From: a virus
Taxonomy: Duplodnaviria > Heunggongvirae > Uroviricota > Caudoviricetes
Virus record (IMG/VR): IMGVR_UViG_3300045988_013455
Span: 1 to 43,601 of that record
Strand: one strand, 5' to 3'
Length of the DNA stretch: 43,601 bases
This document shows, piece by piece, positions 1 to 43,601 of this stretch. Every line of letters starts with the position of its first letter. Within the stretch, counting starts at the first letter, position 1. The position numbers and the translations under genes are program-made. The notes under the pieces were generated by a model. That model saw only the letters and a program-made list of their open reading frames with translations. It was not told where the DNA came from and searched no databases.

Positions 1-55
1 AGTCAGTAAGGTATTTGGTTTTATCCTTAAGCCAATTGCTAAGCTGTTTGGGCTG
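1..55. repeat. Terminal direct repeat, identical to 43547..43601 (circular-assembly overlap / genome junction)
   Basis: Exact 55-nt identity between the window start and end; the reading frame is continuous across the junction. Confidence 0.9.
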
Positions 56-2326
56 AACATGTCAGCTAACGCCAACTATACGGCGACTAACAACCAGACA
101 ACATCACCAAATAACAGCCTCACGGACCGCTCAAACAAACCACGCCCTTACGAGCGCTCTTATGACATCTGCGGGACTGTGCAGACAATCCCTAATGACC
201 TTATGCAGACGTATAAGGCATTCAACTACACTGGTGCTTTGCTGGAGTATTCGTATTATGACGCGGGGCGCGGGCATCTGCATATTGAGGCTGACGGCGT
301 CACGGAAGGTGACACCCCGATAAGCGACATCACAGGTTCCTCTGTTGCCGTGTATGCACCATATACGTCTCCAAACAACACCACTTCACCTCAACTACAA
401 ATCGGCGACGTAATTGACCAGAAACTTTACGTAACATACTCCAACGACGACGTTGACGGTATTGTACTGAAAGCCCCCAACGACATCGGGGCTAACCCAA
501 GCGCAGACGGGAAAGTTCGCTATGACTCGTCAACTAAAATAGGCTACATATATGATAGCTCAGGAGATTCCGCCTTCACCGAGTTTCTTAACGTCGGGGA
601 CATCGCGGTCTTAACTGAATTTTGGGTTAAGGACGTTGCCGTTTTAGATGGGGAGTTTGAAGTGCTTTACGTTGATGATTTTGAGGTAAGAATAGCTACA
701 GGTGGTACTAACCAATGGCCTAACCTCGGAAGCACCACCTACAACCTGACAGAGCAATCAATCACGTTTATTGGGCCTAAAGACACTTATGAACCATCGC
801 TTTCAGACTGGTACTACATGGTGCGGGGAGAAGTTGACCGTGTGCTTGTTAACGTTGCAGGGCAAAACGGCCTCTACAAATACGACGGCGGATACAACCG
901 CACCAGCGTGACGGTGGAACTCCAGTACCAGATGATTGACTCTCAACGCAACCCTTTGAGCAACATTTACACGGTACGGGCCACAATTACTGGTAATAGT
1001 ACGGATTACGTCGGTACGTCTATCTACGGGCAGTTGCCTACCGCGTCTCGTTTCCGCGCCCGCATGCGCCGTATAACGAATTTCGATAAAGACTACGACG
1101 GCACAGTAAGCGACGAGGTAACCTTCATCAACCTGTACGGGCAATCACTCGACACCACCCCGCACTACGGTAACCGAACTACTGTACATTGTGCCCGTAA
1201 ACAGACGCCGCGGGCCGCAAGTATAGACAACCCGGAACTGCGCATGATTGCGACCGAGATGTGCTATAAATATTTAGGCAACGGCGTATTTGATACAGTA
1301 ATGACGCCTAATACGCAGGCGGTGCAGTCGCTAATCCGATTGGCTCGCGACCCTGCAGTGGGTAATCTGGTGTTGACAACGGCAAATATGGATAAGTTAC
1401 TCTCCGTGCAGGAAGAAATTGAGGCATATTTTGGCAGTGAATTAGCTGGGCAGTTCTGTTACACGTTCGACGACTACGACACAACCATGCAAGACATCGT
1501 CCAGACCATAGCGGAAGCCGTATTCTGTACTGCGTACCGCAAAGGTGCGGATATTATGCTGCGATTCGACCGTCCGGTTGCGGGGCCTGAAATGGTGTTC
1601 ACCCACCGCAGTAAGACGACCGGTACCGAGAAATGGACGCGCACGTTCAACGATTCGACAACCTACGATAGTCTGTCGTTCTCATACATCGACCCGGATA
1701 CTAACGTACAGGAAACGATTTATATCCCGGAAGAACTGGGTGCAAATACGGAGGAATACGAATCAAAGGGCGTGCGTAACTATCAGCAAGCGTACTGGCT
1801 GGCGTGGCGCCGCTATCAGCGCAACGCGTTAAGTAAAGTTGTCGTAGAGTTCGAAGCTACGGAAGAAGGGGTGCTCGCTACCCCCGGCGGCGTAATCAGC
1901 GTGGTTAAAGGCTCTCGCATCGCGCCTCAGGATGGCTATGTTGTTGCCGTTAACGGGCTTACATTAACCCTGTCGCAGCCTGTTACGTTTACCCCAGGCG
2001 ACGACCACTCCATCATCCTTAAGAAGCGCGACGGCTCTGTGCAGAGTATCTCTGTCATCAAAGGAAGCCACGACCGTGAGGTGATTATGCTATCTGCACC
2101 GGAGGAGGCAATCTACACGGGGAATAGCGCACTAAAAACTGAGTTTTCATTCGGCAACGAAGCAAGGCATAATGCTCAGAAGATAGTTGTTTCTTCAATC
2201 GACCCCGGCGACGACCGCACGGTCAAGATTACCGGCTACAACTATGACGACGGATTCTATAAATACGACGGCGTCGCGCTATACGGCAGCGGTTTCTCCG
2301 ACGGATTCAGCAATGGTTTTAATTAA
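1..2326 (+). CDS. Tail tip / central fibre protein, lambda gpJ-like (3' part; the ORF starts at about 43380-43386 and continues in frame across the junction, about 828 aa in total)
   Basis: Frame is open from position 2 upstream of the first ATG at 59. Central region (CYKYLGNG, FCYTFDD, IMLRFDRP, YDSLSFSYIDPD) aligns by eye with conserved blocks of lambda J. Confidence 0.7.
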   Translation, partial: VSKVFGFILKPIAKLFGLNMSANANYTATNNQTTSPNNSLTDRSNKPRPYERSYDICGTVQTIPNDLMQTYKAFNYTGALLEYSYYDAGRGHLHIEADGVTEGDTPISDITGSSVAVYAPYTSPNNTTSPQLQIGDVIDQKLYVTYSNDDVDGIVLKAPNDIGANPSADGKVRYDSSTKIGYIYDSSGDSAFTEFLNVGDIAVLTEFWVKDVAVLDGEFEVLYVDDFEVRIATGGTNQWPNLGSTTYNLTEQSITFIGPKDTYEPSLSDWYYMVRGEVDRVLVNVAGQNGLYKYDGGYNRTSVTVELQYQMIDSQRNPLSNIYTVRATITGNSTDYVGTSIYGQLPTASRFRARMRRITNFDKDYDGTVSDEVTFINLYGQSLDTTPHYGNRTTVHCARKQTPRAASIDNPELRMIATEMCYKYLGNGVFDTVMTPNTQAVQSLIRLARDPAVGNLVLTTANMDKLLSVQEEIEAYFGSELAGQFCYTFDDYDTTMQDIVQTIAEAVFCTAYRKGADIMLRFDRPVAGPEMVFTHRSKTTGTEKWTRTFNDSTTYDSLSFSYIDPDTNVQETIYIPEELGANTEEYESKGVRNYQQAYWLAWRRYQRNALSKVVVEFEATEEGVLATPGGVISVVKGSRIAPQDGYVVAVNGLTLTLSQPVTFTPGDDHSIILKKRDGSVQSISVIKGSHDREVIMLSAPEEAIYTGNSALKTEFSFGNEARHNAQKIVVSSIDPGDDRTVKITGYNYDDGFYKYDGVALYGSGFSDGFSNGFN

Positions 2327-2338
2327 AGAGGACTCTAT

Positions 2339-4219
2339 ATGTCAAGCGGATGCGGTGACGTTTTAAGCCTGGCGGATTTACAGACCGCCAAGAAACACCA
2401 GATTTTTGAAGCCGAGGTTATCACGGGTAAATCCGGTGGTGTTGCTGGTGGAGCGGATATTGATTACGCAACAAATCAGGTTACTGGGCAGACACAGAAG
2501 ACGCTCCCCGCCGTGTTGCGTGATGCTGGTTTTCGGCCTGCATCTTTTGATTTTACTACGGGCGGCACATTGGGAGTTAATGACCGGGATTTGTCGGTCC
2601 TGTGGCCAACTGCTGGCGGGGGCGACGGTAATTATTATGCCTGGAAAGGTGTTTTACCTAAAACCATACCGTCGTCGTCTACCCCATTATCGACTGGAGG
2701 AATCTCCGACTCTGCGTGGAAACCTGTTACTGATAACACATTGAGAGAAGACCTTGCGTCCGCATCCGGCGCCACCATTGTTGGATTTCAGCAGGCTCCC
2801 TTCATAAACCGCACTGTCGGAGATTTTTTAACCGATTTTCCCACTAATAAATATTTTGGGGCAAAATGCGATGGTATTACAGACGATACTGCCGCGAACC
2901 AAACGGCATTAGATTGGTCCTCAAGCGAAAAAAGAGATGTTTTTTTTGTGGGCAATAGTTGTGTATCCAGTCGGCTGGTACACAAATCTGGTACAAAAGT
3001 TCGGCATCTTGGCACAATAGTGCCAAAAAATTTTACAGACCAGATGGTTATTGAAGTTAAAGATGATGCCTGGCGCACGCCATACAACGACGGTATTACG
3101 GCTATAGAAACTGGTAATAGAATTATTATAGACGGACTGCATATAGAACCCTCCGCCGCTGTGTCGGCACAAGGAATATATGGGACAGACGGAGTTGGTG
3201 TTGTTATAAATAACGCACGAATCTTTAACATGTCCAATGGCGGCGTAGAAATAGAAAAAGGTTATGAGTGGAAATTCAATAATTTATCAGTCGTAGCCCC
3301 AGAGGATCAACTTTCAACGGCTGCCGTTTCTGGAGTTAAGCACAGAACTTTTGACAGTATGTACTTAAATACTACTGTCGTTGGCTACCAAACAGGCATG
3401 GAAGTAACTAATGACGCTAATGATATCGTTAACACGCACGTATGGGGGCTTACTGGTACTAGAACCACACGGACTATGGCCTTTGGGTTAAAACTGTCAG
3501 GGAGTTCTAATAATATTTATGGTTTTTATGCAGATTCTCCGCATAAAATAGACGCATTACAACCCGCATCTGCCACTAACGGCGGCGTTGGCTATTTAAT
3601 TACAGGGTTTAATAATAATCTTACCGGCCCAAGAATTCTGTTTCATCCTGACGATGGCACGCTATACGGAAAGGCGTTTCTTATTTCTGGAACAGAAAAT
3701 AGCATAATTCAGCCGATTACTACTTCTTTCAGTGGTTTTGAAGTAGGTGGTGATTTTGTGTTTAGCGGTTCTGCGACGCCAACTAACAATATCGTATCCG
3801 GCGGTAATATGCAGGGGGTATACACCGCACCCCAAAACGCCGGTTTCGTACCGACCTTAAATATCCCATGCACATACACATCGCAGATATATCGTCATGA
3901 GTTAACTCTGAGGAATGTAGAAGGACGAATGACCTTAGTAGCTAATATAACTAGCAATGTTGGCTCTACCGCTCTGGCCGTACAAATGCCGTCATATCTA
4001 TCCGGGTTTAAGGGTACGGGGTTTGGGGCTTCAGTTATCGGGATGATTCAGCCATCAGTGAGGAGCGATACCAACCTGCTAGCTGTAGAACCGTATATTA
4101 ATGATGGTAAGGTTTATTTCAGATTAATATTCCGTTCTGGCCCGTCACGAGACGTGTTATTTAATGATGTTATTACCGGTTTAATATCTATTGATATAAG
4201 TTTTAGTGCCCAGTTATAA
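2339..4219 (+). CDS. Tailspike / tail fibre with right-handed beta-helix (pectate-lyase-like) domain; possible polysaccharide depolymerase
   Basis: 626-aa ORF with motif FGAKCDGITDDTAANQTALDW typical of pectate-lyase-fold tailspikes; sits after the J-like gene; strong RBS AAAGAGGA. Confidence 0.65.
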   Translation: MSSGCGDVLSLADLQTAKKHQIFEAEVITGKSGGVAGGADIDYATNQVTGQTQKTLPAVLRDAGFRPASFDFTTGGTLGVNDRDLSVLWPTAGGGDGNYYAWKGVLPKTIPSSSTPLSTGGISDSAWKPVTDNTLREDLASASGATIVGFQQAPFINRTVGDFLTDFPTNKYFGAKCDGITDDTAANQTALDWSSSEKRDVFFVGNSCVSSRLVHKSGTKVRHLGTIVPKNFTDQMVIEVKDDAWRTPYNDGITAIETGNRIIIDGLHIEPSAAVSAQGIYGTDGVGVVINNARIFNMSNGGVEIEKGYEWKFNNLSVVAPEDQLSTAAVSGVKHRTFDSMYLNTTVVGYQTGMEVTNDANDIVNTHVWGLTGTRTTRTMAFGLKLSGSSNNIYGFYADSPHKIDALQPASATNGGVGYLITGFNNNLTGPRILFHPDDGTLYGKAFLISGTENSIIQPITTSFSGFEVGGDFVFSGSATPTNNIVSGGNMQGVYTAPQNAGFVPTLNIPCTYTSQIYRHELTLRNVEGRMTLVANITSNVGSTALAVQMPSYLSGFKGTGFGASVIGMIQPSVRSDTNLLAVEPYINDGKVYFRLIFRSGPSRDVLFNDVITGLISIDISFSAQL

Positions 4220-4223
4220 AACT

Positions 4224-4247
4224 AAGGCCCCAAACGGGGCCTTTTCT
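4224..4247. terminator. Bidirectional rho-independent terminator between convergent tailspike and replication operons
   Basis: GC hairpin AGGCCCC-aaac-GGGGCCT followed by TTTT; A-rich on the other side. Confidence 0.7.
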
Positions 4248-4451
4248 CTACTCTTCAGATAACTTCTCCAGTACAAACGCCAGTTGCGCGTTAGCGGCGT
4301 CTCTTTGTTGCCGCAGGCGTAGAACCTCCTCCTCAAGTTCCTTGATACGTTTTATTTCTCGCTTTAACTGCATGGCAAGAAGTTGCTCTCGGGCATTAAG
4401 AGCGTCTTTTATCAATTCGTCGCAAGCGTCGATATCGAACTCATTATTCAT
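4248..4451 (-). CDS. Hypothetical coiled-coil protein (67 aa)
   Basis: Last gene of the leftward operon; start overlaps the helicase stop (ATGA). Confidence 0.4.
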   Translation of the reverse strand: MNNEFDIDACDELIKDALNAREQLLAMQLKREIKRIKELEEEVLRLRQQRDAANAQLAFVLEKLSEE

Positions 4452-5872
4452 TTCTTACCTCGTCTCTTCATGTAATTAAGCAACTCTTCCTGTACAGATT
4501 TCTTCTCGTCAGTGCGCGCGGCAACAACCTCGTCCAGCGTGTCTTTAGCAACGATGTGATACAGGAACACCGGGCGCTCGTGGCCTGCTTGCTTCTGGCG
4601 CACCGGGCCTATACGCTCAACGACCTGCAAATAGTGCTCAAGGTTCCAGCCTTGCGAGATGAACGCCAGATGATGCCCGCCGTCCTGTAAATTCAAACCA
4701 TGACCGGCTGACGCAGGGTGGACGCATAAGATTTCGATTTCACCGCGGTTCCACGCTTCCATCTGCTTATTACCCTTCGCACCTTTAGAAAATGCCTGAG
4801 CCTGCGGGAATCGCTTAAGGATGCGCTCAAGTTCGTGCTTGAACTGATAGGCCACAAGCAACGGCGCACCCTGTAACTCCTCAACGATGGACTCAAGCGC
4901 ATCCAGTTTAGTGTCGTGCACTTTCTCCCAGTCTTTGGTTGCTTCTCCGTCTGGTCCTGATACATATACGGCGCCAGATGCAATCTGTAGACACTTCGAC
5001 GTCTTCGCCGCCGCGTTAGCCGCTTCAACTTCTCCGCTCTCCAGTTCCGCGAATAACTTCTCCTCCATATCGATGTACGCCTGGCGCGCTTTCTTCGGCA
5101 GGTCGATTTCAACAGGGACAATAATCGGCGCTTCACATCCGAACCACTCGGCGGCGTCAATCGTGAGACTAATGTCTTTCATCTTCTGGTGGATTTCATT
5201 ATCCGCACCCGGGCGCGCATGATACTCCCGCGCCATAGCCGACTTACCTTTCTGTACCGAGTTAAACCAGCGGTCGGTGAATGCCGTGTACGAAGAACCG
5301 AGGCGCTCGCCCGCGTCGATAAACCAGTTCTGCCCCCACAAGTCCTTGAGACCGTTTGGCGACGGTGTACCCGTCAGATTAATGAAACGCTTAACTTTAC
5401 CGAATGCCACCTTACTGAGCGCCTTAGCCCGCTTGCTCCCGCCAGAACGGCTGCGGAAGGATTTAAGCTTCGTGCTCTCGTCGGCAACAATAACCGTGAA
5501 AGGCCAGTCGTCTTTGCCGTAGTAGTCAATCAGCCACTCGATAACTTCGTAGTTGGTGCACACCACGTTAGCGTCAGACTCCAGCGCCGCGATGCGGCGC
5601 TTCTCTGAACCAGTAGCATCGACGACACTCAGACAAGGGAAGCTCCACTTAGTTTGTTCTGCAGGCCATGTGCCGGACGCAACACGTAACGGGGCAAGTA
5701 TTAACACGCGGTCGTCATCATTAAGTTGGCCGTTTCGGAACAGTCGGTTTAACACCCACATTGTCGACGAGGTCTTGCCGCCGCCCATACCGCACCAGAT
5801 ATTGCAACGTGGGTGCTGTAGCATAAACGACGTCATTATTTTCTGATATTCCCTGCGCCTAAACTTACTCAT
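4448..5872 (-). CDS. SF2 DNA helicase, SNF2-like
   Basis: Motifs GMGGGKT (Walker A), VIVADES (DExx-type), LTGTPSPNGLKDLWGQ (SNF2 motif III) and a C-terminal helicase domain. Confidence 0.8.
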   Translation of the reverse strand: MSKFRRREYQKIMTSFMLQHPRCNIWCGMGGGKTSSTMWVLNRLFRNGQLNDDDRVLILAPLRVASGTWPAEQTKWSFPCLSVVDATGSEKRRIAALESDANVVCTNYEVIEWLIDYYGKDDWPFTVIVADESTKLKSFRSRSGGSKRAKALSKVAFGKVKRFINLTGTPSPNGLKDLWGQNWFIDAGERLGSSYTAFTDRWFNSVQKGKSAMAREYHARPGADNEIHQKMKDISLTIDAAEWFGCEAPIIVPVEIDLPKKARQAYIDMEEKLFAELESGEVEAANAAAKTSKCLQIASGAVYVSGPDGEATKDWEKVHDTKLDALESIVEELQGAPLLVAYQFKHELERILKRFPQAQAFSKGAKGNKQMEAWNRGEIEILCVHPASAGHGLNLQDGGHHLAFISQGWNLEHYLQVVERIGPVRQKQAGHERPVFLYHIVAKDTLDEVVAARTDEKKSVQEELLNYMKRRGKK

Positions 5873-6366
5873 GCCTTGAACTCCCAGAAGTATATTTCCG
5901 CGGCTCTTTGGTATACGCGCGACGCTTCTTCTATAGTGTCAAAATAGCCAAGGTGGATGTATTTGTTATTGACGCCTATTCTGGCGCGCCACCTGCCAGA
6001 GGGTATTTGGTAAACCCCTATCGCGCCGCTAGTGTTATGTGATGAGCAGTCTCGGTTCTGAATCTGCTGGCTCCTGGTTGCTGGCCTTATATTATTTATG
6101 GCGTTATTAGCCCTGTTACGGTCTTTATGGTCAAGCTCACCATTATGATATTCTCCGTAGACGAAAGCCCATGCCAGATGGTGGGCTTTTATTCTTACAC
6201 CAGATACGGTGATAACTATGTATCCTTTGTCGTTTGGACCCCCGGCTACCTCCCCCGCATTCCTACCTTTTATGCTTACTTTCCGTGTAAATACGCCTGT
6301 TTCGGGGTCATAGTTAAGAAGACGTTTCGCCTCCTCAATATCAGGCCTTCTAGTTAATTTGTTCAT
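5869..6366 (-). CDS. HNH homing endonuclease with C-terminal AP2 DNA-binding domain
   Basis: HHLAWAFVYGEY...ELDHKDRNRANNAINNIRPA (HNH) plus GVYQIPSGRWRARI...LGYFDTIEEASRVYQRAA (AP2-like). Confidence 0.7.
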   Translation of the reverse strand: MNKLTRRPDIEEAKRLLNYDPETGVFTRKVSIKGRNAGEVAGGPNDKGYIVITVSGVRIKAHHLAWAFVYGEYHNGELDHKDRNRANNAINNIRPATRSQQIQNRDCSSHNTSGAIGVYQIPSGRWRARIGVNNKYIHLGYFDTIEEASRVYQRAAEIYFWEFKA

Positions 6367-6554
6367 TTCAACACCAGCACCAATTCTTTGCGCCCGAACG
6401 CCGTAACGTTACCAGTTACATCTTCGATAACCAGTTTACCGTTTGACTCGACGAACACCGTATCAACGGCAACAGGACGACGGGTCTTAACGTTGAAAAT
6501 CATGTCGCCAGGTACGATGTCACGTGCTGGTTTGCGGTCATATTCGTGTTTCAT
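6363..6554 (-). CDS. Hypothetical protein (63 aa)
   Basis: ORF in operon context with overlapping stop/start. Confidence 0.4.
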   Translation of the reverse strand: MKHEYDRKPARDIVPGDMIFNVKTRRPVAVDTVFVESNGKLVIEDVTGNVTAFGRKELVLVLK

Positions 6555-6565
6555 TTCTCAATTCC

Positions 6566-6868
6566 TTATATTGTTGGTGTATGACTACTATAATAGTCCG
6601 CTATTAGGTCGTCAACCTGTTTAAACGAACCAACGACAAAAACATTAGCACCACGTTTTCGGAATCTTTCATGTTCGCGTAGCTGGTGCGGGTCTGGCTT
6701 CGTGTTTTCGTCTTTCTTAACCTCGACGAACCATATTATGCCGTGGGGGAGAACCACTAACAGGTCCATTGCCGCGCGTCTGTTTTCATAAGACAGTTTA
6801 CGAACGAGGCCACCAATGGCCTCGAATCGGTCTTTTGCGTATTTCTGTATTTTGCCTTCCGGGGTCAT
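6566..6868 (-). CDS. VRR-NUC domain nuclease (PD-(D/E)XK fold)
   Basis: MDLLVVLPHGIIWFVEVKK ... HQLREHERFRKRGANVFVV resembles the VRR-NUC D...E-x-K core. Confidence 0.55.
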   Translation of the reverse strand: MTPEGKIQKYAKDRFEAIGGLVRKLSYENRRAAMDLLVVLPHGIIWFVEVKKDENTKPDPHQLREHERFRKRGANVFVVGSFKQVDDLIADYYSSHTPTI

Positions 6869-7011
6869 GACCGCAGCATCCAGGTAAGGAACGCCCCGCC
6901 TAGAAGGGCAACACCGACAAAATTAAAGAACAGACCATAACAGAACATCGCAGCTATTCCCGCGCCGAATAACAGTGCGAGCATGGTTACTATCGTCCAA
7001 AATACAAACAT
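6865..7011 (-). CDS. Small hydrophobic membrane protein (about 48 aa; not in ORF track, coordinates approximate)
   Basis: My own translation: MFVFWTIVTMLALLFGAGIAAMFCYGLFFNFVGVALLGGAFLTWMLRS; ATGA overlap with VRR-NUC start. Confidence 0.3.
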   Translation of the reverse strand: MFVFWTIVTMLALLFGAGIAAMFCYGLFFNFVGVALLGGAFLTWMLRS

Positions 7012-7099
7012 TGTCACAATACGCACCCCTCCCGTTTCGTATGCTCAATTCCACAGCGAGGACAGATTCGGCGGTCTTCTTCATAAAACCAGTAAATTT

Positions 7100-7231
7100 T
7101 CATTCCAGCACCCACAGATAAATTGCTACTAACATGCCAAATACCGCGGCCATCATGCCGTATTGACCCTCGTGACAGTAGACACCGGCGGCAAATCCCG
7201 CCAGTACCGCGATAATCAGTTTACTTAGCAT
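7100..7231 (-). CDS. Small hydrophobic membrane protein (about 43 aa; not in ORF track, coordinates approximate)
   Basis: My own translation: MLSKLIIAVLAGFAAGVYCHEGQYGMMAAVFGMLVAIYLWVLE; start overlaps the polymerase 3' end. Confidence 0.3.
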   Translation of the reverse strand: MLSKLIIAVLAGFAAGVYCHEGQYGMMAAVFGMLVAIYLWVLE

Positions 7232-9434
7232 AACGCTTCATCTCCGCACCTTCCGCTACAAGAGGGAACCCCTCCGCCCATTCCGGCAATTCGCACATCA
7301 ACCGCTCAAGCTCTGCTACATTGTATTCCGGTAAATCTGGTGTCTCGCAGATAATCTCATCGTGAACATGAAGTACAATCGGGTAGCCGTTTGCTTCGAC
7401 GTTCAGCAGCGCGTTGGCCAGCAAATCACGGCACAACGCCTGAGTGCAGTTTTCCACCAGTTTACCAGAGTAGGTGTACTGGAGGCCCCACTGACGGGTT
7501 AACTGGTTTTCGCCCTGGTACTTGATGCGCACGTTAGTAGACACCTTTCCGTCTTCGTCGGTCTCTTTCGACACGCTCAATCCGACGCCTGGGTAAGACA
7601 TAACTCGACCAGACGGCAACGTCATCCGCAACCACCAACCGGCGACTTTGTTGCCGTTGTTATCTGTCTCTACGTTACGCGAAAACTTAACGCCTCGCGG
7701 CCCTGCGGTGAACTCTTTGCCTGGGTTGCGGATAGCTGCCATAGCCGCGTCTTCAATATCTCGCCAGAAAGCTACTGTTTCAGGGTGAGACTCCCGCCAC
7801 ATGCGCTTGATTGCATCACAGGTACGCCACACTTTTTTATCAAGAATATATGATGGTCGGTCATCCTTTTCACCCGGCCGCGGGGGTCGCTTGGCTTCCT
7901 GAATACGCGCCCACTCATATCCACGTGCGGTAGAAGCCCATATGTGGTCGGGGAATGTCCCGTCCATTGTTTTAGCCATATCAACAAGGTCGAGGCCGAG
8001 GTTCTTAGCAAACTGAACGAAAGCACCAACACCTCCTGCGTAGCCGAGGCCCAGTTCGCAGGCTTTACCAATCTGGCGTAAGTCTTTACGTTCCTTCTTA
8101 ATGTAATCCGGCTCCATGCCGAACATCTTACCTGCGGTTACGCAGTAAATATCCAGTCCAGCGCGGAACGTATCGAGCGCGGTTTCTTCACCAGCCAGCC
8201 ACGCAAGCCCCCGGCCTTCAACGTTCGAGTAATCGGCAACGACAAACTTATGCCCTGCTTCCGGTATGATGCAGCTACGAACCGTCGATGCCGTTAGCTT
8301 GGCTACATCGAAACGGCGGTGCGCGCGGCCCTTAAGTAACGCTGAAATACCTTTATCCAGTTCACCATCATGGTAGTACCCGCGCGCCAGGTTCTGTGGC
8401 TGGAACCCTTTACCCGCAAATCGCAATGTACGCTTGGCTCCACCGTACTGGATGCAACCGCGACGGCGGTCGTCCGACGAGCGTCCTAACAGCAGCGGGT
8501 TATATTTCGTTGACGCGGTAGACGCTGCCCCGAGTCGCATTTCGATAATCGTGCGTGCGTCGCCCGGTAAATCATCGTCTGCCAATAGGTCATTCAGCGT
8601 CGATTTCTGTGCGTTGTGGATACGGTGCGCAGGGGCCAGTTCACGCAGAATTGGAAGAAAGTCCTTTCCAGTAAGCGAGCCGCCGTATTTGCGCTGTGCT
8701 TCTTCCTGTAACTGTGCCTTGTGCTTCTCTACGGCTTCAATCGCGGCTTCCGCCAGCGCGACATCAACCTTAAACCCGCGGTCATTGATTAACTGGTCCA
8801 GCTCCAGTACACGGTCTTCGAACTCGGAGTTACCCCAACGCGGCAGCTTATGGAAGACTTCACGCATAGCAGTAATGTCGCTCACAGCGTACTTGATGAA
8901 CAGCGCCCACTCGTCAGGGTGAGTTTCTGCGGTGTAGCGGCGGATTTTGTAGTTCTTCGGCGTCGGTTTAGAGAAACGCTGAATCAGCGCCTTGCCGCGT
9001 TTATCTTTCGCGTTGTCAGCGGATACACCCAGCACTTCGCACAACGCATCGAGCGACCCTGGCAGCGCGTGACGGAACGCCCAAATCATCGTATCAATGG
9101 TGTTGTTTACCGGAATATCAAAGCCCCAGCAGTGCTTCATGATGAGGCGGTCGAACATTGAGCCATTGTGCCACACCATCTTAATGCGGCTGTTCGGCTT
9201 AACCAGACGACGCAGTGCGCGGTGTAAATCCCCCGGCATGTCGCTGCCGTCAGTGCAATCCCATACCTGTACAGGCTCGTCGTCAAAAGCATAGGTACAG
9301 ATAAGCACTTCGGTAGTTGGGTGTTCGGCGTAAGCGTAGGAACCGACTTTCTTTAAATCGATGCCGCTGTAGGTTTCAAAGTCTAGATAGAGTAATTCTG
9401 GCATGGTATTTTGACCCTTAATAAAAAGGCCCAA
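7221..9434 (-). CDS. DNA polymerase, family A, with N-terminal 3'-5' exonuclease domain
   Basis: LYLDFETYSG (Exo I), ADYSNVEGRGLAWLAGE (motif A-like), RQIGKACELGLGYAGG (motif B-like), VLHVHDEIICE (motif C). Confidence 0.9.
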   Translation of the reverse strand: MGLFIKGQNTMPELLYLDFETYSGIDLKKVGSYAYAEHPTTEVLICTYAFDDEPVQVWDCTDGSDMPGDLHRALRRLVKPNSRIKMVWHNGSMFDRLIMKHCWGFDIPVNNTIDTMIWAFRHALPGSLDALCEVLGVSADNAKDKRGKALIQRFSKPTPKNYKIRRYTAETHPDEWALFIKYAVSDITAMREVFHKLPRWGNSEFEDRVLELDQLINDRGFKVDVALAEAAIEAVEKHKAQLQEEAQRKYGGSLTGKDFLPILRELAPAHRIHNAQKSTLNDLLADDDLPGDARTIIEMRLGAASTASTKYNPLLLGRSSDDRRRGCIQYGGAKRTLRFAGKGFQPQNLARGYYHDGELDKGISALLKGRAHRRFDVAKLTASTVRSCIIPEAGHKFVVADYSNVEGRGLAWLAGEETALDTFRAGLDIYCVTAGKMFGMEPDYIKKERKDLRQIGKACELGLGYAGGVGAFVQFAKNLGLDLVDMAKTMDGTFPDHIWASTARGYEWARIQEAKRPPRPGEKDDRPSYILDKKVWRTCDAIKRMWRESHPETVAFWRDIEDAAMAAIRNPGKEFTAGPRGVKFSRNVETDNNGNKVAGWWLRMTLPSGRVMSYPGVGLSVSKETDEDGKVSTNVRIKYQGENQLTRQWGLQYTYSGKLVENCTQALCRDLLANALLNVEANGYPIVLHVHDEIICETPDLPEYNVAELERLMCELPEWAEGFPLVAEGAEMKRYAK

Positions 9435-9445
9435 TGAAGGGCCTT
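9421..9445 (-). terminator. Intra-operon rho-independent terminator/attenuator between SSB and DNA polymerase genes
   Basis: Minus strand reads AAGGCCC-ttcatt-GGGCCTT followed by TTTTTAT. Confidence 0.5.
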
Positions 9446-9464
9446 AGTTAAATTGATTCAGATA

Positions 9465-10091
9465 TTAACGGCGGCGACGTTCGCGGCGCGGTGCTTCGTC
9501 TTCTTCGTCATCTTCCAGGTCGTCGACGCTTGCGGCGACTTTAGAACCGCCGAATGCTTTACCTTCGCCGACGTATTTAATCGCCAGCAGGTTAACGCCG
9601 AGTACTTTGTATTTCTGGCTGAACCAGATTTCAACGCTTACGTTAGCGACACAGCCGCTGTAAACCTGTTCGCCTTCAATCTGTTCCCCGTCTACGTTGA
9701 AGTCCTGTTCTACCTGAGTCTCACCCTTTTTAGAGGTTACAATCAGTGGCTGTTTCTGTGCCTTCGCTTTGAAGTAGAAGCCTTCCGGGAAGTCTTCAAA
9801 CGGATTGTCGCGCTCGGCGATGTCTTTAATCGCGCATTTATCCATGTGCTTACCTTCACCGTAGTTGGACTTCATCCACTTCTCGGCAGCGGCTGCACCT
9901 AACGCCTCTTCAACTACAGCGTAAACAGTGTCGTAGAGCGCATCGATTTGAGCATGGTCAGACGGCAGGATAATAGTCGCGCTGTACTGACCTTTAGTGA
10001 TTGAGCCATCATCGTTTTCACGGTCTTTTTCGCGTTCGAATACGTTAACCCAGGCAGTGTTTACTTTACGCAGATTTAATTTCAGTCCCAT
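9465..10091 (-). CDS. Single-stranded DNA-binding protein, T7 gp2.5 / DUF2815-like
   Basis: N-terminal KLNLRKVNTAWVNVFE, internal YSGCVANVS, acidic tail DDLEDDEEDE; recalled family resemblance, not searched. Confidence 0.55.
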   Translation of the reverse strand: MGLKLNLRKVNTAWVNVFEREKDRENDDGSITKGQYSATIILPSDHAQIDALYDTVYAVVEEALGAAAAEKWMKSNYGEGKHMDKCAIKDIAERDNPFEDFPEGFYFKAKAQKQPLIVTSKKGETQVEQDFNVDGEQIEGEQVYSGCVANVSVEIWFSQKYKVLGVNLLAIKYVGEGKAFGGSKVAASVDDLEDDEEDEAPRRERRRR

Positions 10092-10143
10092 TTGATTTCT
10101 CGCTTTTCAGTTTACTCCGGGAACTGCCCGGCCAGTGATTAGA

Positions 10144-10172
10144 ACTATAATAGCTAACTATTCAGGTGTCAA
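10144..10172 (-). promoter_or_regulatory. Sigma70-like promoter (TTGACA-17-TATAGT) upstream of SSB gene
   Basis: Minus strand reads TTGACAcctgaatagttagctatTATAGT; shares the AACTATTC motif with other promoters. Confidence 0.5.
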
Positions 10173-10405
10173 CCCTTCCAGCCAGTTATTTTCTCAACTA
10201 TAGTCAGATATACGTTAGGCCACTTCAAATTACGCACCCACTCAACTTCTTTGGCGTACACCAAATCCTCTAGCTCTATTTTCCTGCACTTGAACGCGGT
10301 ATACGCGAAAAACGGAAGAAGCATTATGACAAGCGGCAATATTAGCGCGTGATAAGTTAAAAACGCCACAAAACCGCCAATTACTCTGAACATTTTACGA
10401 ATCAT
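10169..10405 (-). CDS. Small membrane protein (start set at RBS-supported ATG; track ORF extends to 10468)
   Basis: GAGGAGGA RBS then ATG (MIRKMFRVIGGFVAFLTYHALILPLVIMLLPFF); hydrophobic segment. Confidence 0.5.
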   Translation of the reverse strand: MIRKMFRVIGGFVAFLTYHALILPLVIMLLPFFAYTAFKCRKIELEDLVYAKEVEWVRNLKWPNVYLTIVEKITGWKG

Positions 10406-11697
10406 TCTAAATCCTCCTCTGTTACCTGATTCCACTCGGGTCGTTTGTCGCCCGCCGTTGCAACACATGGTGCGCCCGGCTTACGGGTAATAAAGTCTTT
10501 CAGTTCATCTTCCGACACAACTTTAACCGCTTCGGTCGGCGTCATGAGCACTACCTTTTGCAGCATAGTACCGTACTTCGCGAATACCGCATCGGCATCT
10601 TTCCACGAACGATTACCAGGACGACCTTCAACCAGCTTGTACCCCGGCACTTTCTTACCGGAATGCAACGCGGTGGCCATAGCCTTTTCAACCTTGTCGA
10701 TGTGCTGGCGCAACAACGGCAACTTCTCATATTCAGCTACGAGTTGCTCTGGTGTCAGTTCCAGTGCCAAGTCGTCCTCCAGTTCTTCCTCCAGTACAGA
10801 ATTAACCGTCTTTGTACGCGCTGCGCACTGTTCAGAGAACCGACACCACTGGCATCCATCTACCGATGGCTTGAAGTCCGACGCTTTCAGGTTCTTCTTA
10901 CCGCGGAAATACGCATCAAGCGCCAACAGTGCACGTTTCTGTGCGAACTTAGCGAACAGTTCCAGACCTTCAACCGAGATGTCCCACTCTGACGCACCCC
11001 CAGCGTACGGCTGGAAGATGACCAGACGAACCATGGTGATGTTATAACGTCTCTTGAGTCGGCGATAAACACCAAGAGCGTAAAGCATAAGCTGCTTGTT
11101 TTCTTTCGCTTCGACACGATGCCGTCCTGTTTTAAGGTCGCCGATGATGAGCATCGCGGAGTTACTTTCACCTGTAAAGCCTTCTATAACCGCCACTAAG
11201 TCGGCTGTCCCGAATGTCTCTAAATCATCCTCCTTACCTTCTTCACTCTCAGCAGGTACTTTGTATCCCGGATGCAATACCTCAGTAAGATTGACGCGCA
11301 TTTCTAACTTTGCATAAGTCGCTACATCGATAATCGCTTTGCAGTAGTCGGTGTACTTGCGCACCTGCTCAATCATGTCCGCCGTAATCAGTACAGCACC
11401 TTTCATTTGGCGTATTAGCGCCTTAATCTGGCCTTTGCCCTCATCCAGCACGTAAGCACCGACTTCGCGCTCTAACGGCAACGCAGTGCCGCGTATATAG
11501 GCGTTGAGATGGACCTCAGCTATAGTGTGGCATGCTGTTCCTGTAACGGCGGATTTACCCGACGTGTTAGGAATGTCTTTTTCACACGCCAGTGACGCAG
11601 CACATGACAGCCACTTTTTAGCGCCCGACGGTGACAATAATGCGTGCACATCGTTATTACCGCCGCGTTCCTTTAAAATCATACCCTGCTCTCCCAC
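10402..11697 (-). CDS. PD-(D/E)XK exonuclease, RecB/Cas4-like with Fe-S cysteine cluster
   Basis: GTADLVAV...IGDLKTG...QLMLYAL nuclease core; N-terminal Cys plus C-terminal CQWCRFSEQC (CxxCx5C). Confidence 0.7.
   Translation of the reverse strand: MGEQGMILKERGGNNDVHALLSPSGAKKWLSCAASLACEKDIPNTSGKSAVTGTACHTIAEVHLNAYIRGTALPLEREVGAYVLDEGKGQIKALIRQMKGAVLITADMIEQVRKYTDYCKAIIDVATYAKLEMRVNLTEVLHPGYKVPAESEEGKEDDLETFGTADLVAVIEGFTGESNSAMLIIGDLKTGRHRVEAKENKQLMLYALGVYRRLKRRYNITMVRLVIFQPYAGGASEWDISVEGLELFAKFAQKRALLALDAYFRGKKNLKASDFKPSVDGCQWCRFSEQCAARTKTVNSVLEEELEDDLALELTPEQLVAEYEKLPLLRQHIDKVEKAMATALHSGKKVPGYKLVEGRPGNRSWKDADAVFAKYGTMLQKVVLMTPTEAVKVVSEDELKDFITRKPGAPCVATAGDKRPEWNQVTEEDLE
10403..10423. repeat. 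21-nt junction module tcattctaaatcctcctctgt (copy 1), identical to 13454..13474
   Basis: On the minus strand encodes TEEDLE-stop of the upstream gene plus GAGGAGGA RBS and ATG of the downstream gene. Confidence 0.85.
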
Positions 11698-11951
11698 TGG
11701 TCAATTAAATGCCGAGTCTTATGTTCGCAGTGCATAGCCCACCCATACATCGACTCGAAGACATAAAAGTCAGGTTTGGCGAAAGTCGTGCGCTTAATCT
11801 GCGACACGTGGCGGCCTATATCTTTAGGCCGTGGCACTTTTCCTAAGTACGCCATCTCTTCCATCAGGTGCGCACCGGACGGCGCACGTAACAGCCATAG
11901 CGCCTCTGTGTTATCCCGCCTGTCTACGGCGCGGTAGAGTTGGTAAATCAT
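11679..11951 (-). CDS. Hypothetical protein (90 aa)
   Basis: ORF in operon; overlaps neighbours by a few nt. Confidence 0.4.
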   Translation of the reverse strand: MIYQLYRAVDRRDNTEALWLLRAPSGAHLMEEMAYLGKVPRPKDIGRHVSQIKRTTFAKPDFYVFESMYGWAMHCEHKTRHLIDQWESRV

Positions 11952-12235
11952 TGCGCCTTCTCCCGCATTTTCAGAAATACAATCATAGCAGCGCGTAGAG
12001 GGTTCTCGTGCGTACTTTTAGTGAACGATGCAGAGTGGTACGCACGATATGTAAACGTATGCCGGTTAACCGTAACGCATTCAATTGATATGTGATTATC
12101 AATTATTATGGACCATGCATCAGATGGGTTGTTGCAGTAGTCTTTGGCCTTAAACGAATTCAATCCTGAAATTTGCATAATCTCTGCGTGCACACGGCAG
12201 TTAATCTCAAAATCGCCCATTTCTTCATATTTCAT
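11948..12235 (-). CDS. Hypothetical protein (95 aa)
   Basis: ORF in operon; preceded by RBS-like GAGGG. Confidence 0.4.
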   Translation of the reverse strand: MKYEEMGDFEINCRVHAEIMQISGLNSFKAKDYCNNPSDAWSIIIDNHISIECVTVNRHTFTYRAYHSASFTKSTHENPLRAAMIVFLKMREKAQ

Positions 12236-12278
12236 AATTACGACCCTCAGTTAAAGCGGCCCGAAGGCCGCAGGATAT

Positions 12279-12788
12279 TTATTCTTCTTCAAAATACTTG
12301 TTCTTGATTGCCGTCAGTCGCTCCAGATATTCGACCAGGTCTTCGTCCTTAATCGCAGCAATCTTCATCTTCTCGCCAGTGAACTCTTCCAGCAGTTCAT
12401 CAGAATCATCACACGCGGCATCGCTAGGGCCTTCGTTAATCGCATCATCGATAGCCTGAATCTGGTCACGAAGAGACTGGTAATCGACCTCTTCTTCCGG
12501 CTCTGGCGTTGGTTCCTCTACTTTAGCTTTCCGCGGCTTGCGTTTTGGTTTCTCTTCTTCTGCCGGTTTAGTGTCAACAAGGTCTTCACCTTCGACTGGG
12601 ATTTCTTTTGTTTCTTCTTTTACAACAGTAGGCGTGATTGTTGCAGTTTCTGCGACACCACTGTCGACGTCTTTACCATATGGCGCCGTGATAGCCTTCG
12701 GCAGTTCAGTACGGCGTGCACTGTTCGCAGCAATCAGTTCATGTGCAACTACGAAACGTTCCAGTAATTTTAAGAATTGGTCTAACAT
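12279..12788 (-). CDS. Acidic hypothetical protein (169 aa)
   Basis: RBS GAGGAGAGA upstream of ATG; highly acidic Glu/Asp-rich sequence. Confidence 0.5.
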   Translation of the reverse strand: MLDQFLKLLERFVVAHELIAANSARRTELPKAITAPYGKDVDSGVAETATITPTVVKEETKEIPVEGEDLVDTKPAEEEKPKRKPRKAKVEEPTPEPEEEVDYQSLRDQIQAIDDAINEGPSDAACDDSDELLEEFTGEKMKIAAIKDEDLVEYLERLTAIKNKYFEEE

Positions 12789-12819
12789 TTGTTTCTCTCC
12801 TCTCGTTTGGTATGGGCTA

Positions 12820-12849
12820 ACTATAATAGCTAACTATTCATGTTGTCAA
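12820..12849 (-). promoter_or_regulatory. Sigma70-like promoter (TTGACA-18-TATAGT) for the 12788 gene
   Basis: Minus strand TTGACAacatgaatagttagctatTATAGT; leader contains AAACGAGAGGAG. Confidence 0.5.
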
Positions 12850-12913
12850 TGGGCTTTCCTAAAATAATTAATATGGTACTATTCACATATAAACTGACTA
12901 AGGAGTAACTGAC

Positions 12914-13129
12914 ATGCAACCATCTGAACTAGGCATCCGTGTAGAACAACGCCGCAAAGAACTCGGCCTCTCTCAGCGCCGTCTGGCGGTCCTGGCTGGC
13001 GTTTCCCAGGGCGCAATTAACCAGCTGGCACTTGGGGTAACTCAGGACGTCCGCCCGGCAACGCTGTTTAAACTGGCGGAAGTGCTGCAAGTAGACGCCA
13101 AGTGGCTGGCGTTCGGTGAAGGGGCTTAA
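12914..13129 (+). CDS. XRE-family (Cro/CI-type) helix-turn-helix transcriptional regulator
   Basis: RRKELGLSQRRLAVLAGVSQGAINQLALG is a typical HTH_3 signature; lone plus-strand gene with own terminator. Confidence 0.7.
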   Translation: MQPSELGIRVEQRRKELGLSQRRLAVLAGVSQGAINQLALGVTQDVRPATLFKLAEVLQVDAKWLAFGEGA

Positions 13130-13146
13130 CGCCCCTTTCTTTTTAT
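13119..13146 (+). terminator. Rho-independent terminator after XRE regulator gene
   Basis: GGGGC-ttaac-GCCCC followed by TTTCTTTTT. Confidence 0.7.
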
Positions 13147-13457
13147 CGCAAATTATCAAGTTCTTCCAAGTTCTTAATCATGCGCTGCACGTTCAGGTAT
13201 TGGAGTAAAGCCAAAGGATACACACTTACCGGGAAGCTGATTACAATCGCCAATCCAAAAACCAATGTATAGATAGCTTCGATAATCTCCCCCAGTGTCA
13301 TATCTAAAACGTCTTTAAACCTCCCAACACGCCCCGCCGCCCATCTACAAAAAGCCCACCAGTTGTTTGCTACACAAGAAACACATGTCAGGTAAGACGG
13401 GCGGTAGCCCGCGTACACCGCTTTACTTGGGTCATTGATGAAGTCGTAAATATTCAT
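13143..13457 (-). CDS. Hypothetical protein with C-terminal hydrophobic segment (104 aa)
   Basis: Same GAGGAGGA-N7-ATG junction module as at 10405; TLVFGLAIVISFPVSVYPLALL. Confidence 0.5.
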   Translation of the reverse strand: MNIYDFINDPSKAVYAGYRPSYLTCVSCVANNWWAFCRWAAGRVGRFKDVLDMTLGEIIEAIYTLVFGLAIVISFPVSVYPLALLQYLNVQRMIKNLEELDNLR

Positions 13458-13474
13458 TCTAAATCCTCCTCTGT
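13454..13474. repeat. 21-nt junction module (copy 2), identical to 10403..10423
   Basis: Exact 21/21 identity; encodes TEEDLE-stop of the primase-helicase and RBS+ATG of the next gene. Confidence 0.85.
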
Positions 13475-15724
13475 CACTGTCAGCATTTCATTCGGTTCGT
13501 ATAATGTCTTCGGAATCTTGTTGTCGTTTATACCCCACGGCAACCGGTATTGCTTAGGTATAGGTCTGTTGTTGTTATCCAGACCCGAGACGATAACCCT
13601 GGCCTCGTGCATCTCTTCCAGTTTCTTTCGAAGGTCGTTATTAGCGTTAATCGGTACGCCGTAACTATCTTCTTTCGCCGCTTTGACGATAGCGGACATG
13701 GAGAACCCTCGCTTGTCGTCGCCCTGCTCCTGCAATTTACCCAATGCGTAAATAACCGTAGCCTCTTTGGGATCCAGTTTCTCGAACTGGCCTACCTTTT
13801 CTTTAACGGCCGCTTTACCTTCTTTCGTCAACCCTTCTTCCCGCTCTTTCTCCTCGTCAGTCTTGAACGGCTCGAAGCCCCACGGCATCAGTACAAGCGC
13901 CTTGTGTGGTTCTGGCAGGTCCAGGTTTACGATTGTGCCGTATTCCTCTGTGTTACCCAGGAACTCAACCGCACGGTACTCTTTCGGCGGCGGGGCTTCA
14001 CGGAACTGTACAGATTCCAGCACCATACCAACCGTCTTCTGTTGAGGCCCGTGCTTAAATTTAGAGTGGTATACATTTATCTGACGGTCGGTTGCGCGTT
14101 CAATTGTCAGTTCCACATCGACGCCTGCGTACAGAGCGCCACTACCACGGGCTTTCTTTCCGCCCTTCGGCGTATGGTGAACGACGCCCACCGCGGCTTT
14201 GGTTGCGTCGCGTACTTCTTTCAGGATGGCGATAACTTTACCCATGCCAATTGCCGTCGATGAACTGTTCTCGTCGAACTTATCAATCGTCAGGGCCAGC
14301 GTCTGGTTAAGGGTGTCGAACGCAACCATGCCAATAGGCTCGTCGCCCGCAGTTTCGCGCATTAACTTAATCAGGCTTTTCAGTTTGCCGACTTCGCCCA
14401 TATCGATGACATGTACATAATCTTTACCCTCTGCACCGTATTTAGCCGCGAGCGCGTCAATACGTGTACGTGTGGCTGCGCCACCCTCACCGTCGATATA
14501 GAAATGGTGGCAACGCTGGGTGTCCGCCCCTGCAAACCGGTATCCGGCGGCGCTAAGGTACATCATCCCAAGCGTATAAAACGATTTGTACGTGCCAGAT
14601 TCACCGACGATATCCCAGATACAATCCGACGGCATGTACCCTTCTACGACGAAATCAGCCTTTACCGGTTCCGGTAACTCGTCCTCCTCTGAATCCTCGC
14701 CGTCTTCCAGGTCGTCGAGACTGCATGAGACAGATTCCCGCACGCCCCACCCGATAGCCTCAGCGACTTCACTGAACGGCAGCCCGGTTGCATTGCACGC
14801 GTACTTCCACACCTCTTTCGGCGACATGCCTTCGGTTGCCATAATGTCGGTGTCGTGAATCATGGTTACGTTAGGCGCTTCGTAGCCCTCACGCGGGAAG
14901 CACAGCAGGAAGTCGTCCGACCGTGGTGTCGGGTCGCTGTAGTTCTCTGCATGTTCCGGTGTAGCCGGCATTTTAAGCCCGCGGGGTGTCATGATACCGC
15001 CGTACTCAAACGCCAGTGCCTCGAACGCATCAGTAAACGCTGTGCGCAGTTCTTCCGGTATCTGGTAATCCGACGCGCTGCTCACCTCGTAATCCGGGAT
15101 GCCCTCCAGTAACTCGTCCGGGTCAATCAGGTCGTTGCGGCGAGACCAGATAACGGTAGAGCCAACCGGCGGCAGGTACATAGGCTGGGACAGGGTAAAA
15201 CCGCTGCGGTCCGCGCCCATGCCTTTGAAGAAATGCTCCAGCAATCCATGACGAACTCGGATGATGTCACCACCTTCAACCGGGCGACCCAGCGGCATAA
15301 CGACGCGAAAGCGCGGGGACTCGTCGGTATGTGATGCCGTGGTATAGAGGCACATGGCCTGACGGCTGCGCTTAACCCGGCGCACCGCTTCCTGATACTC
15401 TTCCGGTGTTGCACTGTCGAAATCCAGATACGCCAGCGACGATTTGCTTACAGACGCGTCACAACGATAGAAAAATCCTTTACGCGCTTGCTTAAAGTCA
15501 CCGGTTTCCGGGTCTTTTACGGTGCTGTGCGTTGAGTCGCACGCGGCGGTAATATAGCCGGGCGCTGTCTTAGGGTTAATTCCGTCGCGAACGGCATCGA
15601 GCGGCTGAATTAACTCTTTCAGGTCGTCCAGTGTTGCCGTGTGTGTGGTTCTGACGTTTATATCCTTTTTCTCCGCCCGCGCGTTGCGACGAGACCACGA
15701 GTAGGATAAAATTACATCGGACAT
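13454..15724 (-). CDS. Bifunctional primase-polymerase (PrimPol-like N-terminus) fused to RecA-fold helicase/ATPase
   Basis: N-terminal LAYLDFD, TTASHTD, RFRVVMPL; central GESGTYKS (Walker A), MVAFDTL (Walker B), VVHHTPKGG. Confidence 0.7.
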   Translation of the reverse strand: MSDVILSYSWSRRNARAEKKDINVRTTHTATLDDLKELIQPLDAVRDGINPKTAPGYITAACDSTHSTVKDPETGDFKQARKGFFYRCDASVSKSSLAYLDFDSATPEEYQEAVRRVKRSRQAMCLYTTASHTDESPRFRVVMPLGRPVEGGDIIRVRHGLLEHFFKGMGADRSGFTLSQPMYLPPVGSTVIWSRRNDLIDPDELLEGIPDYEVSSASDYQIPEELRTAFTDAFEALAFEYGGIMTPRGLKMPATPEHAENYSDPTPRSDDFLLCFPREGYEAPNVTMIHDTDIMATEGMSPKEVWKYACNATGLPFSEVAEAIGWGVRESVSCSLDDLEDGEDSEEDELPEPVKADFVVEGYMPSDCIWDIVGESGTYKSFYTLGMMYLSAAGYRFAGADTQRCHHFYIDGEGGAATRTRIDALAAKYGAEGKDYVHVIDMGEVGKLKSLIKLMRETAGDEPIGMVAFDTLNQTLALTIDKFDENSSSTAIGMGKVIAILKEVRDATKAAVGVVHHTPKGGKKARGSGALYAGVDVELTIERATDRQINVYHSKFKHGPQQKTVGMVLESVQFREAPPPKEYRAVEFLGNTEEYGTIVNLDLPEPHKALVLMPWGFEPFKTDEEKEREEGLTKEGKAAVKEKVGQFEKLDPKEATVIYALGKLQEQGDDKRGFSMSAIVKAAKEDSYGVPINANNDLRKKLEEMHEARVIVSGLDNNNRPIPKQYRLPWGINDNKIPKTLYEPNEMLTVTEEDLE

Positions 15725-15782
15725 GTTGTATTTCCTTCAGCAAGTAATTTGGCCTCGGCGTTCACCGCGTCGGGGCTTTCTT

Positions 15783-16016
15783 TTATTCCAGGTCTTCTAA
15801 AGTGGCTGTCATTCCGCGAACTTCAGCAATGGCACTATATTTCCCACCAACATTTTTCACGACATCAGATTTAACCAGCACCTTCAACGACCCCTCAATA
15901 ATGGCGGAACTATAGTACTTAAAATAACTACGGCGCAAGTCCATAACGCTGCACGACCCTTTTTTACGTGTCAACGAAACTACCGCCGTAAATACACGCG
16001 ACTGGAACTCGGTCAT
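15783..16016 (-). CDS. Hypothetical protein (77 aa), ends LEDLE
   Basis: ORF in early leftward operon; ATGA overlap with upstream small HTH gene. Confidence 0.45.
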   Translation of the reverse strand: MTEFQSRVFTAVVSLTRKKGSCSVMDLRRSYFKYYSSAIIEGSLKVLVKSDVVKNVGGKYSAIAEVRGMTATLEDLE

Positions 16017-16183
16017 TTCACGTTCTCCTTAATCCACGCTTCCACTTTCTCCGGGTCAAACGTACCTGGCTGCCGGCGCCCCATAATGCGGATGCAACAA
16101 TCCGGGAACTTCCCACTCTTTAACCAGTTATTCAGCGTGCGACGAGTAACCCCGATGCGCTCAGCTACCTCATTCTGTGTCAT
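16013..16183 (-). CDS. AlpA-like small HTH DNA-binding protein (about 56 aa; not in ORF track)
   Basis: My own translation: MTQNEVAERIGVTRRTLNNWLKSGKFPDCC...; first gene after leftward early promoter. Confidence 0.5.
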   Translation of the reverse strand: MTQNEVAERIGVTRRTLNNWLKSGKFPDCCIRIMGRRQPGTFDPEKVEAWIKENVK

Positions 16184-16215
16184 TCTCAAACCCTCATTAT
16201 CAGTTAACGAAACCG

Positions 16216-16244
16216 AGTATACATTGCGAATAATGGGAAATCAA
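16216..16244 (-). promoter_or_regulatory. Leftward early promoter (TTGATT-17-TATACT)
   Basis: Minus strand TTGATTtcccattattcgcaatgTATACT about 35 nt upstream of the AlpA-like start. Confidence 0.5.
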
Positions 16245-16623
16245 ACATAATTGCACCTATTGACATTATGAAAATCTTCGTTTAAGGTGCTTCTGTATCT
16301 TAGTTACTTTGATTCCTGTTCACCTTGTAAAACCGCTTAAAACGCAGCTGCGCGCAGCGCAAGCAAAGTGTTAAGCGAAAGTTTACTGAACATAAGAATT
16401 ATCGTAACTTCCTCCCTAAGTATCTCCGGTTGCCCTGGGCAAGCTCTATTCTCATCGGCGGCATATCTCTTAAGTATCTGATTTTCTTAATGTGCCGTAG
16501 ATTCGCAACCGTAAAAATGTAACGATTATTGGGCAGGCTTAGGGCCTGCCCTTTAGTTACCAAGTAATAAGAATAAAGGCACAGCCCTACCTGAAGAATC
16601 ACAACGGCAACGTAACTATTCTC

Positions 16624-16652
16624 TTGCACACCCCAACATAATAGGTTACTAT
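16624..16652 (+). promoter_or_regulatory. Rightward early promoter (TTGCAC-17-TACTAT) with conserved leader
   Basis: TTGCACaccccaacataataggtTACTATtcac then AAACGAGACAGAGGAG before the ATG at 16678. Confidence 0.55.
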
Positions 16653-16677
16653 TCACTTATCGAAACGAGACAGAGGA

Positions 16678-16884
16678 GTGATGGTTATGTTTAAGAAAGG
16701 TCAGTTGGCGAAAACGAAACGCACCGGACAATATGTATTAGTGTTGCAGGACGAGAACGAGTATGACGAGGATAATCTGGTTGACGTATGGGGCCTGGTA
16801 AGAAAGAAACCCGGGTTCGCCTACCGGGATAATTTAACACTAATAGGCAACAATTTTAAATTAAAAGGGGTGAGATATGAGTAA
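16678..16884 (+). CDS. Hypothetical early protein (68 aa)
   Basis: RBS GAGGAG upstream; first gene after the rightward early promoter. Confidence 0.45.
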   Translation: MMVMFKKGQLAKTKRTGQYVLVLQDENEYDEDNLVDVWGLVRKKPGFAYRDNLTLIGNNFKLKGVRYE

Positions 16885-17080
16885 GTGGATTAAGTGTAGT
16901 GAGATGCTGCCGGGCAATGGGTATGCTGATAAGGAGTTCCTGGTGTATGAAACGTTGAATAACGCCGTTCAGCACGATTATTACATAGTTCCTGATGACG
17001 GAAGAAAGCCTTTCTGGAATCACTACGATAAGTACGTAACGCACTGGATGCCCTTACCTGAGCCACCGGCGCCGGTGTAA
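16877..17080 (+). CDS. DUF551-like phage protein (67 aa)
   Basis: MSKWIKCSEMLP ... THWMPLPEPP, the recalled DUF551 signature; paralog of 17570..17755. Confidence 0.55.
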   Translation: MSKWIKCSEMLPGNGYADKEFLVYETLNNAVQHDYYIVPDDGRKPFWNHYDKYVTHWMPLPEPPAPV

Positions 17081-17161
17081 CAGGTGGTGTGGCGGGTCAA
17101 TGCTAAAAACGGCATCGAATCATGACGCTCGTGCCTACGACTCTGAGGGAGGTTGCCGTTA

Positions 17162-17419
17162 ATGAATAATACTGAACTGAAAACAGTAGCGGAATATAAC
17201 CGTAAAATACGGGTCATGCGTCGGGGTGCGGGGCTGGAGCAGTTCTATAACATGTGGCGCATTGCGACGCGCGACCCTGAGTTTCTTCAGACAGGTTATT
17301 ATTCCATTAAAGGCATTATCCCGATTCGTGCACGTAAGGATTATGGTTGGGTTCGTGAGACCCCTAATCTTTTGTGGTGCTGGTATTGTGGTGAATTCTG
17401 GGTAAGGGTTAAGGACTAA
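17162..17419 (+). CDS. Hypothetical early protein (85 aa from ATG; track ORF begins at TTG 17153)
   Basis: RBS GGGAGG about 8 nt upstream of ATG 17162. Confidence 0.4.
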   Translation: MNNTELKTVAEYNRKIRVMRRGAGLEQFYNMWRIATRDPEFLQTGYYSIKGIIPIRARKDYGWVRETPNLLWCWYCGEFWVRVKD

Positions 17420-17422
17420 GTT

Positions 17423-17566
17423 ATGAGAGAAGCATTTGAACGGTGGGCCGCCGTCGAGGGTCTGCCGGTTAACAAGGGTTCAAAGAAAGAGTACCTGAAC
17501 GTTAAGACGCGTCTCGCGTGGCGGGCGTGGAAAGCTGGTGCGCAGGCTGTGATGAATACGAGGTGA
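17423..17566 (+). CDS. Small hypothetical protein (about 47 aa; not in ORF track)
   Basis: My own translation: MREAFERWAAVEGLPVNKGSKKEYLNVKTRLAWRAWKAGAQAVMNTR. Confidence 0.3.
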   Translation: MREAFERWAAVEGLPVNKGSKKEYLNVKTRLAWRAWKAGAQAVMNTR

Positions 17567-17569
17567 GCT

Positions 17570-17755
17570 ATGGGTGAGTGGATTAAGTGTAGTGAGCGGA
17601 TGCCGGAGCCTTATGAATACGTTCTTGTAACTGATTGTTTTGTTGGCTGTGAGGTTATGCGTGTTAATTCAGATGGCTACTGGGGGCCTGCAAAGAGTTT
17701 ATATCACGGTGATATAACGCACTGGATGCCGTTACCTGAGCCCCCGGAAGTGTGA
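17570..17755 (+). CDS. DUF551-like phage protein (61 aa), second copy
   Basis: MGEWIKCSERMP ... ITHWMPLPEPPEV. Confidence 0.55.
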   Translation: MGEWIKCSERMPEPYEYVLVTDCFVGCEVMRVNSDGYWGPAKSLYHGDITHWMPLPEPPEV

Positions 17756-17788
17756 TGTTCAATAGTTTGGGATTTTACCGAGTGACTT

Positions 17789-17825
17789 ACGCTGCTACAC
17801 AGCAGCGTATCATTTTTCTCATTTT
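17789..17825 (+). terminator. Rho-independent terminator
   Basis: ACGCTGCT-acac-AGCAGCGT then ATCATTTTTCTCATTTTT. Confidence 0.65.
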
Positions 17826-17902
17826 TGTTCTATTTCACCAAACGCAACAATCGAAGAGACTATTGCAGGATATGCAACAATACAAACACCAATAAAATTT
17901 AC

Positions 17903-17931
17903 TTGCACGCTGGGATAGAGTAGACTACTAT
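17903..17931 (+). promoter_or_regulatory. Sigma70-like promoter (TTGCAC-17-TACTAT) with conserved leader
   Basis: TTGCACgctgggatagagtagacTACTATtcat then AAACGAGAGGGGAGA before the ATG. Confidence 0.55.
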
Positions 17932-17962
17932 TCATTTACACAAACGAGAGGGGAGACAGAAG

Positions 17963-18113
17963 ATGAATAATTTCATATCGCAGGCGATGTACGCCGAGGA
18001 AATGGCAAAAAGTATGTTAGAGCAAACATTACGTTTCGCTAAGCTGCAAGGGTTTAATGTAAAGGAAGGAGGCGATGAAATAGTGCTAACAGAGAAGTCG
18101 GAGAACCGCGATG
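17963..18113 (+). CDS. Small hypothetical protein (about 50 aa; not in ORF track, coordinates approximate)
   Basis: My own translation: MNNFISQAMYAEEMAKSMLEQTLRFAKLQGFNVKEGGDEIVLTEKSENRDE. Confidence 0.3.
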
Positions 18114-18503
18114 AGTGACAAAAACGAAGTATTCGAGTACCTGATTGACCAACTACGGCAGCAGGTAACTAGCAACCCATACAAGCAACAGTGCGAAGAC
18201 CTGGCGCATGAGGTGCGGTCACTTAAGAATCAGTTACGCGATGCGTCGGCGCAGATTAAGGAGTTGCAGAGTGAGTTACAGCATCAGATTGACCTGGCGG
18301 CGGGTGTGTATAGATGGTCTACCGCACATTTCGACGAGAAAGGTAAAGTCTTCAAGGTCGAGCGTGGGGTTAAGGCCGAGCAATCTGGTTGCCGTAAGGA
18401 AGACGTGAGGCTTCCTGTATGTCGGTGCGTTCCCGCCCACTGCGGTACCTACCACGGAAACACGATAGTCTGCGACAACTGCGGAGGGGTTATACCTGAA
18501 TGA
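18111..18503 (+). CDS. Hypothetical protein with N-terminal coiled coil and C-terminal Cys/His cluster (130 aa)
   Basis: LKNQLRDASAQIKELQSELQ coiled-coil-like; CRKEDVRLPVCRCVPAHCGTYHGNTIVCDNCGG. Confidence 0.45.
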   Translation: MSDKNEVFEYLIDQLRQQVTSNPYKQQCEDLAHEVRSLKNQLRDASAQIKELQSELQHQIDLAAGVYRWSTAHFDEKGKVFKVERGVKAEQSGCRKEDVRLPVCRCVPAHCGTYHGNTIVCDNCGGVIPE

Positions 18504-18703
18504 CCAGCATCTTATTTATATGGGTACTGTCCGCAGGCCAGATGCAACTCGCGGCAGCAGAAACGTTTTACTCGATGGAGGCGTGCCAGTCAGCAGCACG
18601 CGCCGCAGAGAACGCGCACTTTCTGTTCCAGGGCGACAAGCCCAACGATTCAGAGGTACGCGCTATCTGCTCACCTAAGCGACTTGGTAAACAGGAGAAG
18701 TGA
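18500..18703 (+). CDS. Hypothetical protein (67 aa) with hydrophobic N-terminus
   Basis: MTSILFIWVLSAGQMQLAAA..., possible signal-like segment. Confidence 0.4.
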   Translation: MTSILFIWVLSAGQMQLAAAETFYSMEACQSAARAAENAHFLFQGDKPNDSEVRAICSPKRLGKQEK

Positions 18704-19008
18704 TTATGGTACAGAGATACGATGTATGGTGCATAGAAGATATTTTTAAGAATAGCCACGACGGTAGCTACGTTAAGTACGAAGACTATGCGAAACTCGA
18801 AGCCGAGTTACAGAAATACAAAGACCAGTTCCCGGATTATGTAGAGTGCGCGAACTGTGGGTCGGTCACACATGTGGAAGGGGTTGAAGACGCTATGGGG
18901 CAACACGGTTGCCATAAAGAAGACGCCAAAGAATGTGAACACGTGTGGAATAGGTACATTGTACACCCTCACAGAAAGATATGTTTAGTATGCGGGGTGA
19001 AGGAATGA
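18700..19008 (+). CDS. Cys/His-rich putative zinc-binding protein (102 aa)
   Basis: GTG start; CANCGS...HGCHKEDAKECEH...CLVCG. Confidence 0.45.
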   Translation: MIMVQRYDVWCIEDIFKNSHDGSYVKYEDYAKLEAELQKYKDQFPDYVECANCGSVTHVEGVEDAMGQHGCHKEDAKECEHVWNRYIVHPHRKICLVCGVKE

Positions 19009-19298
19009 CACTTGCAACTGACATCCTGAAACGAAGTGGCCTTGTGCCGCTGGCACCGGGAGCTAAAACACGGATATACAGGCGTCGCCATAACGCGCTG
19101 TACCCCGAGATTCAGGCCAGACGCAAAGCTGTCCGCGCCTGTGGGTTCCAGAACGGGAAGGCCGTGAATCTCGGTGAGTTCAAGACAAAGGAACGCGCCG
19201 CTATCGCTAATCGGTTATTTAATTACTGGAAATCACTGGGATACGATGATATTCCGACGAAACCACAGAGACGACAATACATCTGGAGACATAAATGA
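18981..19298 (+). CDS. Stand-alone AP2-like DNA-binding domain protein (105 aa)
   Basis: IYRRRHN...KAVNLGEFKTKERAAIANRLFNYWKSLG matches the AP2 pattern of HNH-AP2 endonucleases, without an HNH domain. Confidence 0.4.
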   Translation: MFSMRGEGMTLATDILKRSGLVPLAPGAKTRIYRRRHNALYPEIQARRKAVRACGFQNGKAVNLGEFKTKERAAIANRLFNYWKSLGYDDIPTKPQRRQYIWRHK

Positions 19299-19735
19299 CG
19301 ACTATCGCGTTTGACGGAAAGACAATGGCCTGTGACACCCGTGTTGTGTGCGGGAGTAACTGTTACAACACAGACACAAAGATATACGAGAATGACCATT
19401 TCATAATTGGGGTAGCCGGGGACGCAGGAGTTGGGGTTATGCTAATCCGTGATAATGGCGTACTTAATCCAAAATCATACGACTTCGATTTCGAAGCCCT
19501 TGTGTTCGTGAAAGACACAGAAAAGGTGTATAAAGTCGCGTTCTATAAATCATGGGATTGTGCGCTTAGTTCGGTTATTCCTGTTGCCGATAGCTTCGCC
19601 GCCGTGGGGTCTGGCGCGCCATATGCCCTGGCGGCTATGGAATGTGAGTATTCGGCACATGGTGGCGTAGCCGTCGCTTCAAAGTTTGACCCTAACACCG
19701 GCGGTAAGATTATTACCAAACAACTATTAGGATAA
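19295..19735 (+). CDS. HslV-like Ntn-hydrolase (proteasome beta-subunit-like peptidase)
   Basis: MTTIAFDG... N-terminal Thr after Met; FIIGVAGDAGVGV; AAVGSGAPYALAAME aligns with HslV GSGGPYAQAAARAL. Confidence 0.65.
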   Translation: MTTIAFDGKTMACDTRVVCGSNCYNTDTKIYENDHFIIGVAGDAGVGVMLIRDNGVLNPKSYDFDFEALVFVKDTEKVYKVAFYKSWDCALSSVIPVADSFAAVGSGAPYALAAMECEYSAHGGVAVASKFDPNTGGKIITKQLLG

Positions 19736-19749
19736 TTCCTACCCGTGGT

Positions 19750-19789
19750 ATCCTCCAGTTACTGCATACTTAATACGCACCTGGAGGAT
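19750..19789 (+). promoter_or_regulatory. Stem-loop sequestering the holin RBS (possible translational control)
   Basis: ATCCTCCAG (19750-58) pairs perfectly with CTGGAGGAT (19781-89), which contains the GGAGGA Shine-Dalgarno of the TTG-start holin. Confidence 0.45.
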
Positions 19790-19794
19790 TCATC

Positions 19795-20103
19795 TTGGAT
19801 AAATTTACTGAAACAGTGACAGGCTGGCTCCTGGCCGCCGCACTCGCCGGAGGGGTTATCGGACTACGACAACATAAGTCCGCTATTTCTGGCCCCATCG
19901 ACGGCTTCTGCTTTATTGCAACCGGCTTCACTTGCGCCGTATTTGGCGCACCTCTCGCAGCTCAATGGTTCGGTATCACGGGCGACCGTGAAATCGCGGG
20001 CCTGGGCTTCATTATCGCTATTCTCTGGATGCCTATCTATTCCCGCCTTTCCGGTATCGTCGCCGGAGAATACATTGCACGTCGAGGAGGCCCGGATGAA
20101 TGA
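19795..20103 (+). CDS. Putative holin (three predicted transmembrane segments; TTG start)
   Basis: Hydrophobic stretches LLAAALAGGVIGL, FCFIATGFTCAVFGAPLAA, IAGLGFIIAILWMPIY; directly upstream of endolysin. Confidence 0.55.
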   Translation: MDKFTETVTGWLLAAALAGGVIGLRQHKSAISGPIDGFCFIATGFTCAVFGAPLAAQWFGITGDREIAGLGFIIAILWMPIYSRLSGIVAGEYIARRGGPDE

Positions 20104-20368
20104 GTTATTCTGGTTTGTCGTAATGCTGGCAATGGGCGCTTCGTCCCTGTTCAACGTGTATAATGAACGCGTGGACGACGGGCTGTTCGGGCGTGTTCTC
20201 TATATCCTGACTGCTATCGTCTGTGCCGCCGGATGTATTCACCTGTTACAGGGCAGCATGTCGCCTACGCTGCCTGAGACCTTAATCACATTAGTTGCAC
20301 TGCGCCAGATTCGCCAGGCGTGGCTGTCATACGGAGGGCATAAGCGTGTCTCGAAACATTTCAGATAA
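20096..20368 (+). CDS. Second small membrane protein of the lysis cassette (holin/antiholin-like; two TMDs)
   Basis: RBS GAGGAGG then ATG; LFWFVVMLAMGASSLF and VLYILTAIVCAAGCIHLL. Confidence 0.4.
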   Translation: MNELFWFVVMLAMGASSLFNVYNERVDDGLFGRVLYILTAIVCAAGCIHLLQGSMSPTLPETLITLVALRQIRQAWLSYGGHKRVSKHFR

Positions 20369-20834
20369 TGGATTGCATTTTACCGCTGCGTTCGAGGGGT
20401 TCCGTGGAACTGCGTATCGTGCTACACCGAACGAGAAGTACCTGACGATAGGCTACGGGCACTATGGGTCAGACGTAACACCGGGTAAGACCATCACGCC
20501 AGGGCAAGGCCTCCTGTTACTGAATCGCGATATGGCTAAAGCCGTAGCTGCGGTTGATGCGGCCGCCCACCATTCATTGACACAGGCACAGTTCGATGCG
20601 GTGTGCGACCTGGTGTATAACGCAGGTGCTGGCGTGATTGCGTCTACTACAGGCACGGGCAAGGCGCTGCGTTCCGGAGATATTGTGACACTGCGGGCTA
20701 AGCTGGCGCTGTTCATCAATCAGAACGGCAAACCGTTACTTGGTCTGCGCCGCCGTACCGCCGGGCGTCTTGCGCTGTTCGACGGTAAACCGTGGCAAGA
20801 GGCTGAAGCTATTGGGCGCGCGGTGAAAGGTTGA
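20346..20834 (+). CDS. Endolysin, GH24 lysozyme family
   Basis: AFEGFRGTAYRATPNEKYLTIGYGH, the Glu...Thr catalytic region pattern of T4/lambda-type lysozymes; GTG start after GGAGGG (track ORF from 20295). Confidence 0.8.
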   Translation: MSRNISDNGLHFTAAFEGFRGTAYRATPNEKYLTIGYGHYGSDVTPGKTITPGQGLLLLNRDMAKAVAAVDAAAHHSLTQAQFDAVCDLVYNAGAGVIASTTGTGKALRSGDIVTLRAKLALFINQNGKPLLGLRRRTAGRLALFDGKPWQEAEAIGRAVKG

Positions 20835-20900
20835 CACCTAAGACTAATCCGACGATACTTAAATCACCTCCTGTTCCATCCCTCTGCTCTCCAGTTTTAT

Positions 20901-20930
20901 CCCGGCCCTGACCCAGCCGGGATTTTTTTT
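20901..20930 (+). terminator. Rho-independent terminator after lysis cassette
   Basis: CCCGGC-cctgaccca-GCCGGG followed by ATTTTTTTT. Confidence 0.75.
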
Positions 20931-20953
20931 ATCTATTTTCTGCAATGACTAGT

Positions 20954-20982
20954 TGACTATTACCTTCGACCCTATTATATTT
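20954..20982 (+). promoter_or_regulatory. Sigma70-like promoter (TTGACT-17-TATATT)
   Basis: TTGACTattaccttcgaccctatTATATT upstream of the 21016 gene. Confidence 0.5.
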
Positions 20983-21015
20983 ACTCCATCGACAACGAAA
21001 ACGGAGTAGAGAGAA

Positions 21016-21213
21016 ATGAGCAACGTATCGACGATAGAAATAACCGAAGAACTCGAAGTTAAATGTATCGCATCCGTTATAGGGAATGGTTCGGTGGAAA
21101 AACTACAGATGAGGGTTGCTGCGGGCTACATACGCAGGGCTAATAGCGCGCAGACTGATGTTTTACGTAAACGTTACCTCGTGAAAGCGTTAGAAATACT
21201 GGAGAATAACTAA
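21016..21213 (+). CDS. Hypothetical protein (65 aa)
   Basis: RBS GGAGTAGAGAG upstream. Confidence 0.4.
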   Translation: MSNVSTIEITEELEVKCIASVIGNGSVEKLQMRVAAGYIRRANSAQTDVLRKRYLVKALEILENN

Positions 21214-21362
21214 TGAAAATCACAGATATCGAAGCATTCAAAGACGCACAACTGATGGCACGCATCGCCGTTAGTAATCTGAGCAACAGCATCCCCGCGG
21301 CCGCGTTCTGGTTCGCTGCGATGCAGACACTGAAAGCAGCTTATGCAGGAGAGAAGAAATGA
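21213..21362 (+). CDS. Small hypothetical protein (49 aa; not in ORF track)
   Basis: My own translation: MKITDIEAFKDAQLMARIAVSNLSNSIPAAAFWFAAMQTLKAAYAGEKK. Confidence 0.3.
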   Translation: MKITDIEAFKDAQLMARIAVSNLSNSIPAAAFWFAAMQTLKAAYAGEKK

Positions 21363-21562
21363 AAGTTAGTTATGAAATGCCGTCAGAAGGACAATTTGTA
21401 GCGGTGTGGTTTATTGGAGATGCGCCATATTCGGCAACTCTTAGATGGGAGTACGGGCTACTTAAAGCTTATAACTACTCCGATGACTCTTGGGACTATG
21501 AGTGTGACCACGGGTACAGTGCGCAAGTACTAGAATCATTAGAAGCAACATATTACAGGTGA
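21359..21562 (+). CDS. Hypothetical protein (67 aa)
   Basis: ATGA overlap with upstream ORF. Confidence 0.4.
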   Translation: MKVSYEMPSEGQFVAVWFIGDAPYSATLRWEYGLLKAYNYSDDSWDYECDHGYSAQVLESLEATYYR

Positions 21563-21568
21563 TAAGAA

Positions 21569-21724
21569 ATGAGCGAACAAGTTCAAATAAACCCGTCAAT
21601 ACGAGTAGGCCGTAAGGTCAGTCACACCCCGTTCCCGACACGCGAGGAACTGATGAAACGTAACAGTTTCCCCGGGCCGGACAAGAACAAGTATCTCAAT
21701 CGCATGTGGGGAGAGAAGAAATGA
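21569..21724 (+). CDS. Small hypothetical protein (51 aa; not in ORF track)
   Basis: My own translation: MSEQVQINPSIRVGRKVSHTPFPTREELMKRNSFPGPDKNKYLNRMWGEKK. Confidence 0.3.
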   Translation: MSEQVQINPSIRVGRKVSHTPFPTREELMKRNSFPGPDKNKYLNRMWGEKK

Positions 21725-21876
21725 TTTACGTGAGACCGGGAGAATGGCGGTGCTGGAATTGCAACCTTTGGGTATCTAACATCGAATTATTACATAACGA
21801 CGGTGATTGCCCCTATTGCGAAGTAGAAATAGATACGACAGATTTCCCGTATACGGAGGTTAAAGACAATGACTGA
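21721..21876 (+). CDS. Small zinc-ribbon protein (51 aa; not in ORF track)
   Basis: My own translation contains CWNC...CPYC (two CxxC pairs). Confidence 0.35.
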   Translation: MIYVRPGEWRCWNCNLWVSNIELLHNDGDCPYCEVEIDTTDFPYTEVKDND

Positions 21877-22066
21877 CCGTGAGTACGAAAAGATGATGGT
21901 TGAGGCCGTTAACGGTGGCGTAGACGTAAGCCACGTGATGTACGTCCTGAATACTAAAATCGCGGTAGCCGAGCAAATGGTAGAGTCGCTTTATGAGACT
22001 CGCCGTGAACTGATTAACCGCTTCAACCTGAACAAAGCTTCTGGTGATGGACATGAAAGTGCCTGA
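21869..22066 (+). CDS. Hypothetical protein (65 aa)
   Basis: RBS GGAGG upstream. Confidence 0.4.
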   Translation: MTDREYEKMMVEAVNGGVDVSHVMYVLNTKIAVAEQMVESLYETRRELINRFNLNKASGDGHESA

Positions 22067-22235
22067 ACCGGTAGTTATCGATGGCGTCCTGTGGAAACCC
22101 TACTCGGTTAACCACATCGACGCCGACGGGAAGAAGTTCAGCTTCTATATTTTTGCAATTAGCCGTGAGCACGCCGCCTGTGTGGTCGATGATATACGAG
22201 AGACGGCGTGGCTTGGTGATGAGATAGTGGGGTGA
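22044..22235 (+). CDS. Hypothetical protein (63 aa)
   Basis: ORF in operon context. Confidence 0.4.
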   Translation: MMDMKVPEPVVIDGVLWKPYSVNHIDADGKKFSFYIFAISREHAACVVDDIRETAWLGDEIVG

Positions 22236-22307
22236 GAGTATGGGACTCGAGGTGGATATCAGTCTCTTAATCGGGTTGTTGGTTGGCTTTCTGTGGGGTA
22301 AATATTA

Positions 22308-22478
22308 ATGTTCAGTGACATCAACGTAGCAATCGAAGAAGCAATCTGGCGTCGCTACAACGGAGAACAGCAACGGCACTTCTGCCTGGTGCAACGTGGA
22401 AACATGATTGCCGTAGTGCAGGACCGCGATAACAAATATCCAAATGCGATGTGGACAACGAGGAATTTCTTAGGATGA
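22308..22478 (+). CDS. Small hypothetical protein (56 aa; not in ORF track)
   Basis: My own translation: MFSDINVAIEEAIWRRYNGEQQRHFCLVQRGNMIAVVQDRDNKYPNAMWTTRNFLG. Confidence 0.3.
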   Translation: MFSDINVAIEEAIWRRYNGEQQRHFCLVQRGNMIAVVQDRDNKYPNAMWTTRNFLG

Positions 22479-22711
22479 TTACCAGCATTCCGAACCTGAT
22501 TAAAGAATACGGCACGATGGCGGAGACATGCCGGCAAACCGGCATCAACGAAATGACGATTGCCAAGTACAGCAAAGACGTGAACTGCGAGCGCCACGTA
22601 ATTTATAACAACCGTCTCATGACGCACGTTAAGACAAGCCCGGTGTTATTCACGCGCCGCGGTATCACTAAAACCGAGCAACGTATTGTACGAGGGGAGA
22701 GCAGGGAATGA
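22475..22711 (+). CDS. Hypothetical protein, possible HTH (78 aa from ATG; track ORF from 22451)
   Basis: YGTMAETCRQTGINEMTIAKYSKD is HTH-like. Confidence 0.35.
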   Translation: MITSIPNLIKEYGTMAETCRQTGINEMTIAKYSKDVNCERHVIYNNRLMTHVKTSPVLFTRRGITKTEQRIVRGESRE

Positions 22712-22814
22712 GACTACTAATCATCCCTAACGCCTGGGTCATCGCTGTAGCTAACGACAATTACGGCGGCGATGGTAAAAGAGCACCACGACATGGCCTA
22801 TATAACTGATACAA

Positions 22815-22836
22815 GCCCTCTACGGAGGGCTTTTCT
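22815..22836 (+). terminator. Rho-independent terminator
   Basis: GCCCTC-tacg-GAGGGC followed by TTTT. Confidence 0.65.
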
Positions 22837-22859
22837 GTACATCCCACCCAATCCCCTTA

Positions 22860-22913
22860 TATAATCCCTTTAGACGCGTAGGGCGCGTCTGATGCGCTCT
22901 GATGGTCAGACGC
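22860..22913 (+). promoter_or_regulatory. Consensus -10 (TATAAT) without a good -35, followed by nested inverted repeats upstream of terS
   Basis: TATAAT at 22860-65; hairpins AGACGCG/CGCGTCT and GCGTCTGA/TCAGACGC; tandem TCTGATG. Confidence 0.35.
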
Positions 22914-22930
22914 ATACGCAAGGGGATTCT

Positions 22931-23440
22931 ATGAAGCTGAAACTTAAGCAGCCATCGCCAGAGGTGGTGCAAGCTGCACATGAAGAAGCTGTTAGCGCAA
23001 ACCGTCGCCGTAAACGACCGCGCGGTAAGCAGAGCCTTTATCAATCATCCCGTAATTCCGCCGCGTTGTGGGACCCGGACTATTGCGACGAATTGATTCG
23101 TTTCTTCGACCGCACATCATGGGAGCTTGTGCCTACGTCCAAGGGCGAAGAACGCCCGCTGATTCAGGATAAACCCCCGTCACTGGCACGCTTCGCCTTA
23201 CACATCGGCGTCACTATCCCGATTATTAAGCTGTGGCTGCGCGAGATTCCCGCATTTGCAGAAGCATATGAAACAGCACAGGCACTGGAAGAGGCATACT
23301 TCACTGAGACGGGCGCGGCGGGCATCTCTGCTACGTTTGCTGCCGCGAAACTGGGGTTGAATAAAACTGTCGCCACCGAAGAAGCACGCGACGAGCCAAT
23401 CAGTGAAGTAACCATTAAGGTGGTGTCCGGTGAACGTTAA
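22931..23440 (+). CDS. Terminase small subunit
   Basis: Directly upstream of and overlapping terL; SLARFALHIGVTIPIIKLWLREIPAFAEAYETAQALEEAYF resembles Terminase_2 small subunits; RBS AAGGGGA. Confidence 0.65.
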   Translation: MKLKLKQPSPEVVQAAHEEAVSANRRRKRPRGKQSLYQSSRNSAALWDPDYCDELIRFFDRTSWELVPTSKGEERPLIQDKPPSLARFALHIGVTIPIIKLWLREIPAFAEAYETAQALEEAYFTETGAAGISATFAAAKLGLNKTVATEEARDEPISEVTIKVVSGER

Positions 23441-24701
23441 TATCACGGCAACGGAACCGCAAGGCGCGTTTCTCGGTATGCACTGTAAGTTCCCGGCATT
23501 CGTCGCCGGCTTCGGTACTGGCAAATCCGAGGTTATGTGCAACTCAGCACTACTAGACAGCATGGAAGGCGGTAGCGATTCTATCATCGCCATGTACGAG
23601 CCGACTTATGACCTTGTGCGCCTTATCCTTGCGCCACGTATGGAAGAGAAGTTGACTGACTGGGGTGTGAGGTACAAATACAATAAGTCCGACAACATAA
23701 TATATACGTCATCTGGGCAATTCGGCGATTTTGTCCTGCGTACACTAGATAATCCAGCACGAATCGTTGGCTACGAATCGTTTCGTGCAAAAATCGACGA
23801 GTTGGACACCCTTAACATGGAGCACGCCGAGCATGCGTGGAACAAGGTCATCGCCCGTAACCGCCAGTTGCCGCGGACGTATAAACCTATTACACCGAAA
23901 CCGGCTAATACCGTTTCCGTGTTCACTACGCCGGAAGGGTTCCGTTTTGTGCATGACCGCTGGGTTGTTAAAAAGAACCCTGGTTACGAGATGATTCAGG
24001 CGTCCACCCTGTCTAACCCGTTCCTGCCAGAAGATTATGTGCAGTCATTACGCGACACATACCCAGGTCAGTTGATTGACGCCTACATCAACGGCGAGTT
24101 CGTAAACCTCACGTCCGGAACGGTCTACTACGCCTACGACCGCAGGAAAAACAGCAGCCGCGAAACAATCAAACCCGGAGAGACTCTGTATATTGGGCAG
24201 GATTTTAACGTAGGCCACATGGCTAGCACAGTTTACGTGCAACGTGGTAAGGTCTGGCACGCTGTTGCCGAGTTGGTCGATATGTTCGATACGCCTGACG
24301 TAGTGCGGGCCATAACTGAGCGATGGAAAAGTAAAGGCCACTATATCGTTATGTACCCTGACGCCAGCGGCAAAAACCGTAAAAGCAACAACGCCAGTAC
24401 CTCCGACATCGCCCAGTTACAGCAGGCCGGGTTCGAAGTGCGTGCAAAATCGACAAACCCACCGGTTAAAGACCGCGTATCAGCAATGAACAAGGCGCTT
24501 GAATCTGGTATGGTCATGATTAACGAGCAGGCTTGCCCTGTTACTGCGCGATGCTTAGAGCAACAGGCTTACGACAAGAACGGCGAACCGGATAAATCAG
24601 GTGGCGTGGACCACCAGAATGATGGAACCACATACCCTATCGCGTATGAAATGCCGATTCGCAAACCAGTTATTAACGTCCCGGTGACTTTCGCACTTTA
24701 A
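23430..24701 (+). CDS. Terminase large subunit
   Basis: Walker A GFGTGKS near the N-terminus; size and position before portal. Confidence 0.85.
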   Translation: MNVNITATEPQGAFLGMHCKFPAFVAGFGTGKSEVMCNSALLDSMEGGSDSIIAMYEPTYDLVRLILAPRMEEKLTDWGVRYKYNKSDNIIYTSSGQFGDFVLRTLDNPARIVGYESFRAKIDELDTLNMEHAEHAWNKVIARNRQLPRTYKPITPKPANTVSVFTTPEGFRFVHDRWVVKKNPGYEMIQASTLSNPFLPEDYVQSLRDTYPGQLIDAYINGEFVNLTSGTVYYAYDRRKNSSRETIKPGETLYIGQDFNVGHMASTVYVQRGKVWHAVAELVDMFDTPDVVRAITERWKSKGHYIVMYPDASGKNRKSNNASTSDIAQLQQAGFEVRAKSTNPPVKDRVSAMNKALESGMVMINEQACPVTARCLEQQAYDKNGEPDKSGGVDHQNDGTTYPIAYEMPIRKPVINVPVTFAL

Positions 24702-24713
24702 GAGGATTATTCA

Positions 24714-26180
24714 ATGTTAACTATGAACGGTCAGAATCAGGGTGTTAAGACAAAACACCGGGAATGGCTGCATCACTTCGATAAATGGCAGAAGGTGCGC
24801 CACGCGCTGGAAGGTGACCTTATCCGCTATCTGCGCAACGTCGGGAAGAACGAGCCTGACCCTACCTACGCGGCACAGCGACAGGAAGAATATGAGAACG
24901 GCGCTATCTGCTACAACTTCACTAAACGTACCCTGGCTGGGATGGTGGGGTCGGTGATGCGCAAAGACCCAGAGCAGATTATCCCGCCTGAGATGGAATA
25001 TCTGCTACGTAATGCTGACGGTTCCGGTGTCGGGCTGTGGCAGCACGCGCAGGACACGCTGATGGAGATTGACTCGGTAGGTCGTGGCGGGTTGCTGGTG
25101 GATGCCCCGGAGACGGCTGCGGCAACCGCAGCCGAACAGAACGCGGGATTATTAAACCCGGTCATCGCATTCTATACCGCAGAGAACATCATCAACTGGC
25201 GACTGACTCGTGTCGGTTCAGTGAACCGCGTGATGATGGTTGTATTGCGTGAGGTATGGGAATACTCAGAACCGGGCGCAGAGTTCGAAACAAAGTTCGG
25301 TGAGCAATACCGCGTTCTCGATTTGATTGATGGTCGCTACCGCCAGCGCATTTACCGCTTCGATGCCGAAGGTGGTGCGCAGGGTGAAGTAAAAGAAATC
25401 TTCCCGGAACTTGGCAAACAGTTGCGTGGTAAAATCCCGTTCACTTTCATTGGGGCGAGCAACAACGACGCAACCATTGACGACGCGCCTTTGCTGCCGT
25501 TGGCTGAGCTTAATATCGGGCATTTCCGCAACAGCGCAGACAATGAGGAGTCCAGCTTCGTTGTAGGCCAGCCCACTCTGTTCATTGCTCCTGGCGAGAA
25601 CATGAGCATGGAACAGTGGGCAGAAGCCAACCCACACGGCGTGCGCATGGGGTCGCGTTCAGGTCACAACATTGGCTACGGCGGCAATGCGTTTCTGGTT
25701 CAGGCTGGGGAGAACAACCTCGCCAGACAGAACATGCTGGATAAAGAGAATCAGGCTATCCAGATTGGTGCGCAGCTTATCACCCCGACGCAGCAAATCA
25801 CCGCCGAATCGGCCCGCCTGCAACGTGGCGCGGATACGTCCGTTATGGCCACAATCGCACGTAACGTAAGCACGGCGTATACCGATGCGTTGCGCTGGGT
25901 AGCTGCGATGCTTGGGCTTAGTGAAGGCACAGAGATTGAGTTCAAACTGAACATGGAGTTCTTCCTGCAACCGATGACCGCTCAGGACCGCGCTCAGTGG
26001 ATGACAGACATTAACGCAGGTTTGCTACCCGCCACTGCTTACTATGCCGCGTTGCGTAAGGCTGGTGTAACCGACTGGACAGACGAGGATATTCAGAACG
26101 CTATTGAGGACGCGCCGCTGCCGTTAGGTGCAAATACTCAGGTAGCGGGGGAGATTCCGCCGTCGGCGCAGCAGGAGTAA
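24714..26180 (+). CDS. Portal protein
   Basis: 488-aa ORF immediately after terL with strong RBS; typical size and position. Confidence 0.75.
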   Translation: MLTMNGQNQGVKTKHREWLHHFDKWQKVRHALEGDLIRYLRNVGKNEPDPTYAAQRQEEYENGAICYNFTKRTLAGMVGSVMRKDPEQIIPPEMEYLLRNADGSGVGLWQHAQDTLMEIDSVGRGGLLVDAPETAAATAAEQNAGLLNPVIAFYTAENIINWRLTRVGSVNRVMMVVLREVWEYSEPGAEFETKFGEQYRVLDLIDGRYRQRIYRFDAEGGAQGEVKEIFPELGKQLRGKIPFTFIGASNNDATIDDAPLLPLAELNIGHFRNSADNEESSFVVGQPTLFIAPGENMSMEQWAEANPHGVRMGSRSGHNIGYGGNAFLVQAGENNLARQNMLDKENQAIQIGAQLITPTQQITAESARLQRGADTSVMATIARNVSTAYTDALRWVAAMLGLSEGTEIEFKLNMEFFLQPMTAQDRAQWMTDINAGLLPATAYYAALRKAGVTDWTDEDIQNAIEDAPLPLGANTQVAGEIPPSAQQE

Positions 26181-26210
26181 AGAAAAAGGCCCCTTACGGG
26201 GCCTTAACTT
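26181..26210. terminator. Bidirectional rho-independent terminator
   Basis: AAGGCCCC-ttac-GGGGCCTT flanked by A-run and T-rich sequence. Confidence 0.7.
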
Positions 26211-26502
26211 TCCAGACTTCTCGAAGCGCTACGAGTTTATGATTACCAATATCTCTTGATATTATTGAGTCAGTAAAACCATTGAACCACGATTTCATCC
26301 AGTCAGACGTTCTGAAATCAGCGTACAGAATATGTATCGTTTGCGGAGCGTCGACGTCGTAATGTTGGCACACATAAACGCATCCGCTGGCGAATATAAT
26401 AGCTTTAAACGTATCGTAATCTTCTGAATCCGGGAACTCGCTAGAATCCCCGACAAGATATCTGTACGCGTATTTTTTAGTAGTCTTCTTTCTTTTCCGC
26501 AT
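26194..26502 (-). CDS. Hypothetical protein (102 aa), antisense cassette A
   Basis: Third gene of a leftward cassette inside the late operon. Confidence 0.45.
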   Translation of the reverse strand: MRKRKKTTKKYAYRYLVGDSSEFPDSEDYDTFKAIIFASGCVYVCQHYDVDAPQTIHILYADFRTSDWMKSWFNGFTDSIISRDIGNHKLVALREVWKVKAP

Positions 26503-26511
26503 GGTGATTTC

Positions 26512-26742
26512 TCAGAAGTGTATTACTGGTTGTTTAAACTTCCAGTCACAATCTACCTGTTTAATCACACCTTTCGCAACAAGACTGTCTATAAATTCCG
26601 GACCTGAATTTGTCTTGTACCATGTGTATCTGTTCCCAACTTTTACGCCCGGAAGGCTGTGGTACACAACGCCATCAACCACCATAAAAGATACGCCGAT
26701 AGCCCCTTTTTCTGCATAGAGTTTTTTAGTCCCACCGCTCAT
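26512..26742 (-). CDS. Hypothetical protein (76 aa), antisense cassette A
   Basis: Second gene of the leftward cassette. Confidence 0.45.
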   Translation of the reverse strand: MSGGTKKLYAEKGAIGVSFMVVDGVVYHSLPGVKVGNRYTWYKTNSGPEFIDSLVAKGVIKQVDCDWKFKQPVIHF

Positions 26743-26779
26743 AGTACACCCAGATTAAATAATTATTAATATAAGGCCC

Positions 26780-26965
26780 TTAGGCCTTACGAATTGTATA
26801 TTCATACCCGAGGTAGCCGTTTTTCTCTTGCATAGCGGAGGCACGCAGCAGAGCAGCATTCTCACCTTTAACTACAGCGACCACATAATCCGTAGAGTCT
26901 GGGCCATTTTCCACAACTTCATACGCCTGTAAGTTCTTGGTGGTAAGTTCATATGTGTTAGTCAT
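26780..26965 (-). CDS. Hypothetical protein (61 aa), antisense cassette A
   Basis: First gene after promoter; conserved leader AAACGAGAGATAAGGAA before ATG. Confidence 0.45.
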   Translation of the reverse strand: MTNTYELTTKNLQAYEVVENGPDSTDYVVAVVKGENAALLRASAMQEKNGYLGYEYTIRKA

Positions 26966-26998
26966 TTCTAAATTCCTTATCTCTCGTTTCGATAAGTG

Positions 26999-27027
26999 AA
27001 TAGTACCCTATTATATTGGTGTCTGCA
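26999..27027 (-). promoter_or_regulatory. Sigma70-like promoter (TTGCAG-17-TACTAT) driving antisense cassette A
   Basis: Minus strand TTGCAGacaccaatataatagggTACTATtcac then conserved leader. Confidence 0.55.
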
Positions 27028-27072
27028 AATATTATTTTTATGCGTTACACTGTCAATACTACAGGAGGGCCT

Positions 27073-28116
27073 ATGAGCTTACTTACATCACTAATCAGCC
27101 ACCAGATATGGCTGCAACGCACCGCTTCCGGTGAAGTGAAAGACCTCGCGCCGTTCATTCAGGAGATGCGGGACGAAATCAAACGGCAGGTTCTGCTATT
27201 CGGCGACGACGGTCGTAGCACAGCGCGACTGAATAAACTGTTACGCGACCTCGAAGAAGCACTGGCGGGACTTACTGGTGACTGGCATACAAAGCTGACC
27301 GAAGACCTTAAGGAGCTGGCGGCGTATGAGGCTGAGTGGAATACAAAGACACTGACAGCTAACGTTAACGCGGAATTTGTTACGCCTACCGCTGAACAGG
27401 TGTGGGCCGCTGCGGAGTTTCAACCCTTATCATTGAATGACAAGCCGGTCGATTTCACCAAGCTGATGGATGACTGGGGTGAAACAGAAGTCGCGCGCCT
27501 TGTAACGGGCGTTAAGATGGGATTTGTGCAAGGCCAGACGACACGGCAGATTGTTAAGAATGTTGTTGGTGCTGGGGGCCTTGCGGACATCTCTGAGCGT
27601 AACGCTGCGACGGTAATCCGCACCGCGCTGTCCCACGTATCCAACGAAGCCCGTAACGAAACGTACCGTCAGAACGACGACATCATCAAGAAATACGAAT
27701 GGGTGTCAACGCTGGACAGCCGTACCAGTACGATTTGCAGAGCCAGGGACGGGATGACGTGGGAAATCGGTAAAGGTCCGATGCCCCCAGCCCATCCGAA
27801 TTGCAGAAGCACCACGGCCCCGGTAATCAGTTCGGAGTTCGACTTCCTCAATAAAGGCGCAAAACGCGCGGCTAAGGGCGCGGACGGAGGTACTCAGGTA
27901 AGCGCAGACACCACCTATTACGAGTTCCTTAAACAACAACCGGCGTGGTTTATTGATGAGGCTCTTGGACCTGTTCGCGGTAAGATTTTCCGTAACAGCG
28001 GTATATCGCCGGAAGAGTTTCGCGTAATATCTGTAGATGGTTTCGGGAATCCGCTCACGCTTAAGCAGATGGCGGAACTCGATAAACGTGTTGCTGATTA
28101 TCTGAAAGGGGAATAA
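27073..28116 (+). CDS. Head morphogenesis protein (Mu gpF / SPP1 gp7 family minor capsid protein)
   Basis: WVSTLDSRTSTICRARDG...PMPPAHPNCRSTTAPV matches the Phage_Mu_F signature; ATG at 27073 after AGGAGGG (track ORF from 27016). Confidence 0.75.
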   Translation: MSLLTSLISHQIWLQRTASGEVKDLAPFIQEMRDEIKRQVLLFGDDGRSTARLNKLLRDLEEALAGLTGDWHTKLTEDLKELAAYEAEWNTKTLTANVNAEFVTPTAEQVWAAAEFQPLSLNDKPVDFTKLMDDWGETEVARLVTGVKMGFVQGQTTRQIVKNVVGAGGLADISERNAATVIRTALSHVSNEARNETYRQNDDIIKKYEWVSTLDSRTSTICRARDGMTWEIGKGPMPPAHPNCRSTTAPVISSEFDFLNKGAKRAAKGADGGTQVSADTTYYEFLKQQPAWFIDEALGPVRGKIFRNSGISPEEFRVISVDGFGNPLTLKQMAELDKRVADYLKGE

Positions 28117-28577
28117 TGATGGGCTTTTTCAAAGTAACTGATGTACCGTCGCGTCGCGTAGTCCAGTACGCCCGTGTGTCTGGCTCTGGCGAGAACGTGG
28201 TATTTATTGAAAATGAAAGTGTACTCGGTACACCAGTAGACGATATGCCGTTTGCTGATAAAACCGGTATTGCACTACCGGCGGCGGGTATGCTTTATGA
28301 AATTCCGTATCTGGCTGATGCTGGCGACGTGTATTTCTCTGCGCAACCGAAAGACGCTGAACTGGCAGACGGCAGCGCGACCATCACTGTCGAGGTTAAG
28401 GCTGGCAAAGCACCATATGCGTTGACCTGGTACAAAGACGGTAAGGAAGTAGTAAACGCCCCGGAAGAGGCCTTGTCTCTGACGGTTAACGCAGTCGGTG
28501 AATACTTCGTTAAGGTTACTGATGCTGATGGGGTAGAGGCCGTGAGTAAAGCGGCGAAGGTAGTTAAGCCAGAATGA
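28116..28577 (+). CDS. Ig-like domain protein (possible virion decoration/accessory protein)
   Basis: C-terminal TITVEVKAGKAPYALTWYKDGKEV...GEYFVKVTDADG resembles an Ig-like (Big/I-set) domain. Confidence 0.45.
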   Translation: MMGFFKVTDVPSRRVVQYARVSGSGENVVFIENESVLGTPVDDMPFADKTGIALPAAGMLYEIPYLADAGDVYFSAQPKDAELADGSATITVEVKAGKAPYALTWYKDGKEVVNAPEEALSLTVNAVGEYFVKVTDADGVEAVSKAAKVVKPE

Positions 28578-28610
28578 TAAAAGGCCCCGTTATGGGGCCT
28601 TAGTTTTATT
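28578..28610. terminator. Bidirectional rho-independent terminator
   Basis: AGGCCCC-gttat-GGGGCCT followed by TAGTTTTATT; A-rich on the other side. Confidence 0.7.
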
Positions 28611-28818
28611 CATGTGTCGCTGCTCTAAAATTAAGTTCTTCACGAGGGATAAACCCCCTATCAGTTTTTACATAACAAGTTGTGTAACTATACATTACCT
28701 CTCTGCCCGTGATATCTCCGTAGTTCTCACACCCGTGTTCATCTAAGCTACGTACACCGGCAGCAATTACCAGTGAAAATGCCAATGTCATCAATACCGA
28801 GATAATTAATTCTTTCAT
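28606..28818 (-). CDS. Small secreted/periplasmic protein (70 aa), antisense cassette B
   Basis: N-terminal signal-like MKELIISVLMTLAFSLVIAAG, two Cys in the mature part; own promoter and terminator. Confidence 0.5.
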   Translation of the reverse strand: MKELIISVLMTLAFSLVIAAGVRSLDEHGCENYGDITGREVMYSYTTCYVKTDRGFIPREELNFRAATHE

Positions 28819-28853
28819 CTTTAAGTTCCTTATCTCTCGTTTCGATGCAATGA

Positions 28854-28882
28854 ATAGTACCCTATTATATTGGTGCCTGCAA
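28854..28882 (-). promoter_or_regulatory. Sigma70-like promoter (TTGCAG-17-TACTAT) driving antisense cassette B
   Basis: Minus strand TTGCAGgcaccaatataatagggTACTATtcat then AAACGAGAGATAAGGAA. Confidence 0.55.
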
Positions 28883-28933
28883 ACTATTTAGCTATGTATT
28901 CCAGTTATTCCCTCAATTGTAAATGTTGGAATA

Positions 28934-28949
28934 AACTATTCGAATAGTT
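28934..28949. repeat. Perfect 16-bp palindrome AACTATTCGAATAGTT overlapping the -35 of the rightward promoter
   Basis: Self-complementary; half-site ACTATTC recurs in most phage promoters of this genome. Confidence 0.7.
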
Positions 28950-28976
28950 GACTTTTCACTAAAAATGTGCTAAGCT
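28948..28976 (+). promoter_or_regulatory. Sigma70-like promoter (TTGACT-17-TAAGCT, TG-extended)
   Basis: TTGACTtttcactaaaaatgTGcTAAGCT; transcribes an ORF-poor 200-nt segment ending at a hairpin. Confidence 0.5.
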
Positions 28977-28982
28977 CCACCT

Positions 28983-29180
28983 GAGCTTGTGAAGTATGAA
29001 CAAGCGACCGCGGCGCGGGCAGGTAACGGAGCTGGACGTAAGTCCTGAGTGTAGTTACGCTGACGCGTTCGGAAGGGCCATACTCTATTGCTTGTGTAAA
29101 AAGTAACTGGTTTACTGAGATTATGCCGTTTCTATGTTTAAATGATAAGGACTAGCGCCCCGCTTTAAGGCGGGGCTTTA
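28983..29180 (+). ncRNA. Candidate small RNA / structured leader (promoter-to-terminator unit without substantial ORF)
   Basis: About 200 nt between promoter and GCCCCGC-tttaag-GCGGGGC hairpin; only a 36-codon ORF with poor RBS. Confidence 0.25.
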
Positions 29181-29200
29181 CTTATCGAGAAAGGAGAAAC

Positions 29201-29587
29201 ATGAATCTTAAAGCAACTGTCGTAGCAGGAGCATGTTTCACCATCCTGGTCTACGCACACGGCATCTATCAGTACCGCAGCGGCTGGAACGAAGGCCGGG
29301 TGAATCTCGTTTCACAGCAACAGCAGAAAGCACAGGCTGAGTTAGCGAAGAAAACACAACGGCAGCAGCAGGATGAATCGAAGGCCGCAGCAGCCGACAA
29401 CGAAGGCAAGACGAAATCAGAGGTGATTACCCGTGAAGTCGTTAAGTACATTAGAACGCCTGGCCGCAGCGTGTGCACTTTTGACCCTGAGCGCGTGCAG
29501 CTCAAGTCCCGCGCCGTCGCCAACGCCAATTCCATACCCGGATACGACGATGATGCAGCCGCCGTGCAAACTGGCCGCACCAAGTAG
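29201..29587 (+). CDS. Rz-like inner-membrane spanin (i-spanin)
   Basis: N-terminal TMD ATVVAGACFTILVYA, Gln/Lys-rich coiled-coil region; RBS AAGGAGAAA. Confidence 0.6.
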   Translation: MNLKATVVAGACFTILVYAHGIYQYRSGWNEGRVNLVSQQQQKAQAELAKKTQRQQQDESKAAAADNEGKTKSEVITREVVKYIRTPGRSVCTFDPERVQLKSRAVANANSIPGYDDDAAAVQTGRTK

Positions 29588-29696
29588 CGACGCGGACGAG
29601 GATTTAGCTATTGACGTTCAGAACGCCGAATGCGTGCGGCAACTGCGTCTGAAAGTGTTTATGTTGCAGGACTACGTGAGGAATATTCTGGAATAG
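29433..29696 (+). CDS. Rz1-like outer-membrane lipoprotein spanin (o-spanin), embedded in +1 frame of Rz
   Basis: Lipobox LTLSAC followed by Pro-rich SSSPAPSPTPIPYP; starts inside Rz and extends past it. Confidence 0.6.
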   Translation: MKSLSTLERLAAACALLTLSACSSSPAPSPTPIPYPDTTMMQPPCKLAAPSSDADEDLAIDVQNAECVRQLRLKVFMLQDYVRNILE

Positions 29697-29778
29697 TTGC
29701 CTTGCATGTTGGAATAATTTATTCTTGACATGTAAATCCGGGTGGCCCGGATTCCAACGTCCAGGGGACATACTGACT

Positions 29779-30480
29779 ATGAATCGTTTTTTACGTTATC
29801 CGTTCCAGGAAGAAGCTGGAGCAGAAGATAAAGCCGGTGGCGGTGACGTGCCGAAAATGTTCACAGCCGAAGAAGTTCAGGCGCTGATTGAGAAAGAAGT
29901 TGCCGGGCTTAAGGCCAATCAGGAAGCATTGCTGGCGGAGAAGAAAGAAGCCGCTCGCAAAGCAAAAGAGGCTGAAGAAGAACGGCAGCGCGCACACCAG
30001 GAGGCGTTAAAAGCCGCTGGTAAGATGGACGAGTTTGAAAAGACGATTCGTAGCCAGTATGACCCGGTGTTAGCCGAGAAAGATGGTCGCATCTCCAAAA
30101 TGGCAGAGCGCATCCTCGGCAGCGAACGTAAAGCGGTGTTAGGCTCTTTCGCAGGTGATTTCATCACCCCGGAAGCGGTAGACATTCTTGCACCGTTCGT
30201 TAAGACTGAGTTCGAAGGCGATGATGTGGTTACTAAGTTTGTTGGTGCAGACGGCAATGTAATCACGACTGACCCGGAACAGTTCCGCAAATACCTGCGT
30301 GAACACAAAGCTTTTTCGCATTTGATTAAAGCAAATGCAGCTTCCGGCGGCGGGGCTTCCGGTAGCAAAGGCGGCGGGGCCGCACCAGCGTTTAAAGACA
30401 TGAGTGAAGCAGAGCGTTTAGCCCTGTATAAATCGAACCCTGCCGAATTTGAACGGCAACTTAAAGCCCTGAGGAAATAA
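29779..30480 (+). CDS. Putative scaffolding protein
   Basis: Helical, charged EKEVAGLKANQEALLAEKKEAARKAKEAEEERQRAHQ; immediately upstream of major capsid gene (track ORF from 29725). Confidence 0.55.
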   Translation: MNRFLRYPFQEEAGAEDKAGGGDVPKMFTAEEVQALIEKEVAGLKANQEALLAEKKEAARKAKEAEEERQRAHQEALKAAGKMDEFEKTIRSQYDPVLAEKDGRISKMAERILGSERKAVLGSFAGDFITPEAVDILAPFVKTEFEGDDVVTKFVGADGNVITTDPEQFRKYLREHKAFSHLIKANAASGGGASGSKGGGAAPAFKDMSEAERLALYKSNPAEFERQLKALRK

Positions 30481-30482
30481 TA

Positions 30483-31532
30483 ATGGCAATTACCACTATC
30501 GGCGATATCGTAACTGGCAACATCCCGGTCCTGGCGTCTTATATGACCGAGGACCCGGTAGAAAAAACCGCATTCTTCCAGTCTGGTATTCTGACCCCGA
30601 CCCCATACGCTGCCGAGATTGCCCGCGGCCCGTCCAACGTCGCTAATATTCCTTTCTGGAAAGCGATTGACACTTCCATCGAGCCGAACTACTCGAACGA
30701 CGTATACCAGGACATCGCTACCCCGCGTAACGTGCAGACCGGTGAGATGATGGCGCGCGTTGCGTACCTGAACGAAGGTTTTGGCCAGGCGGACCTGACT
30801 GTCGAACTGACCAGCCAGAACCCGCTGCAATCAGTAGCGTCCCGTCTGGATAACTTCTGGCAGCGCCAGGCACAACGCCGTCTGATCGCTACCGCGCTCG
30901 GTCTGTACAACGACAACGTAGCCGCTACCGACGCATACCACGAGCAGAATGACATGGTAATCGACGTGTCTGCTACTCTTGGCTTCGATGCGGGCGCGTT
31001 CATCGACGCTACCCAGACTATGGGTGATGCGCTGATGGGCAACGGCGGTGAAGTGCTGGGCGCTATCGCGATGCACAGCTTCGTTTATGCACAGGCCCGT
31101 AAGCAGCAGCTTATTGATTTCATCAAAGACGCTGACAACGACACCTTGTTCGCTACCTACCAGGGCTACCGCGTGATTGTTGACGACAGCATGACCGTAG
31201 TCGGTACTGGCCCTAGCCGTAAGTTCATCTCCATCATCTTCGGCAACGGCGCTATCGGTTACGGCGAAGGTTCTCCGTCCAACCCGCTGGAATACGAGCG
31301 CGAAGCGTCCCGCGGCAATGGCGGCGGCGTTGAAACCCTGTGGACCCGTAAGACCTGGTTGCTGCACCCACTGGGTTACAGCTTCACCAGCGCGGTAATC
31401 ACCGGCAACGGCACCGAGACTATCGCCCGCTCTGCTTCATGGCAGGACCTGGCGAATGCCTCCAACTGGAACCGTGTGGTTGAACGTAAGCATGTGCCGA
31501 TTGCCTTCCTGGTAACTGGTGTCGGTGCTTAA
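30483..31532 (+). CDS. Major capsid protein
   Basis: 349-aa ORF after scaffold, followed by a strong terminator; position and size typical. Confidence 0.7.
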   Translation: MAITTIGDIVTGNIPVLASYMTEDPVEKTAFFQSGILTPTPYAAEIARGPSNVANIPFWKAIDTSIEPNYSNDVYQDIATPRNVQTGEMMARVAYLNEGFGQADLTVELTSQNPLQSVASRLDNFWQRQAQRRLIATALGLYNDNVAATDAYHEQNDMVIDVSATLGFDAGAFIDATQTMGDALMGNGGEVLGAIAMHSFVYAQARKQQLIDFIKDADNDTLFATYQGYRVIVDDSMTVVGTGPSRKFISIIFGNGAIGYGEGSPSNPLEYEREASRGNGGGVETLWTRKTWLLHPLGYSFTSAVITGNGTETIARSASWQDLANASNWNRVVERKHVPIAFLVTGVGA

Positions 31533-31547
31533 GGTTAAGATATAATC

Positions 31548-31578
31548 GAGAGGGACTTCGGTCCCTCTTTTCATTTAC
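31548..31578 (+). terminator. Rho-independent terminator after major capsid gene
   Basis: GAGAGGGAC-ttcg-GTCCCTCTT followed by TTCATTT. Confidence 0.7.
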
Positions 31579-31591
31579 TAAGAGGTAAATC

Positions 31592-31891
31592 ATGGCCAAG
31601 ACCGGAAAAGGCTTGCCGCGCAGCCTTCAGAATGTCGATTTCGGCGACTTTGATATCCCAGTGACGCCTGCTACTACCAGCGTAGTTGGTGGGGTTAAAA
31701 AGTCAGCTACTGTGGCCGCACCTGCGGCCATTACCGCCGCCGCCGGGGTGCAGTCTGCTGCGGATCCGACTAAAGCCGAGTTCGATGCGCTTGTAGCGGA
31801 GTACAACAAACTCCGAACCGATGTTACCGCGCTGCGCACTACCGTAGCAAATCTGTTGACCGCGCTTAAAAACGCAGGAACTGTAAGCTAA
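31592..31891 (+). CDS. Hypothetical structural protein (99 aa)
   Basis: RBS AAGAGG; Ala/Thr-rich. Confidence 0.4.
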   Translation: MAKTGKGLPRSLQNVDFGDFDIPVTPATTSVVGGVKKSATVAAPAAITAAAGVQSAADPTKAEFDALVAEYNKLRTDVTALRTTVANLLTALKNAGTVS

Positions 31892-31903
31892 AGGAGCTTA
31901 AAA

Positions 31904-32257
31904 ATGGTTGATGTAATCAAACGTCGCATTACTGGTGTTTCTGATGATTCTCCTGCCGATGGTCAGGTTGAAATCGATATGGAAAATATCTCGCCAGCAT
32001 CTTTTTCTACCGCGCTCGCGGCTACTACCGCTGTTACCGCACCAGCGGCATTGACTCTTACCGTCGTGGCAACCGGCGGCCTGGCTCCTTATTCCTATCA
32101 GTGGTTCAAGGATAACAACGCCATCGCGGGCGCTACTGCGGCTACGTACACCAAATCAACCACCGTCGCGTCTACCGACTCCGGTACGTATAAAGTGGTT
32201 GTTCAGGACGTATATGGTAATATTATCTCCAGTAGCTCCGCAGTAACTGTGTCTTAA
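31904..32257 (+). CDS. Ig-like domain protein (possible head decoration)
   Basis: LAPYSYQWFKDNNAIAGATAATYT...GTYKVVVQD resembles an I-set Ig-like domain; similar to the C-terminus of 28116..28577. Confidence 0.45.
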   Translation: MVDVIKRRITGVSDDSPADGQVEIDMENISPASFSTALAATTAVTAPAALTLTVVATGGLAPYSYQWFKDNNAIAGATAATYTKSTTVASTDSGTYKVVVQDVYGNIISSSSAVTVS

Positions 32258-32293
32258 TACAACGGCCCCTCGGGGCCGTAATAAGGAAAGGTC

Positions 32294-32473
32294 ATGGCAG
32301 ATAATTATGTAATCCGTGAAAAGTACACTCACGTTGATGTTGTTGATGGTCAGGTGATGCCCGTTCGCGGTGTCGTAGAAGCGGATGAACTGGTTGCAAC
32401 CCAACCGGACAACGAAGAAGCGCACAACAACGGCGGTGGTACTAAGCGTCGTCGCCGTAAGTCAGAGGAATAA
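32294..32473 (+). CDS. Small hypothetical protein (59 aa; not in ORF track)
   Basis: RBS AAGGAAAGG; my own translation MADNYVIREKYTHVDVVDGQVMPVRG...KRRRRKSEE. Confidence 0.3.
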   Translation: MADNYVIREKYTHVDVVDGQVMPVRGVVEADELVATQPDNEEAHNNGGGTKRRRRKSEE

Positions 32474-32476
32474 TTT

Positions 32477-32989
32477 ATGCCGCTAATCGTGGAAGATGGG
32501 TCGATAGTACCTGGTGCTGACAGTTACGTTAGTCTGGCTGACGCCCGCGCGTTAGCGGCTAATTATGGTCGGGAGTTACCGGAAGATGACACAGCGGCGG
32601 AAGTAGCCTTGCGCAACGGCGCTACTTATGTTGGGCTTGCAGAATCGCAGATGTGCGGACGCCGCGTATCCGCCGAACAATCTCTTGCATACCCGCGCAC
32701 GGGGGTAACGTTGAATGGCTTCCCTGTAGCTAACAATGCCATTCCGAAGCAGGTGGTTCTTGCGCAGGTAATCGCAGCCGCTACATATGGCGCGGGTACT
32801 GAGGTTCGTGCTAACTCTGATGGGCGCTCCGTACAGACTGAGCGTGTAGAGGGCGCAGTGACAGTGACCTACTTCAACAACGGCAACAGTGGGGCTACAA
32901 CCTCGATTACCGCCGCGGACGATGCCTTACGCCCGTTACTGTGTGGCGGTCTTAATAATGGTTTCTCGTTTAACGTGTACCGGGGGTAA
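32477..32989 (+). CDS. Putative head-tail connector/adaptor protein
   Basis: Position between head and tail genes; N-terminal PGADSYVSLADARAL resembles gp6-like connectors. Confidence 0.4.
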   Translation: MPLIVEDGSIVPGADSYVSLADARALAANYGRELPEDDTAAEVALRNGATYVGLAESQMCGRRVSAEQSLAYPRTGVTLNGFPVANNAIPKQVVLAQVIAAATYGAGTEVRANSDGRSVQTERVEGAVTVTYFNNGNSGATTSITAADDALRPLLCGGLNNGFSFNVYRG

Positions 32990-32991
32990 AA

Positions 32992-33606
32992 ATGGCGAAG
33001 ACTAAATCAGAGATGTTTACCCTTATTGGCGCGAACCTCCCAGATAACACCACCGGACTTATTACCCCCGCCGCATTGCGCGAGGTGATGACGCAGATGG
33101 CTGACTCGCCTATCTACGCCACTCCTGGTGTTAAAGAGGTTGAAGTCCTCCGTGCCGCGTCTACCGTAACACAAACGCCTTTCGCAGTAGATACGGCGTT
33201 GCAGTTAACTTTCGGCTCCGCTCAGGGTAGCGCGTCTGACCCTGTAATGATTAATGCCCAAGGGCTTGTTACGTTCAACACCGCGGGTAACTACGCCGTT
33301 CGCATCAAGTTACAGGCGGGGCGCACTGGCGCGAGCGGGACGTCTATTTTGTTATCACGCATTCTGGTAAACGGTGCTCAGTACGGTTCGCCCGCCGCCA
33401 CGAAACTGGTTAGCGCCTACGTAACGATTCCGATTGAGTCTCGCGTTGTTATTAACCCCAACGCAGGCCAGACGTTTGCCGTTCAGATTATGCGAGATAG
33501 CGCAGGAAGCAACTTTGGTGGCGTATACCCGCAAGCGGCTACTGTAACTGCATGGGGAACGGCACCATCCGCACTACTGGTTATTTCGAGACTGGAGGCT
33601 GCCTGA
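32992..33606 (+). CDS. Hypothetical structural protein (204 aa)
   Basis: ORF in head-tail joining region. Confidence 0.4.
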   Translation: MAKTKSEMFTLIGANLPDNTTGLITPAALREVMTQMADSPIYATPGVKEVEVLRAASTVTQTPFAVDTALQLTFGSAQGSASDPVMINAQGLVTFNTAGNYAVRIKLQAGRTGASGTSILLSRILVNGAQYGSPAATKLVSAYVTIPIESRVVINPNAGQTFAVQIMRDSAGSNFGGVYPQAATVTAWGTAPSALLVISRLEAA

Positions 33607-33965
33607 TGAGCACCGCTTTCAGTAAACGTATGCAAGGCGTGGGTACACGCCTGCTAACCAAATTCGGTAGCACGGTATCTCTGATTCGCGCTGGCTCGAA
33701 AGTGTGGGACGAAGTCCTCGGCGAGTACGTATGGTCCGCGGATGAAGTGTTGCCGTTGAAGGCTGTTCCGGTTCCGGTAAACGCGGGACTGGTAAACGGT
33801 ACGTCGATTCAGGCCGGTGACGTGATTGTTAAAGCCGATTGCAGTGTCGTTCCGAAGATGGAAGACAAGGTGCAATTCGACGGTGGGCAATGGTCTGTCG
33901 TAGCCATCGAGAAGAAGATGGTTAATAGTGATGTCGTAGCCTACTTTATTCAGGTGAGAAAATGA
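33606..33965 (+). CDS. Hypothetical head-tail joining protein (119 aa from ATG; track ORF from 33552)
   Basis: ATGA overlap with upstream stop. Confidence 0.4.
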   Translation: MSTAFSKRMQGVGTRLLTKFGSTVSLIRAGSKVWDEVLGEYVWSADEVLPLKAVPVPVNAGLVNGTSIQAGDVIVKADCSVVPKMEDKVQFDGGQWSVVAIEKKMVNSDVVAYFIQVRK

Positions 33966-34462
33966 GTTTCGCGCTCGATGTATCTAAGTTCGTGGAAAAG
34001 GCGAAGAAGAACCCTGAGAAGGTGATGCGTCAGGTGTCTATCAAGCTGTTTTCCGCTATTATAAAGGCGAGTCCGGTAGATACTGGTCGGTTTCGTATGA
34101 ACTGGATGGCATCTGGCGGTACTCCTGCTTCCGGTACAAGTCGAGGTACTGACCCTAGCGGGGCTAACGCAATAAGTGCCATGGTTTCTACCGTGTCTGG
34201 TTTACCTGACTGGAGCGAGTTCACCATGACAAATAATCTGCCGTATGCGGAAGTTATAGAGTTCGGGGGTTACGCTACCGGCTTCCATGGCCCTAAGCGC
34301 CCTTCTAACTTAGGCTCTAAATTTGTCGGCCCATTGAGGCCGAAAGCGCCAAGCAGAACAACAACAGACGGGTATTCCCTTCAGGCTCCGCAAGGTGTTG
34401 TCCGGGTTAACGTTCAGCGATTCAATAAACTGCTCGAAGAAGAAGCGAGGAAGTATAAATAA
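33962..34462 (+). CDS. HK97 gp10-like tail component
   Basis: KASPVDTGRFRMNWMA resembles the SP-DTG-R-W motif of the HK97 gp10 family. Confidence 0.5.
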   Translation: MSFALDVSKFVEKAKKNPEKVMRQVSIKLFSAIIKASPVDTGRFRMNWMASGGTPASGTSRGTDPSGANAISAMVSTVSGLPDWSEFTMTNNLPYAEVIEFGGYATGFHGPKRPSNLGSKFVGPLRPKAPSRTTTDGYSLQAPQGVVRVNVQRFNKLLEEEARKYK

Positions 34463-34875
34463 TGGGCTACTTTGAGGACTTAACAAAAGCGTTTGATGTG
34501 CCGCTGGTAGCCTTCGGAACAACCAACGGCATCAAGGTGGCGCTTGAAAACATCGACGCGCCGACGTCAACTGATACGCCGTATCTGGCAAGCTACATGT
34601 TGCTGGCCGACACCGAGCAGGCTGATTTGTTCTTCACGGAACAACGCTCAGGCATCTATCAGGTCGACATTAACTACGCATCGGTGAAAGGTAGCGCGCC
34701 GATCAATAAAATGGCAGACTTACTTAACACGGCGTTTAAAGCAGGTAAGTCATTTTCGCGTAACGACATTTGCGCCGAGGTTCAATCGGTTAGCCTGGGG
34801 CCGCTGATTGTAGAAAACGGATGGGCCAAACGACCATTGTCAATTAACTTTATTGCATTCACCAAGAGGCTGTGA
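34462..34875 (+). CDS. Putative tail terminator / tail completion protein
   Basis: 137-aa ORF immediately upstream of the major tail protein gene. Confidence 0.4.
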   Translation: MGYFEDLTKAFDVPLVAFGTTNGIKVALENIDAPTSTDTPYLASYMLLADTEQADLFFTEQRSGIYQVDINYASVKGSAPINKMADLLNTAFKAGKSFSRNDICAEVQSVSLGPLIVENGWAKRPLSINFIAFTKRL

Positions 34876-36044
34876 ATATGGCTACAACTCCTTTTAAGGG
34901 CGCGAATACCGCGCAATTCTATGTGGCGGAAGTGACCCCGGGCGTAACCCCAAGTAACCCTGTCTGGTCGCCGTTGCGTAACACGGGAGGCGTTCCTGCC
35001 ATTACCCGCGACACGCTGACCTCCAACGAACTGGATGGCAGTCGTGAAACTACGTCCATCCGCACCGGTAACAAACAGGTTAGCGGGGAGTACGCCATTG
35101 AGCTTAGCTCGAAAAGCCAGGATGACTGGTTAGCCGGGGCTTTAGGCTCTACGTGGCAGTCCGGGGTTTCTCTGCCAGGGTTATCGATTACCGTTGCCCC
35201 CGCAGGCAAGACGTTCACACGCGCTACCGGCAGTTTTATCACTGACGGAGTTGGGGTAGGCGACCTGATTGCGTTTACCGATTTAACAGGCGATAACGCA
35301 AAACCATTTATTGTTACTGCAGTAACGGCTACGGTTGTTACTGGTGCGGGCATCCAACACACCCTGACCACCGAGACAAAAACTAGTAAGGCTAAAACTG
35401 GCGACACGTTGGAAACCGGTAACGCGTGTAAGACGTTCTCTATCCTTACCTGGTACAAAGGCCAGTGCGGCGGTACTGACGCGTACACGTTAACCAAAGG
35501 CGTGGAAGTTTCTGGTTTTACCATCGAACAGGCTGTTAACGCGATGGTAACTGGCAGCTTCCCATTCATCGGTCGCAGTCAGGAGATTCTCACTACGCCG
35601 CCGACCGGTTCCAACTTCTCATCTGTTACTTTTGGTGATGAGCCGTTCTCATCGGTTGACGTTTCTGTGTTCGATGGCTCAACGCCGTTGCGTTGCGACA
35701 GCCTGACCATCACCAACGACAACAGCGCGTCCGCACAGTTCGAACTCGGCAACTCTAACGTTGCGTTTGTGGAACGTAGCCGCGCAGCTAACACCTTCTC
35801 CATCTCCGGCAAGCTGTATGATATGGCGATGATTCAGAAGTTTATCAACGAGCAGCAGGTAGAGATTAACTCTATTCTGGCGGGGGTAAACGGTGCTATG
35901 TCTTTCAGTTTGAAACGTGCGGAGCTTACGGCAGTTACCCCAGAGATTGGCGGACCTGAGTCAATCACTCAGTCCATTGAAGGGCAGTCCACGGGCAATC
36001 AATATCAATCTTCTATTGTAATACAGCGTATTAGCTACGCATAA
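34872..36044 (+). CDS. Major tail (tube) protein
   Basis: 390-aa Thr/Ser/Gly-rich ORF upstream of chaperone and tape measure genes; RBS AAGAGG. Confidence 0.55.
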   Translation: MNMATTPFKGANTAQFYVAEVTPGVTPSNPVWSPLRNTGGVPAITRDTLTSNELDGSRETTSIRTGNKQVSGEYAIELSSKSQDDWLAGALGSTWQSGVSLPGLSITVAPAGKTFTRATGSFITDGVGVGDLIAFTDLTGDNAKPFIVTAVTATVVTGAGIQHTLTTETKTSKAKTGDTLETGNACKTFSILTWYKGQCGGTDAYTLTKGVEVSGFTIEQAVNAMVTGSFPFIGRSQEILTTPPTGSNFSSVTFGDEPFSSVDVSVFDGSTPLRCDSLTITNDNSASAQFELGNSNVAFVERSRAANTFSISGKLYDMAMIQKFINEQQVEINSILAGVNGAMSFSLKRAELTAVTPEIGGPESITQSIEGQSTGNQYQSSIVIQRISYA

Positions 36045-36075
36045 AACTAAGGCCCCTTTCGGGGCCTTTTTCTTA
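36045..36075. terminator. Bidirectional rho-independent terminator
   Basis: AAGGCCCC-tttc-GGGGCCTT followed by TTTCTT; A-run on the other side. Confidence 0.7.
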
Positions 36076-36303
36076 CTCGTCAATGTTGCTCCGGTACTCC
36101 CGTAACTTCTCCAGACTTTCAATTGCTTCCGATAAGTCAGTTCCTGTGTCCTTGTGTCCCCGCAATCCCATGCATAATAGCTTCTTCAATGCGTGCTGTA
36201 GCGCTGGGTCGCGGATGTCGAAAGCGCGTAGCACATCATAAACGTCTACTGTCATGGTGCTGCCGTGAGTGTTTGTCATTGTGCGGTTGTATTTATTTGT
36301 CAC
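36073..36303 (-). CDS. Hypothetical protein (76 aa), antisense cassette C
   Basis: Last gene of the leftward cassette. Confidence 0.45.
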   Translation of the reverse strand: MTNKYNRTMTNTHGSTMTVDVYDVLRAFDIRDPALQHALKKLLCMGLRGHKDTGTDLSEAIESLEKLREYRSNIDE

Positions 36304-36493
36304 TGTTAACTCTCTTAAATCTGGCTATGCCTGACTCGTTAATGTTGCCTATTTCAAAGAAGCTGCGATATTTAGGCGAATACATTCTTACGTCGCCATT
36401 CTCCAGGGTGATCCCTTCATATATGGCCCCTACTTCGAATCCATTTTTCTCCGCGTACGGGCTCACATCGGTGCATTCATACATATCTTTCAT
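36293..36493 (-). CDS. Hypothetical protein (66 aa), antisense cassette C
   Basis: ATGA overlap with the upstream phosphoesterase gene. Confidence 0.45.
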   Translation of the reverse strand: MKDMYECTDVSPYAEKNGFEVGAIYEGITLENGDVRMYSPKYRSFFEIGNINESGIARFKRVNSDK

Positions 36494-37620
36494 CCAAGCA
36501 TCTCCGGTGAAATAGTTAAACGTGCTACCTCGCCATATTCGGCGCTATAAGTGATTACATTCGCACTACGGCCCGACATCCAACCCCCGCGGGAGGCGTA
36601 GGCGTCTTTAGCCGCTAAGGTGCGGTGTTGCTCAACAATCATGTTACGGCTTTCCACAATCTTCTGATGGTGCAGATGGCCTACGTGGGCGTAACTGTAA
36701 ACACTCTCGCCGAACGCTTTACGGAACTTGGCGATCATAACCGGTTCGATAGCGTCGAATCGTGCTTTATGCCCGTGTGTAAAGAACAACGTCGTTTTGC
36801 CGTGTTGCACCATCTTGTAAACATCCGGCGACGTATCGACGAACACACGCGGCTCATTGCCATACAGCGTACTGAACATCTCAGCCAACCAAATCATGCC
36901 ACTCTCGTCGTGGTTACCTTGCACAATAAGCAAGCGAACAGTTTTATGCTTAACCAGCGCCATATCGACAACACGGCGGACCATGCGAATCATGTAGCGG
37001 ACAAGTTTCTGGTAGCGGGTATCGGCGTCAAGAACGTGACCACTTGCGGGTGTAACCGCGTCCAGACTATCGAAGTGCGCAAGGTCGCCCAGCAGGTTAA
37101 TAACTCCTGTTCCCGCGTCCGGTGATTTCTGAAACGCTGCGTCGAACCAGCGAGAGAACAGGTCTTCTGCAATCTTCATATCCCAGTCGTCGCCGCTCTC
37201 GTCAGCCCATGCCAGCATACCGAGATGGAAATCAGATACAGTGTAAAGATTAAGTAGCTTGTCGTCGCGTTTGGCACGTGCCGCTTTAACAGGCGCAACC
37301 GGGGTAATCTCTGACTTCATGCCTTCGATTACGGCTTTCATCAATTCAACCTGACGTTCGGCGTCAGTATCGGTCTTAACCCATTGCAACTTAGTGTTGC
37401 CGAACTCATCGACAAGTGACGACGTTCCTTTAATCTTGTAGCCGTCCGGAACAAGGTGACTAACGTCACGCCCGTGGCCTACGCCTTTCTTAGCCAGCTT
37501 CGCTTTACGGATACGAATAACGCGGTCTGAGATGCCGTATTTACGGGCGATGTCGATATTCTTCATACCGGCGTTCAATTCTTCCTGCAACTGTTCGTCG
37601 GTTATTTTCTTCTGGGCCAT
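36490..37620 (-). CDS. HTH domain fused to calcineurin-like metallophosphoesterase (SbcD/Mre11-like motif set)
   Basis: N-terminal HTH-like NIDIARKYGISDRVIRIRK; motifs VSDFHLG, LLGDLAHFD, VQGNHDE, FTHGH, HVGHLHH in canonical order. Confidence 0.6.
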   Translation of the reverse strand: MAQKKITDEQLQEELNAGMKNIDIARKYGISDRVIRIRKAKLAKKGVGHGRDVSHLVPDGYKIKGTSSLVDEFGNTKLQWVKTDTDAERQVELMKAVIEGMKSEITPVAPVKAARAKRDDKLLNLYTVSDFHLGMLAWADESGDDWDMKIAEDLFSRWFDAAFQKSPDAGTGVINLLGDLAHFDSLDAVTPASGHVLDADTRYQKLVRYMIRMVRRVVDMALVKHKTVRLLIVQGNHDESGMIWLAEMFSTLYGNEPRVFVDTSPDVYKMVQHGKTTLFFTHGHKARFDAIEPVMIAKFRKAFGESVYSYAHVGHLHHQKIVESRNMIVEQHRTLAAKDAYASRGGWMSGRSANVITYSAEYGEVARLTISPEMLG

Positions 37621-37657
37621 GCTTATTCCTCGTGCTTAGGATTTGTCCTATACTAGC

Positions 37658-37864
37658 TCACTTCTCGTTAACATTCGAGTTGCACGCCCAGATTAAAATA
37701 AAGACCCACGGCAACAGAATCCAACCAAGAAACAGATTGGCCATGAATATCGCCAACTTCGCTTTATGGTCACGGAAATACGCAACCAGAAAAGGTGCGA
37801 AATAGGCGAGTAGTGCAAACAGAATTAAGGAAACTGGTAAACTGGACATTTTAAACTCCTTCAT
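37658..37864 (-). CDS. Small two-TMD membrane protein (68 aa), antisense cassette C
   Basis: SLPVSLILFALLAYFAPFLVAYF and IFMANLFLGWILLPWVFILIWA; first gene after promoter. Confidence 0.5.
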   Translation of the reverse strand: MKEFKMSSLPVSLILFALLAYFAPFLVAYFRDHKAKLAIFMANLFLGWILLPWVFILIWACNSNVNEK

Positions 37865-37879
37865 TGTTGGCGTGAGTGA

Positions 37880-37908
37880 ATAGTACCCTATTATATTGGG
37901 GCGCGCAA
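37880..37908 (-). promoter_or_regulatory. Sigma70-like promoter (TTGCGC-17-TACTAT) driving antisense cassette C
   Basis: Minus strand TTGCGCgccccaatataatagggTACTATtcac, same module as at 26999 and 28854. Confidence 0.5.
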
Positions 37909-38015
37909 GTAGTGTGCTAGAATAAGTTTGCGCCTAGTGTCGCACACGAAAAGCGGGTGGTTCCCGTCTGGCGCATTAACCTTAACCTGTAACCTCTTAA
38001 CCAAAGGATTAAAGA

Positions 38016-38432
38016 ATGAAACTTTCCGATTTTTATTTCGAAGAGAAAGCACTGGTGGGCAAGAAGATGCCGATTCTGCTGCCAAACGGCGAAGACTCCG
38101 GCGAGTGGCTTAACGTTGTAAGCCCTGATGCGGATGCCGCCGTTAAAGCCGGGCGTGCTTTCATTATCGCGTACCGCCGCGGGCTGGCGCGTTTCGAAGA
38201 ACTGGAAAAAGCCGCCAAAAAATCTGGTGACTATACCGAATATAACCTGGCTGTTAACGAACTGGCTGAAGACCTCAACCGGCAACTTGCAGCAGAAGTC
38301 GTAAACGGCTGGAGCTTTGATGAGCCTTTCTCTAAAGAAGCATTTAGCAAATTGCTGGATCAGTTCAAGGCATTGGGTACACAGGTAGCCGCGTTCCATA
38401 ACGCCGAGCGCAAAGCATTACAGGAAAAGTAG
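38016..38432 (+). CDS. Tail assembly chaperone (lambda gpG-like position)
   Basis: 138-aa acidic ORF directly upstream of the tape measure gene; RBS AAAGGA. Confidence 0.5.
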   Translation: MKLSDFYFEEKALVGKKMPILLPNGEDSGEWLNVVSPDADAAVKAGRAFIIAYRRGLARFEELEKAAKKSGDYTEYNLAVNELAEDLNRQLAAEVVNGWSFDEPFSKEAFSKLLDQFKALGTQVAAFHNAERKALQEK

Positions 38433-38797
38433 ACGCGCTGTACAGGTTCGCCACCTACGAGTTTGTGGATAAGCATAAAATCAGAGAGTTTGATTCTATA
38501 GCTGACGGTCACGAACAGGCGCTTATCGCGATGGGTGTAATCGATAAGAAAAAACGTGCAGCGCGACGGGGTGGGCCAGAATGCCCGCCCCTTTTTATAT
38601 CCACCTTTGAGACGTACTGTGATATTAAGTTTACGCGACACGTGCGCGAGGACGCTGTAGTATTGTTCGCAAGAGAATCCGTTACGTGGCAAGACCTGAA
38701 ATCCTATCTCGATGTTACGCAAAAACAGCTTAGCCTGTTCGAGATAGACATTATCATGGGCTTAGAAGCAATCTTTGAAGGTAGAAATCATGGCTGA
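38402..38797 (+). CDS. Possible -1 frameshift extension of the tail chaperone (gpGT-like)
   Basis: The -1 frame is open from 38402 and overlaps the chaperone 3' end at A-rich AGGAAAAG; ends near the tape measure start. Confidence 0.3.
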   Translation, partial: RRAQSITGKVDALYRFATYEFVDKHKIREFDSIADGHEQALIAMGVIDKKKRAARRGGPECPPLFISTFETYCDIKFTRHVREDAVVLFARESVTWQDLKSYLDVTQKQLSLFEIDIIMGLEAIFEGRNHG

Positions 38798-41063
38798 TAC
38801 CGCTAGTTTGATAGTACGAGTATCCTCGACCGGCGTCGATAAAACCACATCGCAACTGAATGGGCTTACCAAAGCCGCAGGGGCCGCCGCCGCTGCCGTT
38901 GTCAGTCTGGAAACTGCAAAACAGGTGTTCAGCGCGCTGGTGGACTCCCAGCGCAACTTCGATAAGCTGAACTCCGGCCTCATCACAATGACCGGGAGCG
39001 CCGAGAACGCTGCTAAGGCATTCAGCGTCCTGCAACAGTTCGCAAAAGAGACACCGTACGGGCTTAACCAGGCCGTAGAAGGGTTTACCAAGCTCGTGGC
39101 GCTCGGTCTTAACCCAAGCAAAGAGGCGCTGATTTCCTACGGCAACACCGCAGCGGCTATGGGTAAAGACCTTAATCAGATGATTGAGGCCGTAGCGGAC
39201 GCCAGTACCTTTGAGTTTGAGCGCTTAAAAGAGTTCGGCATCAAGTCGTCACAGCAGGCGGATACCGTTTCGTTCACTTTCCGCGGTGTTACCACCACGG
39301 TTAAGAAGAACTCAGAAGAGATTCAGAAATACCTGTTAAACATCGGCAACACCGATTTTGCCGGGGCGATGGAGACGCGCTCGAAGACCTTAGATGGCCA
39401 GTTATCAAGCCTGGCGGACTCCTTCGACGGTCTTGTTCTTGCCATAGCACAGTCTGGTTTTGGTGACGCGGTAGGCGAACAAGCGGCAACAGCGGAAGAT
39501 GCTATCACGGCGCTCACTGACGCCATCGCGTCCAATGAGATAGCCGCCACGCTCCAGGATTGGGTAACGCTGTTCAATGAATCGTTCAAGTTTATTTCTG
39601 ATGCCTTGAACGACCTGGCGTATGACACCGAGGACAAATCTGCGGATATGTCCGACTCGCTGGGGACTATACCGGACGCTATCCGAGAGTGGCTGCCTGA
39701 GATTCAAAGAATAGCGAAGGATATGTATGTAGAGTTCCAGGCTATTGACATGCAAGCGGCGCTTCTGGCGCAGTCTATTAAAGCCGCCTTCACCCCAGGC
39801 GAGACGGCGGCGGGTACATTTGCCGCAGGTCAGGCAGCTGTTCAGTTCTTCAAAGACACCGAAAGGGCAAAAAACAAGGCTGAGGCGGACGGGATAACCC
39901 AACGCTCGAAACAGCGTAAGAAAGAAATTGAGGAACAGCGCAAGCAGTATAATGAGCGCAAGCAGCAAGAAATTGACCTGGCCAGTCTTGTTAATGGAAA
40001 GGGGGGAACTGGTGGCACCGGAAACGCTGACGATAAAGCGACAAAAGCGGCTGCCAAGAAAGCAGAACAATTGCGGAATCAGGCGCAAGATTACCTCGAC
40101 ACTTTGGCCCGCCAGAACAACGATGAGTTAAAGGCTATCGACGCGCAGGAACAGCAGAAACTGGCTAAGGCAAAAGAGTTCTACAGCCAGGGCGCGCTGT
40201 CACTGAAAGAATACGAGCAAGCAAAAACGGCTATCGTCCTCGAGGCCGGGCAAAAACGGCAAGATGAACTGGATAAACGTCGGAAAGAAGCCCAGGAAAA
40301 GCAGCAGAAAGGCGACGACTTCATGGCCCAGATTATGGGCCAGAACGCTACTGAGCTTGAGCTTCTCGACATCCAGGAACAGCAGAAACTGGCGGTAGCC
40401 GATAAATACCGTGAACAGGGTCTGATTAACGAGGAACAGTATCAAGCAGCGCTTAACGCCATCAATGAGCAATACGCAACCAAGCGCGCAGACGCAACGG
40501 CAACCGCCTTTGGTAATATGGCCTCAAACATCGGGTCCGCGTTGGGCGAGGCTTCCGGTGCGTACAAGGCATTCGCTATCGTACAGGCCACCATAGCCAC
40601 GTACACCGCAGCTATTGAAGCGTACAAGTCAACGGCGGCTATACCTGTTGTTGGTCCGTTCCTGGCCCCAGTAGCCGCTGCCGCTGCCGTCGGGGCTGGT
40701 ATGGCCCAGATTTCCGCTATCAGGTCCGCGCGTGAGCAGGGCGGGCAGCTATCAGCAGGCCAGATGTCAACTATAGCGGAACGCGGTAAACCAGAAGTTA
40801 TCATGCCCGCTGGCGCGTCGCGTGTACGCACAGCACAGCAGATGAAAGAAATTATGGGGCAAAACGGGTCTTCTTCCGGCCCGTCTAATGTTACTATCGT
40901 AAACAACACGAGTTCTCAAATCGGCAACGTATCCACTGAGCAAGATGATGAAGGCCGTTTGCGAATCATCATCGAGGAGCAGGTGGCTGCCTCTTTGCAG
41001 AACAGCAACAGCAAGATTAGCAAGGCCCGCAAAGCCACAAGAAATGCGCCGGGGTTTAAATAA
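38775..41063 (+). CDS. Tail tape measure protein
   Basis: 762-aa largely helical protein with Ala/Gln/Lys-rich repeats (QEQQKLA twice); position before tail-tip genes. Confidence 0.85.
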   Translation: MKVEIMADTASLIVRVSSTGVDKTTSQLNGLTKAAGAAAAAVVSLETAKQVFSALVDSQRNFDKLNSGLITMTGSAENAAKAFSVLQQFAKETPYGLNQAVEGFTKLVALGLNPSKEALISYGNTAAAMGKDLNQMIEAVADASTFEFERLKEFGIKSSQQADTVSFTFRGVTTTVKKNSEEIQKYLLNIGNTDFAGAMETRSKTLDGQLSSLADSFDGLVLAIAQSGFGDAVGEQAATAEDAITALTDAIASNEIAATLQDWVTLFNESFKFISDALNDLAYDTEDKSADMSDSLGTIPDAIREWLPEIQRIAKDMYVEFQAIDMQAALLAQSIKAAFTPGETAAGTFAAGQAAVQFFKDTERAKNKAEADGITQRSKQRKKEIEEQRKQYNERKQQEIDLASLVNGKGGTGGTGNADDKATKAAAKKAEQLRNQAQDYLDTLARQNNDELKAIDAQEQQKLAKAKEFYSQGALSLKEYEQAKTAIVLEAGQKRQDELDKRRKEAQEKQQKGDDFMAQIMGQNATELELLDIQEQQKLAVADKYREQGLINEEQYQAALNAINEQYATKRADATATAFGNMASNIGSALGEASGAYKAFAIVQATIATYTAAIEAYKSTAAIPVVGPFLAPVAAAAAVGAGMAQISAIRSAREQGGQLSAGQMSTIAERGKPEVIMPAGASRVRTAQQMKEIMGQNGSSSGPSNVTIVNNTSSQIGNVSTEQDDEGRLRIIIEEQVAASLQNSNSKISKARKATRNAPGFK

Positions 41064-42442
41064 TGACCGAATTATATTTCCCACGTAGCCTTAAGCCGGT
41101 GGTGTCGAAAGGCTACTCGATGACCAGACGCAACAACGTCTGGAGTGTAGATTTAGCTGGCGGCGGTGTACGTCAGGGGCGCGACACGTATTACGACGTG
41201 TTCCCGATAAGCGTAACCCTGATTACATCCGCGCTGGGGCGGCAGGCGTTCCTGTCGTTCCTGGAGAAAGTCGATGGTGGTGCGTCAAGTTTCTGGATGG
41301 CGCACGACTTCGGCATGGGTATCGAGGATTACCAGGTAACCATTACGTCAACCATCGCGGAATCCACCGAAGACGGCATTAACTGGACGATTACTTTCAC
41401 GGCAACCGCCGAGAAATCGCCGTTCCAGGACCAAGAGAACCAGTGCCTGATTAACAATCTGCCAGATTTGTATGGTTGCTATGGCGACCACCTGGGTAGC
41501 TTCATGAAAATATATGCGAACTACGAGACGACGTTCCCGCGCATCTGGAGCAATGAAGGCCCTGCCGGATACCCGCCGATTAACATGCTGTCATCCACGC
41601 TTGATAGCCGCATTGTGTATGACGGGCCACAGGTTTACTACATCAACCGAAATGGCAATCTTGTGCAGTCCGCCACCAATGAATGGCCTCTTACGTTTAT
41701 TGACGGAACTGCAGTTGGGCGTGTGCCGCCGGAGGGGTTAACGGAAAACTTAGCCACATATTCGACCGCGCTGGTAAATCCCCCGTGGACTTTAGCCCGC
41801 GTAACGACTTCGCAGGATGAAGATTTATATAAAGTAACTCCAACGGCGGTGGCAGGGACCCACATTATAGAGAACGCACTATCAAGGAGGTTTATTGGTG
41901 GCGACGTATATACATTAAGTATAATCGGAACCCCAGATGGATATAATTTTGCGCGCCTAAGAATATCAGATGAGACCAGGATTTTGGGGGACTGTGTCGT
42001 AGACTTAACCAGTGGGGAAATAATCTCCGGGGTGGGGAATACGAAAGTTGTTAGTTTGGGTGGTAGTCGGTATAGATTCGATGAAACTATCACTATCCGC
42101 AGTGGCGGGTCGACATCGTTGCGCCTGTCGGTACGTGTATGGAGTGATTCTTCCACAGAATCTTTTACTGGCGATGGGGTTAGCGGTATTAAATTAGGAT
42201 ATGCGCAAATAGAAAAATCAGAATTTACCACTTCGCCAATAATCACCAATTCGTCTGCTGTAACCCGCCAAGCGGCATCCGCAAGAGTAGTAATGAACGG
42301 CGCAACAAGCATCGACATTACCTACTCTGACGGCTCCGTGGTGAACGTTCAGGCGGCTGGAGATTATGCTACCATCCCCCAAGCAGATTCTGCGTGGGGT
42401 AGTAAATACATCACTCGTATCGACTTTAATGTGGGCGGTTAA
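41063..42442 (+). CDS. Distal tail protein (gpM-like N-terminal region with long C-terminal extension)
   Basis: First gene after tape measure (ATGA overlap); 459 aa, much longer than lambda gpM; AT-rich patch about 41860-42300. Confidence 0.45.
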   Translation: MTELYFPRSLKPVVSKGYSMTRRNNVWSVDLAGGGVRQGRDTYYDVFPISVTLITSALGRQAFLSFLEKVDGGASSFWMAHDFGMGIEDYQVTITSTIAESTEDGINWTITFTATAEKSPFQDQENQCLINNLPDLYGCYGDHLGSFMKIYANYETTFPRIWSNEGPAGYPPINMLSSTLDSRIVYDGPQVYYINRNGNLVQSATNEWPLTFIDGTAVGRVPPEGLTENLATYSTALVNPPWTLARVTTSQDEDLYKVTPTAVAGTHIIENALSRRFIGGDVYTLSIIGTPDGYNFARLRISDETRILGDCVVDLTSGEIISGVGNTKVVSLGGSRYRFDETITIRSGGSTSLRLSVRVWSDSSTESFTGDGVSGIKLGYAQIEKSEFTTSPIITNSSAVTRQAASARVVMNGATSIDITYSDGSVVNVQAAGDYATIPQADSAWGSKYITRIDFNVGG

Positions 42443-42445
42443 TTT

Positions 42446-42961
42446 ATGAGTCAGGAATCAGTAGAAGCAGCCTATCGCCGTAAGCTGGCCTCAAATCCCG
42501 ACGGCGAGATGGACTACATCACGTTGCAAATCAGCCACCCGTTGCTGTCAAAGACGTACTATCTTGTTCGCGGGCTGCAGGAACTTACAGCAACACTGGA
42601 GACGGGCGAAACAATCACGTTCGAACCCACCCCGATGGAAGCGTCGGGGGCGGCTAACAACAGCGATATGGACCAGACGACGACGTTTACTCTACCGGAT
42701 ATTCTCAATCAACTTGATGATGAGATGGATAAAATCCCGATGAGTAATACCGAGTTGCCGAAATTCGTTTTCCGCCGTTACGTCAGTACCGACCTGTCCT
42801 ATCCTGCGGACGGCCCAGTCGTGTACGAGTTGCAGGCCATCAACCAGGAGAAGGGCGAGTTCTCCGCGGATGTCGGTACACCTATGCTGAACCAACGAAG
42901 CACTGGTATACTGATGACACCTAAAGAGATACCGTTATTACGCGGCCTGTTGACCACATGA
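42446..42961 (+). CDS. Minor tail protein (gpL-like position)
   Basis: 171-aa ORF in conserved M-L-K-I/J order. Confidence 0.4.
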   Translation: MSQESVEAAYRRKLASNPDGEMDYITLQISHPLLSKTYYLVRGLQELTATLETGETITFEPTPMEASGAANNSDMDQTTTFTLPDILNQLDDEMDKIPMSNTELPKFVFRRYVSTDLSYPADGPVVYELQAINQEKGEFSADVGTPMLNQRSTGILMTPKEIPLLRGLLTT

Positions 42962-43323
42962 ACATTAACGACTACACGGGAATACCTTACGACTTTCGCA
43001 AACGTAATTGCTGGCATCACGTGCGCATTGTCCGCGCGGATGCCGGGTTAGAAACCCCTGCGTTCGACGTTACAAGCCCAACGGCAATTAACGAAGCGTT
43101 TGACGAAGGCCACCGTGACACGAAGGGGCTTACAAAAATTGATAAGCCTGAAAACTTCTGCGCGGTGCTTATGGGGTATCGCCGCGGGGGCCGTATCGTG
43201 TGGCACGCAGGAGTTTACTTCGACGGGATGGTTAGCCATTGCGAGCTTGCTTCTCGTCAGGTACGGCTTGACAGGCTGGCGGACCTCAGAGACACGTACA
43301 CGGAGATTGAATTTTGGCGATAA
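42958..43323 (+). CDS. Tail assembly protein K-like, NlpC/P60-type Cys-His peptidase fold
   Basis: NCWHHV (Cys) and HAGVYFDG (His) spaced as in NlpC/P60; position before the I/J gene. Confidence 0.55.
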   Translation: MNINDYTGIPYDFRKRNCWHHVRIVRADAGLETPAFDVTSPTAINEAFDEGHRDTKGLTKIDKPENFCAVLMGYRRGGRIVWHAGVYFDGMVSHCELASRQVRLDRLADLRDTYTEIEFWR

Positions 43324-43385
43324 TCCTGCACTACACGCGAAACGCTGATGGCGCTTTCGACCGTACAAAACACGTCGGGATGCCG

Positions 43386-43601
43386 ATGGAGTTTGTCGTT
43401 AACCGTATCCCGGACGGCGTTCCGGTACGCGTCTATCTTGGCGAGATTGGTGATGATACAGACGTAACGGACGACTTCGATGCGCTTAAAGACGAAGACG
43501 CCGTGTACCATATTATCGAGGGTGCGGGTAGCGGGGCGCTCGGTGTAGTCAGTAAGGTATTTGGTTTTATCCTTAAGCCAATTGCTAAGCTGTTTGGGCT
43601 G
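43386..43601 (+). CDS. 5' part of the gpI/gpJ-like tail-tip gene (continues in frame at position 1; start ATG 43380 or 43386)
   Basis: DAVYHIIEGAGSGALGVVSKVFGFIL resembles the C-terminal segment of lambda gpI; no stop before the window end. Confidence 0.6.
   Translation, partial: MEFVVNRIPDGVPVRVYLGEIGDDTDVTDDFDALKDEDAVYHIIEGAGSGALGVVSKVFGFILKPIAKLFGL
43547..43601. repeat. Terminal direct repeat, identical to 1..55
   Basis: Exact 55-nt identity with the window start. Confidence 0.9.

What the first reader, a model, noticed from the sequence alone, without database searches (positions are those of the whole stretch)
19750..19797. RBS-sequestering hairpin in front of a TTG-start holin
A perfect 9-bp stem (ATCCTCCAG / CTGGAGGAT, 22-nt loop) encloses the holin Shine-Dalgarno GGAGGA, and the holin initiates at TTG. 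Both features would throttle holin translation and may set lysis timing.
Basis: seen in the sequence. Interest (0 to 1): 0.4.

Follow-up and report, generated by a model that had tools for sequence, protein, structure and literature searches.

The report
Hairpin hiding the holin ribosome site
A small, strongly conserved RNA hairpin in this Kagunavirus phage buries the ribosome-binding site of its cell-lysis (holin) gene, which also starts at the weak codon TTG; this is a real but familiar way for phages to hold back lysis.

Summary
ATCCTCCAG (19750-19758) and CTGGAGGAT (19781-19789) form a perfect 9-bp stem with a 22-nt loop. The 3' arm contains the GGAGGA Shine-Dalgarno, 6 nt before a TTG at 19795 that starts a holin (phrog_2359).

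The window is a Kagunavirus genome. One such stem is not unusual by chance (8 in the window, 5.5 expected). Its placement and conservation are unusual:
- The holin ribosome site is among the three most occluded of 75 gene starts.
- Across 55 haplotypes the intergenic region is 10-80 times less variable than holin third codon positions.
- The rare arm changes are almost all G·U-compatible on the + strand.

Homologous holins in Dhillonvirus and a metagenomic lineage carry different stems that also end 5 nt before the start codon. Those versions look like intrinsic terminators; the window's does not.

All lineages keep a TGnTAT..T (extended -10-like) motif over the 5' arm. The hairpin therefore probably silences transcripts arriving from upstream, as at T4 lysozyme gene e. 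That is more than a simple throttle, but no transcription start data exist to confirm it.

This is a new member of a known kind, of moderate interest.

The parts
19750..19758 (+). 5' arm of the hairpin (ATCCTCCAG), which mimics the anti-Shine-Dalgarno sequence
   Evidence: Invariant in 55 haplotypes except A19757>G in 2 haplotypes, which keeps a G-U pair (nucleotide diversity 0.008).
19759..19780 (+). 22-nt AU-rich loop (TTACTGCATACTTAATACGCAC), unexpectedly conserved
   Evidence: Nucleotide diversity 0.028 against 0.335 at holin third codon positions. In the LSPA1-type Salmonella phages two loop substitutions lengthen the stem to 13-14 bp. The loop is entirely different in lineage L142.
19781..19789 (+). 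3' arm (CTGGAGGAT) containing the Shine-Dalgarno GGAGGA at 19783-19788
   Evidence: Nucleotide diversity 0.004. The same GGAGG is annotated as the ribosome-binding site in phage Shashou.
19790..19794 (+). 5-nt spacer (TCATC) between the stem and the start codon
   Evidence: A 5-nt spacer is kept in the Kagunavirus, L142 and Dhillonvirus lineages. In the Ioannina-type lineage the ungapped stem leaves 7 nt, and 5 nt if a bulged T is allowed.
19795..20103 (+). Holin gene 1 (102 aa, TTG start)
   Evidence: phrog_2359 holin, E = 1e-29. N-terminus MDK aligns with the ATG-start Dhillonvirus homologues.
19746..19754 (+). Candidate extended -10 promoter element TGgTATCCT overlapping the base of the 5' arm. 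The predicted transcription start is about A19761, inside the loop. This is inferred, not shown.
   Evidence: CGTG and T19749 are invariant while the 'n' position 19748 is polymorphic (G 32 / C 23 haplotypes). The motif is kept as TGgTATCCT in L142 and TGaTATAGT in Dhillonvirus. The scan that requires a -35 hexamer does not call it.
20096..20368 (+). Second holin-like gene, overlapping holin 1 by 8 nt (ATGAATGA)
   Evidence: phrog_2508 holin, E = 9e-35. Sequence.
20346..20834 (+). Endolysin (GTG start, overlapping holin 2 by 23 nt)
   Evidence: PF00959 Phage_lysozyme, E = 5e-27.
20899..20930 (+). Strong intrinsic-terminator-like hairpin closing the lysis cassette (ATCCCGGC-9 nt-GCCGGGAT followed by a T run)
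   Evidence: Read. The corresponding site is annotated as a terminator in fBC-Eco01 and Shashou.
19295..19735 (+). Upstream HslV-like peptidase gene. Its stop codon lies 14 nt before the hairpin. The gene is absent from many relatives.
   Evidence: phrog_1040 and PF00227. Homology of relatives lacking this gene starts at about 19716-19725.

Best explanation
The hairpin is a cis-acting RNA gate at the left edge of the lysis cassette.

Shown or directly computed:
- On any + strand transcript that includes 19750-19789, the 5' arm pairs with the holin Shine-Dalgarno.
- The stem ends 5 nt before a weak TTG start.
- This ribosome-binding site is about 8 kcal/mol harder to open than a typical one in this genome.

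Inferred:
- Transcripts entering from the upstream small-gene/HslV operon yield little holin. Because holin 2 and the endolysin overlap the preceding gene, they probably also yield little of the rest of the cassette.
- The cassette is expressed mainly from transcripts that start inside the hairpin, at about A19761. These would come from a -35-independent extended -10 promoter (TGgTATCCT, 19746-19754) whose hexamer forms the base of the 5' arm.
- Such transcripts lack the 5' arm, so the Shine-Dalgarno is free and output is set only by the TTG codon.

This is the logic of T4 lysozyme gene e, soc, 49 and I-TevI. In related lineages (Dhillonvirus, L142) the same hairpin also carries a U-tract and would terminate upstream transcription. 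The window's version has lost those terminator features and relies on Shine-Dalgarno occlusion.

I put about 0.8 on the hairpin limiting holin translation in some form, and about 0.4 on the full gate-plus-nested-promoter model.
For: Occlusion:
- Opening energy is 14.4 kcal/mol, against a median of 6.2 for 75 starts.
- It falls to 6.1 for a transcript starting at 19760-19762. The same comparison gives 14.0 to 2.4 in Dhillonvirus EP23 and 22.5 to 8.4 in L098.
- The 50-nt RNA from 19761 is unstructured (-3.6 kcal/mol, z = +0.3).

Selection:
- Nucleotide diversity is 0.008 in the 5' arm, 0.004 in the 3' arm and 0.007 in the spacer, against 0.335 at third codon positions.
- 494 of 495 stem cells stay paired, derived from the site counts.
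- Arm changes are A>G opposite U (L038, L041) and, in L142, C>U opposite G and A>G opposite U. These are tolerated only in + strand RNA.
- LSPA1-type phages lengthen the stem to 13-14 bp.

Ancestral element:
- Five lineage representatives have stems of 9-14 bp with different sequences ending 5 nt before the start codon (7 nt ungapped in the Ioannina type). Between 0 and 25 of 2000 shuffles match them.

Nested promoter:
- TGnTAT..T is conserved in all four lineages; it is near-consensus (TGATATAGT) in Dhillonvirus.
- The 'n' position is polymorphic while the flanking TG and T are invariant.
- The predicted start falls at or just past the 5' arm in every lineage.
- The mobile conserved block begins at about 19716-19725, roughly -38 to -45 from that start.

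Context and precedent:
- There is no other terminator between the upstream genes and the holin, and a strong one lies after the endolysin.
- The upstream stop codon is 14 nt before the stem, so I infer that terminating ribosomes do not melt it.
- PMC3014915 describes the T4 gene e arrangement.
Against: - No transcription start, 3'-end or translation data exist for any of these phages. The one Kagunavirus RNA-seq study gives only gene-level classes, with lysozyme in the 'middle' class.
- The candidate promoter has no good -35 (TTAGGA, 3 of 6) and has CC at hexamer positions 4-5.
- It is not called by the sigma-70 scan, nor by the promoter predictions annotated in fBC-Eco01.
- The motif is not repeated elsewhere in the genome.
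- Conservation of TATCCT is partly explained by its being the stem itself.
- In L142 the computed gain from losing the 5' arm is small (8.7 to 7.0 kcal/mol).
- The strong conservation of the 22-nt loop is not specifically predicted by this model.
Confidence: 0.4

Rival explanations
1. Constitutive throttle. All holin mRNA carries the hairpin. Ribosomes initiate only during transient opening, perhaps waiting on the AU-rich loop as a standby site. Together with TTG, this sets a slow, steady holin accumulation that times lysis.
For: The same occlusion and conservation data apply. A very strong Shine-Dalgarno at ideal spacing combined with a weak start codon and a hairpin fits a capture-on-opening design. 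Loop conservation (nucleotide diversity 0.028) could reflect a standby or S1-binding site. Holin translation rate sets lysis time in lambda (bioRxiv 10.1101/2025.05.14.654169). This model needs no unproven promoter.
Against: In the homologous Dhillonvirus element a -19 to -20 kcal/mol stem plus U6 sits 5 nt before an ATG with no free Shine-Dalgarno. Output from full-length RNA alone would be very low for a protein needed in thousands of copies (inference). This model does not explain the invariant TG-n-T outside the stem, or why the conserved block reaches about 30 nt upstream of the stem.
Confidence: 0.3
2. The hairpin is primarily a transcriptional element: an intrinsic terminator or attenuator, or a 3'-end stabiliser, for the upstream operon. 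Overlap with the Shine-Dalgarno is secondary.
For: The homologous hairpins in Dhillonvirus (12 bp, 6-nt loop, T6) and L142 (13 bp, 7-nt loop, TTATTTT) pass the terminator scan. The Dhillonvirus one is annotated as a terminator in WF5505. More distant holin homologues (L141, L143-146) have a terminator-like hairpin upstream of a free ribosome-binding site.
Against: The window's version has a 22-nt loop and the tail TCATCTTG (4 T in 8), and fails the scan. The terminator predictions recorded in the fBC-Eco01 annotation do not mark it, although they mark other sites nearby. A terminator does not need its 3' arm to be a perfect GGAGGA 6 nt before a start codon, yet that arm is the most conserved segment.
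Confidence: 0.15
3. The hairpin is the docking site of a trans-acting regulator: a phage or host RNA-binding protein, or a small RNA. The regulator would open or lock the structure, as Com does at the Mu mom ribosome-binding site (my recollection) or as T4 RegA-type repressors do (PMC3014915).
For: The 22-nt loop is about 12 times less variable than synonymous sites within Kagunavirus. A bare hairpin does not require that.
Against: The loop is completely different in L142 and in Dhillonvirus, although the stem geometry is kept. No complementary partner for the loop was found in the genome. Rfam has no match. No candidate regulator was identified.
Confidence: 0.1
4. A chance inverted repeat with no function.
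For: Perfect 9-bp inverted repeats are as frequent in the window as in shuffles.
Against: The repeat is conserved in 108 loci and 55 haplotypes, with wobble-compatible changes, stem lengthening in one lineage, and different stems at the same position in other genera.
Confidence: 0.03

Closest known systems
Translation-initiation-region hairpins of phage T4 genes e (lysozyme), soc, 49 and I-TevI (McPheeters et al. 1986, as reviewed in PMC3014915)
   Same: A lysis gene lies downstream of earlier-expressed genes. The Shine-Dalgarno and/or start codon is sequestered in a helix on long transcripts. A promoter-like element lies in the DNA that encodes the 5' strand, so shorter transcripts would lack the inhibitory arm.
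   Different: The gene here is a holin, not an endolysin. The candidate promoter is a sigma-70 extended -10 type, not a T4 late promoter (TATAAATA with gp55). No transcript mapping exists here. Related lineages add a U-tract, so the same hairpin also looks like a terminator.
Lambda S gene upstream stem-loop controlling the dual start (described in bioRxiv 10.1101/2025.05.14.654169)
   Same: An RNA stem-loop just upstream of a holin start controls ribosome access to a Shine-Dalgarno. Holin translation rate sets lysis time.
   Different: Lambda's structure partitions initiation between two starts (Met1 antiholin, Met3 holin). Here there is a single TTG start and no Met-Lys-Met motif. The holin families are unrelated by sequence: no Pfam family matched, and the PHROG match is phrog_2359.
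Rho-independent terminators placed before lysis/late operons (for example lambda tR' upstream of S; my recollection)
   Same: The hairpin sits at the boundary between upstream genes and the holin. The Dhillonvirus and L142 versions have a stem plus a U-tract.
   Different: The window's hairpin has a 22-nt loop and a poor U-tract, and it abuts the start codon. No antiterminator was looked for.
Mu mom ribosome-binding-site hairpin opened by Com (my recollection)
   Same: The ribosome-binding site of a late, potentially lethal gene is sequestered in a hairpin.
   Different: No activator protein or binding site was identified here.

Membership tests
RBS-sequestering translational hairpin (T4 gene e type) | Shine-Dalgarno and/or start codon lies inside a stable helix of the mRNA | tested here: met
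   GGAGGA is entirely within the 3' arm. The hairpin is -14.2 kcal/mol, and opening the ribosome-binding site costs 14.4 kcal/mol against a median of 6.2.
RBS-sequestering translational hairpin (T4 gene e type) | The structure, not just the sequence, is maintained in evolution | tested here: met
   Arm changes are G-U-compatible, the stem is lengthened in the LSPA1 type, and Dhillonvirus and L142 have different stems at the same distance from the start codon. A column-based covariation test failed because the stems are in shifted register.
RBS-sequestering translational hairpin (T4 gene e type) | A promoter within or next to the 5' strand gives transcripts that lack the inhibitory arm | tested here: inconclusive
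   The TGnTAT..T motif is conserved in all four lineages with suitable geometry. There is no -35, no scan call and no transcription start data.
RBS-sequestering translational hairpin (T4 gene e type) | Measured reduction of translation from structured transcripts | not testable with these tools
   This needs reporter fusions or toeprinting.
Lambda S-type dual-start control element | Two closely spaced in-frame starts giving holin and antiholin | tested here: not met
   The only alternative start is GTG at codon 8 (19816), and it has no Shine-Dalgarno. The N-terminus is MDKFTETV.
Intrinsic (Rho-independent) terminator | GC-rich stem, short loop (about 3-8 nt) and a U-tract directly after the stem | tested here: not met
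   The window has a 22-nt loop and the tail TCATCTTG, and the scan does not call it. The homologous hairpins in EP23 and L142 do meet the criteria.
Any curated RNA family (Rfam 15) | A covariance-model match at or above the gathering score | tested here: not met
   There are no matches in the whole window.
Holin (identity of the regulated gene) | A small membrane protein encoded next to an endolysin, belonging to a holin family | tested here: met
   phrog_2359 holin, E = 1e-29. It is followed by phrog_2508 holin and a PF00959 lysozyme. Curators of phage Shashou report three transmembrane domains. Function has not been tested experimentally in this family, as far as I found.

The most novel reading that the evidence does not exclude
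The roughly 70-nt block at 19725-19797 is a compact three-in-one insulator for the lysis clock. One hairpin has the -10 element of the cassette's own promoter as its 5' arm and the holin Shine-Dalgarno as its 3' arm; in sister lineages the hairpin is also an intrinsic terminator. Transcripts from upstream are terminated and/or translationally silent. Only transcripts born inside the hairpin are translated, so lysis timing would depend on one dedicated promoter regardless of upstream read-through. The geometry, with the stem ending 5 nt before the start codon, has been kept across Kagunavirus, a Jerseyvirus subgroup, Dhillonvirus and a metagenomic lineage while the stem sequence was replaced.
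Probability: 0.35. Interest if true: 0.55.

Novelty: new member of a known kind. Interest (0 to 1): 0.35.

Why it matters
Kagunavirus and Dhillonvirus phages are widely isolated as therapy candidates against pathogenic E. coli. Latent period and burst size depend on when the holin fires. If this hairpin, and the TTG start, set holin output, then single-base changes in a 50-nt element would tune lysis timing in a predictable way.

The cross-genus comparison also gives a natural series that would make the T4 gene e principle testable outside T4. The same position holds a canonical terminator, a G-U-rich hybrid, and a pure Shine-Dalgarno-occluding hairpin.

The underlying principle, a ribosome-binding-site hairpin before a lysis gene, is textbook. 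A specialist would not be greatly surprised.

Tried and rejected
- Rfam gathering-threshold scan of the whole window: no match.
- Scan of bacterial and archaeal genomes for the holin family: no relatives, so no prophage context.
- RNAalifold on a MAFFT alignment of Kagunavirus, L142 and Dhillonvirus leaders: no consensus structure. Sequence homology (CGTGnTAT..TCC and CTGG) puts the two stem types in shifted register. I used a start-codon-anchored stem analysis instead.
- Search for a repeated phage-specific promoter motif (CGTGNTATCCTCC with up to 3 mismatches; TGNTATCCT; TGNTATAGT in EP23): only the holin site matches well, and counts equal chance.
- Search for a sequence complementary to the conserved loop elsewhere in the window: nothing nearby, only scattered 8-9-mers.
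- The motif TTAGGATAATTCCTA (19727-19741) looked homologous to the terminator loop of a distant holin relative (L141). A scan of IMG/VR returned more than 119 unrelated contigs, so I treat the resemblance as possibly chance.
- A helix extension GUGG:UCAU predicted by the minimum-free-energy fold: rejected as a conserved feature, because G19748 is C in 23 of 55 haplotypes.
- Kagunavirus K1B4 RNA-seq paper and its supplements: no transcription starts or per-gene time courses could be used.
- Dual-start holin/antiholin motif: absent.
- Translational coupling through melting of the stem by ribosomes finishing the upstream gene: unlikely, because the stop codon is 14 nt before the stem (inference from geometry).

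Full report
**What is there**

The window is a complete or near-complete Kagunavirus (Guernseyvirinae) genome. A 1.6-kb query around the finding matches 127 phage records, mostly Escherichia Kagunavirus, at 83-92% identity.

The sequence at the reported coordinates is exactly as described:
- ATCCTCCAG (19750-19758) and CTGGAGGAT (19781-19789) are perfectly complementary, with 22 nt between them.
- The 3' arm contains GGAGGA (19783-19788).
- Five nucleotides (TCATC) separate the stem from TTG at 19795.

That TTG opens a 102-aa ORF matching phrog_2359 'holin' (E = 1e-29). It is followed by:
- a second holin-like gene (20096-20368, phrog_2508), overlapping the first by 8 nt;
- an endolysin with a GTG start (20346-20834, PF00959), overlapping holin 2 by 23 nt.

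The gene upstream is an HslV-like peptidase (19295-19735).

TTG is the only start codon between the in-frame stop at 19771 and GTG at 19816. It aligns with the ATG of Dhillonvirus homologues that share the N-terminus MDK. The curators of phage Shashou annotated the same TTG and the same GGAGG as the ribosome-binding site.

**Is it more than chance?**

The hairpin folds at -14.2 kcal/mol (z = -4.6); the 75-nt context folds at -19.6 kcal/mol (z = -3.65). However, perfect 9-bp inverted repeats with loops up to 30 nt are no more frequent in the window than in shuffles (8 against 5.5 +/- 3.4). The stem alone therefore proves nothing.

Position is what is unusual. I computed the free energy needed to open positions -16 to +3 for 75 heuristically called gene starts. 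The holin costs 14.4 kcal/mol against a median of 6.2, and ranks third. The two higher values belong to probable miscalls: an internal ATG of the portal gene and a 44-codon ORF.

**Conservation**

I collected 108 Kagunavirus-type loci from IMG/VR, metagenomes and GenBank, giving 55 distinct haplotypes over -60 to +309.

| Segment | Nucleotide diversity |
|---|---|
| Holin third codon positions | 0.335 (86% of sites variable) |
| 5' flank (19738-19749) | 0.090 |
| Loop | 0.028 |
| 5' arm | 0.008 |
| Spacer | 0.007 |
| 3' arm | 0.004 |

Only one stem pair ever varies (19757:19782). It is A-U in most haplotypes, G-U in L038 and L041, and A-C in one haplotype, L125.

LSPA1-type Salmonella phages carry two loop substitutions that lengthen the stem to 13-14 bp (-21 kcal/mol).

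A metagenomic lineage, L142, has a holin 67% identical to the window's, also starting at TTG. It keeps the 3' arm, changes the 5' arm to ATCCTCTGG (C>U opposite G; A>G opposite U), has an unrelated shorter loop, and reaches 13 pairs, 5 of them G-U. G-U-compatible changes work only in + strand RNA. This argues for an RNA structure and against a DNA palindrome or protein operator.

**An older element**

Dhillonvirus phages (EP23, WF5505, KarlBarth, Sodalis SO-1 and many contigs) encode a homologue about 50% identical to the window's holin, starting at ATG. At the same place they carry a different stem: AGTCCCAGTGAG / CTTACTGGGACT, 12 bp with a 6-nt loop, -19 to -20 kcal/mol. TTTTT and then ATG follow it.

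The Ioannina-type Dhillonvirus (L098) has yet another variant.

Anchoring on the start codon, the Kagunavirus, LSPA1-type, L142 and Dhillonvirus stems end 5 nt upstream. The Ioannina-type stem ends 7 nt upstream ungapped, and 5 nt if a bulged T is allowed. Matching stems arise in 0-25 of 2000 shuffles.

The Dhillonvirus and L142 hairpins satisfy the terminator scan, and WF5505's annotators call theirs a terminator.

The window's hairpin does not satisfy the scan: it has a 22-nt loop and the tail TCATCTTG. The terminator predictions recorded in the fBC-Eco01 annotation do not mark it either.

More distant holin relatives (FelixO1-like contigs L141, L143-146, and Wc4-1) have a terminator-like hairpin further upstream and a free Shine-Dalgarno.

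The window's element is therefore the least terminator-like and the most Shine-Dalgarno-focused member of a family of boundary hairpins.

**A second signal**

MAFFT aligns the Kagunavirus and Dhillonvirus leaders through CGTGnTAT..TCC on the 5' side. This motif reads as an extended -10 element:
- TGgTATCCT in Kagunavirus and L142;
- TGaTATAGT in Dhillonvirus, which is near-consensus.

In the 55 haplotypes CGTG and T19749, all outside the stem, are invariant. The 'n' position 19748 is split G 32 / C 23. That polymorphism also rules out the helix extension predicted by the minimum-free-energy fold.

A start 6-8 nt past the hexamer falls at T19760-C19762 in the window, and just past the first nine stem pairs in Dhillonvirus. 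Such transcripts would lack the inhibitory arm. The computed effect on the cost of opening the ribosome-binding site is:

| Lineage | Full-length (kcal/mol) | Transcript from predicted start (kcal/mol) |
|---|---|---|
| Window | 14.4 | 6.1 (the genome median is 6.2) |
| EP23 (Dhillonvirus) | 14.0 | 2.4 |
| L098 (Ioannina type) | 22.5 | 8.4 |
| L142 | 8.7 | 7.0 |

Relatives that lack the HslV gene become homologous to the window at about 19716-19725, roughly 40 nt before that predicted start.

Against a promoter:
- the -35 is poor (TTAGGA);
- the hexamer has CC at positions 4-5;
- no scan or deposited annotation calls it;
- the motif is unique in the genome;
- no transcription start data exist.

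The only Kagunavirus RNA-seq study reports gene-level classes, with lysozyme in the 'middle' class.

**Genomic logic**

The lysis cassette lies at the far end of a rightward run of small genes that starts near the divergent region at about 16-17 kb. A strong terminator (20899-20930) follows it, and after that come consensus-like promoters.

Nothing except this hairpin separates the upstream genes from the holin. The upstream stop codon is 14 nt before the stem, so terminating ribosomes should not melt it (inference). Read-through transcripts will therefore carry a folded hairpin.

**Mechanism**

I commit to a gate of the T4 gene e type (PMC3014915). Long transcripts are translationally silent for holin and, through gene overlap, probably for the rest of the cassette. 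Transcripts born inside the hairpin are translated at the modest rate a TTG allows. I put 0.4 on this.

It is simpler, but it does not explain the TG-n-T conservation. It also fits poorly with the Dhillonvirus version, where a stem of about -20 kcal/mol plus U6 precedes an ATG with no free Shine-Dalgarno.

The remaining rivals are:
- a primarily terminator or attenuator role, 0.15 for this window;
- a trans-acting factor using the conserved loop, 0.1;
- chance, about 0.03.

Across these models, I put about 0.8 on the hairpin limiting holin translation in some form.

**Comparison with known systems and novelty**

RNA structures that restrict lysis-gene translation are classical. T4 e, soc, 49 and I-TevI are reviewed in PMC3014915. 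The lambda S upstream stem-loop, and the dependence of lysis time on holin translation rate, are described in bioRxiv 10.1101/2025.05.14.654169.

This element is not a member of the lambda dual-start class, because it has no second start. In this window it does not meet terminator criteria. It matches no Rfam family.

It is best described as a new member of the RBS-sequestering-hairpin kind. It has an interesting cross-genus history and a possible nested promoter. Interest is moderate, at 0.35.

Noticed in passing
window 20096-20103 and 20346-20368: The three lysis genes overlap. The holin 1 stop overlaps the holin 2 start (ATGAATGA). The endolysin starts at GTG 23 nt before the end of holin 2, behind GGAGGG. 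Two of the three cassette genes use non-ATG starts. The holin 2 ribosome-binding site is also fairly occluded (11.1 kcal/mol, rank 6 of 75).
   Followed up: partly
window 20831-20981: The intergenic region after the endolysin contains a promoter-like site overlapping the endolysin stop (TTGACA-17-GATACT), a strong terminator-like hairpin (20899-20930, ATCCCGGC-9 nt-GCCGGGAT plus a T run) that the scan missed because of its 9-nt loop, and a near-consensus promoter-like site (TTGACT-17-TATATT, 20953-20981).
   Followed up: partly
window 19716-19741: There is a mosaic junction here. Relatives with a different upstream gene become homologous to the window at about 19716-19725, so unrelated upstream ORFs all end inside the conserved lysis-module leader (C-termini ...LLG* or ...LLR*). 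The leader contains a small inverted repeat TAGGA-TAAT-TCCTA (19728-19741) that spans the stop codon. The common G19730>A variant breaks it.
   Followed up: partly
window 19727-19741; L141 about 545-565: TTAGGATAATTCCTA resembles TTAGGTTAATTCCTA (14 of 15 bases) in the loop of the terminator-like hairpin upstream of a holin homologue only 36% identical, from a FelixO1-like contig. A database scan shows the 15-mer is common by chance (more than 119 unrelated contigs), so its significance is unclear.
   Followed up: partly
window 19295-19735: An HslV/proteasome-like peptidase gene (phrog_1040; PF00227, E = 5e-5) sits directly upstream of the lysis cassette. It is present in only a subset of Kagunavirus genomes.
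   Followed up: no
window 12006-12047: This is the longest perfect inverted repeat in the window (10 bp, TCGTGCGTAC / GTACGCACGA, 22 nt between the arms). It lies inside the minus-strand replication-gene block.
   Followed up: no
window 17788-17809: A terminator-like hairpin (TACGCTGCT-ACAC-AGCAGCGTA followed by TCATTTTT) lies inside the rightward small-gene run, about 2 kb upstream of the holin. It suggests the run is split into several transcription units.
   Followed up: no
L142 (metagenome contig ERZ28594344 scaffold_189) 1163-2013: This uncultured Kagunavirus-like lineage has a holin 67% identical to the window's, also TTG-started, followed directly by the endolysin with no second holin gene. 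Its best match among GenBank phage records is only 78% identical.
   Followed up: partly

What the first reader, a model, noticed from the sequence alone, without database searches (positions are those of the whole stretch)
26181..27030. Antisense cassette A: three small genes between portal and head-morphogenesis genes
Genes of 61, 76 and 102 aa are transcribed leftward from a TTGCAG-17-TACTAT promoter with the conserved leader and end at a bidirectional terminator right after the portal gene. This is a moron-like insertion in the packaging/head operon; the proteins have no features I recognise.
Basis: seen in the sequence. Interest (0 to 1): 0.5.

Follow-up and report, generated by a model that had tools for sequence, protein, structure and literature searches.

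The report
Swappable three-gene accessory cassette in phage
Three small genes of unknown function sit backwards between a phage's portal and head-assembly genes as a self-contained promoter-to-terminator unit that related phages lack, replace with other cargo (including DNA-modification genes), or carry at a second site; this is a fairly ordinary "moron"-type accessory insert, but it has unusually clear swap boundaries.

Summary
ORFs of 61, 76 and 102 aa lie on the minus strand between the portal and Mu-F head genes of a Kagunavirus-like genome. An exact TTGCAG-17-TACTAT promoter lies upstream and a GC hairpin with a T-tract lies downstream.

All three are real genes (dN/dS 0.02-0.23 against four other copies). 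The insert is 42% GC in a 51% GC genome. Most relatives (about 24 of 72 surveyed) have an 88-bp empty junction here.

Other relatives carry different minus-strand cargo behind the same invariant promoter box and the same terminator type. That cargo includes two kinds of DNA methyltransferase, a DpdA-like plus YhhQ-like pair, and many orphan ORFs. The identical trio sits at a second site in two genomes. Homology between copies starts at the -35 and ends in the terminator stem.

This is a moron-type cassette exchanged by recombination at conserved promoter and terminator sequences, like the PeSL elements of T4-type phages.

The protein functions remain unknown. o102 is nearly an orphan. o61 has a generic small α/β fold. 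Counter-defence or host-takeover roles are inferred only from location. Early expression is not shown, and the terminator looks leftward-only rather than bidirectional.

The parts
26997..27029 (-). Conserved promoter box. The -35 TTGCAG is at 27028..27023 and the -10 TACTAT at 27005..27000. An internal exact TATAAT and an imperfect palindrome ATAaTAgggTAcTAT lie in the spacer.
   Evidence: Exact pattern match. A 33-nt repeat family also occurs at 28851-28883 and 37877-37909. The 16-nt core is identical in most of 58 copies in relatives and drives many different cargoes. It was reported as a PHIRE repeat, tgAATAGTa-ccTATTat-T, in phage fBC-Eco01 (PMC9825357).
26966..26999 (-). Leader (TCACTTATCGAAACGAGAGATAAGGAATTTAGAA) carrying the Shine-Dalgarno AAGGA for the 61-aa gene.
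   Evidence: 91% identical to the site B leader (family D3), and the same leader precedes the trio in all other copies. A possible 5' hairpin (dG -6.1, z -2.1) is broken in other copies of the same trio, so it is not a conserved structure.
26780..26965 (-). Gene o61: a 61-aa acidic soluble protein (pI 4.9) of family phrog_16707, with the invariant motif EVVENGPDxTDYVVA.
26771..26790 (-). Internal hairpin overlapping the o61 stop codon, followed by a weak U-rich run. It is probably a vestigial or partial terminator marking a former cassette end.
   Evidence: dG -12.4, 8-bp stem. Conserved in 4 of 5 aligned copies and lost through an 8-nt deletion in phiWAO78-1.
26512..26742 (-). Gene o76: a 76-aa basic soluble protein (pI 9.3).
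   Evidence: dN/dS 0.08-0.23. 8 clusters at >=89% identity. 35-40% identical homologues in the Drexlerviridae phage IME542 and in coliphages BEK2, BEK3 and TH30. Deleted in Salmonella phage pink.
26194..26502 (-). Gene o102: a 102-aa protein with a basic N-terminal tail (MRKRKKTTKK) and a conserved core at about residues 13-94. Its stop codon lies inside the terminator hairpin.
   Evidence: dN/dS 0.02-0.06 at dS up to 1.4. Near-orphan: only 3 clusters >=93% identical among 5.8 billion proteins. Among 1.84 billion representatives, only its own cluster plus one 33%-identical 136-aa relative, P0049. AF2 failed with pLDDT 37.
26177..26205 (-). Intrinsic terminator for the leftward transcript: stem AAGGCCCC/GGGGCCTT followed by a T-tract that overlaps the portal stop codon.
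   Evidence: Terminator scan and fold at dG -19.3. The same terminator type follows nearly all cargoes in relatives. In four unrelated cargoes the stop codon starts the loop, giving the C-termini KAP or KPL.
24714..26180 (+). Portal gene, the left conserved flank of the hotspot.
   Evidence: DUF4055 at E=6.5e-24 and phrog_145 at E=3.8e-149.
27073..28116 (+). Mu-F-like head-morphogenesis gene, the right conserved flank of the hotspot.
   Evidence: PF04233 and phrog_241 at E=1.2e-154.

Best explanation
The region is a self-contained, horizontally exchangeable accessory transcription unit, a 'moron' in Hendrix's sense. It is docked in reverse orientation in a hypervariable slot of the rightward packaging/head operon of a Kagunavirus-like lytic siphophage.

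How it is built and read:
- A sigma-70-type promoter sits inside an almost invariant ~30-nt phage-specific box.
- It fires leftward through a short leader and three independently evolving small genes (o61, o76, o102).
- The transcript stops at a GC-rich hairpin/T-tract terminator abutting the portal stop codon.

How it moves:
- The promoter box and the terminator hairpin are repeated at several places in every genome of this group.
- They therefore act as homology anchors for recombination.
- As a result, cargo is gained, lost, replaced and moved between at least two docking sites (portal|Mu-F, and downstream of the 153-aa Ig-like gene) and between phages.
- This is analogous to the PeSL promoter/stem-loop shuffling of T4-type phages.

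What it does:
- The three proteins are soluble, non-structural and dispensable.
- Most likely each acts separately on the host cell, in counter-defence or host takeover. The same slots in relatives hold DNA methyltransferases, a DpdA-like/YhhQ-like 7-deazaguanine module and a T4 Imm-type superinfection-immunity gene.

Shown: the genes are real and under purifying selection; presence/absence/replacement polymorphism; breakpoints at the promoter box and the terminator; the same trio at two sites.

Inferred: promoter and terminator activity; recombination as the exchange mechanism; the conflict-related function; the timing of expression.

The confidence of 0.55 is for the whole statement. The architecture and exchange part alone is about 0.85, and the counter-defence/host-takeover function alone about 0.35-0.4.
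For: - Real genes: dN/dS 0.02-0.23.
- Slot polymorphism: the portal to Mu-F gap is 12-1480 bp in 72 loci, and the modal state is an 88-bp empty junction.
- Alternative cargo behind the same box: N6_N4 methyltransferase, D12 Dam methyltransferase, Vut_1/YhhQ-like transporter plus a phrog_887 tRNA-guanine-transglycosylase-like protein, a 173-aa clamp-like protein and many orphans.
- Breakpoints: homology between cassette copies begins at the -35 and ends in the terminator stem. Identity to L008 drops from 75-97% to 22-47% exactly between the terminator and the box. Unrelated cargoes share terminator-encoded C-termini.
- Mobility: the intact trio is at site B in L008 and L088, with a methyltransferase at site A. 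Five cargo types occur at both sites.
- Foreign composition: 41.9% GC against 50.6%.
- Independent modules: o61 occurs alone in unrelated phages, again antisense in a packaging module near a methyltransferase. In Serratia prophages it lies directly after the CI repressor. o76 occurs alone in the Drexlerviridae phage IME542 and other coliphages. Phage pink lacks o76.
- Conflict theme: the third box-driven unit of this genome starts with an Imm_superinfect gene. 7-deazaguanine modification confers restriction-modification (RM) resistance, and Kagunavirus phages are highly RM-sensitive (PMC11990801).
- Precedent: PeSL papers PMC2839356 and PMC4122927.
Against: - No functional evidence exists for any of the three proteins: no Pfam, PADLOC or PDB sequence hits. 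The o61 fold match is generic. The o102 model is unusable.
- Guilt by location is weak, because the slots also hold cargo with no obvious conflict role (clamp-like 173-aa protein, amidase-like/KilA-N 217-aa protein).
- Promoter and terminator activities are only sequence predictions.
- The one published time course, on phage K1B4, which carries this cassette, does not report the cassette's class in its text. It places another gene behind the same box (K1B4_045) in the latest-peaking class, so 'early' is unsupported.
- Two copies have frame-shifting indels in the A-rich 5' end of o102, and the cassette is rare (3 phages among 379 matching records). Both fit marginal selective value.
Confidence: 0.55

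Rival explanations
1. The trio serves phage-versus-phage competition, through superinfection exclusion or interference with co-infecting phages, rather than countering host defences.
For: - Another unit behind the same box in this genome begins with a T4 Imm-type superinfection-immunity protein (PF14373, E=2e-12).
- The site B unit encodes a small membrane-anchored protein.
- Such genes are typical moron cargo (own knowledge).
Against: - The three proteins have no transmembrane segment or signal peptide (max 19-residue hydropathy 0.9-1.4), whereas Imm/Sp-type exclusion factors act at the envelope.
- There are no PADLOC matches.
- The slot mates most often identifiable are DNA-modification genes.
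Confidence: 0.18
2. The cassette is a nearly neutral or selfish passenger. It persists because the promoter/terminator repeats make it easy to acquire, it gives the phage little benefit, and it is already decaying in some lineages.
For: - Rare: o102 is in 3 phages among 379 matching phage records and 1 of 69 IMG/VR loci.
- o76 is deleted in pink.
- Frameshifts at the o102 5' end in phiWAO78-1 and pink, and hairpin loss in phiWAO78-1.
- The empty site is the commonest state.
Against: - Strong purifying selection on all three genes, even between copies with dS 0.7-1.4.
- The trio is kept intact and collinear in 10 independent contigs at two different sites.
- The frameshifts fall in homopolymer-rich sequence and may be sequencing errors. 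They spare the core shared with the distant homologue P0049.
Confidence: 0.12
3. The proteins are accessory head-assembly or virion components, since they lie inside the packaging/head module.
For: Location between the portal and Mu-F genes. The basic tail of o102 could bind DNA.
Against: - Opposite strand with its own promoter.
- Absent from most relatives that share 95-97% identical portal and head genes.
- The same trio is functional-looking at another site.
- o61 and o76 homologues sit in non-structural regions of unrelated phages and prophages.
- Low GC.
Confidence: 0.04
4. The element matters as an antisense or convergent transcription device that modulates portal or head-gene expression, and the ORFs are incidental.
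For: - Leftward transcription converges on the portal gene and diverges from the head gene.
- Occupied sites carry a different, stronger ribosome-binding site (AGGAGG) for the head gene than empty sites.
Against: - Codon-position-specific conservation shows selection on the proteins.
- The terminator stops the transcript before it enters the portal coding sequence.
- Cargo identity varies freely while the flanks stay the same.
Confidence: 0.03

Closest known systems
Morons of lambdoid phages (the HK97/HK022/lambda late-operon inserts defined by Juhala, Hendrix and colleagues, 2000; own knowledge)
   Same: - Extra gene(s) between two conserved genes of a late operon.
- Absent from close relatives.
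- Flanked by their own promoter and intrinsic terminator.
- Deviant base composition.
- Dispensable cargo often linked to host or phage conflict.
   Different: - The host here is a virulent phage, so there is no expression from a prophage.
- The insert is inverted relative to the operon.
- The promoter is not idiosyncratic but one member of a phage-wide, almost invariant box family.
- The unit holds three genes and is found at two alternative docking sites.
PeSL (promoter-early stem-loop) regulatory cassettes of T4-type myoviruses (Arbiol et al. 2010, PMC2839356; Comeau et al. 2014, PMC4122927)
   Same: [quoted passage not shown]
- Indels and replacements between close relatives end in these motifs, implying homologous recombination between them.
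   Different: - PeSLs are contiguous terminator-then-promoter composites between tandem early genes in large myovirus genomes. Here the promoter and terminator lie at opposite ends of an inverted unit embedded in the structural operon of a 43.5-kb siphovirus.
- No sequence relationship.
- Promoter and terminator activity and mini-circle formation were shown for PeSLs but are untested here.
Accessory-gene / anti-defence hotspots of phage genomes (for example the diversity hotspots in 10.1101/2024.10.15.618418 and the phage accessory-gene screens in 10.1101/2023.04.06.535777, listed)
   Same: A fixed genomic position between conserved core genes holds fast-turnover small genes, including DNA-modification genes that counter restriction.
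   Different: - No member of this trio matches any characterised anti-defence protein.
- The association rests on location only.
- No reference to this Guernseyvirinae hotspot was found in the searched literature.
ClpS N-degron adaptor fold (for o61 only)
   Different: - The score is modest for a generic small α/β fold.
- There is no sequence similarity (no Pfam or PDB sequence hit).
- o61 has 61 residues, against about 85-106 for ClpS.

Membership tests
Moron (independent transcription unit inserted in a phage operon) | Gene(s) present between two adjacent conserved genes in some phages and absent in close relatives | tested here: met
   The gap is 896 bp here, against a modal 88 bp in about 24 relatives with 82-97% identical portal proteins.
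Moron (independent transcription unit inserted in a phage operon) | Own promoter upstream and intrinsic terminator downstream | tested here: inconclusive
   The sequence features are present and conserved. Activity is not measurable with these tools, and the K1B4 RNA-seq text does not report it.
Moron (independent transcription unit inserted in a phage operon) | Base composition differing from the surrounding genome | tested here: met
   41.9% GC against 50.6% for the genome and 53-55% for the flanking genes.
Moron (independent transcription unit inserted in a phage operon) | Expressed from the repressed prophage (the classical lambdoid case) | tested here: not met
   The element sits in a Kagunavirus-type phage. 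Kagunavirus fBC-Eco01 is described as lacking integrase and lysogeny genes (PMC9825357). There is no cassette DNA in 5,426 complete E. coli genomes. This feature is not applicable rather than contradictory.
PeSL-type mobile regulatory cassettes | Multiple copies per genome of a conserved sigma-70-like promoter associated with stem-loop terminators | tested here: met
   Box copies at 12868, 16638 and 17917 (+) and at 27014, 28868 and 37894 (-). Terminator family at 4216, 9420, 26180, 28576 and 36041.
PeSL-type mobile regulatory cassettes | Promoter and stem-loop form one contiguous composite motif | tested here: not met
   Here they lie at opposite ends of the cargo, 27029 against 26186.
PeSL-type mobile regulatory cassettes | Indel and replacement end points between relatives coincide with the motifs | tested here: met
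PeSL-type mobile regulatory cassettes | Demonstrated promoter and terminator function, and excised mini-circles | not testable with these tools
   Needs reporter assays and PCR on phage DNA.
Anti-defence (counter-defence) proteins | Sequence or fold membership in a characterised anti-defence family | tested here: not met
   No Pfam, PHROG-function or PDB match. Fold hits are generic or uncharacterised. No dedicated anti-defence HMM library was available.
Anti-defence (counter-defence) proteins | Co-location with known counter-defence genes in the same variable slot | tested here: met
   Methyltransferases and a DpdA-like/YhhQ-like pair occupy the same slot in relatives. o61 homologues lie next to methylases in two unrelated phages.
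Anti-defence (counter-defence) proteins | Inhibition of a defence system | not testable with these tools
   Needs plating assays.
ClpS (PF02617) for o61 | Significant sequence match to the family, or conserved N-degron pocket | tested here: not met

The most novel reading that the evidence does not exclude
Guernseyvirinae phages run a PeSL-like 'plug-and-play' cassette system. A fixed ~30-nt promoter/operator box and a fixed GC-hairpin terminator act as recombination anchors, letting any cargo hop between at least two or three docking sites inside the structural operon and between phages. The 61-76-102 trio would then be three previously unknown counter-defence or host-takeover effectors. One of them, o102, has essentially no relatives among 1.84 billion representative proteins and many conserved polar residues, which hints at an enzyme or a specific binder.
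Probability: 0.3. Interest if true: 0.6.

Novelty: new member of a known kind. Interest (0 to 1): 0.38.

Why it matters
Kagunavirus phages are candidate therapeutic and synthetic-biology chassis, and they are reported to be highly sensitive to restriction-modification (PMC11990801). Three consequences follow:
- The defined promoter-box and terminator boundaries give natural "landing pads" for engineering payloads.
- The variable cargo list is a ready-made shortlist for discovering anti-defence or exclusion genes.
- The 76- and 102-aa genes are missing from the annotated GenBank relatives that carry them, and o61 is truncated in the published RNA-seq annotation. Existing data sets have therefore not quantified them.

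If the trio turns out to be ordinary dispensable cargo, the finding remains a tidy example of a known phenomenon.

Tried and rejected
- **5' leader hairpin as an mRNA stabiliser:** the window's leader folds (dG -6.1, z -2.1). Other copies of the same trio and the site B leader carry variants that abolish the pairing without compensation. Rejected.
- **o102 structure:** the AF2 model had pLDDT 37 and is unusable.
- **AFDB50 fold search:** unavailable.
- **Sequence searches against known families:** the PDB, PADLOC and Pfam searches all gave nothing significant.
- **Origin of the cassette:** no match in complete E. coli genomes or in plasmids.
- **Literature:** peptide-motif searches and Kagunavirus, Guernseyvirinae and accessory-gene papers gave nothing on these genes or this hotspot.
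- **K1B4 RNA-seq paper:** the phage is the same as OQ696342, but the text gives no temporal class for the only annotated cassette gene. Its classes look unconventional (DNA polymerase 'late', capsid 'middle'), so it settles nothing.
- **Rightward promoter for the head gene inside the occupied-site flank:** none was convincing (and by inspection).

Full report
**What the window is.** The window is a complete circularly assembled phage genome: bases 1-55 repeat at 43547-43601. By DNA similarity it belongs with Kagunavirus/Guernseyvirinae siphophages. The best match over 25500-27700 is 90.8% to Escherichia phage vB_EcoS-K1_SXAU_B4.

**Observation.**
- Three minus-strand ORFs lie at 26194-26502 (102 aa), 26512-26742 (76 aa) and 26780-26965 (61 aa).
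- They sit between the portal gene (24714-26180; DUF4055, phrog_145) and the Mu-F-like head-morphogenesis gene (27073-28116).
- The promoter TTGCAG-17-TACTAT is an exact match at 27028..27000 on the minus strand.
- The hexamers alone are not above chance (6 hits at <=2 mismatches against 3.1 expected).
- The surrounding 33-nt box recurs at 28883 (97%) and 37909 (85%), and the leader recurs at site B (91%).
- Related boxes head plus-strand small-gene clusters at 16638 and 17917, and a variant at 12868 precedes an HTH_3 gene.
- A hairpin at 26186-26205 followed by TTTTTCTTT terminates the leftward unit.
- On the plus strand the same hairpin is followed by TTAACTTTCC and is not called by the scan. 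I read it as leftward-specific rather than bidirectional, which fits its position inside a rightward operon that must read through it.

**Are the ORFs genes?** Yes.
- I aligned the unit with copies from phiWAO78-1 (L001), SXAU_B4 (L003), Salmonella phage pink (L004) and an IMG/VR contig (L008).
- Substitutions fall mainly at third codon positions of the minus-strand frames. dN/dS is 0.08-0.14 for o61, 0.08-0.23 for o76 and 0.02-0.06 for o102, with dS up to 1.4.
- The 76- and 102-aa genes are not annotated in phiWAO78-1 or pink.
- In the published K1B4 annotation only a 5'-truncated o61 is called (K1B4_027, same stop codon and frame).

**Is it an insertion?**
- In 72 loci carrying a related portal gene, the portal to Mu-F gap ranges from 12 to 1480 bp.
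- The commonest state, in about 24 loci, is an 88-bp junction with a different small hairpin and a different ribosome-binding site for the head gene.
- Occupied junctions share the right flank (box, then about 45 bp up to an AGGAGG site for the head gene) and a left terminator. The cargo between them differs.
- Cargo seen at this site:
  - an N6_N4 DNA methyltransferase (L008, L088);
  - a D12 Dam-type methyltransferase (L060);
  - a Vut_1/YhhQ-like transporter with a phrog_887 queuine-tRNA-ribosyltransferase-like (DpdA-like) protein (L009);
  - a 173-aa clamp-like protein (phrog_3007);
  - a 217-aa protein (phrog_6095 'amidase', with a weak KilA-N match);
  - many orphan small ORFs, almost all on the minus strand.
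- The insert is 41.9% GC, against 50.6% for the genome and 53-55% for its neighbours.

**Boundaries and mobility.**
- Similarity among cassette copies begins at the -35 hexamer and ends in the terminator stem. This includes L008, where the flanks are unrelated because the trio sits at another site.
- Against L008 at site A, identity is 75-97% up to the terminator, 22-47% across the cargo, and 92-100% from the box onward.
- Nearly every cargo ends at the same terminator type, AAGGCCCC-N4-GGGGCCTTTT.
- In o102, the L008 methyltransferase, the L009 DpdA-like protein and a 59-aa ORF, the stop codon is the first triplet of the loop. These unrelated proteins therefore end in stem-encoded KAP or KPL.
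- The 61-aa gene ends in its own smaller hairpin (26771-26790, dG -12.4). It looks like a former cassette end retained inside the present three-gene unit.
- The intact 61-76-102 trio recurs in ten independent sequences. It is usually at site A, but in L008 and L088 it lies downstream of the 153-aa Ig-like gene (site B), with a methyltransferase at site A.
- Five cargo types occur at site A in some genomes and site B in others: the trio, the methyltransferase, the 173-aa protein, a 94-aa protein and a roughly 58-aa protein. All sit behind the same box, whose 16-nt core is identical in most of 58 copies.
- Together these points indicate exchange by homologous recombination at the repeated promoter box and terminator. 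That step is inferred, not observed.

**The proteins.**
- **o61** (pI 4.9) belongs to phrog_16707 (unknown function) and has an invariant EVVENGPDxTDYVVA motif.
  - It occurs in unrelated phages. In Klebsiella phage VLCpiS13e it is again an antisense insert, between terminase and portal, near a methyltransferase. In Cronobacter ESP2949-1 it lies next to a DNA methylase.
  - A 48%-identical relative lies directly after a CI-type repressor in Serratia prophages. By analogy with λ, this is the first-gene position of the leftward early operon (the analogy is my inference).
- **o76** (pI 9.3) has close relatives only in this phage group. It has 35-40% identical homologues in the Drexlerviridae phage IME542 and in coliphages BEK2, BEK3 and TH30; in IME542 the homologue lies among small genes of unknown function. 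It is deleted in pink.
- **o102** (pI 8.9) is close to an orphan.
  - It has three clusters at >=93% identity among 5.8 billion proteins.
  - In an exhaustive HMMER scan of 1.84 billion representatives it has only its own cluster plus one 136-aa relative. That relative is 33% identical over residues 13-94 and shares the GDSSEFP, C-x-H-x2-VD-x-PQ and RDIG motifs. It sits on a phage-like contig of small genes.
  - The basic N-terminal tail is absent from that relative. It lies in an A-rich stretch that carries frame-shifting indels in phiWAO78-1 (+2 nt) and pink (+1 nt).
  - Its AF2 model failed (pLDDT 37).
- None of the three has a transmembrane segment, a PADLOC match or a PDB sequence match.
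- The cassette DNA is absent from 5,426 complete E. coli genomes, and o102 is absent from plasmids.

**Function.**
- The specific activities are unknown.
- The best-supported category is dispensable accessory proteins acting in host or phage conflict. The evidence is shared slots with DNA-modification genes, the Imm_superinfect gene at the head of the third box-driven unit in this genome, and the different phylogenetic distributions of the three genes, which argue for separate activities rather than one obligate complex.
- I rate the architectural explanation at about 0.85 and the counter-defence/host-takeover assignment at about 0.35-0.4.
- Timing is open. The box looks like a host-polymerase promoter and heads small-gene clusters. 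However, the only time course (K1B4, the same phage as OQ696342 by its 44,581-bp length) does not state the cassette's class, and it puts another gene behind the same box in its latest-peaking class.
- The complete conservation of the promoter spacer, with its imperfect palindrome, suggests an overlapping operator, perhaps for the phage HTH protein. This is speculative.

**Comparison with known systems.**
- The unit meets the sequence-level definition of a moron: insertion polymorphism, its own promoter and terminator, and deviant composition. It differs in sitting in a virulent phage, being inverted, and using a phage-wide promoter family.
- The exchange pattern matches the PeSL concept of T4-type phages (PMC2839356, PMC4122927). 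Here, though, the promoter and stem-loop are at opposite ends of the cargo rather than forming one composite motif, and no functional or mini-circle evidence exists.
- The box itself has been noticed before as a PHIRE repeat in phage fBC-Eco01, where it was attributed to a phage RNA polymerase (PMC9825357).
- I found no description of this hotspot or of these proteins.

**Verdict.** This is a real, well-delimited but fairly ordinary accessory cassette, a new member of a known kind. Its value lies in its clean modular boundaries, in three unannotated or mis-annotated genes, and in a near-orphan protein worth testing.

Noticed in passing
window 28606-28883 (-): A second antisense cassette (site B) sits after the 153-aa Ig-like gene. 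The same box and a 91%-identical leader drive a 70-aa protein with an N-terminal hydrophobic anchor (phrog_26710, unknown function). In relatives this site holds the 173-aa clamp-like gene, methyltransferases, the 61-76-102 trio and others.
   Followed up: partly
window 36490-37909 (-): A third box-driven leftward unit (site C). Its first gene (37658-37864, 68 aa) is a T4 Imm-type superinfection-immunity protein (PF14373, E=2e-12). A 376-aa protein with a below-cutoff Metallophos_2 match (E=4.9e-05, 23.8 bits against a 27-bit cut-off) follows. The K1B4 paper classes the homologue K1B4_045 as a late gene.
   Followed up: partly
window 12823-13129 (+), 16638 (+), 17917 (+): Variants of the same promoter box precede a 71-aa HTH_3 protein (12914-13129) and the plus-strand small-gene clusters. 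The box spacer is almost invariant and contains an imperfect palindrome (ATAaTAgggTAcTAT). It may double as an operator for a phage regulator.
   Followed up: no
window 16869-16913 / 17562-17606 and 17037-17069 / 17715-17747: Two pairs of 87-94% identical direct repeats about 690 bp apart suggest a tandem duplication of small genes just downstream of the 16638 and 17917 boxes.
   Followed up: no
window 1-55 and 43547-43601: An exact 55-nt terminal repeat shows the window is a circular assembly with overlap. The true length is 43,546 bp.
   Followed up: yes
L084 7299-8657 and L086 3446-4804: In two metagenomic relatives that carry the trio, a 452-aa antisense gene (faint DUF723/DUF4379 hits) is inserted between the terminase and portal genes. 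This points to a further variable slot in the packaging module. In L084 the adjacent portal gene call is shortened to 361 aa.
   Followed up: no
L001 about 3640-3710 and L004 about 2470-2550 (5' end of the o102 homologues): Frame-shifting indels (+2 nt in phiWAO78-1, +1 nt in pink) lie in the A-rich run that encodes the basic N-terminal tail of o102, while the rest of the gene stays under strong purifying selection. Possible causes are homopolymer sequencing errors, alternative starts (pink keeps an open 118-aa frame from an upstream GTG) or slippage.
   Followed up: partly
window 27030-27072, compared with empty-site relatives (for example L005 2197-2265): Genomes with an occupied site A have a different upstream region and a strong AGGAGG ribosome-binding site for the head-morphogenesis gene. 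Empty-site genomes have a weaker site preceded by a plus-strand hairpin with a T-tract. Cassette occupancy may therefore alter head-gene expression.
   Followed up: no
L002 3371-3892 (fBC-Eco01 gp04c) and homologues: The commonest alternative cargo is a 173-aa protein annotated variously as 'DNA polymerase III sliding clamp' or 'RusA-like resolvase'. It matches phrog_3007 well, but matches Pfam DNA_pol3_beta_2 only at E=0.006, below the cut-off. The published clamp annotation looks over-confident.
   Followed up: partly

What the first reader, a model, noticed from the sequence alone, without database searches (positions are those of the whole stretch)
28578..28882. Antisense cassette B: single secreted small protein, candidate superinfection-exclusion factor
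A 70-aa protein with a signal-peptide-like N-terminus and two Cys is encoded leftward with its own early-type promoter and terminator inside the head region. Small periplasmic or lipoprotein genes in this arrangement are known to block receptors in other siphoviruses (Cor of T1/phi80, Llp of T5).
Basis: inference. Interest (0 to 1): 0.45.

Follow-up and report, generated by a model that had tools for sequence, protein, structure and literature searches.

The report
Swappable phage cassette encoding membrane-anchored mini-protein
The flagged stretch is a real, self-contained add-on gene cassette in a Kagunavirus-like phage. It encodes a 70-residue protein that is probably anchored in the inner membrane with a small disulfide-bonded domain in the periplasm, from a widespread phage family whose function is unknown, and it is not a Cor/Llp-type receptor-blocking lipoprotein.

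Summary
ORF 28606-28818 (-) encodes 70 aa, with a Shine-Dalgarno site, a promoter-like module and a strong hairpin terminator. It lies between the Hoc-like head-decoration gene and Rz/Rz1 of a Kagunavirus-like (Guernseyvirinae) phage.

It is a classic moron in a hypervariable slot. In about 40 relatives the flanks are nearly invariant, while the slot holds at least 12 unrelated cargoes or is empty (7 loci). The ORF has 39% GC against 50.5% for the genome. The promoter 13-mer occurs exactly three times in the window. One of the other copies drives a T4 Imm-family superinfection-immunity gene.

The protein belongs to an uncharacterised, phage-borne family of at least 116 clusters at 50% identity. 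Members have one N-terminal transmembrane helix followed by a roughly 45-aa domain with the motif C-x2-Y-x3-TGRE…C-Y-V-K…W/F-I-P-x2-E. Both cysteines are essentially invariant, and the single sequence that lacks one has a new cysteine elsewhere. AlphaFold2 gives pLDDT 93. No PDB, Pfam, NCBIfam or PADLOC relative was found.

The most likely topology is a signal anchor, N-in/C-out, rather than a freely secreted protein or a lipoprotein. The function is untested. My best guess (about 0.3) is that it blocks genome entry at the inner membrane and periplasm. The Cor/Llp mechanism is not supported.

The parts
28581..28601 (.). Hairpin terminator (AAGGCCCC-loop-GGGGCCTT). It is shared by the convergent Hoc-like gene (+) and the cassette (-).
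   Evidence: -17 kcal/mol, z = -5.06, 0 of 200 shuffles fold as well. It is followed by UUUUAU on the minus strand and UUAGUUUU on the plus strand. It is conserved in relatives, in two allelic forms.
28606..28818 (-). Cargo ORF, 70 aa plus TAA stop. It is a member of an uncharacterised phage family (PHROG 26710/18961/27356).
   Evidence: GC is 39.4% against 50.5% for the genome, the 1.2nd percentile of 213-nt windows.
28753..28809 (-). Codons 4-22: hydrophobic helix, predicted inner-membrane signal anchor (possibly a signal peptide).
   Evidence: the KD19 (best 19-residue Kyte-Doolittle hydropathy window) family mean is 2.7, and the uncharged run has a median of 23 residues. AF2 helix spans residues 2-37. 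K/R bias favours N-in.
28609..28752 (-). Codons 23-70: predicted periplasmic mini-domain (helix extension, three beta-strands, C-terminal helix) with conserved C30 (28729-28731), T37-G-R-E40, C48 (28675-28677), Y49-V-K51, F56-I-P58 and E61.
   Evidence: C30 in 120/121 and C48 in 121/121 sequences; P0009 has C30->G and a new Cys at position 59; pLDDT 93.1; coordinates.
28827..28831 (-). Shine-Dalgarno AAGGA, 8 nt upstream of the ATG.
   Evidence: The leader ATCGAAACGAGAGATAAGGAAyTTArArATG is shared almost base for base with cassette A.
28851..28883 (-). Promoter module TTTGCAGGCACCAATATAATAGGGTACTATTCA. TATAAT lies at 28869-28864. The alternative TTTGCA (28883-28878)-18 nt-TACTAT (28859-28854) is also possible.
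   Evidence: three exact copies of the 13-mer core in the window. It is conserved in relatives that carry different cargo and absent from empty-slot relatives.
28884..28896 (-). Variable junction between the cassette and the conserved backbone.
   Evidence: sequence differs between cargo types. In empty-slot relatives the backbone joins the terminator directly here.
28897..28911 (-). Backbone 15-mer GGAATAACTGGAATA, the last conserved bases before the insertion point.
   Evidence: The same 15-mer precedes the homologous cassette in Enterobacter phage phiEap-2, where an inverted copy follows the terminator.
37883..37895 (-). Third copy of the promoter core. It drives a 68-aa Imm_superinfect (PF14373) gene at 37661-37864 (-) and an SbcD-like exonuclease at 36493-37620 (-).
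   Evidence: PF14373: E = 2e-12, 47.2 bits against a cut-off of 27.9.
27003..27015 (-). Second copy of the promoter core (cassette A). It drives three small leftward ORFs within 26197-26965.

Best explanation
**Shown.** The region from about 28578 to 28896 is a moron: a horizontally exchanged unit of promoter, leader, ORF and terminator. It sits in a fixed accessory-gene slot of Guernseyvirinae phages, between the Hoc-like head-decoration gene and a conserved ~305-bp leader in front of Rz/Rz1. Its cargo is one member of a widespread, phage-borne family of 67-110-aa proteins. Each has one N-terminal transmembrane helix and a ~45-residue alpha/beta mini-domain with two invariant cysteines.

**Inferred, fairly secure (about 0.8).** The helix is a signal anchor with N-in/C-out topology. 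The mini-domain therefore sits in the periplasm, tethered to the inner membrane and stabilised by a C30-C48 disulfide. The gene is transcribed by host RNA polymerase, independently of the late head operon, from a promoter type that this phage also uses for its Imm-like gene and an exonuclease gene. It is therefore probably made early.

**Inferred, speculative (about 0.3; this is the mechanism I commit to).** The conserved face of the periplasmic domain (Y33, T37-G-R-E40, Y43, K51, W/F56-P58, E61) binds a conserved inner-membrane or periplasmic component at the site of genome entry. This makes the already infected cell refractory to DNA injection by later-arriving phages. That is exclusion at the inner membrane and periplasm in the manner of T4 Imm/Sp or HK97 gp15, not receptor masking at the outer membrane in the manner of Cor/Llp.
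For: Moron and slot:
- Flanks are nearly invariant in about 40 relatives, while the cargo is replaced by at least 12 unrelated ORF sets. The distance from promoter to Rz is constant at about 326 bp.
- Seven relatives have an empty site lacking both promoter and ORF.
- The ORF has 39.4% GC against 50.5% for the genome.
- The terminator has z = -5.06.
- Only EC3-1 (96% aa) and phiEap-2 (47%, same slot) among 348 related GenBank phages carry this cargo.

Family:
- 116 clusters at 50% identity match at E <= 1e-3. All are small stand-alone proteins.
- PHROG 26710 matches 114 of 121 members.
- Homologues lie in early or replication regions of Dhillonvirus and of Acinetobacter T4-like phages, between regA and gene 43.
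- BLAST found no match in 5,426 complete E. coli genomes or 72,556 plasmids; a narrow motif scan of 185,579 species' genomes gave only seven hits judged to be chance.

Topology and disulfide:
- C30 is present in 120/121 and C48 in 121/121 sequences. The lone exception moved the partner Cys to position 59.
- K/R residues are enriched in the N-tail relative to the TM-to-Cys linker: 58 greater, 38 equal, 25 fewer. For N-tails of at least 10 aa: 24 greater, 6 equal, 3 fewer, with means of 2.61 and 0.88.
- The hydrophobic run has a median of 23 residues.
- AF2 gives pLDDT 93.1: helix 2-37, strands 41-44/47-52/55-58, helix 59-68.

Function hints:
- The identical promoter core drives a PF14373 Imm_superinfect gene in the same genome.
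- Another cargo of the same slot (Golestan) is a lipobox lipoprotein plus a 33-aa TM peptide, so envelope-acting cargo recurs here.
- Precedent from the literature: HK97 gp15, a small inner-membrane protein encoded by a moron inside a structural operon, blocks genome entry (PMC3594210). T4 Imm and Sp act on DNA injection (PMC11436027).
Against: - No member of the family has any experimental characterisation.
- No sequence or fold similarity to Imm, Sp, SieA/B, gp15/YebO, Cor or Llp was found.
- The slot is function-agnostic. Relatives carry a DNA methyltransferase, an endonuclease VII-like protein, a clamp/RusA-like protein and acidic cytoplasmic proteins there.
- The family occurs in sipho-, myo- and podoviruses with unrelated injection machinery, and on hosts from Enterobacteria to Acinetobacter and Pseudomonas. 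This argues for a conserved host target and fits host-envelope takeover as well as exclusion.
- Promoter timing is not measured, and the generic sigma-70 scan did not score this promoter.
- Charge bias is ambiguous for the window protein itself: N-tail MKE, linker RSLDEHG.
- Two of three 2-TM family variants have acidic inter-TM loops, which would formally predict C-in.
- I could not read the model coordinates, so the C30-C48 distance is unverified.
Confidence: 0.35

Rival explanations
1. Host-envelope takeover or counter-defence effector. The tethered periplasmic domain binds a conserved host envelope machine, such as the divisome or peptidoglycan synthesis, an envelope-stress sensor, a periplasmic protease, or a membrane-embedded defence system. 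It inhibits that machine early in infection for the benefit of the resident phage, not to exclude other phages.
For: - The family spans phages with unrelated tails and hosts from Enterobacteria to Acinetobacter and Pseudomonas, while the motif stays strongly conserved. This suggests a conserved host target.
- Homologues sit among early replication and host-takeover genes.
- The slot elsewhere carries counter-defence-type cargo such as a DNA methyltransferase.
- Precedent: SPO1 gp56, a 79-aa N-in/C-out bitopic protein of a virulent phage, blocks division through DivIC/FtsL (bioRxiv 10.1101/2020.02.06.938217).
Against: There is no similarity to gp56 or to any known inhibitor. No target could be identified, and no conserved neighbouring gene exists. 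PADLOC and anti-defence annotation are silent.
Confidence: 0.25
2. Lysis-timing regulator. The protein acts as an antiholin-like or holin/spanin-accessory factor, with its periplasmic domain modulating the phage's own lysis proteins, by analogy with T4 RI binding the periplasmic domain of holin T.
For: The architecture (N-terminal TM or SAR-like helix plus a small periplasmic domain) resembles RI (from my own knowledge of T4). The cassette lies next to Rz/Rz1.
Against: - It is transcribed from the opposite strand to Rz/Rz1, and most relatives carry unrelated cargo or nothing at this site, so adjacency to Rz looks incidental.
- Homologues in other phages lie in replication regions, not lysis cassettes.
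- No fold match to any PDB chain was found.
Confidence: 0.08
3. One reading: a secreted protein or lipoprotein that masks the outer-membrane receptor, as Cor (T1/phi80/N15) and Llp (T5) do with FhuA.
For: It is a small exported protein on its own promoter in a siphovirus. Another allele of this slot (Golestan) really is a lipobox lipoprotein.
Against: - There is no lipobox. The first Cys is residue 30, seven residues past the hydrophobic segment and preceded by D-E-H-G. Only 1 of 122 family members has a plausible lipobox.
- A protein tethered to the inner membrane with about 45 periplasmic residues cannot obviously reach an outer-membrane receptor.
- No similarity to annotated exclusion families was found.
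- Kagunaviruses are reported to depend on O-antigen or capsule glycans (PMC11990801).
Confidence: 0.04
4. The ORF is a non-functional remnant or chance ORF, and the cassette is a decaying insertion.
For: It is rare among close relatives: 2 of 348 GenBank genomes with this locus.
Against: The family-wide conserved motif, an intact SD, promoter and terminator, the high-confidence fold, and 73-96% identical copies in several independent contigs with core residues invariant.
Confidence: 0.02

Closest known systems
HK97 gp15 moron (YebO-like inner-membrane superinfection-exclusion protein)
   Same: Both are small membrane proteins encoded by an autonomous promoter-gene-terminator unit inserted between structural genes. 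Both show atypical GC and presence/absence polymorphism between related phages. gp15 acts at the inner membrane on genome entry without touching the receptor (PMC3594210).
   Different: There is no sequence relation: no Pfam or PHROG hit to YebO/gp15. HK97 is temperate and gp15 is expressed from the prophage, whereas this phage group is virulent (my assignment for Guernseyvirinae, not established by a tool here) and the family was not found in bacterial genomes. The function here is untested.
T4 Imm (PF14373) and Sp (spackle)
   Same: These are early genes of a virulent phage that encode small envelope proteins protecting the infected cell from secondary DNA injection (PMC11436027). This genome has a true Imm-family gene under the same promoter core, so the 70-aa protein could play an Sp-like second role.
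Cor (phi80/N15/T1) and Llp (T5) receptor-blocking lipoproteins
   Same: They are small exported proteins of siphoviruses that are expressed independently of the structural genes.
   Different: Those are outer-membrane lipoproteins that inactivate FhuA (PMC3594210, PMC11436027). This protein has no lipobox, is predicted to be anchored in the inner membrane, and shows no detectable similarity.
SPO1 gp56
   Same: It is a 79-aa N-in/C-out bitopic protein of a virulent phage whose short extracytoplasmic tail is essential. It is a model for how such a mini-protein can disable a host envelope machine (bioRxiv 10.1101/2020.02.06.938217).
   Different: It comes from a Gram-positive host, has no sequence similarity, and its target (DivIC/FtsL) is known. 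No target is known here.
PHROG families 26710, 18961, 27356, 37489 and 9067 (all 'unknown function')
   Same: This protein is a sequence member: E = 1.7e-11 to 3e-7, and 114 of 121 family representatives hit phrog_26710. GenBank homologues are annotated 'hypothetical protein'.
   Different: Nothing differs. These are the same family, and they carry no functional information.

Membership tests
Moron (Juhala/Hendrix sense) | Own promoter | tested here: inconclusive
   A conserved promoter module with a perfect TATAAT is repeated exactly three times in the window, and is absent from empty-slot relatives. It was not called by the generic -35/-10 scan, and no transcript data exist.
Moron (Juhala/Hendrix sense) | Own terminator | tested here: met
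   Hairpin 28581-28601 plus a U-run, -17 kcal/mol, z = -5.06.
Moron (Juhala/Hendrix sense) | Extra DNA relative to related genomes, with atypical composition | tested here: met
   7 empty sites and at least 12 alternative cargoes in about 40 relatives. GC is 39.4% against 50.5%, the 1.2nd percentile.
Cor / Llp receptor-blocking lipoproteins | Lipoprotein signal peptide with a lipobox Cys | tested here: not met
   The first Cys is residue 30, after D-E-H-G. No [LVI][ASTVI][GAS]C motif lies at the end of the hydrophobic segment. 1 of 122 family members has a plausible lipobox.
Cor / Llp receptor-blocking lipoproteins | Sequence or fold similarity to Cor or Llp | tested here: not met
   There are no Pfam or NCBIfam hits at E <= 1. 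All PHROG hits are to 'unknown function' families. No PDB match was found. I did not verify that each library contains Cor or Llp models.
Cor / Llp receptor-blocking lipoproteins | Blocks an outer-membrane protein receptor used by the phage | not testable with these tools
   Kagunaviruses are reported to depend on surface glycans (PMC11990801).
T4 Imm (Pfam PF14373 Imm_superinfect) | Match to the PF14373 profile above the gathering score | tested here: not met
   No hit for the 70-aa protein or any of 121 family members. By contrast, window ORF 37661-37864 (-) does match (47.2 bits against 27.9).
HK97 gp15 / YebO | Sequence similarity to YebO-family proteins | tested here: not met
   No Pfam hit at E <= 1.
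HK97 gp15 / YebO | Small inner-membrane protein from a moron inside a structural operon | tested here: met
   One predicted TM helix, 70 aa, located between head genes. Membrane location is predicted, not shown.
Cleavable Sec signal peptide (secreted soluble protein) | Short h-region (about 7-15 residues) followed by a polar c-region with small residues at -3/-1 | tested here: inconclusive
   In this protein the h-region is 19 residues with I-A-A at 18-20 and no polar c-region. The family median is 23 residues, N-extensions reach 31 residues, and the AF2 helix is continuous over 2-37. This favours a signal anchor, but no SignalP-type predictor was available.
Uncharacterised phage family (PHROG 26710 and relatives) | Profile match and shared architecture (TM helix plus the C…TGRE…CYVK…[WF]IP..E domain) | tested here: met
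   E = 1.7e-11 to phrog_26710. The motif and both Cys are conserved. BFVD structural matches to family members have TM-scores of 0.70-0.94.

The most novel reading that the evidence does not exclude
The 70-aa protein is the first flagged representative of a widespread, wholly uncharacterised class of phage effectors. These would be inner-membrane-tethered, disulfide-locked periplasmic mini-domains with no solved structural relative. They would bind one conserved envelope component of Gammaproteobacteria and so define a new mechanism of superinfection exclusion or envelope takeover, shared by siphoviruses, T4-like myoviruses and podoviruses.
Probability: 0.35. Interest if true: 0.6.

Novelty: new member of a known kind. 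Interest (0 to 1): 0.38.

Why it matters
If the protein does block genome entry or disable a conserved envelope machine, it would add a new and very compact (~45-residue) periplasmic effector fold to the short list of characterised phage envelope effectors. Its conserved TGRE/CYVK surface would point to a host component important for phage DNA entry or envelope homeostasis in Enterobacteria, Acinetobacter and Pseudomonas.

In practical terms, the Hoc-Rz slot, with its portable promoter and terminator, is a natural, well-tolerated site for inserting payloads into Kagunavirus chassis phages, which are already used for synthetic biology (PMC11990801). Exclusion genes also matter when designing phage cocktails.

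As it stands, this is one more well-defined "hypothetical protein" family, so the value is as a lead rather than a discovery.

Tried and rejected
- **Profile libraries.** Pfam, NCBIfam and PADLOC scans of the protein, and Pfam on all 121 family members, gave nothing. The only hits were scattered TM-helix noise such as SurA_N.
- **PDB sequence-profile search.** It returned only TM/coiled-coil noise. A weak (E = 0.28) match to the MotB TM-plus-plug segment is not evidence, and the family lacks the conserved TM Asp of MotB/TolR/ExbD.
- **First AF2 run.** With 6 close sequences it was poor (pLDDT 67). It was superseded by the 121-sequence run.
- **Word-indexed protein searches.** They found only close relatives, with no names.
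- **The search for related loci with family alignments.** It failed because no stretch was conserved enough.
- **Degenerate-motif DNA scan.** In 185,579 species' genomes it gave 7 hits, which I judged to be chance. The motif covers only about 9% of family clusters, so this negative is weak. The same motif in IMG/VR returned only 4 loci.
- **Search for a conserved partner gene.** None was found next to family members in five contexts.
- **Lipoprotein reading.** Rejected; see the membership test.
- **Sigma-54 reading of TTGCA/GGCAC in the promoter.** Rejected by eye because the order and spacing are wrong.
- **Literature.** Searches found no study of this family or of Guernseyvirinae transcription.
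- **Rfam.** Nothing in the window at gathering thresholds, and nothing credible in 28850-29230 at E <= 1.
Full report
**What the window is.** A 1.8-kb stretch around the finding matches 348 GenBank phages. Nearly all are Kagunavirus or Jerseyvirus-type siphoviruses of Escherichia and Salmonella (Guernseyvirinae), and the best match is Escherichia phage EC3-1 at 93%. The local gene order is: portal; a leftward three-ORF island ("cassette A", 26197-26965); Mu-F-like head-morphogenesis protein (27016-28116); Hoc-like head decoration (28116-28577); the finding; Rz/Rz1 spanins (29201-29587, with Rz1 embedded and ending at 29696); scaffold; and major capsid protein.

- ORF 28606-28818 (-) starts with ATG and encodes 70 aa. 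The SD AAGGA lies 8 nt upstream.
- Residues 4-22 are uninterrupted hydrophobic residues. The only cysteines are C30 and C48.
- The hairpin 28581-28601 folds at -17 kcal/mol (z = -5.06; 0 of 200 shuffles do as well) and is followed by UUUUAU. It also reads as a terminator for the convergent Hoc-like gene.
- Upstream lies TTTGCAGGCACCAATATAATAGGGTACTATTCA (28883-28851). The generic sigma-70 scan did not score it, because the TATAAT has no good -35. The alternative TTTGCA-18-TACTAT scores 8/12.
- Its 13-mer core TATAATAGGGTAC is present exactly three times in 43.6 kb, always on the minus strand in front of a leftward island: 27003-27015, 28857-28869 and 37883-37895. Cassettes A and B share the sequence almost base for base from TTTGCAG down to the ATG.
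- "Own promoter" is therefore well supported as a repeated functional module. "Early" is an inference.

**It is a moron in a hypervariable slot.**
- I aligned the window with EC3-1, Bas74 and Golestan. About 370 bp, from the Rz start to the end of the promoter module, is nearly identical. The terminator and the end of the Hoc-like gene are also conserved. The ORF between them is completely different.
- I then surveyed 38 IMG/VR relatives plus these genomes. The distance from the promoter module to Rz is constant at 325-327 bp in nearly all loci that carry the module.
- The cargo falls into at least 12 unrelated types:
  - this 70-aa protein (window, EC3-1, L021);
  - a 67-aa acidic protein;
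  - a 114-aa lipobox lipoprotein plus a 33-aa TM peptide, or the 33-aa peptide alone;
  - proteins of 57, 81, 83 and 94/106 aa;
  - a 92 + 62 aa pair;
  - a 173-aa RusA/clamp-like protein;
  - a 141/179-aa endonuclease VII-like protein;
  - a 242-aa N6/N4 DNA methyltransferase.
- Seven relatives have an empty site. In these the backbone 15-mer GGAATAACTGGAATA (window 28911-28897) runs straight into the terminator, with neither promoter module nor ORF. The mobile unit is therefore promoter + leader + ORF, about 28578-28896.
- The ORF has 39.4% GC against 50.5% for the window, the 1.2nd percentile of same-size windows.
- These are the defining properties of morons as described for HK97/HK022 (PMC3594210).
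- The more distant Guernseyvirinae phage phiEap-2 carries a 47%-identical homologue in the same slot. It sits behind the same 15-mer but has a different promoter, and an inverted copy of the 15-mer follows its terminator.

**The protein family.**
- Word-indexed searches found only 73-87% identical proteins.
- A full HMMER search of 1.84 billion representatives found 116 clusters at E <= 1e-3, all 67-110 aa.
- tblastn against GenBank phages found homologues in Dhillonvirus, in the early/replication region between a homing endonuclease and Dcm/Dam methylases. It also found them in 57 Acinetobacter T4-like phages, between regA and DNA polymerase gene 43, and in Pseudomonas phage AF.
- BFVD structure matches add Salmonella phage 9NA, Titan-X and Proteus phage Saba.
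- Every annotation is "hypothetical". Five PHROGs cover the family, all of unknown function.
- Pfam, NCBIfam, PADLOC and PDB sequence profiles give nothing.
- No match was found in 5,426 complete E. coli genomes by blastn or in 72,556 plasmids by tblastn.
- A degenerate-motif scan of 185,579 species' genomes gave 7 hits, which I judged to be chance. That motif represents only about 9% of family clusters, so absence from prophages is suggested but not shown.

**Architecture.**
- All 122 sequences have a strongly hydrophobic segment. The best 19-residue Kyte-Doolittle window has a mean of 2.7, and the uncharged run has a median of 23 residues.
- This is followed, after a 0-37-residue linker (median 4), by the motif C-x2-Y-[GS]-x-[VI]-T-G-R-E-[TV]-x-[YF]-x3-5-C-[YF]-V-K-T-x2-G-[WF]-[IV]-P-x2-E, often ending in R-A-x-T-N-E.
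- C48 is invariant (121/121) and C30 is present in 120/121. The single exception (P0009) has Gly at position 30 and a new Cys at the position of R59. This is the behaviour expected of a structural disulfide.
- K/R residues are more frequent in the N-tail than in the TM-to-Cys linker: 58 greater, 38 equal, 25 fewer. For the 33 members with N-tails of at least 10 residues the counts are 24, 6 and 3, with means of 2.61 and 0.88. This is the positive-inside signature of N-in/C-out.
- With the 121-sequence alignment, AF2 gives pLDDT 93.1. The model has one helix over residues 2-37 (TM helix continuing into the soluble part and carrying C30), strands 41-44, 47-52 (carrying C48) and 55-58, and a helix over 59-68.
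- I conclude, with about 0.8 confidence, that it is an inner-membrane signal-anchor protein displaying a disulfide-locked ~45-residue domain in the periplasm.
- Caveats: the window protein's own flanking charges are uninformative. I-A-A at residues 18-20 could be an SPase I site. Two of three 2-TM variants have acidic loops. I could not measure the Cys-Cys distance in the model.

**What it does.** Nothing here is demonstrated. Three observations favour an envelope-level protective role:
1. The third copy of the promoter core drives a 68-aa PF14373 Imm_superinfect protein (47.2 bits against a cut-off of 27.9) followed by an SbcD-like exonuclease. These functions are early in T4-type phages.
2. 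Envelope-located cargo recurs in this slot, as in the Golestan lipoprotein plus TM peptide.
3. There are precedents. HK97 gp15 is a small inner-membrane protein from a moron within a structural operon and blocks genome entry without touching the receptor (PMC3594210). T4 Imm and Sp interfere with DNA injection (PMC11436027).

Several points count against treating this as established. The slot is function-agnostic (methylase, endonuclease and acidic proteins). The family is shared by phages with unrelated injection devices, which points to a conserved host target and fits host-takeover models equally well. One such model is SPO1 gp56, a 79-aa N-in/C-out protein that blocks division (bioRxiv 10.1101/2020.02.06.938217). 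No partner gene is conserved next to family members.

My allocation is:

| Explanation | Confidence |
|---|---|
| Inner-membrane/periplasmic exclusion of genome entry | ~0.3-0.35 |
| Other envelope takeover or counter-defence | ~0.25 |
| Lysis-timing control | ~0.08 |
| Cor/Llp-type receptor masking | ~0.04 |
| Non-functional ORF | ~0.02 |
| Something not considered | remainder |

The anatomy was read correctly from sequence alone. The mechanism needs correcting. The protein is not a lipoprotein: there is no lipobox, and only 1 of 122 family members has a plausible one. It is probably not released from the membrane. It has no relation to Cor or Llp. Kagunaviruses are reported to rely on O-antigen or capsule glycans (PMC11990801), so FhuA-style receptor masking is an unlikely model. 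The Cor/Llp idea would fit the Golestan allele of the slot better than this one.

**Novelty and score.** The ORF is already annotated as a hypothetical protein in EC3-1, and the family already exists as PHROGs. Morons and small envelope proteins are a known kind. What is new is the definition of the family's architecture, the disulfide and topology argument, the confident fold with no solved relative, and the description of the Hoc-Rz slot with its portable promoter. That makes it a solid lead among many phage "dark-matter" families, not a surprise. Interest: 0.38.

Noticed in passing
window 28897-29200 (+ strand): A ~305-bp non-coding spacer between the moron and Rz is more conserved than the flanking genes. 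65% of columns are invariant across 38 distinct relatives, its length is 305-309 nt in all but one relative (296), and it is kept even in empty-slot genomes. On the + strand it has TTGACT-17 nt (with TG)-TAAGCT at 28948-28976, overlapped by a perfect 16-bp palindrome AACTATTCGAATAGTT (28934-28949). A ~215-nt leader follows, with hairpins showing compensatory changes (GGAC/GTCC <-> GTGC/GCAC; GCCCCGC/GCGGGGC <-> GCCCTGC/GCAGGGC). It ends in a terminator (29157-29176 + TTTACTTAT) just before the Rz RBS. The layout resembles lambda pR'-6S RNA-tR' (an antitermination-controlled late leader) or an sRNA. There is no Rfam match. RNAalifold found only 2 covarying pairs.
   Followed up: partly
window 28996-29106 (+): A 36-aa ORF inside that spacer is annotated as a gene in Bas74 (Bas74_0007). 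The compensating single-base indels within this stretch in L011 and L034 should put it out of frame (I did not translate it), so it is probably not coding.
   Followed up: partly
window 37661-37864 (-), promoter core 37883-37895: A 68-aa protein of the T4 Imm superinfection-immunity family (PF14373, E = 2e-12; phrog_1039 'immunity to superinfection') lies in the tail-gene region. It sits under the same promoter core as the finding and is followed leftward by an SbcD-like exonuclease at 36493-37620.
   Followed up: partly
window 26197-26965 (-), promoter core 27003-27015: Cassette A consists of three small leftward ORFs (61, 76 and 102 aa) between the portal and head-morphogenesis genes. Its promoter and leader are almost identical to those of cassette B. 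Only the first ORF has a PHROG (16707, unknown function). GC is 42%.
   Followed up: partly
L003 2174-2616 (Golestan), also L038 and L033: An alternative cargo of the same slot is a 114-aa protein with a clear lipobox (LSGC) and a C-terminal hydrophobic segment (phrog_13472, unknown function), plus a 33-aa TM peptide. This is a better candidate for a Cor/Llp-like lipoprotein than the flagged gene.
   Followed up: partly
L004 3427-3441 and 3745-3759 (phiEap-2): In phiEap-2 the homologous cassette is bracketed by GGAATAACTGGAATA and its exact inverted copy TATTCCAGTTATTCC. Further GGAATA-type repeats lie upstream. These may be recombination or regulator-binding sites that define the slot. The window has only one copy of the 15-mer.
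   Followed up: no
L017, L018 and L022-L044 (slot cargo in relatives): The same slot carries a 242-aa N6/N4 DNA methyltransferase in some relatives and a 173-aa RusA/clamp-like protein in many others. The slot therefore also hosts likely anti-restriction or DNA-metabolism accessories.
   Followed up: partly

What the first reader, a model, noticed from the sequence alone, without database searches (positions are those of the whole stretch)
28934..29180. ORF-poor promoter-to-terminator unit with palindromic operator: candidate sRNA or regulated leader upstream of spanins
A TG-extended promoter at 28948..28976 overlaps a perfect 16-bp palindrome AACTATTCGAATAGTT. The transcript would run about 200 nt to a GC hairpin at 29157..29176 and contains only a 36-codon ORF with a poor RBS. 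This could be a small RNA, an attenuator controlling Rz/Rz1, or a very small basic peptide gene.
Basis: seen in the sequence. Interest (0 to 1): 0.5.

Follow-up and report, generated by a model that had tools for sequence, protein, structure and literature searches.

The report
Conserved structured leader RNA before spanins
The interval holds a promoter and a roughly 200-base non-coding, folded RNA ending in a hairpin; nearly all phages of this subfamily carry it ahead of their lysis-accessory and head genes, it matches no described RNA family, and its job (probably controlling late-gene transcription) is untested.

Summary
The 16-bp palindrome (28934-28949), TTGACT-17-TGcTAAGCT promoter, GC hairpin (29157-29176) and 36-codon ORF are all where stated.

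The ORF is not a gene. One-base indels truncate it in close relatives, and it is absent from a divergent allele.

The window is a complete Kagunavirus-like genome (Guernseyvirinae). The unit is present in about 450 related phage records. It is 97-98% identical between E. coli and Salmonella phages whose flanking genes are only 72-88% identical.

Its first ~110 nt fold into a 5' hairpin plus a long irregular hairpin, followed by the invariant tail UUCGGAAGGGCC…UAUUG. Compensatory changes support this fold, and one phage replaces the whole distal arm with a tetraloop. Rfam 15, E. coli genomes and the searched literature give no match.

Some relatives carry a second, co-oriented copy at the head of the rightward operon.

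No other promoter was found ahead of the spanin, scaffold and capsid genes. I therefore read the unit as the structured leader of the late head operon, acting in cis on read-through of its own hairpin (lambda PR'/6S-like, possibly put-like). This mechanism is inferred, not shown. A trans-acting small RNA remains a serious rival.

The parts
28934..28949 (.). Perfect 16-bp palindrome AACTATTCGAATAGTT. Its centre lies about 41.5 bp upstream of the predicted start.
   Evidence: Conserved in type-A relatives. The T-type allele has a different dyad, TACTTT-N6-AAAGTA, at about the same place.
28943..28956 (.). Operator-like dyad AATAGttgaCTtTT. It overlaps the right palindrome arm and the -35 hexamer, and is a one-mismatch copy of the genome-wide AATAG-N4-CTATT motif.
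   Evidence: 12 hits with at most 1 mismatch against 1.1 expected; 0 of 100 shuffles reach 12.
28948..28976 (+). Predicted sigma-70 promoter P_A: -35 TTGACT (28948-28953), 17-bp spacer, extended -10 TGcTAAGCT (28968-28976).
   Evidence: Conservation pattern across the A, B and T alleles. Not called by the consensus scan.
28985..29005 (+). P1: 5'-terminal hairpin GCUUGU-gaaguauga-ACAAGC, starting about 3 nt after the predicted start (~28983).
   Evidence: Other alleles replace it with a different hairpin (ACGCU-uuc-AGCGU in T-type; an 8-bp GAUA-loop version in B3).
29008..29072 (+). P2-P4: long irregular hairpin. It is closed by CCG/CGG, with a bulged C, tandem G.U pairs, a covarying pair (C-G / U-A / A-U) and GC pairs. 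The distal arm carries a GGA/GUA internal loop and a GUAA tetraloop.
   Evidence: SLMP1 replaces the whole distal arm with a GGAC tetraloop.
29068..29090 (+). Most conserved block, UUCGGAAGGGCCAuacuCUAUUG. UUCGG (29068-29072) is the 3' strand of the P2 base. The remainder is an apparently unpaired tail.
   Evidence: Invariant or near-invariant across the A, T and B1-B3 alleles. The covariance-model match in the window is 28981-29093, 127 bits.
29115..29129 (+). Second shared motif, CUGAGAUUAUGCCGU (consensus CUGAnAUU…GCCGU). It is present in every allele and also in the unrelated unit at 16260-16560.
   Evidence: By eye, from the sequences printed. No statistical test was done.
29157..29185 (+). 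GC-rich hairpin (8 bp) followed by a short U tract (UUUACUUAU). Read as a terminator or attenuator-like 3' element.
   Evidence: Stem changes are compensatory in relatives (GCCCUGC/GCAGGGC; GCCCGAC/GUCGGGC). The hairpin in the T-type allele (UUAGCGUAU) and those in the B copies lack a usable U tract.
28996..29106 (+). 36-codon ORF; judged spurious.
29186..29203 (+). Ribosome-binding site GAAAGGAGAAAC and ATG of the i-spanin gene (29201-29587), about 10-25 nt after the hairpin. No intervening promoter was found.

Best explanation
**What is shown.** The interval is a non-coding transcription unit that is a core feature of Guernseyvirinae phages. It has a sigma-70-type promoter with an extended -10, overlapped by dyad symmetry. 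It encodes a ~200-nt RNA whose first ~110 nt form a conserved two-hairpin domain plus an invariant tail, UUCGGAAGGGCC…UAUUG. A stable GC hairpin sits about 25 nt before the i-spanin start codon.

**What is inferred.**
- P_A is the promoter for the spanin-scaffold-major capsid (and onward) late genes, so this RNA is their 5' leader.
- The hairpin stops part of the transcripts. That would give an abundant short RNA, as lambda PR'-tR' gives 6S RNA.
- The conserved 5' domain acts in cis on the transcribing polymerase or on the nascent terminator. That would let polymerases starting at P_A read through this hairpin and the later terminators at 31548, 36049 and 38568.
- In other words, it would be a processive, put-like or otherwise factor-assisted antitermination leader.
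- The dyad at the -35 would let a phage DNA-binding protein time the promoter.
For: **Not coding.** The ORF is broken in relatives.

**Structured RNA.**
- Each of about 10 sequence variants folds on its own into the same P1 + long-hairpin architecture.
- On the hand-drawn structure, 88% of cells pair against 30-44% for slid controls, with covariation 0.20 against at most 0.08.
- On the covariance-model alignment of 79 copies the figures are 92% against 31-41%, with 9 pairs changed on both sides. One pair occurs as CG 22, UA 17 and AU 3.
- In SLMP1 the arm is replaced by a tetraloop.

**Core element.**
- About 179 type-A plus 268 T-type full-length records, against 467 records with the capsid gene.
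- 97-98% identity inside flanks that are 72-88% identical.

**Leader position.**
- A bidirectional terminator (28581-28601) and a minus-strand gene lie upstream.
- No promoter-like site lies between 29200 and the capsid gene.
- The ribosome-binding site follows the hairpin directly.
- Further plus-strand terminator-like hairpins lie downstream.

**Second copy.**
- Some relatives have a second copy with the same promoter and 5' domain. It is co-oriented, 11.6-13 kb upstream, at the head of the rightward operon.
- The 3' hairpins of these second copies and of the T-type allele lack a usable U tract. Transcripts from these alleles should therefore continue downstream, unless Rho or RNA processing ends them.

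**No protein partner seen.** No Q- or N-like protein was found among 11 regulators and small proteins scanned.
Against: - No transcript ends are mapped, and no expression data were found for any member.
- The promoter's -10 hexamer is weak, and the consensus scan does not call it.
- There is no sequence or structure similarity to HK022 putL or putR; only the architecture and placement are alike.
- In the second copies a separate promoter lies between the RNA and the genes. Such a unit could equally be a stand-alone RNA gene.
- Near-total conservation of the whole 250 bp, including non-structural positions, may reflect recent cassette exchange rather than constraint.
- The window's own hairpin has a UUU tract and could simply be a leaky terminator that needs no RNA-mediated control.
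- The 5-6-bp alternative pairing between GCGGCG and CGCCGU is not supported by covariation. It appears as GCGGC/GCCGU in the window's minimum-free-energy fold; the six-base form is in the common A-type allele.
Confidence: 0.42

Rival explanations
1. Trans-acting phage small RNA. The unit would be an independent RNA gene. Its product, ended at the hairpin or processed from the leader, would act on host or phage mRNAs or sequester a host protein. Its position before the spanins would be incidental.
For: - It is a discrete promoter-to-hairpin unit of ~200 nt.
- The whole cassette is 97-98% conserved across phages of E. coli, Salmonella and Raoultella.
- Second copies in relatives are followed by a separate promoter for the downstream genes.
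- The site of that second copy holds alternative non-coding units in other phages.
- Modules recombine (L140).
- The tail and the 3' half are apparently unpaired and conserved, so they could serve as a seed or a protein-binding site.
Against: - No complementarity of 11 nt or more to any other phage transcript.
- The 3' ends lack the U-rich tail typical of Hfq-dependent small RNAs. In the second copies and the T-type allele there is no usable U tract at all.
- Every copy is co-oriented with an operon and sits directly upstream of it.
- The downstream head genes have no other visible promoter.
- No similar sequence was found in E. coli genomes. That search detects homologs, not short base-pairing targets, so host targets remain untested.
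Confidence: 0.27
2. Ordinary late promoter with a passive structured 5' UTR. P1 at the 5' end and the GC hairpin would merely stabilise or process the mRNA, or insulate it. The RNA would have no specific regulatory activity.
For: - A hairpin within about 3 nt of the 5' end is the classic arrangement for protection from 5'-end-dependent decay (established knowledge).
- The loop sequences of P1 and P4 are not conserved.
- The hairpin has a poor U tract.
Against: - A passive stabiliser would not need sequence-level invariance of CCGCGG…UUCGGAAGGGCC…UAUUG across alleles that otherwise differ by more than 30%.
- It would not be expected to be copied together with its promoter to a second operon head.
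- It would not be expected to keep a 65-nt arm with compensatory changes.
Confidence: 0.17
3. Ligand- or protein-sensing attenuator (riboswitch-like). The 5' domain would switch the 29157 hairpin on or off to control Rz/Rz1 and the head genes.
For: - The layout is an aptamer-like conserved domain followed about 65 nt later by a terminator-like hairpin.
- The hairpin stem keeps pairing through compensatory changes.
- The minimum-free-energy fold shows a possible alternative pairing, GCGGC/GCCGU, between the two most conserved motifs.
Against: - That alternative pairing is only 5-6 bp. It is not supported by the covarying position: the B3 allele has A opposite G.
- Second copies and the T-type allele carry hairpins that cannot terminate intrinsically.
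- No Rfam riboswitch match, even at E up to 10.
- SLMP1 lacks the whole distal arm.
Confidence: 0.08
4. Small basic peptide gene (36 aa), or a DNA-level element such as an origin or packaging site, rather than a functional RNA.
For: - An ATG-initiated 36-codon ORF exists and is intact in 23 of 39 copies examined.
- Some public records annotate a hypothetical protein here.
Against: - One-base indels truncate the ORF to 9 or 17 codons in 5 close relatives. The paralogous copies encode unrelated peptides, and the T-type allele has no start. There is no Shine-Dalgarno sequence.
- Compensatory changes in hairpin arms argue for a single-stranded nucleic acid and against a duplex-DNA site.
Confidence: 0.04

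Closest known systems
Lambda late leader: PR' promoter, 194-nt 6S RNA, tR' terminator, Q antitermination
   Same: - A promoter followed by a ~200-nt non-coding transcript that ends at a hairpin terminator.
- It sits directly upstream of lysis-related and morphogenesis genes that have no other visible promoter.
- A DNA element overlaps the promoter.
   Different: - No Q homolog was found.
- The initial transcribed region of the window lacks a usable -10-like pause element (TGAGCT has no A at position 2).
- Here the leader RNA itself is structurally conserved. Lambda's 6S RNA is not known to need a conserved fold (my knowledge).
- Holin and endolysin lie elsewhere in this genome (Bas70 annotation).
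HK022 put RNAs (putL, putR): protein-independent processive antiterminator RNAs
   Same: - Promoter-proximal position.
- Two stem-loops with bulges, joined by a very short linker.
- In some genomes, two similar copies at the heads of two long operons that contain terminators.
- No dedicated protein factor is evident (PMC9378689).
   Different: - No detectable sequence or structure homology: model R1 scores at most 7.5 bits on the HK022 put regions.
- The size and helix details differ (put is ~70 nt; here the domain is 35-90 nt plus a conserved tail).
- The second copy is present in only a minority of phages.
- Activity and dependence on the beta' zinc-binding domain are untested.
Lambda/P22 nut sites (boxA + boxB) with N protein
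   Same: - A cis-acting RNA signal near operon starts.
- A hairpin plus a conserved linear element; in some alleles the CUCUAUUG tail loosely resembles boxA.
   Different: - The P1 loop is not conserved, whereas boxB loops are.
- The boxA-like positions vary freely (ACUCU, AGUCU, AAUCU, GCUAU, GCCCU).
- No N-like arginine-rich protein was identified.
Phage-encoded or 5'-UTR-derived small RNAs (for example lambda OOP, P22 sar)
   Same: A short, promoter-to-hairpin non-coding transcript in a phage genome.
   Different: - It is not antisense to any gene.
- No complementarity of 11 nt or more elsewhere in the phage.
- It lacks an Hfq-type U-rich 3' end.

Membership tests
Any Rfam 15 family | Covariance-model match at or near the gathering score | tested here: not met
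   No gathering-score hit in the whole window. In 28550-29300, only chance-level hits (at most 18.6 bits against 35-70 needed) at E up to 10.
HK022 put RNA | Sequence and structure homology to putL or putR | tested here: not met
   The put regions were located in HK022. Model R1 gives no hit there (best 7.5 bits elsewhere in the locus). Rfam has no put model, so this is the only homology test available.
HK022 put RNA | Two stem-loops just downstream of a promoter, with copies at the heads of operons that contain terminators | tested here: inconclusive
   The architecture and placement are similar. The window itself has a single copy, and a similar layout is not proof of membership.
HK022 put RNA | Makes RNA polymerase terminator-resistant in cis through the beta' zinc-binding domain, without protein factors | not testable with these tools
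   Needs in vitro transcription or reporters in rpoC zinc-binding-domain mutants.
Lambda-type Q / PR' late leader | Promoter, ~200-nt non-coding RNA and intrinsic terminator directly upstream of late genes | tested here: met
Lambda-type Q / PR' late leader | A Q-family antiterminator gene in the genome | tested here: not met
   Pfam and PHROGs scans of 11 candidate small or regulatory proteins found only an AlpA-like HTH_17 protein, a sub-threshold NinH-like helix-turn-helix protein, an HslV-like peptidase and unknowns. Not every ORF was scanned.
Lambda-type Q / PR' late leader | A -10-like sigma-dependent pause element in the initial transcribed region | tested here: not met
   The window has TGAGCT at about +2 to +7, with no A at position 2. 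The T-type allele does repeat its own -10 (TACGCT) there.
Hfq-type trans-acting small RNA | Rho-independent terminator with a long U tail, plus a seed complementary to targets | tested here: inconclusive
   The U tract is UUUACUU in the window and is absent in the second copies and the T-type allele. No complementarity of 11 nt or more within the phage. Host transcriptome targets were not tested.
Small protein gene | Reading frame and start codon conserved among relatives | tested here: not met

The most novel reading that the evidence does not exclude
The two-hairpin domain plus the UUCGGAAGGGCC…UAUUG tail is a second, unrelated family of protein-independent RNA antiterminators (functionally put-like). 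It would bind E. coli or Salmonella RNA polymerase as it is made and drive late-gene expression in a whole subfamily of virulent phages. Interchangeable leader cassettes would sit at two operon heads.
Probability: 0.18. Interest if true: 0.75.

Novelty: new member of a known kind. Interest (0 to 1): 0.5.

Why it matters
- Guernseyvirinae (Jersey-like and K1G-like phages) are widely isolated and are used in Salmonella and E. coli biocontrol and therapy work. Members are in the BASEL collection.
- They encode no RNA polymerase, and I found nothing published on how their late genes are timed.
- The unit is an ultra-conserved, structured, promoter-proximal RNA in front of the scaffold and capsid genes. 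It is currently unannotated or mis-annotated as a 'hypothetical protein'. That makes it a concrete, easily testable handle on late-gene control.
- If it acts on RNA polymerase by itself, it would add to the only well-studied phage example of this mechanism that I know of (HK022 put).
- If it acts in trans, it would be a core phage small RNA shared across enterobacterial hosts.
- Either way it deserves an RNA-family entry, and the ORF call should be removed.

Tried and rejected
- **Rfam** at gathering and permissive thresholds: nothing. **tRNA/tmRNA scan:** none.
- **The 36-aa ORF as a gene:** rejected on frameshifts.
- **'ACTATTC' as a shared operator half-site:** mostly explained by the -10 hexamer TACTAT of a six-copy promoter family, TTGCAC-17-TACTAT. 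It was replaced by the better-supported dyad AATAG-N4-CTATT. The everted CTATT-N2-AATAG form is unique to this site.
- **Second copy of the RNA in the window:** none by motif or covariance model. The site where relatives hold their second copy holds a different RNA here.
- **Complementary targets within the phage:** none of 11 nt or more (that script also printed a large trivial self-antisense output and timed out before its shuffle control).
- **Homolog in E. coli genomes:** none.
- **Wider homologs:** the metagenome and genome-collection scans used too loose a motif. They returned mostly chance hits, and only Guernseyvirinae-like contigs carried the real element.
- **boxA, T-loop, CsrA-site and K-turn resemblances:** considered by eye and not pursued, because the relevant positions vary or are paired.
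- **Alternative antiterminator pairing GCGGCG/CGCCGU:** not supported by covariation.
- **Literature:** searches for transcriptome or small-RNA work on this subfamily found nothing relevant.
- **MAFFT alignment:** MAFFT alone mis-aligned the variable arm, so RNAalifold recovered only the P2 base. This was resolved by per-sequence folding and a covariance-model alignment.

Full report
**Context.** The window is a complete, circularly permuted phage genome; bases 1-55 repeat at 43547-43601. By nucleotide similarity it belongs to Kagunavirus, subfamily Guernseyvirinae. The finding lies between two sets of features. Upstream are a bidirectional terminator (28581-28601) and a small minus-strand 'moron' gene (28606-28818). 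Downstream are the i-spanin (29201-29587), the embedded o-spanin (29433-29696), the scaffold gene (29725-30480) and the major capsid gene (30483-31532).

**Observation.**
- the perfect palindrome at 28934-28949;
- TTGACT, a 17-bp spacer and TGcTAAGCT at 28948-28976;
- the hairpin at 29157-29176 followed by TTTACTTATC;
- the lone 36-codon ORF at 28996-29106, with no Shine-Dalgarno sequence.

Two cautions apply. First, the consensus promoter scan does not call this promoter, because TAAGCT matches only 3 of 6 positions. Its support is comparative: the -35, the TG, the A2/T6 of the -10 and the 17-bp spacing are kept in every allele, while the N of TGN and the spacer bases vary. Second, one perfect 16-nt palindrome in 43.5 kb is not significant by itself (shuffle mean 0.64).

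**Not a peptide gene.** I examined 39 copies from relatives.
- The ORF is intact in 23.
- One-base indels cut it to 9 codons in four A-site copies and to 17 codons in one.
- The paralogous copies encode unrelated sequence after residue 6.
- The divergent 'T-type' allele has no equivalent start codon.

**A conserved, discrete cassette.**
- The type-A sequence is found at 95-99% identity in about 230 phage records, from Escherichia, Salmonella, Shigella and Raoultella hosts. In most records it is unannotated or called 'hypothetical protein'.
- A second allele (T-type; for example T102, wksl3, SLMP1) occupies the same position in 268 further Jerseyvirus records.
- Together these roughly equal the 467 records that carry the capsid gene.
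- Against the Salmonella phages skrot and SETP13, the flanking genes are 72-88% identical (i-spanin 73%, capsid 83%). The interval 28934-29185 is 97-98% identical.
- This is either very strong constraint or recent cassette exchange. Recombinants between modules do exist (L140: the palindrome and P_A joined to a B-type RNA body).
- There is no homolog in 5,426 complete E. coli genomes.

**RNA structure.**
- All alleles share a 5'-terminal hairpin P1. Its sequence differs between alleles: GCUUGU…ACAAGC, ACGCU-uuc-AGCGU, or an 8-bp version with a GAUA loop.
- One or two nucleotides follow, and then a long irregular hairpin. Its base is invariant: CCG/CGG, a bulged C and two G.U pairs.
- The next pair occurs as C-G, U-A or A-U.
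- The distal arm differs in sequence but keeps pairing. SLMP1 replaces the whole arm with a GGAC tetraloop.
- Each variant, folded alone, gives this same architecture.
- Pair counts on a hand-drawn structure give 88% pairing against 30-44% when partners are slid. The covariation score is 0.20 against at most 0.08.
- A covariance model (R1) recovers 79 copies in 76 loci. On that alignment 92% of cells pair, against 31-41% for the controls, and 9 pairs change on both sides. That alignment is fitted to the model, so it leans towards the structure.
- After the hairpin comes the most conserved stretch, (UUCGG)AAGGGCC-R-N4-5-UAUUG. I found no convincing pairing partner for it.
- The 3' half is A/U-rich and poorly structured. 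It keeps a motif, CUGAnAUU…GCCGU, in all alleles (seen by eye, not tested).
- The terminal GC hairpin keeps its stem through compensatory changes.
- The whole-RNA folding z-score is modest for the window (-1.6) and better for the minimal SLMP1 form (-2.5). The comparative evidence carries the argument; thermodynamics alone would not.

**Paralogous copies.**
- Many Kagunavirus contigs carry a second copy with the same promoter, the same P1 and core, a different distal arm and a different 3' part (variants B1, B2, B3).
- It lies in the divergent control region, between the AlpA-like helix-turn-helix gene and the rightward operon of small genes.
- It is co-oriented with the first copy and lies 11.6-13 kb upstream of it.
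- These copies lack the palindrome. Their 3' hairpins have no U tract, and a separate promoter follows them.
- The window itself has only the one copy. At the equivalent site (16260-16560) it has a different, strongly structured non-coding unit (z = -4.4), which is itself conserved in about 300 records. The 3' half of that unit is homologous to the 3' half of the B copies.

**The palindrome.**
- Its half-sites CTATT and AATAG are those of a dyad, AATAG-N4-CTATT. That dyad occurs 12 times (at most 1 mismatch) against 1.1 expected, mostly at promoter regions (promoter context read).
- It lies in the spacer of three leftward TTGACA-17-TATAGT promoters, and over the -10 of the TTGCAC-17-TACTAT family, which includes the moron promoters.
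- One one-mismatch copy, AATAGttgaCTtTT (28943-28956), overlaps the -35 of P_A.
- A phage DNA-binding protein that recognises this dyad is therefore a reasonable controller of P_A. The palindrome centre at about -41.5 would also fit an activator.
- Neither possibility is tested. The T-type allele has a different dyad at this place.

**Mechanism.**
- What is shown: a non-coding, structured, subfamily-wide RNA element with its own conserved promoter-like sequence and a 3' hairpin.
- What is inferred: P_A must feed the spanin, scaffold and capsid genes. A bidirectional terminator and an opposing gene lie upstream, no promoter-like site lies between the hairpin and the capsid gene, and the spanin ribosome-binding site follows the hairpin within about 25 nt.
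- A strong promoter immediately followed by a terminator-like hairpin ahead of the most highly expressed late genes is the lambda PR'-6S-tR' logic. Further terminator-like hairpins lie downstream at 31548, 36049 and 38568.
- The conserved fold begins 3 nt from the start. In some phages the same promoter-plus-fold is copied to the head of the other long rightward operon. No Q- or N-like protein was found.
- The reading I favour is therefore a cis-acting leader that promotes read-through, in the manner of HK022 put RNA (PMC9378689).
- It is not a put homolog. R1 does not hit putL or putR, and Rfam has no put model to test against.
- I put this reading at about 0.4.

**Rivals.**
- A trans-acting small RNA is the main rival (about 0.27). 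In its favour: the unit is discrete, the second copies are followed by their own promoter, and the tail and 3' half could be a seed or a protein site. Against it: the poor or absent U tracts, the lack of complementarity of 11 nt or more within the phage, and the constant placement at operon heads.
- A passive stabilising 5' UTR (about 0.17) does not explain the sequence-level invariance of the P2 base and tail.
- A riboswitch-like attenuator (about 0.08) lacks a supported alternative pairing.
- The peptide or DNA-element readings (about 0.04) are contradicted by the frameshifts and by the compensatory changes.

**Novelty and verdict.** There is no Rfam family, no annotation as RNA in the public records I viewed, and no paper found in the searched library. 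I rate it as a new RNA family of a known general kind (phage promoter-proximal leader or small RNA). Interest is moderate. It is well supported as an element, it is directly testable in available phages, and its mechanism is still open.

Noticed in passing
window 16260-16560 (+): A second non-coding unit lies between the AlpA-like helix-turn-helix gene (16013-16189, minus strand) and the rightward small-gene operon. It has a TTGACA-17-TAAGGT promoter and a ~270-nt strongly structured RNA (z = -4.4, 0 of 200 shuffles fold as well). It ends in the hairpin GGGCAGGCttaggGCCTGCCC + UUUAGUU. About 300 records conserve it at 70-98% identity. Its 3' half (…UAAGUAUCUGAUUU…UGCCGUAGAUUCGCAACCG…) is homologous to the 3' half of the second-copy leader RNAs in relatives. 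The 85-aa minus-strand ORF at 16399-16656 is probably spurious.
   Followed up: partly
window 6592, 10149, 12825, 12870, 16640, 17919, 20948, 26999, 28853, 28943, 37879: An operator-like dyad, AATAG-N4-CTATT, is present 12 times (at most 1 mismatch) against 1.1 expected, mostly at promoter regions. This suggests one phage regulator controls the leftward replication-gene promoters, the rightward early promoters and the moron promoters.
   Followed up: partly
window 16615-16655 and 17895-17935 (+); 26962-27029, 28815-28883 and 37877-37909 (promoters for minus-strand genes): A repeated ~35-70-bp promoter-plus-5'-UTR cassette (TTGCAC-17-TACTAT, then …CGAAACGAGAGATAAGGAA…ATG) precedes the small minus-strand 'moron' genes inserted in the structural region, and also the rightward early genes. 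The moron slot at 28606-28818 holds different genes in skrot and SETP13 and none in T102.
   Followed up: partly
L044 ~4335-4352; L056 (Golestan); L140 and L148: The second-copy leaders contain a (CUCA)n repeat of variable length (3 to 6 or more units) just before their 3' hairpin. It is C-rich and G-poor, so it could be a Rho-loading site. Not examined further.
   Followed up: no
L002/L003/L004 (T-type allele), ~30-40 nt upstream of ACCGCGG: In the T-type allele the -10 hexamer TACGCT is repeated exactly 9 bp downstream (TACGCTaccTACGCT), at about +1 to +6. That is the position of the sigma-dependent pause element at lambda PR'. The window's allele has TGAGCT there instead.
   Followed up: no
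window 19295-19735 (+): A 146-aa protein matches the HslV/proteasome-subunit peptidase family (PHROG 1040, E = 2.5e-34; Pfam Proteasome, 23.4 bits). It lies in the early/middle region, upstream of the holin-endolysin genes.
   Followed up: no
window 1-55 and 43547-43601: An identical 55-bp repeat at both ends shows that the window is a whole circularly permuted genome of 43,546 bp.
   Followed up: yes

What the first reader, a model, noticed from the sequence alone, without database searches (positions are those of the whole stretch)
36045..37910. Antisense early cassette in the tail module encoding an HTH-metallophosphoesterase
Four leftward genes sit between the major tail protein and tail chaperone genes: a 68-aa two-TMD membrane protein, a 376-aa HTH plus SbcD/Mre11-like metallophosphoesterase, and 66-aa and 76-aa proteins. 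They are driven by the same promoter module as the early genes and bounded by a bidirectional terminator. No Rad50/SbcC partner is present. A stand-alone nuclease or phosphodiesterase with a DNA-binding domain, expressed early from the late region, is a candidate host-takeover, exclusion or anti-defence function.
Basis: partly seen in the sequence, partly recalled or inferred. Interest (0 to 1): 0.7.

Follow-up and report, generated by a model that had tools for sequence, protein, structure and literature searches.

The report
Conserved antisense immunity–phosphoesterase operon
This is a real leftward four-gene operon inside the tail genes of a Kagunavirus-type phage; it encodes a T4 Imm-type superinfection-immunity membrane protein and a DNA-binding metallophosphoesterase that is the homologue of phage T1 gp16, which makes it standard, already-annotated equipment of this phage group with an untested function, not a special accessory.

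Summary
Four minus-strand genes lie between the tail-tube and tail-chaperone genes, behind a repeated promoter motif and ahead of a two-way hairpin terminator. No Rad50/SbcC gene is in the genome.

The small membrane protein belongs to Pfam Imm_superinfect. The 376-aa protein has a three-helix HTH, a linker, and a metallophosphoesterase domain with all five metal-binding motifs invariant. Its closest folds are PolD DP1, Mre11 and SbcD.

- The enzyme is PHROG 704, the homologue of T1 gp16.
- It occurs in about 2,055 phage genomes and about 4,650 protein clusters at 50% identity.
- It is near-universal in Guernseyvirinae and under strong purifying selection (dN/dS 0.02–0.04).

It therefore behaves as a core enzyme, not a variable counter-defence gene.

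My best reading is a DNA-tethered, Rad50-independent nuclease serving phage DNA metabolism, by analogy with Bxb1 gp47. This is unproven.

"Early" timing is only inferred. The promoter type is shared with a rightward block that also includes the lysis genes.

Side finding: a conserved int-alpA-like RNA element lies just upstream of the chaperone gene.

The parts
37877..37908 (-). Leftward promoter module: TTGCGC (37908-37903), 17 nt, TACTAT (37885-37880), then TCA. Inferred transcription start near 37873.
   Evidence: The pattern TTGC-N19-TACTATTCA has 5 exact copies in the window against 0.11 expected. The module is conserved in Bas74, fEg-Eco06 and, in diverged form, in Jerseyvirus. No transcription start site has been mapped.
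37879..37892 (.). Palindrome AATAG-N4-CTATT overlapping the -10 element; a possible operator for an unidentified regulator.
   Evidence: 12 sites with at most 1 mismatch against 1.12 expected. The sites fall in both promoter classes. A published PHIRE motif, tgAATAGTa-ccTATTat-T, was found 7 times in a relative (PMC9825357).
37658..37864 (-). Imm-type superinfection-immunity membrane protein. The maximal ORF is 68 aa; the likely start is 37849, giving 63 aa.
   Evidence: Pfam PF14373 Imm_superinfect, E=2e-12, 47.2 bits against a cut-off of 27.9. PHROG 1039 'immunity to superinfection', 1.7e-23. Two hydrophobic segments. AAGGAG lies 6 nt before the second ATG.
36490..37620 (-). 376-aa HTH-metallophosphoesterase (T1 gp16 / PHROG 704 family). 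HTH is codons 5-46 (37483-37608). A beta-hairpin plus helix linker spans residues 55-105. The phosphoesterase domain is residues 119-376 (36493-37266).
36293..36493 (-). 66-aa lineage-restricted protein with no recognisable family.
   Evidence: No Pfam, PHROG, NCBIfam or PADLOC match. tblastn finds it in only 26 Kagunavirus records. It is absent from Bas74.
36073..36303 (-). 76-aa conserved small protein (GTG start); a beta-hairpin plus three helices.
36049..36068 (.). Two-way intrinsic terminator shared by the tail-tube gene (+) and the cassette (-).
   Evidence: The terminator scan finds it on both strands: 8 bp stem, 6 GC pairs, T-runs on both sides. The same hairpin type ends the two other antisense cassettes (families D6 and D11).
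37867..37894 (+). Candidate rightward sigma70-type promoter (TTGGCG, 16 nt, TATTAT) overlapping the leftward promoter. It would restart tail-gene transcription near 37901.
   Evidence: 9 of 12 consensus match. This is a consensus match only, and such matches are no more frequent here than in shuffled sequence.
37927..37991 (+). Adjacent conserved structured element resembling the Rfam int-alpA RNA, upstream of the tail-chaperone gene. It is outside the cassette transcript.
   Evidence: RF02996, 31.3 bits (gathering score 35.8), E=5.5e-4 in a 2.3-kb search and 0.01 over the whole window. It is the most conserved stretch of the intergenic region. The Jerseyvirus variant carries compensatory changes.

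Best explanation
**The operon.** The region is a four-gene leftward operon embedded in the rightward tail module of a Kagunavirus-type (Guernseyvirinae) phage. Host sigma70 RNA polymerase probably starts at TTGCGC-N17-TACTAT (37908-37880). Transcription ends at the two-way hairpin at 36049-36068.

**Gene 1.** This is a T4 Imm-type two-helix inner-membrane protein. I infer that it blocks DNA entry by superinfecting phages.

**Gene 2.** This is a binuclear-metal phosphodiesterase of the Mre11/SbcD/PolD-DP1 structural class, fused to an N-terminal helix-turn-helix. I infer that the HTH tethers it to DNA. I also infer that it works as a Rad50-independent exo- or endonuclease in phage DNA metabolism (replication, recombination or end and branch processing). 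This would be the way the stand-alone phosphoesterase Bxb1 gp47 is needed for mycobacteriophage DNA replication.

**Genes 3 and 4.** These are a lineage-restricted 66-aa protein and a widespread 76-aa small protein, both of unknown role.

**Shown:** the gene structure, the repeated promoter motif, the terminator, the family memberships, the fold, the intact active site, the wide distribution and the purifying selection.

**Inferred:** the timing, the DNA substrate, nuclease activity and the biological role.
For: - ORFs and coupling.
- Promoter motif 5 copies against 0.11 expected. Terminator.
- Imm family above the Pfam cut-off.
- Full-length PHROG 704 match.
- D130, H132, N236, H237, H282, H315 and H317 invariant and D179 conserved in >=90% of 80 sequences of 27-35% identity to the query.
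- Model pLDDT 79.7 with HTH plus phosphoesterase domain.
- The motif II context GDLAH, with H182 invariant, resembles the Mre11 GDLFH signature. That resemblance is from my own knowledge.
- Core-gene behaviour: 2,055 phage records; 4,648 clusters at 50% identity, mostly 375-420 aa; dN/dS 0.017-0.044 and 88% aa identity between genera.
- T1 gp16 is a homologue.
- In other phages the gene sits among or at the end of DNA-metabolism genes. Examples are the Edwardsiella phage (exonuclease, endonuclease VII, this enzyme), the Microbulbifer prophage (after NinG) and LL5 and T1 (after the methylase and helicase block).
Against: - No biochemical or genetic data exist for any member of this family that I could find.
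- Profile comparison with E. coli SbcD and with Bxb1 gp47 is not significant: probabilities 0.64% and 0.45%.
- Pfam matches are just under their cut-offs.
- The gene's position varies between phage groups and is often next to lysis or packaging genes, not replication genes.
- The only RNA-seq paper on a Kagunavirus has too coarse a time course to place the genes (PMC12645636).
- The promoter class also heads a block that runs into the lysis genes, so 'early' is unproven.
Confidence: 0.45

Rival explanations
1. Host-takeover or counter-defence enzyme. The phosphoesterase is made before the late genes. It either damages host DNA to silence defence genes, as reported for mycobacteriophage A10ZJ24 gp48, or it destroys nucleotide immune signals.
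For: - A10ZJ24 gp48 is a stand-alone phage phosphoesterase. It is expressed early, disrupts host DNA integrity and is needed to overcome host defences (PMC12287305).
- The gene here shares an operon with an exclusion gene (Imm) under a non-late type promoter.
- T1 is known to degrade host DNA (own knowledge).
Against: - The gene is near-universal, of constant length and strongly constrained. Counter-defence genes are usually patchy and fast-evolving (general knowledge).
- No PADLOC match.
- No significant sequence relation to the mycobacteriophage enzyme.
- An HTH argues for a DNA target over a small-molecule one.
- Kagunaviruses remain highly sensitive to restriction-modification and variably sensitive to Old (PMC11990801).
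Confidence: 0.2
2. Nucleic-acid end-healing enzyme. The phosphoesterase removes 2',3'-cyclic or 3'-phosphate ends from RNA or DNA. It would be part of a repair pathway against anticodon nucleases or nicking defences, like the phosphoesterase module of bacterial Pnkp.
For: - In Kagunavirus fEg-Eco06 the two small genes are replaced by a HAD phosphatase annotated as polynucleotide kinase (DxDGT motif) and a dNMP kinase.
- In an Edwardsiella autographivirus the homologue is followed by a dNMP kinase and a 'PNKP adenylyltransferase and ligase domain protein'.
- T1 encodes a T4 Pnk-like protein elsewhere in its genome.
Against: - These neighbours occur in a small minority of genomes. The window has no kinase or ligase.
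Confidence: 0.1
3. Primarily a transcription regulator. The HTH binds promoters, as a late-gene switch or an early shut-off, and the enzyme domain is secondary.
For: - The gene lies immediately before lysis or packaging genes in T1, LL5 and Dhillonvirus. In a lambdoid-type prophage it occupies the position after NinG where Q and NinI sit in lambda.
- A weak PHROG 836 'late transcriptional activator' match covers residues 5-36, E=0.0013.
- Some depositors name it a transcriptional regulator or DNA-binding protein.
- A palindrome sits in the window's repeated class I and class II promoter modules.
Against: - All catalytic residues are conserved (all invariant except D179 at >=90%), so the enzyme activity is what selection keeps.
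- The AATAG-N4-CTATT palindrome is absent from Dhillonvirus Over9000, whose protein is 76% identical. It is essentially absent from T1 as well. This HTH is therefore not its reader.
- Campylobacter phage homologues lack the N-terminal part.
Confidence: 0.1

Closest known systems
Phage T1 gp16 / PHROG 704 ('DNA repair exonuclease'), found in Drexlerviridae, Dhillonvirus and Guernseyvirinae
   Same: Full-length homologue with the same HTH, linker and phosphoesterase build and about the same length (T1 377 aa, 46% identity; Dhillonvirus 76%). PHROG 704 matches end to end.
   Different: - Genomic position. In T1, LL5 and Dhillonvirus the gene is co-oriented with, and just upstream of, lysis or packaging genes. 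Here it sits in an antisense cassette inside the tail module, paired with an Imm gene.
- The family name is a prediction; I found no experiment behind it.
Mre11 / SbcD nucleases
   Different: - No Rad50/SbcC partner in the genome.
- The model shows no capping domain and no C-terminal Rad50-binding helices, since the chain ends with the core sandwich.
- It has an extra N-terminal HTH.
- It has a family-specific conserved insert, T190..G194-H195-x-L197-D198-x-D200-x-R202, between motifs II and III.
- Profile comparison with E. coli SbcD is not significant.
Archaeal PolD small subunit DP1 (3'-5' proofreading exonuclease)
   Different: - 11% identity.
- No DP2 partner; the phage polymerase is family A and carries its own 3'-5' exonuclease domain.
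- No OB domain was identified.
Mycobacteriophage cluster A phosphoesterases (Bxb1 gp47 / L5 gp54 / A10ZJ24 gp48)
   Same: Stand-alone phage phosphoesterase without Rad50. Its structural neighbours are the same (Mre11, DP1, LpxH). It is needed for phage DNA replication, shows weak nuclease activity, and is expressed early and damages host DNA (PMC11795197, PMC12287305).
   Different: - About 255 aa with no HTH.
- No significant sequence relation to this family (hhalign probability 0.45%).
- Bxb1 gp47 also acts as a recombination directionality factor, which has no counterpart in this integrase-less phage.
T4 Imm (Pfam PF14373 Imm_superinfect)
   Same: Small protein with two membrane helices that matches the family model above its cut-off.
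   Different: - Shorter: 63-68 aa against 83 aa in T4 (own knowledge).
- It sits in a siphophage that recognises surface glycans.
- Exclusion activity is untested.
Cor-type exclusion genes of T1, N15 and phi80
   Same: A small exclusion gene on the opposite strand inside or after the tail genes of a small siphophage (T1 ST30, Dhillonvirus gp27).
   Different: Unrelated protein family. Here the antisense unit also carries a large conserved enzyme.

Membership tests
Calcineurin-like metallophosphoesterase superfamily | Five metal-binding motifs: DxH, GD, GNH(D/E), H, GHxH | tested here: met
   D130-F-H132, G178-D179, G235-N236-H237-D238, H282 and G314-H315-L-H317. All are invariant or at least 90% conserved in 80 sequences of 27-35% identity to the query.
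Calcineurin-like metallophosphoesterase superfamily | Beta-sandwich phosphoesterase fold | tested here: met
Calcineurin-like metallophosphoesterase superfamily | Pfam model score above the gathering cut-off | tested here: not met
   Metallophos_2 scores 23.8 bits against 27. Metallophos scores 19.0 against 21.5. Some 97%-identical relatives do carry a precomputed PF12850 hit.
PHROG 704 (T1 gp16 family) | End-to-end match to the family profile | tested here: met
   E=1.4e-166; residues 3-375 against profile positions 1-389 of 390.
Mre11/SbcD | Rad50/SbcC ATPase partner encoded alongside | tested here: not met
   None among the window's ORFs or in the annotated relative Bas74.
Mre11/SbcD | Capping domain and C-terminal Rad50-binding helices | tested here: not met
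   The model ends with core strands 353-370 and a 4-residue helix. Only 186-194 residues align with Mre11/SbcD chains of 319-476 residues.
Mre11/SbcD | Family-level sequence similarity | tested here: not met
   hhalign of the family alignment against E. coli SbcD: probability 0.64%, E=0.09. No PDB sequence hit.
Mre11/SbcD | Mn-dependent exo- or endonuclease activity on DNA | not testable with these tools
   Needs biochemistry.
PolD DP1 | Works with a DP2 catalytic subunit; has an OB domain | tested here: not met
   The phage polymerase is family A. No DP2 is present. Identity to DP1 is 11%.
Helix-turn-helix DNA-binding domain (LuxR/FixJ/sigma70 region 4-like) | Three-helix bundle with a recognised HTH profile match | tested here: inconclusive
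   Helices at 8-16, 21-28 and 32-46, with pLDDT 85-90. GerE 0.012, FixJ 0.0035 and PHROG 836 0.0013 are all below threshold. Relatives carry assorted precomputed HTH Pfam hits.
Pfam Imm_superinfect (T4 Imm) | Profile score above the cut-off, plus two membrane helices | tested here: met
   47.2 bits against 27.9. Two hydrophobic segments.
Pfam Imm_superinfect (T4 Imm) | Blocks DNA entry of superinfecting phage | not testable with these tools
   Needs plating assays.
Rfam RF02996 int-alpA RNA (adjacent element) | Covariance-model score above the gathering score | tested here: not met
   31.3 bits against 35.8; E=0.01 for the whole window.
Rfam RF02996 int-alpA RNA (adjacent element) | Base pairs kept through compensatory change | tested here: inconclusive
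   Hairpin 1 changes from GUG/CAC to CGG/CCG. The outer stem changes from GCGCC/GGCGC to GCGUC/GGUGC between Kagunavirus and Jerseyvirus. There are only two independent sequence types.
Known anti-phage defence or counter-defence families (PADLOC) | Profile match | tested here: not met
   No match for any of the four proteins at E up to 0.1.

The most novel reading that the evidence does not exclude
The T1 gp16 family, present in over 2,000 sequenced phages, is not a DNA-repair nuclease at all. Instead it is a DNA-anchored phosphodiesterase that removes a nucleotide-based or DNA-end-based immune signal. It is expressed with the Imm protein as a pre-late 'protection' operon. It would then be a widespread counter-defence enzyme hidden behind a misleading annotation.
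Probability: 0.1. Interest if true: 0.7.

Novelty: new member of a known kind. Interest (0 to 1): 0.3.

Why it matters
The cassette itself is ordinary for Guernseyvirinae and is already annotated in hundreds of GenBank records. The enzyme still deserves attention. It is a large family that is constant in length and strongly constrained, and it includes a gene of the classical phage T1. Depositors give it six or more contradictory names: DNA repair exonuclease, DNA polymerase II small subunit, Ser/Thr phosphatase, phosphodiesterase, transcriptional regulator and DNA-binding protein. I could find no experiment on it.

Showing what a Rad50-independent, HTH-tethered Mre11-like enzyme does would correct thousands of annotations. 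It could also explain a step of DNA replication or processing in small siphophages that are now used for therapy and synthetic biology.

The genome layout is also a tidy model for how phages interleave timing classes. It has three antisense units with one promoter type and one terminator type inside the late operon, and a conserved RNA element where tail transcription must resume.

Tried and rejected
1. **Does the HTH read the promoter palindrome AATAG-N4-CTATT?** Rejected. There are 12-13 sites in the window and in Bas74, none in Dhillonvirus (protein 76% identical), and one imperfect site in T1.
2. **Family-level link to SbcD or to Bxb1 gp47.** hhalign probabilities are 0.64% and 0.45%. PDB sequence searches with the single sequence and with the profile found nothing relevant.
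3. **Defence and counter-defence profiles (PADLOC).** No match.
4. **Essentiality data.** The CRISPRi-ART phage PTXU04 turned out not to be a Kagunavirus: it has 92 genes and a 2,198-aa polyvalent protein.
5. **Timing from RNA-seq of Kagunavirus K1B4.** The paper puts the imm gene in the same class as the DNA polymerase and methylases, and the tail genes in another class. However, its 5-120 min classes are too coarse to use, and the supplements gave no per-gene values.
6. **The 76-aa protein.**
   - No Pfam match.
   - A DUF3310 lead from a neighbouring gene in a marine phage gave only hhalign E=0.008, probability 4.9%.
   - No conserved small-gene partner of the enzyme was found across T1, LL5, Dhillonvirus and Vibrio phages.
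7. **The 66-aa protein.** No family in any library; restricted to 26 genomes.
8. **Literature.** Searches for Guernseyvirinae or Drexlerviridae together with phosphoesterase, and for T1 gene 2.5, gave nothing useful. One search was wasted on loose terms.
Full report
**What the window is.** The first and last 55 nt are identical (family D4), so the window is a complete, circularly closed phage genome of 43,546 bp. The finding region is about 90% identical at DNA level to many Escherichia Kagunavirus genomes. It matches 450 phage records in all, mostly Salmonella Jerseyvirus and Escherichia Kagunavirus. The gene order matches the annotated relative Bas74.

**The observation.** One search lists four minus-strand ORFs:
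- 37864..37658 (68 aa)
- 37620..36490 (376 aa)
- 36493..36293 (66 aa)
- 36303..36073 (76 aa)

They lie between the tail-tube gene (34872..36044 +) and two tail-assembly-chaperone genes (38016..38432 + and 38465..38797 +), all identified by Pfam. The genes are packed like an operon, with an ATGA stop-start overlap and an 11-nt overlap.

The first ORF has a perfect AAGGAG 6 nt before its second ATG (37849). A close relative is annotated from that start. The product is therefore probably 63 aa. It has two hydrophobic segments.

The hairpin at 36049-36068 scores as an intrinsic terminator on both strands. No Rad50/SbcC-like protein is encoded anywhere in the window.

**Promoter.** TTGC-N19-TACTATTCA occurs five times with no mismatch, against 0.11 expected. 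I read it as TTGCnC, 17 nt, TACTAT.

- Two copies point rightward, at 16624 and 17903. They head a block of small genes that runs on into the holin and endolysin genes up to a terminator near 20,900.
- Three copies point leftward inside the late region. Each heads an antisense cassette and each cassette ends at the same kind of AAGGCCCC...GGGGCCTT hairpin. Cassette A is 26965..26194, cassette B is 28818..28606, and the third is the cassette under study.
- The leftward replication genes use a different, near-consensus TTGACA-N17-TATAGT promoter.

Both promoter types contain the palindrome AATAG-N4-CTATT, with 12 sites against 1.1 expected. The same repeated motif was reported from a relative with PHIRE (PMC9825357).

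Timing is not established. The only Kagunavirus RNA-seq study groups the imm gene with the DNA polymerase and methylases, not with its tail-gene neighbours. Its classes are too coarse to rely on (PMC12645636).

**The small membrane protein.** It matches Pfam Imm_superinfect above the curated cut-off (47.2 against 27.9 bits) and PHROG 1039 'immunity to superinfection'. GenBank annotators already call it that.

**The 376-aa protein.**
- It matches PHROG 704 ('DNA repair exonuclease') from end to end, E=1.4e-166.
- Pfam Metallophos_2 and Metallophos match just below their cut-offs.
- I aligned it with 79 relatives, most of them only 27-35% identical (A1). Six of the seven canonical metal ligands are invariant: D130, H132, N236, H282, H315 and H317. 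The seventh, D179, is conserved in at least 90% of sequences. H182 and H237 are also invariant (for numbering).
- A family-specific stretch between motifs II and III is also nearly invariant: T190, G194, H195, L197, D198, D200 and R202.
- The AlphaFold model (pLDDT 79.7, pTM 0.69) shows a three-helix HTH (8-46), a beta-hairpin plus helix (61-102) and the phosphoesterase domain (119-376).

The fold and the intact active site are thus shown, and the nearest structures are nucleases. The substrate is not fixed by this evidence.

The protein is not a canonical Mre11/SbcD:
- It has no partner ATPase.
- The model has no capping domain and no Rad50-binding helices.
- It has no significant profile similarity to E. 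coli SbcD.

**Distribution and selection.**
- tblastn finds the protein in 2,055 phage records, 1,959 of them nearly full length.
- These include Dhillonvirus (76% identity), Drexlerviridae including T1 itself (gp16/ST16, 46%), Klebsiella Webervirus, Vibrio siphophages (30%), an Edwardsiella autographivirus (52%), Campylobacter myophages and roseobacter podophages.
- An exhaustive search of representatives at 50% identity gives 4,648 clusters at E of 1e-3 or better and 1,144 at 1e-30 or better, mostly 375-420 aa.
- Structure search in BFVD finds many further phage proteins of about 400 aa, including some from Bacillus and Lactobacillus phages.
- Within Guernseyvirinae the gene is essentially universal: the tail tube is in about 495 records and the cassette DNA in 450.
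- Against relatives, dN/dS is 0.017-0.044. The protein is 88% identical between Kagunavirus and Jerseyvirus, compared with 68.5% for the tail tube and 54% for the chaperone.
- Some Jerseyviruses carry a second allele only 56% identical, while the neighbouring 76-aa gene stays 89.5% identical. This is an allele swap that preserves the function slot.

This is the behaviour of a core enzyme.

**Context elsewhere.** The gene's position is not fixed.
- In T1 and LL5 it follows the methylase and helicase block and precedes the lysis genes.
- In Dhillonvirus it is the last gene before the terminase.
- In a Microbulbifer lambdoid-type prophage it follows NinG, where NinI and Q sit in lambda.
- In the Edwardsiella phage it follows an exonuclease and endonuclease VII, and precedes a dNMP kinase and a Pnkp-ligase-like gene.
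- Only in Guernseyvirinae is it in an antisense cassette with imm.

The part of the cassette downstream of the enzyme is variable.
- The 66-aa gene occurs in just 26 Kagunavirus records and is absent from Bas74.
- In fEg-Eco06 both small genes are replaced by a HAD phosphatase and a dNMP kinase.
- Jerseyviruses add a Rha/Ant-like gene.
- The 76-aa protein is widespread, in 774 records. Its confident model has no informative structural neighbour.

**Mechanism.** I commit to a DNA-tethered, Rad50-independent nuclease acting in phage DNA metabolism, with confidence about 0.45.

Beyond fold, HTH and core-gene behaviour, the best support is a precedent. Bxb1 gp47 is a stand-alone phage phosphoesterase whose predicted structure has the same neighbours (Mre11, DP1, LpxH). 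[quoted passage not shown] The related A10ZJ24 gp48 is expressed early and damages host DNA (PMC12287305).

The window's protein is not a sequence-level member of that mycobacteriophage family. This is a 'works like' argument, not a membership claim.

Three rivals remain open:
- host-DNA degradation or signal destruction as counter-defence (0.2)
- end-healing for nucleic-acid repair, suggested by occasional kinase, phosphatase and ligase neighbours (0.1)
- a mainly regulatory role of the HTH (0.1)

The regulatory rival is weakened by the conserved catalytic residues. It is weakened further because the promoter palindrome is absent from Dhillonvirus and T1.

**Side finding.** The intergenic region between the cassette promoter and the chaperone gene is more conserved than the flanking genes across both genera.
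- On the plus strand, 37927-37991 matches the Rfam int-alpA RNA at 31.3 bits. This is below the 35.8 gathering score. E is 5.5e-4 locally and 0.01 for the whole window.
- An exact-pattern scan of viral contigs finds the core in 47 contigs, nearly all 41-45 kb Guernseyvirinae-sized genomes.
- The Jerseyvirus variant changes one hairpin from GUG/CAC to CGG/CCG and keeps the outer stem through wobble pairs.
- A consensus-type rightward promoter (TTGGCG, 16 nt, TATTAT at 37867-37894) overlaps the leftward promoter and would start about 25 nt upstream of the element.

This suggests, but does not show, that the spot is where tail-gene transcription resumes after the terminator and the antisense unit, and that the RNA element is part of that control.

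**Verdict.** The functional reading is only partly supported. The feature is a further member of a known, widely annotated but uncharacterised kind.

Noticed in passing
window 37927-37991 (+): A conserved structured element resembling the Rfam int-alpA RNA (31.3 bits, below the 35.8 gathering score) lies just upstream of the tail-chaperone gene. Its core is invariant across Kagunavirus, and Jerseyvirus carries compensatory changes. It occurs in 47 IMG/VR contigs, nearly all of Guernseyvirinae size.
   Followed up: partly
window 37975-38005 (+): A run of four TAACC repeats (TTAACCTTAACCTGTAACCTCTTAACC) lies between the RNA element and the chaperone ribosome-binding site. The repeats are partly conserved in both genera while the spacing between them varies.
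   Followed up: no
window 26194-27056 (-) and 28606-28882 (-): Two more leftward cassettes sit in the head-gene region, with the same promoter module and the same hairpin terminator type. Cassette A has 61-, 76- and 102-aa genes plus a second, near-consensus TTGACA promoter at 27056, and is missing from Bas74. Cassette B is a single 70-aa protein with an N-terminal hydrophobic segment. None has a known function.
   Followed up: partly
window 6592, 10149, 12825 (minus-strand promoters): The replication genes have near-consensus TTGACA-N17-TATAGT promoters that carry the same AATAG-N4-CTATT palindrome in their spacer. This suggests one unidentified regulator acts on both promoter classes.
   Followed up: partly
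window 1-55 and 43547-43601: An exact 55-nt terminal duplication. The window is a complete genome of 43,546 bp, closed on itself by the assembler or reflecting a circular permutation.
   Followed up: no
L008 (Salmonella phage 4FS1) compared with L007 (f18SE): Jerseyviruses carry two alleles of the phosphoesterase, 88% and 56% identical to the window's. The adjacent 76-aa gene stays about 90% identical in both. This is a gene-sized replacement within the cassette.
   Followed up: partly
L006 3628-4670 (fEg-Eco06); L009 4259-5696 (Edwardsiella phage): In some relatives the enzyme is followed by a HAD phosphatase and a dNMP kinase, or by a dNMP kinase and a Pnkp-ligase-like gene. Together these would make up the three activities of a nucleic-acid end-repair pathway.
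   Followed up: partly
window 5869-6366 (-): An HNH endonuclease with an AP2 DNA-binding domain sits among the replication genes. It is probably a homing endonuclease. Relatives have HNH insertions at other places, including inside this cassette.
   Followed up: no
window 16869-17069 and 17562-17747 (+): Two stretches of 87-94% identity, about 690 nt apart (repeat families D10 and D13). They indicate a duplicated pair of small genes in the rightward non-structural block.
   Followed up: no
window 20885-20981 (+): A strong hairpin terminator with a U-run (20885-20930) is followed directly by a good TTGACT-N17-TATATT promoter (20953-20981). This may be where the transcript for the small genes and terminase begins.
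   Followed up: no
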